28,695 nucleotides of DNA from NCBI GenBank assembly GCA_037137395.1, contig JBAXKK010000026.1, positions 1-28,695 on the forward strand, in the 5' to 3' direction. A program made the position numbers and the translations under genes. The stretch's first letter is position 1. Each line of letters opens with the position of its first letter. This stretch comes from Elusimicrobiota bacterium. Lineage in GTDB: Bacteria > Elusimicrobiota > Elusimicrobia > Elusimicrobiales > UBA9959. This document shows, in pieces, positions 1 to 28,695 of this stretch. The notes beneath the pieces were generated by a model. It had not been told where the DNA came from and did not search any database. It saw only the letters and a program-made list of their open reading frames with translations.

Positions 1-53
1 AAACCGGCATACGGGGTAAACCCGTATCAAGGGTTCGAATCCCTTCCTCTCCG
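1..53 (+). tRNA. tRNA-Ser, 3' part (5' end and anticodon outside window)
   Basis: Long variable arm TACGGG-GTAAA-CCCGTA, T-arm AAGGG-TTCGAAT-CCCTT, 3' acceptor strand CCTCTCC plus discriminator G, typical of tRNA-Ser. No encoded CCA. Confidence 0.88.
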
Positions 54-60
54 AAGTTTT

Positions 61-90
61 AAAACCTGGCTATTTTTAGCCGGGTTTTTT
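61..90 (+). terminator. Rho-independent terminator after tRNA-Ser
   Basis: AAAACCTGGCTA-TTTT-TAGCCGGGTTTTTT hairpin with T-run; the A-run on the 5' side suggests it could act in both directions. Confidence 0.75.
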
Positions 91-105
91 AATATTCGGA
101 CATCA

Positions 106-190
106 GGGGAAATAGGGGAAATAAAGTGACACACAACTTAATTAGCTGCTAATTAAGTTGTGTGTCACCTTATTCTGTCACCTTATTCCC
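106..190. repeat. Perfect 21-bp-arm palindrome with short tandem duplications on both flanks (REP-like)
   Basis: GTGACACACAACTTAATTAGC (126-146), T, GCTAATTAAGTTGTGTGTCAC (148-168). GGGGAAATA x2 (106-123) and TGTCACCTTATTC x2 (163-188). Confidence 0.85.
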
Positions 191-199
191 GGTTACTCA

Positions 200-1819
200 T
201 CAGCCGGGGCGAGTTTTATCAAGCCTACGGCGTAGTCGCGAGAAAAATCCGGCAAAATCAAGCTGCAATATGAGACCCGCAGCGAAGGTGGCTTTCGGAA
301 GATATTTGACCCAGCCCGTCAGAAATAAATTGTTGCGGAACAGTGGGCTCTTATCAAGCGATACGATGAACCAACGCGGAAACAAAGATATAACCCTGTT
401 CGGCTTTTTCTTGCTCAGCGAAACATAGCTCCCGAGCATTAAAAAAAGACGCTGAAGGAACACTACATCTTTCTTATTGGTCCTCAGGTCCGTCCGGATA
501 TGCCACTGGCTGAACCCTTTTAAAGATACACCGTCCACGTCTTTTTCGGTTATTATGCCCATTGAAAGCAGCTTTTCAGTGAGGGCCGTTTTGGGGTGAT
601 ACTGAAGCGAATACGTGCACATTCGGAATGGGCGCGGAAGCCGCATCATAAAATCCAGCGTTTTCCGGAGATCGTCCACGGTTTCGAGAGGGTTGTCAAA
701 GATCAGGTCATACGAGGGGAAGATCTTATATTTCCTGAATAGCCCCGCCGCGTTCAGGATCATCGCATCAGGAGTGTTCCTTCCGTACACCTCGCGCCGG
801 ATACGTTCACTTCCGCTTTGCAGGCCCATTGAGATGGTTTTAAGGCCCATCCCGCTTAACGCGGAGATCTTCTCCTCGGTTACATAACTTGGATGTATAT
901 CGCAGTGGAACGCGAGTCCGATCTCGCGCTTGTATCGTTCGCTAAACTCGCGAAGCCATTCCGCGTCCTGCCCGAAAAGTTCGTCGTTGCTCGAGATCCA
1001 GGCGAGGTTCTTGAAGGCTCTTTTTGCGTTCAGGAGTTCGCGTATAACGTTGTCCACGCTTCTTTGGCGGAGCCGCCCTCCTTTCCCTTTGAATATCGAG
1101 TGAAAAACGCTGTTGCTGCAGAAATCACAACGGAAAGGGCATCCGCGCCCCGACATAAAATTATAGTAGGTAAGAGAGTCGTTGTAGAGCGGCTCCCTGT
1201 TCTCGCACTTATCGTCCTCTATCACATACGAGCCGGATACGTCGCTGAAATCGGGCAGCGGCAGCGCGTCAAGATGTTCGGTAACGGGGCACGTCTCGTT
1301 CTGTATCACTGAGCCATCGACTCCCTTTGTCCAGAGGCCGGGGATTCGCGTATGATCCTTTTTATTAAGAATGGCGTCCGCCAGCAGGGGTAGCGGGCCT
1401 TCCCCTTCACCCGCGCATACGATATCAGCATACCGGATACATTCTTCCGGGCAGATAATCGCGTGAGCCCCGCCCCAGATGACCGGCACGGTTATCTCCG
1501 GCTTGAGCGCGGCGGTAATGTCGCGGGCAACCGGGAAGAACGCGGATCGCGTGCTGATGCCCACAAGGCCCGGGGACAGATCTTTTATCAGGTTTTTTAG
1601 AAGCTTATACTCTTTGGCGGTCGGCAGGGCCATTTCGTTGGTTTTGTCGCGCTTAAAGAAGACCATGCTTACGGTATGCCCGCTCTTCTTCAGCACATCG
1701 GACAGTGTCCGCGGGCCGAAAGCCCCGAAATGGTAAAGGGATATGAGGACCACATGCAGGCCGCCGGCCGCGGCCGTGTGTTCCGGAGTCTGAATTTGTC
1801 CCTCACTAGTATCGTGCAT
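200..1819 (-). CDS. B12-binding domain-containing radical SAM protein (class B methyltransferase-like)
   Basis: N-terminal cobalamin-binding fold (LVGIS...VIWGGAHA...GEGE), CxxxCxxC motif GRGCPFRCDFC, GLQSGSERIR motif, AAGGA SD upstream. Confidence 0.9.
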   Translation of the reverse strand: MHDTSEGQIQTPEHTAAAGGLHVVLISLYHFGAFGPRTLSDVLKKSGHTVSMVFFKRDKTNEMALPTAKEYKLLKNLIKDLSPGLVGISTRSAFFPVARDITAALKPEITVPVIWGGAHAIICPEECIRYADIVCAGEGEGPLPLLADAILNKKDHTRIPGLWTKGVDGSVIQNETCPVTEHLDALPLPDFSDVSGSYVIEDDKCENREPLYNDSLTYYNFMSGRGCPFRCDFCSNSVFHSIFKGKGGRLRQRSVDNVIRELLNAKRAFKNLAWISSNDELFGQDAEWLREFSERYKREIGLAFHCDIHPSYVTEEKISALSGMGLKTISMGLQSGSERIRREVYGRNTPDAMILNAAGLFRKYKIFPSYDLIFDNPLETVDDLRKTLDFMMRLPRPFRMCTYSLQYHPKTALTEKLLSMGIITEKDVDGVSLKGFSQWHIRTDLRTNKKDVVFLQRLFLMLGSYVSLSKKKPNRVISLFPRWFIVSLDKSPLFRNNLFLTGWVKYLPKATFAAGLILQLDFAGFFSRLRRRLDKTRPG

Positions 1820-1854
1820 ATGTAAGTTTTCCTTGAGAGTATTATATTATAATT

Positions 1855-2000
1855 GCGGGCCCAGCTGTGTGGGCCGACCCTTTCGGACCCGGCTGGCAGT
1901 CTTCCTCCGGCGAGCCGCAGGCGTGGTCATACAGCGACGCCTGTGGCGCCGGCCTAAACTTCGAAAATTCAGCGCGGGCGCTTGGCAGTTTGTTTCCCGC
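1855..2000. other. GC-rich rod-like structured intergenic element (ncRNA or REP/MITE-like)
   Basis: GCGGG 1855-59 pairs with CCCGC 1996-2000; AGCTGT 1863-68 with GCAGTT 1985-90; inner stem GCCGCAGGCGT 1914-24 with ACGCCTGTGGC 1937-47. Confidence 0.45.
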
Positions 2001-2025
2001 CTGTTAAAATCATAAAATCATACTG

Positions 2026-2982
2026 ATGACCCTTTTTGTAAAAACCTCCGCGGCCTCTGTCAAAAAAGCCGCCGCGCTGATACGCGCTGGCGGGACGGTG
2101 GTTTTTCCGACCGAGACCGTTTACGGCCTGGGGGCCGACGCCCTGAACGCCAAGGCGGTAGCCAGAATTTTTGAAATCAAAAAGAGACCGCATTTTGACC
2201 CTCTTATAGTACATGTATCATCCATCCGGCAGACCAGGACCCTCGCGCGGGTAAGCGCCGGGGCTGAGGCCCTGATGACGCGCTTTTGGCCGGGCCCCCT
2301 GACTCTGGTGCTACCGAAAAAAAGAATAGTTCCGGACATAGTCACGGCCGGGCTGGAGACGGTAGCCCTGCGTATGCCGTCACATCCCGTGGCCATGTCG
2401 CTGATAAAAAAGGCGGGGACACCCATAGCCGCGCCCAGCGCCAACAGCTTTGGATCTTTAAGCCCGACTACCGCCAGCCACGCGCGCGGCCAGCTCAAGG
2501 ACGGTCCGGACATGATCCTAGACGGCGGACCGACTCGCATAGGCGTGGAATCAACCGTTCTGGCGCTGATTAAAGGAGCCTTTGTGATATTGCGCCACGG
2601 CGGTCTGCCCCGGGAGGAGATAGAGCTGGTTACCGGGCCGCTGAGCGCCGCTTTAAAAGGGGGGAAACGCCCTATATCTCCCGGTCAGCTGAAGAAGCAT
2701 TATTCTCCGCGCGCCCGACTTCGCGTCATAAAAAAAGCGCCGCTGAAACTTAAGGCCGGCCTTAAATACGGCTATCTGGCTTTCAAGTCAAAACCGGCGC
2801 TCCCGGTAAAACGCGCCGAGATACTTTCGCGCTCCGGTAATCTGGCTGAAGCCGCGGCCAATTTATTTTCCCACCTGCACAAGCTGGACAGGGCCGGAGT
2901 TGATATTATTCTGGCGGAGGCGGTGCCGTCAACCGGTCTTGGCCGGGCGATAATGGACAGGCTCAGGCGGGCGGCCCGGTAA
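2026..2982 (+). CDS. tsaC: L-threonylcarbamoyladenylate synthase (Sua5/TsaC with C-terminal SUA5 domain)
   Basis: VVFPTETVYGLGADA, KKRP..DPLIVH, FWPGPLT, APSAN, GVESTV and SPGQLKKHYSP motifs. Confidence 0.96.
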   Translation: MTLFVKTSAASVKKAAALIRAGGTVVFPTETVYGLGADALNAKAVARIFEIKKRPHFDPLIVHVSSIRQTRTLARVSAGAEALMTRFWPGPLTLVLPKKRIVPDIVTAGLETVALRMPSHPVAMSLIKKAGTPIAAPSANSFGSLSPTTASHARGQLKDGPDMILDGGPTRIGVESTVLALIKGAFVILRHGGLPREEIELVTGPLSAALKGGKRPISPGQLKKHYSPRARLRVIKKAPLKLKAGLKYGYLAFKSKPALPVKRAEILSRSGNLAEAAANLFSHLHKLDRAGVDIILAEAVPSTGLGRAIMDRLRRAAR

Positions 2983-3067
2983 GCGGGGCGGCCATAGAGA
3001 GGCAAAGCCGTTCAGACGCAAGGCAATTCAGCCACACATATAGACATCATTAGACAGGATCCTTAAT

Positions 3068-4378
3068 ATGAAAAAAAAAGAAGCGGCCATTGAGATAGTA
3101 AAGAAATTTATACAGAGCGACCCGCATAAAGCGGCACAGGCGCTTGAAACACTTGCCGCCGCTGACGCGGCACAGGTGCTGAAAGAATTGCCGTCGGCAA
3201 TCGCGGCCCAGTGCCTTGAACATCTGCCGCCGCTGACCGCCGCGCAGTTGCTGGAAAAGAATTCCAAAGAGGAAGCCGCATCCATACTGCTGAATGTGGG
3301 CAAGTATCACGCGGCCGACGTCTTCCGCCGCTTCAATCCGGCTTTTTCAAAAGCTGTTATTCCTCTGCTCGCCCTAGATTTCTCCAAGGATATGGCCGAA
3401 ATACTGGCTTACCCCAAAGAGAGCGCGGGCCGCATGATGCACACGGATTTCCTGTCCTTCCGCAAAGACATGAAGGTAAAGGAAGTAATACTCAAACTGC
3501 GCCAAATCGCGAAAAAACATCTGCCCACAGCCTACTGCTATGTTGTGGACGACTCAAATGTCCTGCTCGGCGTGCTTAACATGCGCGATCTCCTGCTGGC
3601 TCCGCTCGACGCGCGCGTCGAGGAGATTATGATCAAGGATGTGGTAAAAGTCGCGCCTTTCACCGACCGCGAAGAGCTGGTAGTAATGTTCTCAAGGAAG
3701 CATTACCTCGCCGTTCCTGTGGTAAATGAGGCCGGCCGCATAATCGGCACCGTCAACACGAAGAACATCATCGCCTCAACAGAGGAAGAGGCCACGGAAG
3801 ACCTGCAGATATTATTCGGCGCCAGCGCCGAGGAGCGCGTTTATTCTCCGGCTAAATTCAAGATAAAAAAACGCCTACCCTGGCTGCATATTAATCTGGC
3901 CACCGTATTCCTGGCTGGCGCCGTGGTGGCTATGTTTGAAGGTCTGATAGCAAAAGTGGCAGTGCTGGCCGTCTTTCTACCGATAGTGGCAGGGCAGGGC
4001 AGCAACGCCGGCACCCAGACGCTCTCGGTTGTCCTGCGGGGAATGATAATGCGCGAAATTGAGCCCAAAAGCGCGATGAAGATGGTTATGACCGAGGTCT
4101 GGGTGGGGTTCGTGAACGGCGCGGCCACAGGTCTGGTGACCGCTTTAGCAGTCTGGATCTGGAAAGGAAACCCCTACCTGGGACTGGTAGTCGGGGCTGC
4201 AATGCTGGTTAACCTTGTAGCCGCGGGGCTCAGCGGAGCGCTCATACCGCTGACCATGAAAAAACTCGGCTTTGACCCGGCGCATTCTTCAGGTATCGTG
4301 CTGACCACGATCACGGATGTGGTGGGATTCACCGCTTTCCTAAGCCTAGCCTGGTTCTTCCAGAGCAAATTAATATAA
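3068..4378 (+). CDS. mgtE: Magnesium transporter MgtE
   Basis: N-domain, YPKESAGRMM, tandem CBS domains, KKRLPWL, GQGSNAGTQ, DPAHSSGIVLTTITDVVG transmembrane motifs. Confidence 0.95.
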   Translation: MKKKEAAIEIVKKFIQSDPHKAAQALETLAAADAAQVLKELPSAIAAQCLEHLPPLTAAQLLEKNSKEEAASILLNVGKYHAADVFRRFNPAFSKAVIPLLALDFSKDMAEILAYPKESAGRMMHTDFLSFRKDMKVKEVILKLRQIAKKHLPTAYCYVVDDSNVLLGVLNMRDLLLAPLDARVEEIMIKDVVKVAPFTDREELVVMFSRKHYLAVPVVNEAGRIIGTVNTKNIIASTEEEATEDLQILFGASAEERVYSPAKFKIKKRLPWLHINLATVFLAGAVVAMFEGLIAKVAVLAVFLPIVAGQGSNAGTQTLSVVLRGMIMREIEPKSAMKMVMTEVWVGFVNGAATGLVTALAVWIWKGNPYLGLVVGAAMLVNLVAAGLSGALIPLTMKKLGFDPAHSSGIVLTTITDVVGFTAFLSLAWFFQSKLI

Positions 4379-4382
4379 AAGC

Positions 4383-4481
4383 CGGAAAACGTAAAACGGG
4401 AAGCGGAAGAAGTTTACAACCCCGACTTCCCGTTTTACGCTTTCCGTTTTACTCTTCCCGCTTTACGCTTTCCGTTTTACG
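4383..4481. repeat. Inverted heptamer tandem arrays between convergent genes (probable bidirectional terminator)
   Basis: CGGAAAA-CGTAAAA-CGGGAAG (4383-4403) is complementary to 8 units CTTCCCG/TTTTACG/CTTTCCG... (4426-4481). Confidence 0.8.
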
Positions 4482-4484
4482 ATA

Positions 4485-5600
4485 CTAACGCTTGAGCAAT
4501 TCCCGGTAGTAGAGGAAGGTCTTGCGGGCCATGACTTCCGCGGTAAAGTCCGCGCGCACCAAGGCAAGACCACGCTCCGCCATGGCGCGAATGTCGCCTG
4601 TATCTGACAGCGCTTGTTTCAGCCGGACATAAAGGGCTGTGTCGTCGCCGGGAGGGAACAACATGCCGGTCTCATTAGCCCGCACCAACTCCCCGTTCCC
4701 CGAGATATCGCTGGCTATAACCGGGACGCCCATCGCCATTGACTCGCGGATGGAACCGCTTAAAGCCTCTCCTTTGATGGCGCAGTTAAGGCTCACGGCC
4801 AGCACCGATAATATCTCCGGCACATCCTGCCTTAAGCCCAGAAGCCTGGTGTTTTCCGGCGGAACGCCTTTCTGCGTCAATAGCTCCCGCACCTCGCCGG
4901 AATCCGTATCCCTGCCGGCCAGCAGCAGAATAATTTTCTTTCTTTCGCCCATAAGCCGGGAAACCGCCTCTATAAGGACGCGCTGCCCCTTGTCAAAACT
5001 ATAATTGCCCACTAATCCCACCACGGGCACCCCCGGAGGAAGAGCAAGCTCTTTGATTATCCGTTCACTGGGCGGGCAGGGCTTAAATCGCGTCGTATCA
5101 ACGCCGCTGTAAATTGTCCGGACCTTATCGGCGGCGATACCATAAGCCAGAAACATGGCGCGTATGGCTTCAGCCACCGTGATATACCCGTTGACGAGGG
5201 AACTTTTGTACTTGAGCCGGGCGAAGAAAGTTTTTATAAGCGGGTGGGAGACCCTGCGCGTGACGACAAAAACCGGCCTGCGGCGGGTTATCGCTTTCGC
5301 GATAAGGCCCATGGCGTGAGCTTTAGGATGATGGGCGTGAATAACGTCCGGCTTCCAGCGTTCTATCAGATGAGCCAGTTTATAGGCGCAGGGCAGATCA
5401 TAATCACGCCCGGGCCTGAAATTATAAAGTTCCAAACCGGCCGCGTCCGCTTTTTTCCACAGGTCGCCGCCCTCCGGGGCCGCGAGCATATTTTTATGGC
5501 CCCTGGCCTCGAGCTGAACGGCCAGGGCGAGAGCCTGGGCGGCGCCGCCGGACCAGCCGAAACTTTCGCTGAGGTGCAGTACCCTGAGATTACGTTCCAT
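4485..5600 (-). CDS. Glycosyltransferase family 4 protein
   Basis: GGAAQ N-terminal motif, PDVIHAH, IYSGVD, KGQRVLIEA, EALSGSIRESMAMGVPVIASDISGNGE (EX7E). Confidence 0.92.
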   Translation of the reverse strand: MERNLRVLHLSESFGWSGGAAQALALAVQLEARGHKNMLAAPEGGDLWKKADAAGLELYNFRPGRDYDLPCAYKLAHLIERWKPDVIHAHHPKAHAMGLIAKAITRRRPVFVVTRRVSHPLIKTFFARLKYKSSLVNGYITVAEAIRAMFLAYGIAADKVRTIYSGVDTTRFKPCPPSERIIKELALPPGVPVVGLVGNYSFDKGQRVLIEAVSRLMGERKKIILLLAGRDTDSGEVRELLTQKGVPPENTRLLGLRQDVPEILSVLAVSLNCAIKGEALSGSIRESMAMGVPVIASDISGNGELVRANETGMLFPPGDDTALYVRLKQALSDTGDIRAMAERGLALVRADFTAEVMARKTFLYYRELLKR

Positions 5601-5699
5601 GGTTATATTCTATAAAATAACAAAAAGGCGGCGCGCCTTTCTTCACTCTCGACAAAATTTGTAAACTAAGTAAACTTGAACAGCGCAAAGGAGAATCAG

Positions 5700-6845
5700 A
5701 TGCAGAACTTCACTTTTCACAATCCCACCCGCATAATCTTTGGAAAGGGAACCATCGCTAAACTAGGAGCCGAGGCATCCCGGGCCGGCAAAAAAGCTCT
5801 GCTGGTCTACGGGGGGGGAAGCATAAAGAAGAACGGCGTCTACGACGCGGTCTCCGCCTCGCTTGCCGCCGCCGGTATAACAGTGATCGAGCACGCCGGC
5901 GTAAAACCCAATCCCGTTCTGAGCCACGCGCGCGAAGGCGTCAAAAAAGCCGGAGAGAACGGCTGCGACATGGTAATAGCGGCCGGCGGCGGCTCAGCGA
6001 TAGACGAGGCGAAGGCGATAGCGGCCGGCGCCGCGTACGGCGGGGATTTGTGGGATTTTTTTAGCGGCAAGGCCGGCATAAAAGACGCACTGCCGCTTTT
6101 TGCAGTGCTGACAATTCCCGCGACCGGCTCCGAAATGAACTCAGGCTGCGTGATAACCAATGAGGCGACAAAAGAAAAATTCGCCGCCATGGGTTCAGCG
6201 CTTTTCCCCAGAGTTTCCATTCTGGACCCGGGAACTACCATGACGCTCCCACAAGCGCAGGTGGCTTACGGCGCGGTGGACGCGCTGTCCCATCTTATCG
6301 AGGGATATTTTTCAACCACGGACAGAGACGTCATAGTTACCGACGAGATTACGCATGCCCTGGCGCGCTCTATTATCGCTTCAACCGAAAGGATTCTGAA
6401 AGACCCGAAAGATTATAACGCGCGCGCCTCCATGATGTGGTCGGCCACCATGGCTTTAAACGGCCTGCAATCGCTCGGCTACGGCGGCACGAGCTTCACC
6501 AATCACGCCATAGAGCATTCGCTCAGCGCGCTGTACGATATAGCCCACGGCGCGGGCCTGGCCATAGTTATCCCGGCCTGGTTTAAACACCACCTGAGGA
6601 AGGACGGACCCGCGCGGCTGGAAAAATTCGGCGCGGCGGTGTTCGGAGTCAGGACAGCCGAAGAAACAATAGCTGCCTTTGAGGCCTGGTCCGGGAAGAT
6701 CGGCGCGCCCACCCGCCTTTCAGACGCAAATATACCGGCACAGGACATTCCGAAGATAGCGGAAAACGCAATGGGACTTATAAGCAAATGGGGAATAGAT
6801 TACACCCGGACGGAGATTGAGAACATCCTCAATAAAGCGGCTTAG
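5700..6845 (+). CDS. Iron-containing alcohol dehydrogenase (butanol dehydrogenase BdhA/B-like)
   Basis: NFTFHNPTRIIFGKG, YGGGSIKKNG, GGGSAIDEAK, TIPATGSEMN, HAIEHSLSALYDIAHGAGLA. The ATG at 5700 follows a GGAG SD and is preferred over the track start at 5676. Confidence 0.93.
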   Translation: MQNFTFHNPTRIIFGKGTIAKLGAEASRAGKKALLVYGGGSIKKNGVYDAVSASLAAAGITVIEHAGVKPNPVLSHAREGVKKAGENGCDMVIAAGGGSAIDEAKAIAAGAAYGGDLWDFFSGKAGIKDALPLFAVLTIPATGSEMNSGCVITNEATKEKFAAMGSALFPRVSILDPGTTMTLPQAQVAYGAVDALSHLIEGYFSTTDRDVIVTDEITHALARSIIASTERILKDPKDYNARASMMWSATMALNGLQSLGYGGTSFTNHAIEHSLSALYDIAHGAGLAIVIPAWFKHHLRKDGPARLEKFGAAVFGVRTAEETIAAFEAWSGKIGAPTRLSDANIPAQDIPKIAENAMGLISKWGIDYTRTEIENILNKAA

Positions 6846-6855
6846 GTTTTCCAGG

Positions 6856-9123
6856 TCAGCCCATGATATATTCAAGGTATTTGCCGTAAATATATACCGC
6901 GCGGTCCGCTGAGCGGAAGACGGGAATCCCCAGCTCCATCGCGTAATCACAATACAGATCATATCTAGCCCCGGCCGCCACGCAGAAGATCAGAGGTTTG
7001 CTCTCCTGCTGGACATGTTCGGCGGTATGTTTCAGAAAGGACCGCTCAAACGCGTCCGGATGATCGCCGCGTCCCTTCGGCAGAGTATTCATGGCGGGGG
7101 TAAGCGGCACCATCGCCAGCACAACCGCCCCGAATTCTTTTGAGCCCAGAGCCATATCGGTCAGAGGCCCGATGGCGGCGTCAGGCGCCATGGGCGTCAC
7201 GTCCATCGGATTCTTTACGTCCACGATCCCGTCAAGCCTGAACTCCTTCAGGACCGCGCGCATATCTTCCATAAGCCGCTCATCCGTCATATCAACAGTG
7301 ATACGCCCTCCGACGCCGTCCGCCATACCGGCGGACTCAAATCCGGCGTTACTCATAAAAAAAGTATTGCCTGTCCTGATATTGAAGTTGGAGAAATAGC
7401 AGGCCATGATGGCGAGATCGTTAAATTCATCAAAGCTATCAGCCACCAGCGCGCCCGCCGCCTCCAGTATTGTTTTGGTCACAAGATAATCACCGGCGAT
7501 CGAGGCTGTATGGCCCATAACAGCCTTCTGCCCCATCGCCGTCCGGCCGGCCTTATAGACTATCACCAATTTGCCCTTTTCGCGCGCCTTCTCCACTACC
7601 TTAGCCAGAAGCAGACCGTCAGCGTACTTGAAACCTTCCAGATATACCAGAAGGACCTTAATCTCGTCCTCTTCGCAAAGCCTCTCGACATAATCCACCA
7701 CGGTTACATCCTGCTGGTTGCCGACGGTGACGCTGTAAACGGGTTTTAGCCACGCCATTTTGCTTAGCGAAGAAATGACAAACGCGCCGCTCTGACTGAC
7801 AAAAGCGGTCTTGGCTATATGCGGGTTTTCGCCGAGCGGGTAATCCAGTTTATATTCCGGTATGAAAAGCGTATTTACCATTGAGCGGGGAAGCACGATG
7901 CCCAACGAATTTCCGCCACTAAGGACAAAATCCGGGTTTTTTTCTTTAGCCTTCGCTATGGCGCGCACCACGCTTGCGCCAACATCCTCACTACCGGCTT
8001 TCTCGCCCATCCCGCCTGAAATCAGGACCACGCCGTTAACATTGCCGGACGCGCCTGCCCTGGCCAGAACTTCCGGAACTTCCGCCGAGGGCACAGCCAC
8101 AACATACATATCCACCGTCTCAGGCAGATCTTTAGGGTCGGCGTAACACTTTACCCCGTCAACTTCGGCCAGCCCTTCCTTTATTATATAGATCCGCTTG
8201 CTGTCAAAGCCTGCTTTGACGATATTATTTAAGATGATGCGGGCCATGTTCATCTTTTTTTCGCTCACGCCCACTACCGCAACCGCGCGCGGGCTTAAAA
8301 GTCCGGCCACGCCTTTCTTGGACGGGCGCGCGCGCTCTTTATTTTGAGCGGGGCGAAAGCGGAGCACTCCGTCCAGCGCCACCAAGCGGCCTTTTGAGAC
8401 CGCCACAGGATTTACTTCGAATTCTTCGATGGCGAATTTTGAAGCCCCGCCGTCCCGGAAATACCTCATAATGTAGGCGAAAGATTCCAGCCAGTTTATC
8501 ATCTCGCCGTCATTGGCTATGCGTTTCCCGCCGCGCACCTTGCCCGATGTATATTGCCAGATCCAGGACTTGTCCAGAAAATTCTGCCACTCAGCCCCAT
8601 TATGCATAAGTTCCACTGGCGCGATGGCCGGGCTTGTGCCGGGCTTAAGTGACGCGGTCAGGGCCTCGGCGTTGGTGCCGCCAGCGCCCAGCGTAACTAT
8701 GGGACCGAAGGCGTCGTCGGACCTGGCACCCAGCATTAATTCTTCGCCCAGCGCGAAGGGGGAATGTTCGGCAAACTCGCAGGCCATAATGCCCTCAACG
8801 CCCGGAAACTTTTCCCGCATACCGCTCAGCGCCGTCTCCACGGCGTCCTTTTCGCGGGACAGTATCTTCACTCCGCCGGACTCGGTCTTGTGCAGGGTAC
8901 CGGATGAAACGATTTTCATCACAACATTCCGGCCTTCAAGCCTGGACACTATATCAAGGGCGGCCGCGGACGGGTCAAGATCCGCCAAGGGATAAAACAA
9001 GCGCTTTGGGACAGCCAGACCGGCCAGGGCGAGTATCTCATAAACCTCGGTCTCAAGCAAAGCCGTCCGCTTCTGGGCGTGAGCATTCTCAAATATTGCT
9101 TCAATAGCGTTTAATTTTTCCAT
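6856..9123 (-). CDS. Acetate/acyl-CoA ligase (ADP-forming), fused beta (ATP-grasp) - alpha (CoA-binding/ligase) protein
   Basis: N-terminal ATP-grasp (KIVS...HKTESGGV, DDAFGPIV, EVNP, LDG), then CoA-binding (SPRAVAVVGVS), SQSGA, VGNQQDV, KAGRT...GHTASIAG with phospho-His, and NPMDVT. Confidence 0.88.
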   Translation of the reverse strand: MEKLNAIEAIFENAHAQKRTALLETEVYEILALAGLAVPKRLFYPLADLDPSAAALDIVSRLEGRNVVMKIVSSGTLHKTESGGVKILSREKDAVETALSGMREKFPGVEGIMACEFAEHSPFALGEELMLGARSDDAFGPIVTLGAGGTNAEALTASLKPGTSPAIAPVELMHNGAEWQNFLDKSWIWQYTSGKVRGGKRIANDGEMINWLESFAYIMRYFRDGGASKFAIEEFEVNPVAVSKGRLVALDGVLRFRPAQNKERARPSKKGVAGLLSPRAVAVVGVSEKKMNMARIILNNIVKAGFDSKRIYIIKEGLAEVDGVKCYADPKDLPETVDMYVVAVPSAEVPEVLARAGASGNVNGVVLISGGMGEKAGSEDVGASVVRAIAKAKEKNPDFVLSGGNSLGIVLPRSMVNTLFIPEYKLDYPLGENPHIAKTAFVSQSGAFVISSLSKMAWLKPVYSVTVGNQQDVTVVDYVERLCEEDEIKVLLVYLEGFKYADGLLLAKVVEKAREKGKLVIVYKAGRTAMGQKAVMGHTASIAGDYLVTKTILEAAGALVADSFDEFNDLAIMACYFSNFNIRTGNTFFMSNAGFESAGMADGVGGRITVDMTDERLMEDMRAVLKEFRLDGIVDVKNPMDVTPMAPDAAIGPLTDMALGSKEFGAVVLAMVPLTPAMNTLPKGRGDHPDAFERSFLKHTAEHVQQESKPLIFCVAAGARYDLYCDYAMELGIPVFRSADRAVYIYGKYLEYIMG

Positions 9124-9180
9124 AATATTTTGACCCGTAAAAAAAATGACTATAAGTAATAATACCCCAGTCCTCCAACC

Positions 9181-10113
9181 CTACAGTTCCGTAATTTCAA
9201 CGCCAGCAGCCAGCGCCTCAGCCTCGCTGCGGGAAATACGGCCCGCTCCGAGAGTCAGGCAATCGGAAGCGGCGCAGCCGGTTGCAAGTTTCAGATTAGC
9301 TTCAAAAGCGAGCCCTCTCATAAAACCGGAGATAAAACCCGCCGTAAAAGAATCTCCTGCGCCGACCGGACTTTCAATCCGCTTGAGCGACACTGACCTG
9401 CACGACCACAATCCGAACTGCGAAACGGCAAGGGTTGAGTGGGGGCCGTTTGTGACTATCAGGGCTTTAAGGCCTCGCGGAGAATATTTATCAAAAGCTC
9501 TGCGGATATTTTTGCGGGATAAACATCCGCCGAACACCTCTTCAAATTCGCTCTTGTTTATCTTGACCAGATCGACCCCGGCCAAAATTCCTTCCATCAG
9601 TGGCTCGCCGCTGGTGTCGAATACCGTGAAACAGCCGGCTTTTTTAAGCCCAAGCGTCAGACGGGCGTGAAAACCTTTTTTTATCCCCACAGACACTCTG
9701 CCGCATACGGCGGCCACCTGGAAGTCGCCGGCCGCTTCCGCAAGTTTCCTGAGCAGCAGGGACTGGGCCGCGGGCGGAACCGCGGGACCCTCCTCGTTTA
9801 TATCCATGGAAAGACCGCGGGAGTCAACGATGGAATAACAGATGCGTGATTCGCCTGAGGAATGACTGACCAGAAGGTCGGGTGAATTATTGTCCGTCAT
9901 GTTTTCTTTTATCCAGCGTCCGTTATAGCCGCTGACAAAACCGGCGATAACGGGCCGGCAGCCCAGCTCTTTAAGAGCCCGGGCCACGTTCACGCCTTTC
10001 CCGCCAGGCTGGGTAAGGGTGTCAGCGAAGCGATAAATTCGGTCAGGCCTGAAGACGGACACCTTTGCCGTCTTATCTATGGCCAGATTAAGATTCACGA
10101 TAAGAGTTTTCAT
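9181..10113 (-). CDS. 1-phosphofructokinase family hexose kinase (PfkB family)
   Basis: NLAID, PGGKGVNVARAL, DTSG, KIN..E, VGAGDSFTAG PfkB signatures. Confidence 0.9.
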   Translation of the reverse strand: MKTLIVNLNLAIDKTAKVSVFRPDRIYRFADTLTQPGGKGVNVARALKELGCRPVIAGFVSGYNGRWIKENMTDNNSPDLLVSHSSGESRICYSIVDSRGLSMDINEEGPAVPPAAQSLLLRKLAEAAGDFQVAAVCGRVSVGIKKGFHARLTLGLKKAGCFTVFDTSGEPLMEGILAGVDLVKINKSEFEEVFGGCLSRKNIRRAFDKYSPRGLKALIVTNGPHSTLAVSQFGLWSCRSVSLKRIESPVGAGDSFTAGFISGFMRGLAFEANLKLATGCAASDCLTLGAGRISRSEAEALAAGVEITEL

Positions 10114-10239
10114 AAGTGTTAAACTACACTAGACTAGCATTTTTAACCCGGAAAATAAATTTCGCGCCGCAGCTTTTAGCCGCATGATAATTCCCGGCTT
10201 TAACGCGGCGTCCGCGCATGTATTGTATAATTTGAATAT

Positions 10240-12462
10240 ATGAGGAAACTACTACGGCTCTCAGCCTGGGGATTGGCGCTCGCGCTGACCGCGGCCCTTA
10301 CCGCCTTCCTTATCCTCAAATTCTACTTCACACCGGACCGAATCAGAAAACTGGCGCTGCAATACGCCGAACAAAATCTTCGGCGCGAGATAAGCCTGGA
10401 CGCGGCCGCGCTCAACTTGCGCGGTTTCTCGCTTAAGAACCTTAAGGTGGCGGAAGCCGGGGGATTTAAAAAAGGAGTGTTCCTTTCAGCGGAAGACTTC
10501 AGCATCCGCCCGGATTTCAAGGCTCTGCTCAAAAAAGAACTCCAGATAAATTCAATCCGCGCTTCAGGCGTGACTGTTAATATACTACAGGTAAAAAAAG
10601 ACGATTATAATTTCTCGGATCTTCTCGTAGGCCCGCGGCCGGAAGCCGCCAGAAAGCCGGCTCAGAGCGGCCAGGCAAAACCCATTAACCTCAGCGTCTC
10701 AAATATAAGCGTCATAAACTCCCGTATAGTCTACGCCAACGCCGACCGCTCCGTCGCCGTAAACCTTTCCGGCCTGAACCTGTCGGCAAAATCGCTTACC
10801 TCCGGAGAGATGTTTCCTTTTGAAGCCGGCTTTACGCTCGTCTTAAAATCCTCCGCCCTGGCAGGCGAATTCCCGGTCTATGCCAGGGGACTGGCAGCTC
10901 TTGGCGGCTGGGACCTTAAAAAAGGCCGGGCCGAGATAGAGCGCGCGACGCTAAAGGCCGGCAAGATCTCCTGTGAGTTAAAAGGGAGCCTTGAGAATCT
11001 GATAGAGCCTGACGCCAAAATCTCGCTGCGCGTAAAGGCCTTTTCCAGCACTGACCTTAAACCTTATTTCCCGGGGATCCCGGCGCGCATCCTGCTGCCC
11101 GCGCTGGCGGCCGACGCGGCCTTCAAGCTCACATCCGGCGACCTGCTGCTCAAAAAGCTGGAGTTTAAGGCCGGCCCGGCTCAAGGCGCGGTCAAGGGCC
11201 GCCTTGCCTGGAACCCGGTCTTTGATTACGCCCTGGCGGTAGAGGTGAAAGGCCAGACGCCCGAGTTGGATACCACTGAAGTGGCAAGAAAATTCCGTTC
11301 CACTCCAAAAAATATAAAGATACCACTGGCCGACATCAGCGCGAGCTTTACTGTTTCTTCTAAAAAAGTGCGCCTCCTGGCCGCCAGCGTAGCGGCGAAG
11401 AGCCTTAAGGCCTCAGCCGCCGGCGAGTTTACCATGGCCCCGCAGCTTACAGCTTCCGGCAGCCTGAAATTGAGCGCTGGCAACCTGCACGACTTTGGGG
11501 AGATGATGCCGCAGCTGAAGGGATATGATCTCACAGGTTCGGCCGCGGGAGATTTCCTTTTCACTATGACAAAAACCGCGGACCTGCGCGGCCGACTCAG
11601 CTTTAGCGGCGTCGGCGCCACGGCGTTCGACACCCGGCTCTCGGAAATTACGGGCTCGGCCGATTTTTCAAAGGAGCTGCTAAAGGCGGACGCGGCCGGC
11701 AAAATGCAAGGTTCGCCTTTGAAAGCGACCTTGACGGTAAAAAACTATTCCACTCACGCCCAGGCGGTGTTGAACGCTGACCTGACCTCTCTGACCCTCA
11801 AACCGGCCGCGGCCACCGGCGGACAAACACCCGCAACCGCTGCCGGAGCTAAAAAAGCCGGGGCAGCCGGCAAGCCGTTCAGCTTTGACCTGACGGGCAA
11901 AACCAGGCTTGGGGCGATCATCCATCCAAATTTCAAGGGCGGGGAAACTGCCGTAAAATACGATCTCAAGAACATCTCCTCAGATTTGAGCGGGCTCTCC
12001 GGCTCCGCCTCCTTCAGCGTCGCCGGCGGAGAGCTTGACGATATCCAGCAGTTCACCAAAAATTCCGCCATGGCCCGGATAGTTTTTTACCCGTTTCTGG
12101 TCCTGGGTAAGGCCGCCAAGATAGTAACGGCCTTAAAGCTGCCCGATTTTAACAAGATTAAATTCACCCGGATGGAGGGCGATTACACCTTCCGCGGCGG
12201 CGTCATGAAGATAGAAAAGTCCCAACTCCGCGCCGACGCGGCGGACGCCGACTCCTCCGGCAGCATCAACCTGGTCAACGACACACTGGACCTGAATGTG
12301 ATAACAACTCCCAAGGCCGGCATAAGCCTGCCGGTCCCGATCGGAGTGATAATAAAAGGTCCTTTCAGTAATCCGTCCGTAAAGCCCGATGTTTCAGCCA
12401 TATTAAAGCAGCCGGTCCTAAAGGACTCGGTGCAGAAACTTCTTAAAGGACTTTTTAAATGA
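10240..12462 (+). CDS. AsmA family protein
   Basis: N-terminal membrane anchor, beta-taco-like repeats, C-terminal AsmA-like segment (F..MEGDYTFRGGVMKI...GSINL...IKGPFSNP). Confidence 0.8.
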   Translation: MRKLLRLSAWGLALALTAALTAFLILKFYFTPDRIRKLALQYAEQNLRREISLDAAALNLRGFSLKNLKVAEAGGFKKGVFLSAEDFSIRPDFKALLKKELQINSIRASGVTVNILQVKKDDYNFSDLLVGPRPEAARKPAQSGQAKPINLSVSNISVINSRIVYANADRSVAVNLSGLNLSAKSLTSGEMFPFEAGFTLVLKSSALAGEFPVYARGLAALGGWDLKKGRAEIERATLKAGKISCELKGSLENLIEPDAKISLRVKAFSSTDLKPYFPGIPARILLPALAADAAFKLTSGDLLLKKLEFKAGPAQGAVKGRLAWNPVFDYALAVEVKGQTPELDTTEVARKFRSTPKNIKIPLADISASFTVSSKKVRLLAASVAAKSLKASAAGEFTMAPQLTASGSLKLSAGNLHDFGEMMPQLKGYDLTGSAAGDFLFTMTKTADLRGRLSFSGVGATAFDTRLSEITGSADFSKELLKADAAGKMQGSPLKATLTVKNYSTHAQAVLNADLTSLTLKPAAATGGQTPATAAGAKKAGAAGKPFSFDLTGKTRLGAIIHPNFKGGETAVKYDLKNISSDLSGLSGSASFSVAGGELDDIQQFTKNSAMARIVFYPFLVLGKAAKIVTALKLPDFNKIKFTRMEGDYTFRGGVMKIEKSQLRADAADADSSGSINLVNDTLDLNVITTPKAGISLPVPIGVIIKGPFSNPSVKPDVSAILKQPVLKDSVQKLLKGLFK

Positions 12463-13367
12463 ACTTCAATTCAGCGCGTTGTTTCGCTGCCGCTATGCCG
12501 CTATGTCTTTTTCTGAGCGGATGTCTTTTTAATAAAACATACGAGGCCAGATTGACCAGCGAGCCGTCAATAGAGCGCGCCTTTGATATTCTGACACGCA
12601 CGCCGGAAGGGAAGCCGCTGGTCAGTTTCCTGCTCAAGAATCCGGTAAAGTTCGAATACAGCAACACCCCCGGCTTCTGCCATAAATTCTCACTAAAAAC
12701 CGGCATGATATACCTGCCGAAGGAATATAAGGCATCCGACACACTGCTGACACTGACTCTGGCCCGGGCCGCCTATATCTACCGGCTCTACGCGATGAGT
12801 GGGCTCCAGGAAGTAATCTCCGAGGAGGAGGAACTGGCGGCGCTATTTCAGGCGCGGGTCGAACTTGAGATAGGTCTGGCCAACAGGGATTCAGAGCGGA
12901 AGCTTTTCGCCGGTAAAATGCAGTCCGACTTATTATGCACCTACATCATGGAAGGTTCAAGGTCCGCCGCCTTAGCCGCGCGCAACACCGCCTTATCCTC
13001 GCAGCCGGAGTGTCAGAGGCCGCTTGAAACGCTCCAGACGCAGCGGGTTTGGCTGGAAAAGATAAAAGAGTCAATAAACGGAGAATCTTTTTTTCAGCTT
13101 CTATACGACAGGGATCTGGAGAAGGTGCGAAAGGGCGTCATGACTATAAACGCGGCCATGAAAAATGACGCAATTGTAAGAGCGATGCCGACCTACGAGA
13201 TATACCGCTACCAGCGCACGTTTTACGACAACCAGAGCGACATCTTCACGCGAATGGAAAAGCTTTACCTCGCCGCTTTAAAAGACGATGAGATTTGGCG
13301 CAGCGCCAATCAGCCGATCATAGACCGGGCGCGCGAAGAGCTCTCCACCTGTAATCTGCCGGAATGA
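12459..13367 (+). CDS. Hypothetical lipoprotein
   Basis: 302-aa ORF overlapping asmA by ATGA; lipobox-like LFLSG-C; no recognised domain. Confidence 0.7.
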   Translation: MNFNSARCFAAAMPLCLFLSGCLFNKTYEARLTSEPSIERAFDILTRTPEGKPLVSFLLKNPVKFEYSNTPGFCHKFSLKTGMIYLPKEYKASDTLLTLTLARAAYIYRLYAMSGLQEVISEEEELAALFQARVELEIGLANRDSERKLFAGKMQSDLLCTYIMEGSRSAALAARNTALSSQPECQRPLETLQTQRVWLEKIKESINGESFFQLLYDRDLEKVRKGVMTINAAMKNDAIVRAMPTYEIYRYQRTFYDNQSDIFTRMEKLYLAALKDDEIWRSANQPIIDRAREELSTCNLPE

Positions 13368-13415
13368 GCGACGCCGGATTTGACTTACTCAGTTCGCTAT
13401 TTATATTATTACGTT

Positions 13416-13781
13416 ATGCCGACTCAATACGCCATCTGTCTTGTCACCGTCGGTGACGAAAAAACCGCTTCTTTAATCGCCGGGGGCCTTGTAGAGGGGA
13501 AATTAGCCGCCTGCGTTTCGGTGATAGAGAATGTCGCGTCCACTTACCGCTGGAAGGGCAAGGTGGAAAAATCCAGGGAATTCCTGCTGGTCATAAAAAC
13601 AAGGAAGAAACTTGCCGAGGATGTGGAACAATTCGTCAAGCGCAACCACACCTACACCGTGCCTGAAATAATATTCCTGGACATAAACCAGGGCAGCAGG
13701 GAATACCTGGACTGGCTTGGCGCCAACACGCTGTTCACTACTAATATTCCCAGGGATAAAGCCGGAAGGATCATATTATGA
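13416..13781 (+). CDS. cutA: Divalent-cation tolerance protein CutA
   Basis: LVEGKLAACV, STYRWKGKVE..E.LLVIKT, HTYTVPEI, YLDWL. ATG at 13416 preferred over TTG at 13380. Confidence 0.93.
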   Translation: MPTQYAICLVTVGDEKTASLIAGGLVEGKLAACVSVIENVASTYRWKGKVEKSREFLLVIKTRKKLAEDVEQFVKRNHTYTVPEIIFLDINQGSREYLDWLGANTLFTTNIPRDKAGRIIL

Positions 13782-14038
13782 AAAACATACTCAATGTGGT
13801 AGTCGTGATAGTGGTGGGCTCACTCCTGGGCCTGTTCATTAATAAACTCGGCAATTTCTGGTTCCCGGTCGGAAATATAAACAGCCTCCTCAACACAGGG
13901 CTCAACACCGGCCTAAACCCTACCACGCTGGATCTGAATCTGGTGGAATTTACCGTAGGGTTGGTCTTCAAATTCAATATCTCAAGCATCGCCGGCATCT
14001 TTGTTTCCGCGATTATCTACAAGCAGCTTATAAAATAG
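13778..14038 (+). CDS. Small membrane protein (DUF4321-like)
   Basis: Two hydrophobic segments with TTLDLNLVEFTVGL.FKFNISSIAGI pattern; ATGA overlap with cutA. Confidence 0.7.
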   Translation: MKNILNVVVVIVVGSLLGLFINKLGNFWFPVGNINSLLNTGLNTGLNPTTLDLNLVEFTVGLVFKFNISSIAGIFVSAIIYKQLIK

Positions 14039-14050
14039 AGAACCGGAAAA

Positions 14051-14644
14051 ATGGCAATCGCAAAACTCATCCTCGCCTCAGAGTCCCCCAGGCGCGCGCG
14101 CCTTTTAAAAGAGGCGGGCATAAGCTTTTCAGTTATACCCAGCCATATTAAAGAAATAGCCACTTTTAAGAAGCCCGAGCTGATAGTGAAGGAGCTCGCT
14201 TATAAGAAAGCTCTAAGCGTGGCCCTGAAAAATCCGGACAGGCCGGTCCTGGGTTCAGACACCATAGTTTTCTGCAAGGGCAAAGTGCTGAATAAACCTA
14301 AGCACAAAGCCGACGCTATGCGGCTTCTGCGGCTTCAGAACGGATCGTGGCAGACCGTCTACACCGGAGTTTCGCTGCTGTGGCTGGAAAAAGGCGTGTT
14401 TCTTTGCGGCTTCGGAGCCTCGCGCTGCAAGGCCCGAAAACTAAGCGAAGCCGCTCTCGAAGATCTCGCTTCAAAGCACCCGGACAAAGCCGGCGCCTAC
14501 GCCGTGCAGGATGCGGAAGACGAATTTATAGAGAAAATAGAAGGGCGTTTTGACACGGTAGTGGGACTCTCGATGGACCTGGTGCGCAAGTTCCTGAAAA
14601 AAGCGAGGACAAGTCAGAAAATTGTTCTCATCAAAACCGTTTAA
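14051..14644 (+). CDS. maf: Maf family nucleoside triphosphate pyrophosphatase
   Basis: LILASESPRRARLL, LGSDTIV, KP, DKAGAYAVQ, IEG.FDTVVGL. Confidence 0.93.
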   Translation: MAIAKLILASESPRRARLLKEAGISFSVIPSHIKEIATFKKPELIVKELAYKKALSVALKNPDRPVLGSDTIVFCKGKVLNKPKHKADAMRLLRLQNGSWQTVYTGVSLLWLEKGVFLCGFGASRCKARKLSEAALEDLASKHPDKAGAYAVQDAEDEFIEKIEGRFDTVVGLSMDLVRKFLKKARTSQKIVLIKTV

Positions 14645-14656
14645 CTTCCGATATCT

Positions 14657-15064
14657 ATGTATAAAATAAAAAAAACCTTTAACCTAGCCTACGGGCACAG
14701 GCTTCTCAACCATAAAGGGAAGTGCAAGAACCTGCACGGACACAACGGCCTGGTGGAAGTCACTTTGAAAGCCGAAACGCTCAACCATGAAAAAATGGTG
14801 ATGGACTTCACCGCGCTGGGTACTGCGGTTAAGGCCTGGCTGGATCTCAACCTTGACCACAAGGTTATACTTTCAAAGAACGATCCGCTGCTGAAGATAC
14901 TCAGGAAGGAAAATCAGGCCTGCTTTGAAACCGCCCTGAACCCGACTGCCGAAATACTGGCCGAACTTATTTTCAAGTCCCTGAAAAAATCCGGTTTAAA
15001 AATTGATGAAGTCGCTTTTTGGGAAACGCCCACGTCCATGGCGAGTTATAGAATTAAGGATTAA
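14657..15064 (+). CDS. queD: 6-carboxy-5,6,7,8-tetrahydropterin synthase
   Basis: GHRL..HKGKCKNLHGHN, MVMDF, LDH, NPTAE, WETPTS. Confidence 0.92.
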   Translation: MYKIKKTFNLAYGHRLLNHKGKCKNLHGHNGLVEVTLKAETLNHEKMVMDFTALGTAVKAWLDLNLDHKVILSKNDPLLKILRKENQACFETALNPTAEILAELIFKSLKKSGLKIDEVAFWETPTSMASYRIKD

Positions 15065-15072
15065 GTTTCAGC

Positions 15073-15128
15073 CTTACAACTTACGACTTATCACTTACCA
15101 CTTATCACTTACTACTTACCACTTACAA
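15073..15128 (+). repeat. Heptamer tandem repeat (CTTAYNA x8)
   Basis: CTTACAA CTTACGA CTTATCA CTTACCA CTTATCA CTTACTA CTTACCA CTTACAA between queD and trxB. Confidence 0.9.
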
Positions 15129-15141
15129 CTGAGACCTTATT

Positions 15142-16089
15142 ATGTCCGAAACCAATAACCATTACCAGATAGTGATCATCGGCTCGGGACCAGCGGGGTT
15201 CACGGCGGCTATCTATGCCGCCCGCGGGGGGGCCAGGACGGCGCTTCTCGGCGGAATAGCTCCGGGCGGACAACTTCTCCTGACCACCGAAATAGAGAAT
15301 TTTCCGGGATTCATCGACCCCATGGTCGGAGCGGACCTCATGGAAAGAATGCTTAAGCAGGCTAAGCGCCTCGGAGCCGAAGTATTCACCGAGGACGCCG
15401 TTTCCGTAGATCTATCAGTACGGCCCTTCTCCGTCACCACGGCTTTCGGGCGCGTATACACGGCTGACGCGCTGATCGCGGCTACCGGAGCGCGTGCCAG
15501 ATGGACCGGGATTCCTTCAGAGCAGAAATTTATAGGCAAAGGCGTATCCGGTTGCGCCACCTGCGACGGATTCTTCTACCGGGGCAGGGAAGTATGCGTC
15601 ATCGGGGGAGGGGATACCGCCGTTGAGGACGCCCTGTTCCTGACCAAGTTCGCCAGCAAGGTCTATATGGTGCACCGCCGCGACAAATTGCGCGCAAATT
15701 TCCGCCTGCAGGAAAAGCTCAGGAACAATCCGAAAGTTGAAATAATTTACGACAGCGTCCTGGAAGAAGTTCAGGGCGACGACAGGGTTAAAGCGGCGCG
15801 GATAAAAAACGTGAAGACGGGTTTAACCCGCATCCTGCCCACGCCCGGAGTCTTCATCGCAATAGGCTATGACCCGGCCACCGGAATATTTAAAGGAAAA
15901 CTGAAAACGGACGATTCGTCCTATATAGTGACTGCTGACCGCTCCCGCGCTTCCGTAGAGGGAGTTTTCGCCGCGGGGGACATCATTGACCCGTTTTACA
16001 AGCAGGCCATCGTGGCCGCGGGCTCAGGCTGCAAAGCCGCCATGGAAGCCTTAAAATACCTGGAAGAAATAAAAGATAAAACTATATAG
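15142..16089 (+). CDS. trxB: Thioredoxin-disulfide reductase
   Basis: IIGSGPAGFTAAIY, GGQL...EIENFPG, GVSGCATCDG, GGGDTAVEDA, HRRD, GVFAAGD. Confidence 0.97.
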   Translation: MSETNNHYQIVIIGSGPAGFTAAIYAARGGARTALLGGIAPGGQLLLTTEIENFPGFIDPMVGADLMERMLKQAKRLGAEVFTEDAVSVDLSVRPFSVTTAFGRVYTADALIAATGARARWTGIPSEQKFIGKGVSGCATCDGFFYRGREVCVIGGGDTAVEDALFLTKFASKVYMVHRRDKLRANFRLQEKLRNNPKVEIIYDSVLEEVQGDDRVKAARIKNVKTGLTRILPTPGVFIAIGYDPATGIFKGKLKTDDSSYIVTADRSRASVEGVFAAGDIIDPFYKQAIVAAGSGCKAAMEALKYLEEIKDKTI

Positions 16090-16126
16090 CCTATGGCGGG
16101 CGCGGCGCCCTTATGGCTTATGGCAC

Positions 16127-16158
16127 AATTCTTAAATTGCTAATGCAATTCAAGAATT
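16127..16158. terminator. Hairpin between convergent trxB and glpK-like genes
   Basis: AATTCTTAAATTGC-TAAT-GCAATTCAAGAATT, 14-bp stem with one mismatch. Confidence 0.55.
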
Positions 16159-17647
16159 AAGCGTGCGGGAGCATGTTCAGTTTGCGCAGGTCGGAACTGG
16201 TCTTGCGGATATTTTTCACGAATCCGCGCCAGCCTTTTATCAGGTTGGCCCGTTCAGCGTCGGAGATAGCGGGGGTAAATTCTTTCGAAACTTTCATCTT
16301 GCGGGGCAGTTCTACGCCTACGGCCCGGGCCGCCCCGATGGCGGCGCCCAGCGCAGTGGCTTCAGTGTCTTCCATGCGCAGGACTTTCGCTCCCGTAATA
16401 TCCGCCTGAAATTGCAGCAGCCAATCCACGTTGGAAAGGCCTCCGGAAGCCCGGATCTCGGAAATATTAATTCCTTTTTTTCTGATCAGGTCCAGCGAGT
16501 CTCCCACCATGTAAGCGATACCCTCCACCATGCCGCGCACGACATCATGCTTGTCGGTATGGGGGGAAAAGCCGGCAAAAGTAGTGAAGGTCGAAAAATC
16601 CCAGTAAGGGGAGCCTATACCGCCTATGGCCGGCAGACACATAAGGCGGTTGCGGGAAAGCCGGCACATCGCGTCGACCTCCGACAGCTCGCTGAATATG
16701 CCGAATTTCACCTTCAGCCATTCAAGCGCGGTGGCCGCCGAATTAACAGTGCTCTCAAGAAAGTAACAGGGCGCTTTAGCCCCGGCTTCCTGCCAGCCGA
16801 TGGAATTAAGCACGCCGTGTATTTTCACCAGCTTGGAACCCGTGTTCACCAGCAAAAACGCTCCGGTTCCGTAGTTCAGCGCGGCCGAGCGCTCAGAACT
16901 CACATCCAGCCCCAGCAGCGCCGCCTGCTGGTCGCCCAGGACGGCGCGCACCGGGATAGTAAAGTCTTCAATTTTTATTTTACCGAAATCGCCTATCGTC
17001 GGCAGCACCGCCGGCAGCTGCCCGGAGCTCAAACCGAACGCCTCCAAAAGTCCGGAGTCCCATTTAAGCTTCTTTATGTTGAAAAGCAAAGTCCGCTGGG
17101 CCTGCGTCGGATCCAGGGCGAAGATCTTTCCTTTTGAAAGATGCCAGAGTATAAAGCCGGAGACCGGGGAGATGAGCAGTTTTCCCGCCGCGGCGGCCGT
17201 TTTCACTTCCTGAATATTCTCAAGGCACCATTTTATTTTGGCCGCGGAATAGTACGGCGTCTTATAAAGCCCGGTCAGTTCGTGGATTGCGGTGTTGGAG
17301 ACAGGGACCTTCGCCAGCTCTCCCTGGGCGCGGCCATCCTGCCAGCTCAGCGCCGGGGCGCAGGGCACGCCTGTCTCCTTATCCCAGAGGACCACTGTGG
17401 AGCGCTGCGCCGCCAGGCCCATAGCCTTAACCACGGCTCCCTCGGGCAGCTTCGCCAGCACTTCCCTCAGGCTGTCGGTCTGGCTTTTAAGAAGCTCCAT
17501 CCCGTCGTATTGCGCGTGTCCCGGCTGCGGATAACTGAGGGCTATTTTTTTCTGGGCTTTAAAGCGGATATTTCCTTCAAGGTCGAAGGCCAGCGCCCTT
17601 GAGCTGGAACTGCCCTGGTCCAGGACTATGATAAATTCTTCTTTCAT
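16157..17647 (-). CDS. glpK: FGGY family carbohydrate kinase, glycerol kinase-like
   Basis: LDQGSSSSRA, QRSTVVLWD, WQDGR, GDQQAAL, YGTGAFLL, GIGSPYWD, EATALGAA. Divergent from canonical GlpK, so the substrate is uncertain. Confidence 0.75.
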   Translation of the reverse strand: MKEEFIIVLDQGSSSSRALAFDLEGNIRFKAQKKIALSYPQPGHAQYDGMELLKSQTDSLREVLAKLPEGAVVKAMGLAAQRSTVVLWDKETGVPCAPALSWQDGRAQGELAKVPVSNTAIHELTGLYKTPYYSAAKIKWCLENIQEVKTAAAAGKLLISPVSGFILWHLSKGKIFALDPTQAQRTLLFNIKKLKWDSGLLEAFGLSSGQLPAVLPTIGDFGKIKIEDFTIPVRAVLGDQQAALLGLDVSSERSAALNYGTGAFLLVNTGSKLVKIHGVLNSIGWQEAGAKAPCYFLESTVNSAATALEWLKVKFGIFSELSEVDAMCRLSRNRLMCLPAIGGIGSPYWDFSTFTTFAGFSPHTDKHDVVRGMVEGIAYMVGDSLDLIRKKGINISEIRASGGLSNVDWLLQFQADITGAKVLRMEDTEATALGAAIGAARAVGVELPRKMKVSKEFTPAISDAERANLIKGWRGFVKNIRKTSSDLRKLNMLPHA

Positions 17648-18939
17648 GGCAGAGGTCCGCCGCTCTTTTTAACATGCAGGTCAAAAACATGGGATTTCTC
17701 GGCGTGACGGCGGAGCTTTTGTCGGGCCGGCTCAGGCACAGCGGGGTCATCCATCAGCAGCACGATATTTTTAAGCGTCAGGCCCAGCGCTCTCTGGTAC
17801 AGGTCAAATTCGTTCAGCACGCCGATCACGGCCGACCGGTCGCGGAACTCCCATTTCTCGGCGCGGTGAATATCCACGGCATATTTTTTACCGGCCATCC
17901 CCCCGGCGCCTTCGGAAATGTTAATGATCTTAGCCTTCACATCCTCTATCTGGGCGTTCAGCTCATCCATCTTTTCGCGGAGATGACCGTAGCGGTCCAC
18001 CAGCTCCTCCACCAGGCTCGCGTCCGCGGCGGCGCGCGCGACGGGGGGGGCGCAATGGCTCCGGCCGCCGTAATAATGCGGACATAATTTCTTGTAGTCG
18101 CACCACAGGCACTGCCTCTCGCCGGGCGTGGGGTCGTACTTCAGGCCGCGGATATTATCGGCCACGCCCAGCACCCGCTCCCAGAAACCGCCTATCTCGG
18201 CGTCCTCGGCGCGGTCAAAATGATATTCCTTAAGGGTAGGCACGTGGTAATAAAGCATCTGCTTTATCCTGACGCCGGCAACGCGGTCGCCGTAGGTTTC
18301 CTGAACGCGCTCGCGCAGGCGCGGGTCAAGCTCGCAGATCTTCTGGTACATATAAAGCTGCGCCGGCTGGCGCTTTACGTCCTTACCCGTCTTGTAGTCC
18401 ACCAGGATTATCTCGCCGTTGCCCTGATATTCAATTTTGTCGGCTATGATCCGCACCAGAAGCCCGTCCACTTCCACGTCGGTGCTGTATTCCAGCAGAA
18501 AGGGGAGCTTAAACTTACCCTCATGATGGCGATAATAATTCTTAAGCATCTCCATGCCTTTGCGGTAATCCTCTTCTTCCCTGGAAGGGTCTTTGTAGCC
18601 TTTTTCCAGGTAGGATTTGAGACCCCAGTCCTTTTTAAAAGCTTCAAGCAGATCATCTATGCCGGGGAACGGCGGGGCTTTCACCGCGTAGAGGAATTCC
18701 ATCGCGTGATGTATGCTGTTACCGAAAGCGAAGTAGTATTTGGGCTCTTCTTTTATTTTGTCGATATACTTGAATTTATATTTAAGAGGACATTCCTCGT
18801 AGAGGGACATCTTGGAGTAGGAGAAGGAAAGCAGGCCTTTTGAATTTTTTTTCGGCTCACCGCCGGCGGGTTTTACCGGCAGCGCCGCGCCGAAAAGCCC
18901 CGGCTCGCCAGCGCTTTCTTTTTTTACGGATTTTTTCAT
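17644..18939 (-). CDS. PD-(D/E)XK nuclease family protein (RecB/AddB/Cas4-like, probable 4Fe-4S cluster) with C-terminal coiled-coil extension
   Basis: SYSKMSLYEECPLKY, FGNSIH, E...IADKIE...LVDYKTG, QLYMY, CLWCDYKKLC. ATG at 18939 preferred because the track start (18960) lies in the duplicated tRNA end. Confidence 0.85.
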   Translation of the reverse strand: MKKSVKKESAGEPGLFGAALPVKPAGGEPKKNSKGLLSFSYSKMSLYEECPLKYKFKYIDKIKEEPKYYFAFGNSIHHAMEFLYAVKAPPFPGIDDLLEAFKKDWGLKSYLEKGYKDPSREEEDYRKGMEMLKNYYRHHEGKFKLPFLLEYSTDVEVDGLLVRIIADKIEYQGNGEIILVDYKTGKDVKRQPAQLYMYQKICELDPRLRERVQETYGDRVAGVRIKQMLYYHVPTLKEYHFDRAEDAEIGGFWERVLGVADNIRGLKYDPTPGERQCLWCDYKKLCPHYYGGRSHCAPPVARAAADASLVEELVDRYGHLREKMDELNAQIEDVKAKIINISEGAGGMAGKKYAVDIHRAEKWEFRDRSAVIGVLNEFDLYQRALGLTLKNIVLLMDDPAVPEPARQKLRRHAEKSHVFDLHVKKSGGPLP

Positions 18940-18951
18940 ATTAAATTTAAT

Positions 18952-18969
18952 TGCCCCCACCAGGAATCG
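18952..18969 (-). repeat. 18-bp direct duplication of the tRNA-Arg 3' end
   Basis: TGCCCCCACCAGGAATCG at 18952-18969 is identical to 19158-19175. Confidence 0.9.
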
Positions 18970-19157
18970 GCCACAGGTTCTCGGCCCGCCGTCGCGGCCC
19001 GAGCCCTTCGGCCCCGCCTCGTGGACCTGATTGCCTGAATTGTGTCCTTTGTAATGCAGAACTATGGCTAAAGTCCACCCGCGTACTCGCTCGCCAACAC
19101 TCCGGCTTTCGATTCCTGACGCGAGACAAGCAGTTGTCTCGCTGTGGGAAAATTAAG

Positions 19158-19229
19158 TGCCCCCACCAGGAATCGAACCTGGATTACCTGCTTAGAAGGC
19201 AGATGCTCTATCCGTTGAGCTATGGGGGC
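19158..19229 (-). tRNA. tRNA-Arg(UCU)
   Basis: GCCCCCA TA GCTC AACGGATA GAGC A TCTGC CT-TCT-AA GCAGG TAAT CCAGG TTCGATT CCTGG TGGGGGC A. No encoded CCA. TATAAT on the minus strand at 19241-46. Confidence 0.96.
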
Positions 19230-19528
19230 TTCTCATTGCTATTATAGGATTTTTTCTGCCTCCCCGCTATCCTTGGTGTCCACGTAGGTGTCCACATTGG
19301 ATAAATCTCGATTGAAAATCGATATCAAAAAGGTACCAAGAGACTTTTCCCTACGGTCCACCGCCGGACGCCGGGGGACTTTTTTAAATTTCAAGAACTC
19401 GCTCGTTTTTTTGTATCATAGAAAAATAGAATAGGGGAAGAGCTTTTTTTAAAATTTTCAGGCAGCGAAAAGCATATACATTAGGTGGTTGCTTCAAGTA
19501 ATTTATAATCCTTGGCGGAGGGGCACTT

Positions 19529-20134
19529 ATTATTATTCTCCTTAACGGCACATCATCCGCGGGCAAAACCACCATAGCCAGGATCTTGCAGGAAAAATTC
19601 GACGGCGTCCTCCTTCTTTATGGAGTGGATGGCATGGTCCAGACCGCGTTTCCGGCCAAGTGCGATTCCCCGCCCTATAATGAGCAGGCGGCAAAAGTCA
19701 GCGTCACCGAGATAGCCGGCCAGCCGCATGCCCGATTAACCCTCTCGCCTTATATGTATCCGGTTTACCGGGCTGCCGTACATTTTTACAAGAGGCTTTC
19801 GGCGCAGGGCTATAGCATTATTGTCGATGAAGTGCTGTTTGATGAGAAAAGAATATCTCCATTCTTCGAGATTCTCTCCGATGAAACGGTCTATTTTATA
19901 GGAGTAAAGCCGGCCAAAGATGTCGTGCTGCGCCGCGAAAAAGAGCGAGGGGACAGGCTTGAGGGACTGGCGGTGGGACTTTATGACGAGGTATATAATC
20001 CTCTTTTCAGTTATGACCTGTTACTCGACACTGGGAAACTCGCGCCGGCTGAATCCGTTGAAAGAATCCTGCGGCTCCTGGAGACGGAAAAGAAGCCTCA
20101 GGGGTTCATCCGTTCGGCGAAAAGCTGGAGATGA
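19529..20134 (+). CDS. Chloramphenicol phosphotransferase (CPT)-like P-loop kinase, apparent ATT start
   Basis: The frame is open from 19502 and reads IIILLNGTSSAGKTTIARILQE. The P-loop lies upstream of the track start (19586). GGAGG at 19517-21 is 7 nt before ATT 19529. IIVDEV, RREKERGDR..GLA and YDLLLDT motifs. Confidence 0.82.
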   Translation: MIILLNGTSSAGKTTIARILQEKFDGVLLLYGVDGMVQTAFPAKCDSPPYNEQAAKVSVTEIAGQPHARLTLSPYMYPVYRAAVHFYKRLSAQGYSIIVDEVLFDEKRISPFFEILSDETVYFIGVKPAKDVVLRREKERGDRLEGLAVGLYDEVYNPLFSYDLLLDTGKLAPAESVERILRLLETEKKPQGFIRSAKSWR

Positions 20135-20247
20135 TGTCCGATTGAAGTACGGGGGGCAGTTTTAGCTGCAGCTGAATACTCAAAAGGTACCAGGAGACTG
20201 CCACGAGGCACCTGCAACCCCAAAAAATCCGGTGACGTAATATTTAT

Positions 20248-20276
20248 TTGAATGGGAAGGACTATGTTGCTACAAT
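20248..20276 (+). promoter_or_regulatory. Sigma70-type promoter for the beta-barrel gene cluster
   Basis: TTGAAT-17 nt-TACAAT with extended TG at 20268-69; AAGGAG SD before ATG 20323. Confidence 0.65.
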
Positions 20277-20322
20277 ATCAGAATGTGAGACGCACTTTTA
20301 ATTCAGGTAAGGAGAATGGACT

Positions 20323-21084
20323 ATGAAACTATCTAAACAAATCGCGACACTGGCTGTTATCTTACTATTACCCGTTATGGCGAGCGCCGAATGGGAGAGG
20401 ACCGTGGGCGCATGGGACACGCGTCTTCCGAATAAAGGCAAGACCCAGGTAGCGTTCTGGGGCTCCTACTCCAAAACGGAAGTTGCTAATGCCGATCTCA
20501 CCGGTAAATCCGCCTACCTTGATATGACTTACGGCATCTCGGATAAATGGTCAGCTTACGTTTCTCCTTCCTTTTATAACTGGAAATTGGACGGCGGGGG
20601 TTCTGAATCAGGCTTATCCGACACCATGCTGCGGACGACTTATCGCTTTCGCGACGAGGCCGCGGACAACTTCGACCTGGCGGTCATGGGTAAAATGTTG
20701 TTGCCGACTGGCGACGAAGACAAGGGTTTAGGCAACGGCGGCTTTGAGCCGGGCGGAAAGTTGCTCGCCTCCAAGACATTTGGACCTGTTATCGCCGTGG
20801 CCAACCTTGACCTCACAGCTATCCCCAGCGCCAACAAGGGCGAAAACGATTTTGTGTTGTCGTCCACTTTAGAGGGTGTGTATCCTTTAAACGATAAACT
20901 GAGCCTCAACACGGCCGTATTCGCCGAGACCTCCCGCATTGACGGCGGTGATATGGATCTGGATCTGGGCTTTGGCTCCAAGTACAATGTGAAGGGCCAG
21001 ATGTTCGTGGCGGCCATGATCTATAAATGCCTGAGCGAATCCTCCACTTGGGGATTGGATCTTGCCGTCGGCGTTGAGTTTTAA
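20323..21084 (+). CDS. Outer-membrane beta-barrel protein (SphA/MetA-pathway transporter-like)
   Basis: Signal peptide (ASA-E), amphipathic beta strands, SGLSD and LPTGDEDKGLGNG motifs, C-terminal Phe. Confidence 0.72.
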   Translation: MKLSKQIATLAVILLLPVMASAEWERTVGAWDTRLPNKGKTQVAFWGSYSKTEVANADLTGKSAYLDMTYGISDKWSAYVSPSFYNWKLDGGGSESGLSDTMLRTTYRFRDEAADNFDLAVMGKMLLPTGDEDKGLGNGGFEPGGKLLASKTFGPVIAVANLDLTAIPSANKGENDFVLSSTLEGVYPLNDKLSLNTAVFAETSRIDGGDMDLDLGFGSKYNVKGQMFVAAMIYKCLSESSTWGLDLAVGVEF

Positions 21085-21126
21085 TCGCCGCGCCATGGCG
21101 TGAATACAATACAGGAGAACGACAAA

Positions 21127-22035
21127 ATGATCACTATTAACAAAGTTGCGGCCGCGGGTCTCTTAATGTTTAATTTTATTTCCTACGCCTCTGCTGTTGA
21201 AAGCGACGCGCTTAAATCCTCCGGCCTGGACATATCGGCCGTAGCTGTCCTCGATGTGCCCGCGCCTTCCGTTGCCGAGACCGGGCAGGCGGCAAGCCCG
21301 AACCTGAACCCTTTCAGCTATTTCGGATATGGTGAAACGCCGAGTGCGATTTCCATGTCAGTTGAGGACGGAACGGCCGGCCTGTCAAAAGAAACCGTGG
21401 CCTCAGTCGTACTTGAATCCGTAAAAAATGCATACCTTAAGCCTGAAGTCACCTTTACCACCGGAAAGGGCACAAAGGTGCATATCAGCGGCACCAAGGC
21501 CTCCAACTGCCCGGACGGGGGGAATTCCTGTGACGACAAAGAAAAGTTTTTCCTGGTGCTGACCACCGACAAGAACGAGACCTTCTTTGTGCGGGGCATG
21601 GAGATAATCAACTACAGTATAATCTACAACGGCTCAAAGACGGTGACCATCGACGGTGAGAAGTATGTGGTGAAGATCTTCGCCAACCCCTCAGTCCCCG
21701 AGAGCAGCACGCTGGAAGTAAAAGGTCCGCGCGGCGTGGCCCTGAACGCCACCATTAAAAAGATCGGGGACGGCGTGGCACTTAAGGGCGTGGATGTTAA
21801 GCTTTCAAAAACCTACAAGCTAGCCTACGGCAACGAGATCGTGCAGGGGCCGCAGGGAGCCAGGTTCACCACCAAGATGCTGATACTTCTTGTCTCTTTC
21901 CCGGTGGCGACAGATTCCACTTATTTTATTCTGAACGCGGCCGACATCACTCCGGCCGGTGTCACCTTCCCCGGCTTTGAGAAAAACTTCGGCTTCCGCC
22001 TGAACGCCGGAACGCTTGAGATATATAGAATATAG
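21127..22035 (+). CDS. Hypothetical secreted protein
   Basis: GGAG SD before ATG 21127; signal peptide (SYASA); beta-rich with a Cys pair (CPDGGNSC). Confidence 0.72.
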   Translation: MITINKVAAAGLLMFNFISYASAVESDALKSSGLDISAVAVLDVPAPSVAETGQAASPNLNPFSYFGYGETPSAISMSVEDGTAGLSKETVASVVLESVKNAYLKPEVTFTTGKGTKVHISGTKASNCPDGGNSCDDKEKFFLVLTTDKNETFFVRGMEIINYSIIYNGSKTVTIDGEKYVVKIFANPSVPESSTLEVKGPRGVALNATIKKIGDGVALKGVDVKLSKTYKLAYGNEIVQGPQGARFTTKMLILLVSFPVATDSTYFILNAADITPAGVTFPGFEKNFGFRLNAGTLEIYRI

Positions 22036-22065
22036 GAAATAGCCGGTAAAACAAGGCTTATAACG

Positions 22066-23316
22066 ATGAGTATTCCCGCGCTCCCTGCCCAACCCAGGGC
22101 AAGGGTGGAGTCTATCGACGTATTTCGGGGACTCACCATCCTTATGATGGTGTTCGTTATTGCCGTGGCGGCCGGAAAATATAAAAACCTTCCGCAGCAG
22201 GGACATTGGTTCGGCAGTTTGCGGGTTTCAACCTGGAACCACGCCGATATGGGGTGGGAAAACTTCGCGGAGGAACAAAAGGCCGCGGGCCTCACCGACG
22301 AGCAAATAAACGCGCTTCCCGAAGCTAACCTAAAAAATATCGGCTGCACCATAACGGATCTTGTCGCTCCGTTTTTTGTTTTTATCGTGGGCCTGTGCAT
22401 CCCCTTAAGCGGAGCGCGGCGGGGAAGCGCTTGGTGGCGGCACGTTTTATCGCGCGCCGGAATGCTGATCGCTGCCGGCGTTTTGTACATCAGCCTAATC
22501 CTAGGCCTGTCCTGGTGGTGGGGTATACTTCAGGCTATCGGCATCGCTTATCTTATGGGCGCGGCCAGCATGAAACTGCCGCGATGGGGCCGCTGGACGG
22601 CTGTTTTCGGAGTGCTCGCCCTTCACATGGCCATGTCGCGCTACACCGTATGGTGGCTTCATTTCGGCGACACCGCACAACCGTTCTGGACTATCAGCCA
22701 AATATACGGAAGCTGGGCAAAACCGCTTATAGTTCATTGCCGCCCCTGGGCGTCCATCTCTTACGGAGCTATGACGATGATCGGGGTGCTGGTGGGCGAC
22801 GCCATAGTCACCAGACAAAAAACTGCCATCGTCAGGCAGTGCCTGCTGGCCGGCTGCGTGTTTACCGCCTTAGGATATCTGATTCACTCTTACGGGCTTT
22901 CGTCCGGAAACACATGGCTGTGCTTCAATAAGCCGGATGTAACAGCTTCTTACGCCATGTTCACATCGGGAATCGGGGCGCTGGTATTCCTGGGATTTTA
23001 CTATCTGGTGGATGTCTGGGGCGTTAAATCATGGGCGTCGCCTCTCAGGGTTTTCGGGGCCAACGCTTTGCTGGCGTATTTTATGCAGATCGTAATACGG
23101 ATATTCCTGCGCGCGCTGCAAATTGAACCGCTTTTTTCCGGAGAACCAAACCAGACGATTCAAGATTGGGCCTCCTTAATCGCCTGTCCGCGCTGGAACG
23201 CGTTTTTTCTGGATAAATCAGGCTATAACGGCGTCTTATGGGGCCTGATCTGGACTTTCAGTTTATGGCTGGTAATCCGCTGGTTCAACAAGCGCGATCT
23301 CTACTGGAAACTCTAA
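22066..23316 (+). CDS. Membrane acyltransferase, heparan-alpha-glucosaminide N-acetyltransferase (HGSNAT/DUF5009)-like
   Basis: RVESIDVFRGLTILMMVFV, HADM, GCTITDLVAPFFVFIVG, GILQAIG, FGANALLAY, C-terminal YWKL; many TM segments. Confidence 0.85.
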   Translation: MSIPALPAQPRARVESIDVFRGLTILMMVFVIAVAAGKYKNLPQQGHWFGSLRVSTWNHADMGWENFAEEQKAAGLTDEQINALPEANLKNIGCTITDLVAPFFVFIVGLCIPLSGARRGSAWWRHVLSRAGMLIAAGVLYISLILGLSWWWGILQAIGIAYLMGAASMKLPRWGRWTAVFGVLALHMAMSRYTVWWLHFGDTAQPFWTISQIYGSWAKPLIVHCRPWASISYGAMTMIGVLVGDAIVTRQKTAIVRQCLLAGCVFTALGYLIHSYGLSSGNTWLCFNKPDVTASYAMFTSGIGALVFLGFYYLVDVWGVKSWASPLRVFGANALLAYFMQIVIRIFLRALQIEPLFSGEPNQTIQDWASLIACPRWNAFFLDKSGYNGVLWGLIWTFSLWLVIRWFNKRDLYWKL

Positions 23317-23501
23317 CTTAATTCCGCAGTAAAACCCCGAAAAATTATCGGTTTATAGCCACTTCCGCCGCAATTCCATAGTCATAAAACTTACTTTATT
23401 TTCCACTAAATTGAGGGACTATAAACCTCCCTAAAGGTCCATTTTTGTGTGGGGGGGGAATCTTTTTTCATTGGTAAAACCCAGTTTTGGCAAGATAGCC
23501 C

Positions 23502-23530
23502 TTGACAACTATGCTTTGCTATGCTATACT
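23502..23530 (+). promoter_or_regulatory. Near-consensus sigma70 promoter with internal direct repeat (putative operator)
   Basis: TTGACA (23502-07), 17 nt, TATACT (23525-30), extended TG; CTATGCT at 23509-15 and 23519-25. Confidence 0.8.
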
Positions 23531-23550
23531 TTATTCAAGCGGAGGATATT

Positions 23551-23700
23551 ATGACCATGACAAGCGAAACAGTTAACAGGGACTTCAAGTTGTGGATGGC
23601 TGTAACTCTCGGCCTTATAAAGGATGGTAAAATGGGCGCCTCGCAAGCCCGGGCGGACCGCATCAAAACAGCGATGACCAACACCAAGAAAGGAGGATAA
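23551..23700 (+). CDS. Small hypothetical protein (49 aa), absent from the ORF track
   Basis: GGAGGA SD at 23541-46. MTMTSETVNRDFKLWMAVTLGLIKDGKMGASQARADRIKTAMTNTKKGG*. Its end contains the SD of the next gene. Confidence 0.68.
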   Translation: MTMTSETVNRDFKLWMAVTLGLIKDGKMGASQARADRIKTAMTNTKKGG

Positions 23701-23702
23701 TA

Positions 23703-23906
23703 ATGCTGAAACCGCGCTATCAGATAGTGATATCACTTTCGGAAGACGACAATAAGAAACTCATGGAACTGCGTGAGGATGGTTACCAGATAGTGGAGAT
23801 CTTCCGTCTCGGCCTGGGAGAGGCCGAGGCGGAGGCGGCCAAGAGCCGAAAAAAGAAAGCTGCTAATACTGAAAAAAAGGAAGAGCCGGGCGAAACTTTA
23901 TTTTGA
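23703..23906 (+). CDS. Small protein, putative ribbon-helix-helix DNA-binding protein
   Basis: AGGAGG SD at 23691-96. RYQIVISL (alternating strand), SEDDNKKLMEL (helix A), G turn, IVEIFRLGL (helix B). Fold assigned by eye. Confidence 0.6.
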   Translation: MLKPRYQIVISLSEDDNKKLMELREDGYQIVEIFRLGLGEAEAEAAKSRKKKAANTEKKEEPGETLF

Positions 23907-24052
23907 CATTCCGTAAAGCCGCGATAAAAACCTTATACTTGTCCGCCGCGCCGCGTATTACAAAACATCCGTTTTTAACCTCCCCAAAAACGATATTGTC
24001 ATTTTTTACGAGTAGGACAAAAGCACTCCTATCCCAAGAAAACAATAAGGGA

Positions 24053-24183
24053 GCGGCGGGTTGCTAGGTCGGGGTCCTGCCAGCCATGGGGCCCATCGGG
24101 CCTGCGGCCGGCCCGGCGACTTCGCGCCGGTTCCTCCTCGGCCCGATTCAACCCATGTCTGTCACCCCCTTAGCCCCCGCCGT
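24053..24183. other. Long irregular rod-like hairpin (131 nt)
   Basis: Nested pairs GCGGCGGG/CCCGCCGT, GCTAGG/CTTAGC, GGGGT/ACCCC, CATGGG/CCCATG, ATCGGGCC/GGCCCGAT, CCGGCG/CGCCGG. Confidence 0.75.
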
Positions 24184-24339
24184 ACTTAAAATCGTCAAGG
24201 GAGACGTGTTTTTGTAATTATGGATTTGTGGGATAGCATCGTGGCAACATCGTTTTACTGTAAGGATGGATTGACCAGCAGATTGGTTAATCGTGCTTTA
24301 TCTAAATTAAGGGTGGTATGTTATTTGTTGTAACGCGAA

Positions 24340-24499
24340 GGCGAAACCGAATCAGACAGCGCGGATGACGGGGAACCGGATAAGCGAAACCGTACCGGAG
24401 TTCGGCGCTTGCGTAAGCGCGCCGAGCGAGGTCCGGAAGGGCGAGCACGGTGTGCTCGACCCTGATTTCGCGTTCCGGTCCTCCGGCAGCCTCGGCGCC
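24340..24499. other. Structured element: long stem capped by two hairpins (candidate ncRNA or REP-like element)
   Basis: GGCG...CCGA/TCGGCGCC; CGGGGAACCGGA-TAA-GCGAAA pairs with TTTCGC-GT-TCCGGTCCTCCG; hairpins TCGGCGC..GCGCCGA and GGGCGAGCAC..GTGCTCGACCC. Confidence 0.65.
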
Positions 24500-24609
24500 A
24501 AATTACTGACCGGCTAAACTTTCCTGGGACAGCCATAGGACAAAAGACCTATATCGAAGTAGGGCTTTATACCCTTACCGAAATTTATCAATATTCTTAT
24601 AATATTACC

Positions 24610-25155
24610 ATGGTGACAAAAAAATTTTCCATCGCTTTTATGTTGGGTCTATTTCTAACTTTCGTCGGCAGTCACGCTTTTGCCGATCAGGTCGCATATA
24701 ATCAGTTGCTTGACGCCACAAACGCCTCCACCTCGTTCAATGTGGACATTCTTATCGCGCATGTAACAGCTAGCGATATCTTGCACGCAGCGCAGACCAG
24801 CACTCAGACAGCTGTGGCCGCCACACCGGCCGCCGCGATGACCGCACCCCTGGCCGAAGCGCCCTCCACGCATCCCGTAACAACCTCCTCCGCACATCAG
24901 GCTGCTACGTCTTCCGCGCACACATCCGCGGCATCAGCGCCCGCAGCCGCAATAAACTCTGTCCCGCCCGCAATAGCAGCCGCAATACCTACGCCGCCAT
25001 CCCCCCAGGAAATAAAGGATTTTGTACACGAGCATAAGCCGATAATGGCTATGGGCGCGCTGGGAGCTTACCTTGGCTTCGCGTTAATGGGCCCGGCAGG
25101 GATACTTGTAGGCGCCATTTTTATGGTGGGATTTATGATGGTGGCTAACGCTTAA
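24610..25155 (+). CDS. Hypothetical exported protein with Ala/Thr/Ser/Pro-rich linker and C-terminal glycine-rich hydrophobic segment
   Basis: Signal peptide (SHAFA-D), low-complexity middle, MGALGAYLGFALMGPAGILVGAIFMVG tail. Confidence 0.72.
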   Translation: MVTKKFSIAFMLGLFLTFVGSHAFADQVAYNQLLDATNASTSFNVDILIAHVTASDILHAAQTSTQTAVAATPAAAMTAPLAEAPSTHPVTTSSAHQAATSSAHTSAASAPAAAINSVPPAIAAAIPTPPSPQEIKDFVHEHKPIMAMGALGAYLGFALMGPAGILVGAIFMVGFMMVANA

Positions 25156-25180
25156 CTCATTTTATATAAATCTGCGCAAG

Positions 25181-26593
25181 TTATTTTTCCTCGAACGAAT
25201 CCACCGTGTAGACATATAGCGCGGTGGATTTTTCTTTCCAGGCGGCGGCCGGGAGCCCGGCCTTCTCAAGACAAAGCGAACTAAGAAATTTTTCTTTGGA
25301 ATTGAAGTGTTCCCAGACCTGCGGCAGGTAGGTTCCGCCTGAGCGCCCCTTCTGAACATAAACCCCGTGCTTACCCTCCACGATCTCCTCCCAGCCGGCC
25401 ACTCTACGAAGCGGCGACAGGACTGAGATCTCTATTTTTACCGCGGCCAGTTCTTCCGACGAGAGCGGGCCAAAGCGCGGATCATCAAAAGCGGCGGACA
25501 CGGCAAAGGCCGCGACCGCGTCCGACAAAAGCTGATGCGGCGTCATCGTCCCGATGCAGCCGCGCAACTCCCCGTCCTTATTCAGCGTCACAAAAACCGC
25601 GGCAGGCTGGTTCAGCTCCGGGGAGGAATTCAAAGGGAGCGGCGGGGACTTTTTATTTTTAAGCCGGTTTTCAATGCTCTTGCGGGCCAGGGCCAGCAGC
25701 TCCTTCTTTTGCTCCTTATTTAGAACGCGCGGTTCAATATCTCCGCCGCTCAGGAACAAACCCGCGCCATAACCAACCACCTTGCCGTCTTCGCCCGAGA
25801 TCTTACCGGAATGCGTATATCTGACGAGTTTAAAATCTTCGGCTCCCAGTTCCACGGCCGCCGCGGCGCCGATAACCATGGCGGCGTAACCGCAGGCAGC
25901 CGTATCCATGCAATATTTTGATTTTTCCAGAAGCAGGTCGTGGGCAAGAGCAAAATACCTCATATCCCTATTCCTGATCGCTGTACTGAACGCCTCAAGG
26001 AGGGCCAGATCCGATTTTTCGGCGACATCGCCGGGGGGGTAATGCGAAAGATCCGAGGAAACGCAAATCACGGCCTTTCTACCCTTGATCGTCTCACCGA
26101 GAATCTTACCTATCTCTTCAAGGATATTTAGGTCCGAAGTATTGGCCACGACCGGCACGAACTTAAAAGGTTTGCCGAGCTCCTGTAGGAAAGGGAGTTC
26201 CACTTCCACGGAATGTTCCCCGGAGTGCGCGGAGGGCCGGTCCTCAAAGAGCTTAGAGGCCGACAGCAAAGCCCGGGCAAGCACGGAGTCTATCCCGACC
26301 CGGCCCAGCGGGGTCTCAAAGACGCCCTCTGACATTATTGCCGCGCCGTCCACGGCCTCGGTATGCCCGGTGCCCACTATCACCATGGTGTCAAAGTCAA
26401 CTTCTTTAAGAAAAGAAAAAACGGAACCTGCCGTAGCGCCGGAATAGGCGTAGCCGGCGTGCGGCGCCAGAACGCCCAGCACGCGTCCAGTTAAAGGCCG
26501 CACGGGCTTAAGATAGGACGCCACTTCCCGGCGGAGCTTAGCCGCATCCGCTTCATAAAATTGCCCGGCGACAACCGGTTTTCGTATGATCAT
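25181..26593 (-). CDS. amrB: AmmeMemoRadiSam system protein B (MEMO1) fused to protein A (AMMECR1)
   Basis: RKPVVAGQFY, APHAGYAYSG, EHSVEVELPFLQ, SSDLSHY (MEMO); AVFVTL..GELRGCIG, DPRF, EISVLS, TYLPQV (AMMECR1). Confidence 0.92.
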   Translation of the reverse strand: MIIRKPVVAGQFYEADAAKLRREVASYLKPVRPLTGRVLGVLAPHAGYAYSGATAGSVFSFLKEVDFDTMVIVGTGHTEAVDGAAIMSEGVFETPLGRVGIDSVLARALLSASKLFEDRPSAHSGEHSVEVELPFLQELGKPFKFVPVVANTSDLNILEEIGKILGETIKGRKAVICVSSDLSHYPPGDVAEKSDLALLEAFSTAIRNRDMRYFALAHDLLLEKSKYCMDTAACGYAAMVIGAAAAVELGAEDFKLVRYTHSGKISGEDGKVVGYGAGLFLSGGDIEPRVLNKEQKKELLALARKSIENRLKNKKSPPLPLNSSPELNQPAAVFVTLNKDGELRGCIGTMTPHQLLSDAVAAFAVSAAFDDPRFGPLSSEELAAVKIEISVLSPLRRVAGWEEIVEGKHGVYVQKGRSGGTYLPQVWEHFNSKEKFLSSLCLEKAGLPAAAWKEKSTALYVYTVDSFEEK

Positions 26594-26609
26594 AACGCCC
26601 CGTAACGAC

Positions 26610-26701
26610 AGTGGATAGTGGTTAGTGGACAGTGAATAGTGTGGAACTAGCTTAAAGATTTAATTGCTAACTGACCACTCGCCACTACTCACTTATCACT
26701 T
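26610..26701. repeat. Inverted heptamer arrays (AGTGNNN ... NNCACTN)
   Basis: AGTGGAT AGTGGTT AGTGGAC AGTGAAT AGTG (26610-41) and CTAACTG ACCACTC GCCACTA CTCACTT ATCACTT (26667-701). Confidence 0.8.
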
Positions 26702-26717
26702 TCCTTATTATATCCTA

Positions 26718-26746
26718 TTGCCATTGAACTTATAAAATTTTAGAAT
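26718..26746 (+). promoter_or_regulatory. Sigma70-type promoter for tRNA-His
   Basis: TTGCCA-17 nt-TAGAAT. Confidence 0.65.
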
Positions 26747-26812
26747 AGTACTCCGGCTCATCCTCAAAGGTGACCGGGTCGCCACGTGGTATTCGCGCTT
26801 TCGGGTTGTAAT

Positions 26813-26889
26813 GGTGGTTGTAGCTCAGTGGTTAGAGCGCTCGGCTGTGGCCCGAGAGGTCGGGGGTTCAAGTCCCCTCAGCCACCCCA
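26813..26889 (+). tRNA. tRNA-His(GUG)
   Basis: G-1 plus GTGGTTG acceptor, CTCGG-CT-GTG-GC-CCGAG anticodon arm, GGGGG-TTCAAGT-CCCCT T-arm, discriminator C and encoded CCA. Confidence 0.97.
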
Positions 26890-28368
26890 AATTTCAGTTT
26901 TCCGGATTTTCCCCGAGGCGGCCGCCGCCGCAGAATTAAATTTCCGCAGTTTTTCCCACGGAGATTTAAGTTTATAAGAAATCCGCTTCCCGCCTAAAAT
27001 AAAGTTCGAACCGATATTTTTCCATATTTGCAGGTTTTCCGCCGGATCGCCGGAAATCGCGGACTCTCCGGCGAGAACTGCGGTCCTGTAGAAACCTGTA
27101 AGCGGTTCGAACCGCAAATCACCCTGCCGCGCAAAAGCTGCGAGATTCATTTCATTTTCCATTTTCTTCTCAACGAATGAACGCTTCTTAAGAGCATACT
27201 CGTCCTGCGTAAGCTGCCCCGCCAGCAACATGTCGAGTATCGCGTTCATTCGTTGATTAAGGATATCTATTTCATCTCGCAGATTTTGGGCGGCCTCTTC
27301 CCCGGCCTGGGCCGCCTTAATTGATACCTTTTTTATGTTATCAAGAGCTTCGGCGGCCAGGGCCGGGGGTAAGGAAACTCCTTGTAACTCGGCGCGTAGC
27401 TGGGCGTCAATCACCTCTTCCCGCACAAAGGCCTGATCGCAGTTAACGTTGCGCTTGGTGCAGTGAAGATAGTTGTGGCCTTTTTGCGTTTCCGTGGTAA
27501 CAAAGCGCCCGCAACCCGCGCAGCGGAAAGCGCCCCGGTAGACATAAGGCTTTAAACCTTTAGTATGCGGCTTGCTTTTGTTCTTCATGACCTCCTGGCA
27601 CTTGTCGTAGAGGGCTTTGGAGATAAGAGGCTTATGCTTGCCCTCGTAGAACTCGCCTAGGTACTTGATGGCCCCATAGAAGAACGGATTTACAAGCAGC
27701 CGTTGGTAGTTGGATGTGGCTAACTCCTTGTTGCGCCGCTTATTTAGCCCCTCGGCGTTCATTATGCGGCGCAACTCCCTAAGCGGATACTTGCCGGTAG
27801 CGTAAAGTTCAAAGGTACGCCGTACAAGCGGCGCCATTTCCTGGTCTACGACAATGGTGTGGTTCTTGGTGTCATTAAGATAGCCGAGCGGGGCCAGGGT
27901 GGGGAGAATGCCGTTGCGAAGCTTCTGTCGCAGGCCCCGCTTTACGTTCTCTGAAAGGTTATCGACGAAATACTTGGACTGCCCGAAAGCGATAGACAGC
28001 ATGAACTTACCCTGCGGTGTGCGGTCGAACCAGAAGGTGGGGAATTTCAGCTCCAGGACCTTCCCAAGGTCTACGAGATAGATTATCCTGCCGCCGTCCA
28101 CACTGTTACGCGCCAGCCTGTCGGGGTGCCAAGCCACAATGCCCTGGGCTGCGCCCTGCTCCAGGCCCGCTACCATCTCGTTAAAGACCTCGCGGCCCGG
28201 CTCCTTGGCGGTTTTGCTTTCGAGGAACTCCCTCACTATGGTAAGCCCTTCCTTGCGCGCGTATTCGCGCAACTCGGCGAGCTGCGCCTCTATGGACAGG
28301 ATCTGCCGGTCAGGCTCGTCCGTGGACTTGCGAGCATAAAGGAAATACCGCATATTAGGTTTCTGCAT
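26878..28368 (-). CDS. Large serine recombinase (resolvase catalytic domain, recombinase domain, zinc ribbon, coiled coil)
   Basis: YFLYARKSTD..RQ..SI..Q catalytic Ser motif, DRLARN, APLGY, NPFFYG, H.PLIS, CAGCG...YLHC...C zinc ribbon. GGAGG SD. The stop codon lies inside tRNA-His. Confidence 0.95.
   Translation of the reverse strand: MQKPNMRYFLYARKSTDEPDRQILSIEAQLAELREYARKEGLTIVREFLESKTAKEPGREVFNEMVAGLEQGAAQGIVAWHPDRLARNSVDGGRIIYLVDLGKVLELKFPTFWFDRTPQGKFMLSIAFGQSKYFVDNLSENVKRGLRQKLRNGILPTLAPLGYLNDTKNHTIVVDQEMAPLVRRTFELYATGKYPLRELRRIMNAEGLNKRRNKELATSNYQRLLVNPFFYGAIKYLGEFYEGKHKPLISKALYDKCQEVMKNKSKPHTKGLKPYVYRGAFRCAGCGRFVTTETQKGHNYLHCTKRNVNCDQAFVREEVIDAQLRAELQGVSLPPALAAEALDNIKKVSIKAAQAGEEAAQNLRDEIDILNQRMNAILDMLLAGQLTQDEYALKKRSFVEKKMENEMNLAAFARQGDLRFEPLTGFYRTAVLAGESAISGDPAENLQIWKNIGSNFILGGKRISYKLKSPWEKLRKFNSAAAAASGKIRKTEIWGG
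26883..26994 (+). repeat. 112-bp perfect inverted repeat, left copy
   Basis: Exact reverse complement of 28534-28645 by base-by-base comparison; includes the last 7 nt of tRNA-His (CACCCCA). Confidence 0.95.
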
Positions 28369-28383
28369 ACCTTCCTCCCCGCT

Positions 28384-28425
28384 CTTAAGGCCGGTTTTGC
28401 CCAGCAGGGCTAAACCGGACTTAAG
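28384..28425. promoter_or_regulatory. Imperfect inverted repeat just upstream of the recombinase RBS
   Basis: CTTAAG-G-CCGGTTT-T-GCCC-AGCA-GGGC-T-AAACCGG-A-CTTAAG. Confidence 0.55.
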
Positions 28426-28512
28426 TGCTGTTCTTCAACTCTGCGCCGTTGGTGCGGACGGCCAGGCGCAGCAGCGCTGGGCCGGCAGCACCGGCGGCCA
28501 TAAGGACAATAA

Positions 28513-28695
28513 TTCGGTTCGTAATTTATCATTGGCGGGAAGCGGATTTCTTATAAACTTAAATCTCCGTGGGAAAAACTGCGGAAATTTAATTCTGCGG
28601 CGGCGGCCGCCTCGGGGAAAATCCGGAAAACTGAAATTTGGGGTGCCTTCCAGGCCGAATTGCGAACCTACTTCGCCCAACACCCAGAGGAAACG
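28513..28695 (+). pseudogene. Silent second copy of the recombinase 3' end (contains right repeat copy 28534-28645) with an alternative C-terminus
   Basis: Reads FGS*FIIGGKRISYKLKSPWEKLRKFNSAAAAASGKIRKTEIWGAFQAELRTYFAQHPEET to the window end. In-frame TAA at 28510 and 28522; no start codon. Confidence 0.8.

Follow-up and report, generated by a model that had tools for sequence, protein, structure and literature searches.

Why should a serine recombinase gene that abuts a tRNA gene carry an inverted copy of its own 3′ end a short distance upstream? This arrangement occupies the right end of the 28,695-nt stretch of Elusimicrobiota DNA analysed here (the window), which is the whole of contig C26 from a 174-contig genome bin with 7.7% contamination. 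The initial annotation read it as a candidate self-inverting switch by which the recombinase changes its own C-terminus. Serine integrases are prized for genome engineering because they are simple and unidirectional, and their excision needs a separate directionality factor; to our knowledge, the timing of excision in natural elements is known for only a few phages.

Results

Inverted copies of the gene end bracket the recombinase

A repeat finder located two arms of 135 nt, at 26880–27014 (reverse strand; left arm, P) and 28514–28648 (forward strand; right arm, P*), which are 96% complementary and 1,499 nt apart. Mismatch offsets delimit an exact core of 112 nt (26883–26994 and 28534–28645), and this core forms a separate unitig at the same coordinates in the Logan contigs of sequencing run X1, confirming the exact repeat that had been annotated. 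The left arm covers ~45 codons at the 3′ end of the recombinase gene. ARAGORN places tRNA-His(gtg) at 26814–26889 on the forward strand, so that the last 7 nt of the tRNA lie inside the exact repeat, and together with the ORF scan this bears out the description of the left copy as the recombinase C-terminal region overlapping the tRNA end. The right arm is a spare, inverted copy of the gene 3′ end on the upstream side of the recombinase start codon, 165 nt away when measured from the exact core and 145 nt from the extended arm. Its translation, GS*FIIGGKRISY...KTEIWGAFQAELRTYFAQHPEET, remains open through the window end, while its inner 20 nt have diverged and contain a TAA stop codon at 28522–28524. 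The in-frame tail previously noted beyond this copy holds as well, with its stop codon reached on contig C44 of the same genome. Only the recombinase lies between the copies, as the repeat finder and ORF scan both indicate. The geometry of the proposed 1,763-bp flip is also right: such a flip would leave the tRNA intact, make a long form of the enzyme and point the gene in the same direction as the tRNA promoter. The outer flanks of the arms differ, with tRNA on one side and the P′ segment described below on the other.

Because the repeat sits at the window edge, misassembly had been raised as a caveat. Contig comparison within the genome found the last 55 nt of C26 again in C44, and a 50-nt unique flank past the right arm ties C26 to the attR site on C44. 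The junctions are also present in the Logan contigs of run X1, in which the 112-nt core is collapsed and the flanks are not linkable across it. The core unitig has a depth of 44.6, compared with 12–15 for its flanks; this is ~3×, where 2× is expected, and the excess is unexplained. In the same contigs, which drop rare variants, no loose end matching an empty attB is listed at 26889, and because of that dropping we draw no conclusion about excision. Since the layout is conserved across loci and in independent runs, an assembly artefact is excluded and the caveat is refuted; the recurrence of the arm pair in 18 of 30 related loci likewise excludes a chance origin. The inverted repeat is genuine.

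The enzyme is a large serine recombinase

The gene between the arms (26878–28368, reverse strand) encodes a protein of 496 aa, referred to here as the clipped form, that ends ...KTEIWGG* with its final codons in antisense tRNA-His. Pfam identifies the Resolvase, Recombinase and Zn_ribbon_recom domains (PF00239, E 3.1e-20, residues 9–153; PF07508, E 2.5e-13; PF13408, E 9e-06, above its cut-off), and the YxRxS motif is present as YARKSTDE. Residues R13, S15, D83 and R84 and the zinc-ribbon cysteines C287, C290, C307 and C314 are invariant among 59 aligned sequences. A coiled-coil is inserted in the zinc ribbon, with predicted helices at residues 339–386 and 392–419, and it matches that of the LI integrase (5uae_B; Z 9.5, rmsd 1.0 over 56 aligned residues). 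These catalytic, recombinase, four-cysteine zinc-ribbon and coiled-coil features place the enzyme among the large serine recombinases (LSRs). A sequence search of the PDB returned a single weak match (3g13, E 2.4e-05), so a fold search was needed; Foldseek matched full-length chains of four integrase types (E 6e-15 to 2e-10, probability 1.0), and VIA gave Z values of 15.0–10.0 to 9y66/9dxd, 4kis, 9iu2 and 9tep.

Fold comparison shows that the clipped enzyme retains all canonical LSR domains. Recombinase ORFs are intact in the tRNA-joined loci, indicating that the clipped form is not simply dead. It may even have full activity, and the tail would then not be an on/off element.

Integration at tRNA-His splits an attachment site within the gene

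A three-way junction alignment revealed a crossover core, CACCC, common to attL (26883–26887, forward strand), attR and an intact spare attachment site, attP2, where it reads GGGTG on the forward strand (28641–28645). The same alignment shows that the last 7 nt of tRNA-His, the integration target, come from the element. Base-level triads of attL, attP2 and attR junctions were obtained for this genome and for three relatives, in which the cores are CACCCCAAA, CCCCGCCAAATTTT and CCCG. At attR, a second, inverted copy of the P′ arm occupies C44:20369–20549; the corresponding P′ repeats in the three relatives are 293–364 bp long, 81–97% identical and 10–23 kb apart. With attL and attR around the element, we infer attP × attB recombination. 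The junctions show this part of the sequence to be the integrase module of a genomic island that the LSR placed in the tRNA-His 3′ end, with attP inside the 3′ end of the recombinase's own gene.

An attP region of ~500 bp thus exists in two inverted copies, one split into attL and attR and the other intact. Its parts are P (~135 bp from the end of the gene), the core and P′; the last begins with 20 native-tail codons and goes on as a non-coding module, and in relatives the repeated P′ spans ~290–360 bp. Integration split the gene-internal copy into attL (tRNA / P at 26883) and attR (P′ / tRNA terminator on C44). The other copy, attP2 (P*-core-P′), is intact 145 bp upstream of the recombinase gene, so that the P/P* arms bracket that gene and the P′ arms bracket the cargo. 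The junction triads uphold the earlier proposal that this locus combines an attL junction with an inverted, intact gene end of the attP type. The repeat geometry of the initial annotation stands; the annotation overlooked that a larger attP region is duplicated, of which the repeat makes up one half, and that another contig carries a cargo island with attR. The island at tRNA-His is a mobile defence island. Xre-type HTH genes adjoin P′ in the islands, and no replication genes were seen among the ORFs scanned, 14 in G033, of which 13 lie in the island, and 15 in G057, where the scan covered the first ~12.6 kb of a 24-kb island.

The native C-terminal tail is a selected protein segment

The crossover core lies inside the integrase ORF, three codons short of the clipped form's stop, and the C-terminus changes on integration: the native form runs for 18 more residues. 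Its tail is encoded at 28639–28695 on the forward strand (WGAFQAELRTYFAQHPEET), which is the start of the P′ arm, and continues with L and a stop codon on C44. Integration accordingly swaps a conserved C-terminal helix of 20 residues (...WGAFQAELRTYFAQHPEETL*) for ...WGG*. Among 120 homolog tails, 85 are of the antisense-tRNA type and 17 have the motif W..F..E.RTYF, which the alignment thereby establishes as the family's native C-terminus, as had been suspected. Across 16 sequences, the tail has a pN/pS of 0.40 in the recombinase frame versus 0.68–1.41 in the other five frames, which places it under purifying selection in the integrase frame only. In homolog P0028 the tail is a predicted helix (residues 496–511, block pLDDT 84–86). 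It lies outside the region that can be aligned to any solved LSR, with the aligned ranges stopping at residues 469–482. The tail is a protein segment.

The layout is conserved and alternative states are rare

Of 30 related Elusimicrobiota loci, 18 have the arm pair, with tRNA-His, tRNA-Asp and tRNA-Glu as targets. In a wider set that includes Patescibacteria, a native tail past the spare arm together with a tRNA at the gene end occurs in at least 58 of 91 loci, a lower bound because the tail filter rejects some native tails with ESNP or ELNP. The expectation that relatives would show the same order of repeat, recombinase, repeat and tRNA is thus borne out. A flipped or alternative state was found at one locus of the 91, L153, which has the order tRNA-Ser, P* (reverse complement) and recombinase with native tail; its arms are only 79% identical, so it may have originated by integration via attP2 and not by a flip. 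Another four of the 91 loci have a double-attP form, in which the cassette is flanked at both ends by native tails or intact attP regions; no closed circle emerged from the assemblies. At L095 the junction of the spare arm is with a second tRNA-Ser gene that differs from the first, and the long form is encoded at G067:C72 and G030:C21. The layout, in which the gene reads across its recombination site and a mirror-image spare of that site is retained, is conserved and seemingly undescribed, as we found it nowhere in the literature searched.

Two further layouts were observed. Locus L018 (G055:C39) is bordered by tRNA-His at either end, the 1.36-kb flanks being 90.8% identical, and L099/L100 is a single contig with inverted ends of 2,071 bp that include the whole cassette. 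Both could be flipped isomers or assembler walks through collapsed repeats, and neither is counted as evidence.

The arms evolve in concert

Ungapped comparison of the outer 110 nt of the arms gave a median identity of 0.99 within an element versus 0.27 between elements, whose arms can hardly be aligned with one another. The mismatch rates by fifths, from outer to inner, are 0.037, 0.026, 0.009, 0.020 and 0.144, with mismatches recurring at inner offsets of ~112–125. Between elements, the 40 codons inside the arm are nearly neutral (pN/pS 0.88). This pattern is one of concerted evolution of the arms. Serine integrase sites are reported to be 40–50 bp; near-perfect identity over ~110 nt far exceeds this and points to homologous exchange, by which the arms look to have been homogenised. 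Gene conversion without crossover could also account for the identity.

Transcription signals and the P′ module

A predicted sigma-70-like promoter of tRNA-His, TTGCCA-17-TAGAAT, matches the consensus at 10 of 12 positions (26718–26746, forward strand), and in the same consensus scan no site of this type precedes the recombinase gene on its coding strand. On C44 (reverse complement), a hairpin and a T7 run adjoin the core and look like the tRNA-His terminator, an assignment that, like that of the promoter, is a prediction from consensus scans. The recombinase leader (U; 28369–28513, reverse strand) contains a conserved ~42-nt palindrome (28384–28425) directly 5′ of the ribosome-binding site. 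The RNA fold of the leader has a minimum free energy of −77.4 kcal/mol (z −3.17), and a similar palindrome occurs in G022, G057, G024 and G067:C72.

The P′ module was considered as a structured RNA and as a gene. Rfam matched tRNAs only, save for one far-below-threshold match to a miRNA family at the C22 locus, and RNAalifold on eight sequences gave an unfavourable covariation term of +4.88 with 5 of 50 compensatory pairs, leaving an RNA role unsupported. Ten sequences showed no conserved frame, with stops in all three forward frames, and the reading as a gene was rejected.

Discussion

We lean towards a joint model in which an LSR island at tRNA-His carries a duplicated, inverted attP, exchange between the arms flips the cassette, and the clipped and full-length enzymes are the resting and active forms. 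Recurrent homologous exchange would keep the arms identical, and its reciprocal product would be a flip of the 1.76-kb cassette. The flip would re-attach the native helix to the recombinase, and the gene, at present antisense to the tRNA-His promoter, would come to read in the direction of that promoter, with the tRNA terminator now at attR. The clipped, antisense-transcribed form would then be a stable resting state in a lock-and-release design, from which a rare flip, or integration via attP2, would give a full-length enzyme promoting further recombination. The rarity of the flipped state, at 1 of 91 loci, speaks against the model.

It is rather unlikely that the spare attP is static, that is, that the circular element has two equivalent inverted attP sites, of which the gene-internal one clips the enzyme when used and the spare one leaves it intact, with a cassette that flips at no useful rate and arms kept identical by gene conversion or by selection for working sites. 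The double-attP form agrees with this, the diverged arms of L153 fit direct integration via attP2, and the tRNA-Ser junction of L095 suggests that attP2 is recombination-competent. Equal use of the two sites, however, predicts that both forms are common, and the clipped form outnumbers the other 58 to 1; the length of arm identity, far beyond a 40–50 bp site, again points to homologous exchange.

We consider it quite improbable that the recombinase itself catalyses inversion, as the self-inverting switch of the initial annotation would require. Recombination of attL with the inverted attP2 at the core would make the short and long forms the two states of a genuine site-specific phase switch; the cores are inverted, the P-type half-sites are identical, nothing but the recombinase gene lies between the sites, and the products would again be attL and attP, so that the reaction would be reversible. 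Characterised serine integrases, however, pair attP with attB only, other pairings being absent, according to the available portion of PMC3783163, so attL × attP is not a permitted pair. Nor would strand exchange at the core even out differences between the arms, yet ~110 nt look to have been homogenised by homologous exchange, with decay at the edge, and no mix of orientations appears in the Logan contigs, which collapse the core. The claim of self-inversion is thus unsupported.

Very improbable is a scheme in which inverted attP regions divide a circle into recombinase and cargo segments, inversion during replication amplifies its copies and the integrated layout is a by-product. The yeast 2-micron circle has such a division into two invertible parts, the geometry of the double-attP loci fits, and the terminal inverted duplication of L099/L100 holds a whole cassette. 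That contig is equally explained by an assembly walk through collapsed repeats, the scanned ORFs of G033 and G057 yielded no replication genes, and we know of no case of attP × attP recombination by an LSR. Finally, a contig-end artefact or a meaningless remnant of some earlier integrase gene, which the position at the contig end, the fragmented and partly contaminated bin and the stop codon in the right copy might suggest, can practically be dismissed, given the recurrence of the layout in 18/30 and 58/91 independent loci from many assemblies, the run X1 junctions, the co-evolution of the arms within elements and the unique flank leading to attR on C44.

The element resembles large serine integrases of the SPbeta type and of Listeria A118/LI, Bxb1 and phiC31 in its domain set, including the coiled-coil in the zinc ribbon, and in having attL and attR with a short common core after integration. 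It differs in that the enzyme is only 11–18% identical to them, attP lies inside the enzyme's own gene, integration removes a 20-residue helix beyond the canonical fold and the integrated element retains a complete inverted spare attP; for large serine integrases, we found no description of this combination in the literature searched. Myxococcus phage Mx8 (intP to intX) and SSV1 reportedly have attP inside the integrase gene, so that integrated and free forms encode different proteins. As here, integration alters or splits the integrase C-terminal coding sequence; unlike here, these enzymes are tyrosine recombinases, and we know of no inverted spare copy of their sites. Inverted repeats with recombination sites also bracket the recombinase gene or segment in the yeast 2-micron FLP/FRT system and in the Hin/Gin segments, where FLP is a tyrosine recombinase, Hin and Gin are serine invertases of ~190 aa with sites of ~26 bp, and both systems use identical sites. 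In contrast, the enzyme here is a 496-aa integrase with LSR domains, and its arms are 112–135 nt long, which sets it apart from small invertases with short identical sites.

By analogy, the nearest precedent would seem to be dsiB of the Dehalococcoides ssrA islands. As described in the available portion of McMurdie et al. 2011 (PMC3146451), the stop codon of the gene for the serine integrase DsiB comes from the target or adjoining island, the islands have cargo without transfer genes, and the authors speculate that full function of dsiB is confined to the circular element. The target-supplied stop codon and the cargo are shared with the element here; the differences are that the target is a tmRNA, that the integration module has six genes including a second small recombinase and that an inverted spare copy is not mentioned, the word "inverted" occurring 0 times in the text (PMC3146451). 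In mycobacteriophage BPs and its relatives, attP also lies inside a gene, and integration alters the C-terminus and behaviour of the protein; as far as PMC4557955 was available, the gene affected is that of the repressor, the integrase is a tyrosine recombinase and there is no duplicated inverted site.

The family consists of very widespread small defence-gene islands in Elusimicrobiota and ultra-small CPR bacteria, and because of these elements metagenome assemblies break at predictable places. Their spare site makes chromosome rearrangement possible, as its junction with a second tRNA gene in L095 illustrates. Tentatively, the layout may be a self-contained lock, in which integration would clip a regulatory helix and leave the gene antisense to the tRNA promoter, and rare inversion or use of the alternative site, both made possible by the inverted spare, would restore the full enzyme and set the island free; by flipping its integrase gene, the element would then control directionality and timing across the family in Elusimicrobiota and CPR bacteria, replacing or adding to a directionality factor. 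Should the two enzyme forms, short and long, prove to differ in activity or direction, they would represent a new form of serine integrase control and a compact natural reversible switch.

Inverted arms at tRNA-His

The large serine recombinase (LSR) gene encodes 496 aa (28368 to 26878, − strand), comprises Resolvase, Recombinase and Zn_ribbon_recom domains and ends ...KTEIWGG* within antisense tRNA-His(gtg) (26814–26889, + strand). A repeat finder located inverted arms at 26880–27014 and 28514–28648 (135 nt, 96% complementary, spacing 1499 nt), and the mismatch offsets delimit an exact core of 112 nt (26883–26994 and 28534–28645). The right arm, translated up to the window end, reads GS*FIIGGKRISY...KTEIWGAFQAELRTYFAQHPEET. 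The inverted repeat described in the initial annotation is confirmed: its coordinates were all borne out by the repeat finder, the tRNA and reading-frame positions and the right-arm translation. The neighbouring chromosomal gene (25181–26593, − strand) encodes a 470-aa protein that presumably resembles a MEMO-AMMECR1 (AmmeMemoRadiSam-type) fusion.

Assembled reads were examined as Logan contigs. In X1, the best-holding run, the core (26883–26994) forms its own unitig at a depth of 44.6, compared with 12–15 in the flanking unitigs. This is ~3× the flanks where 2× was expected, and the excess may come from a third copy or from a related strain with the same core. The attL bridge is present in X1, where a loose end at 28641 marks the attR junction.

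Integration junctions

The window spans the whole of contig C26, which belongs to a bin of 174 contigs (2.70 Mb, completeness 98.9%, contamination 7.7%), and its final 55 nt occur again, as a k-mer-sized overlap, inside contig C44 of the same genome. Past this shared stretch, C44 adds two codons, L and then a stop; on the far side, in reverse complement, it carries a CACCC core followed by a GC-rich hairpin and seven T, which looks like a tRNA terminator. Alignment of the three junctions yielded an attL/attP/attR triad with crossover within CACCC, in which C26 holds the attL-type (tRNA/arm) and attP-type (arm/flank) junctions and C44 the attR-type junction (flank/terminator side). The triad shows that tRNA-His hosts an integrated element whose attP falls within the recombinase gene. 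A complete attP-type junction (attP2) also lies upstream of this gene in inverted orientation.

Occurrence in relatives

Homologs at E ≤ 1e-40 were found in 47 of 80 genomes of the same bacterial family, many of them no more than a few hundred bases from where the contig stops. An arm pair of 81–140 nt with 91–100% identity is present in 18 of 30 fetched loci (the window's own counted), with one arm at the gene 3′ end and the other 138–192 nt upstream of the start codon, at tRNA-His, Asp or Glu targets; the layout for which the initial annotation proposed a search in related genomes thus recurs. One locus has a 51-nt pair, one (L018) is anomalous, and 10 have no arm pair, the contig in most of these ending too near the gene; L033 showed no repeat despite 1.5 kb of flank. 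Longer flanks in three genomes (G057, G033 and G038) reveal whole islands of 10–24 kb, in which P′, the native-tail codons plus a non-coding module, follows attP2 (293–364 nt, 81–97% identical) and is repeated, inverted, beside attR. One ~500-nt attP region is thus duplicated in inverted orientation, and integration has split one of the copies.

The wider sample consisted of 79 metagenome and 80 genome loci, with titles naming Elusimicrobia/Elusimicrobiota, many Patescibacteria lineages and a few other labels. Of these, 91 distinct loci extend 89 nt or more past a spare arm. The canonical arrangement, a native tail beyond the spare arm and a tRNA at the gene end, accounts for 58, a lower bound as the filter rejects some native-looking tails; nine more have a filter-rejected tail, several native by eye, with a tRNA at the gene end. 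Native tails stand at both positions in four loci (double-attP), a tRNA beyond the spare arm and a native tail at the gene end in one (L153), and tRNAs at both in one (L095), while 18 are cut or unclear.

Native C-terminus

Among the best 120 of 7,627 homologs (53–93% identical; those named are Elusimicrobiota MAGs), 79 have an RDSNP-like tail (antisense tRNA T-arm), six a WGG-ending tail (antisense tRNA-His), 17 the native tail W-[RG]-x-F-x-x-E-x-R-T-Y-F-A-Q-H-P-E-x-x-L and 18 a truncated or other tail. Compared with these C-termini, as the initial annotation had suggested, the window's alternative tail falls in the native class. Across a small sample of 16 related tail sequences, pN/pS was 0.40 in the recombinase frame and 0.68–1.41 in the remaining five; within the repeat, the 40 codons directly upstream gave 0.88. 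This minimum in the recombinase frame indicates that the long form, which carries the tail, is a translated protein under selection. Long forms are present in G067:C72 and G030:C21.

In the AlphaFold2 model of the natural long form P0028 (59-sequence alignment, mean pLDDT 74.9), the tail is a predicted helix (residues 496–511, block pLDDT 84–86). The model matched full-length chains of four types of solved serine integrase (Foldseek E 6e-15 to 2e-10; VIA Z 10–15), and all alignments stop at model residues 469–482, so the tail is predicted to be an extension outside the canonical fold and the clipped enzyme to retain all canonical domains.

Arm exchange and alternative states

The outer 110 nt of the arms have a median identity of 99% within elements and 27% between elements (ungapped comparison), suggesting that the duplication is ancestral to the family and that the arms are continually homogenised within each lineage. 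Mismatches are fewest mid-arm and concentrate in a short inner stretch whose offsets of ~112–125 nt recur; there the conserved Asn codon of an IGSNF motif is missing from the spare copy, and in the window a stop codon takes its place. Such homogenisation implies that the arms physically exchange, and the reciprocal product of that exchange would be inversion of the cassette.

Several loci resemble the expected products. L153 reads tRNA-Ser(gga), spare arm, leader and recombinase with native tail, the order predicted for a flip or for integration through attP2; arm identity in this locus is only 79%. L181, L197, L099 and L233 encode native-type tails past both arms, as would be expected of an excised circle. 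In L095, a metagenome contig of 5772 nt, a different tRNA-Ser gene flanks the cassette on each side (anticodons gct and tga, inverted relative to each other), and the arms, 158 nt long and 96.8% identical, cover the 3′ ends of the tRNAs. Recombination between the spare attP and another attB, with inversion of a stretch of chromosome, would give this arrangement.

L099 and L100 lie on one metagenome contig of 11,566 nt, in which a 2,071-nt terminal stretch with the whole cassette is repeated exactly, in inverted orientation, at the opposite end, 7.4 kb of unique DNA separating the two copies; the contig represents either the two isomers of a flip-flop circle or an assembly path that ran through collapsed repeats. 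The source genome also contains another island of this family, in degenerate form (G000:C22:29400-31960; locus L004 3400-5961), with a native-type tail (LRSLRMKVRHHFASHPEDSL*) and P′-like relic, two cargo genes and then a recombinase 3′ fragment (aa 409–464, 54% identical) running into the contig end.

Leader and transcription

A sigma-70-like promoter lies upstream of tRNA-His; a scan of the recombinase strand ahead of that gene gave no comparable site. The 145-nt recombinase leader has a strong predicted fold (z −3.17) and carries a ~42-nt palindrome (CTTAAG...CTTAAG, 28384–28425) immediately 5′ of the ribosome-binding site, kept in relatives G022, G057, G024 and G067, that may act as an operator or as a hairpin blocking translation. 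Integration would have displaced the tRNA-His terminator to attR, so that read-through would run antisense to the recombinase gene in the assembled orientation and sense once the cassette had flipped. Regulation of the recombinase by this promoter and read-through is a tentative suggestion.

P′ module and cargo

P′ occupies 28646–28695 and continues at G000:C44:20374-20549; in relatives the module is found at L017:827-1166(-), L019:3329-3668(+), L021, L022 and L025. Its GC-rich non-coding part (~290 nt) follows the native-tail stop codon and is copied along with P′. The module is strongly conserved among elements targeting different tRNAs, with weak covariation, no conserved reading frame and no Rfam match, and might act as a binding site, origin or RNA. 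In the source genome, a multi-copy repeat breaks P′ 72 nt past the tail stop codon. A 53–54-nt sequence there (G000:C44:20496-20549) is common to the ends of four contigs (C44, C43, C71 and C80) and recurs at ~78% identity in five others; the interrupting repeat probably represents one end of a multi-copy insertion sequence, the body of which lies outside the bin.

Island reading frames scanned in relatives (the G057 island half covered) encode XhoI-type and Eco57I-type restriction-modification enzymes, Mrr, ThsB-like TIR proteins, an OLD-TOPRIM ATPase with UvrD helicase, two-component regulators and Xre-type HTH proteins; replication, conjugation and phage structural genes were not found among them.

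Discussion

These comparisons establish the attachment-site architecture. The initial annotation had proposed a self-inverting switch between short and long enzymes. A putative short/long switch through cassette inversion is the best-supported reading; catalysis of the inversion by the recombinase itself is the less likely route.

McMurdie et al. (2011, PMC3146451) describe a Dehalococcoides serine integrase gene, dsiB, whose 3′ end always overlaps attL, and propose that full function might be restricted to the circular form; the available text of that account mentions no inverted copy. In a tycheposon preprint, 27 of 937 elements are reported to carry large serine recombinases; its available text does not mention the spare inverted attP layout. 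Our full-text literature search found no description of this layout, and the structure, absent from the publications found, is a conserved feature of a widespread family.
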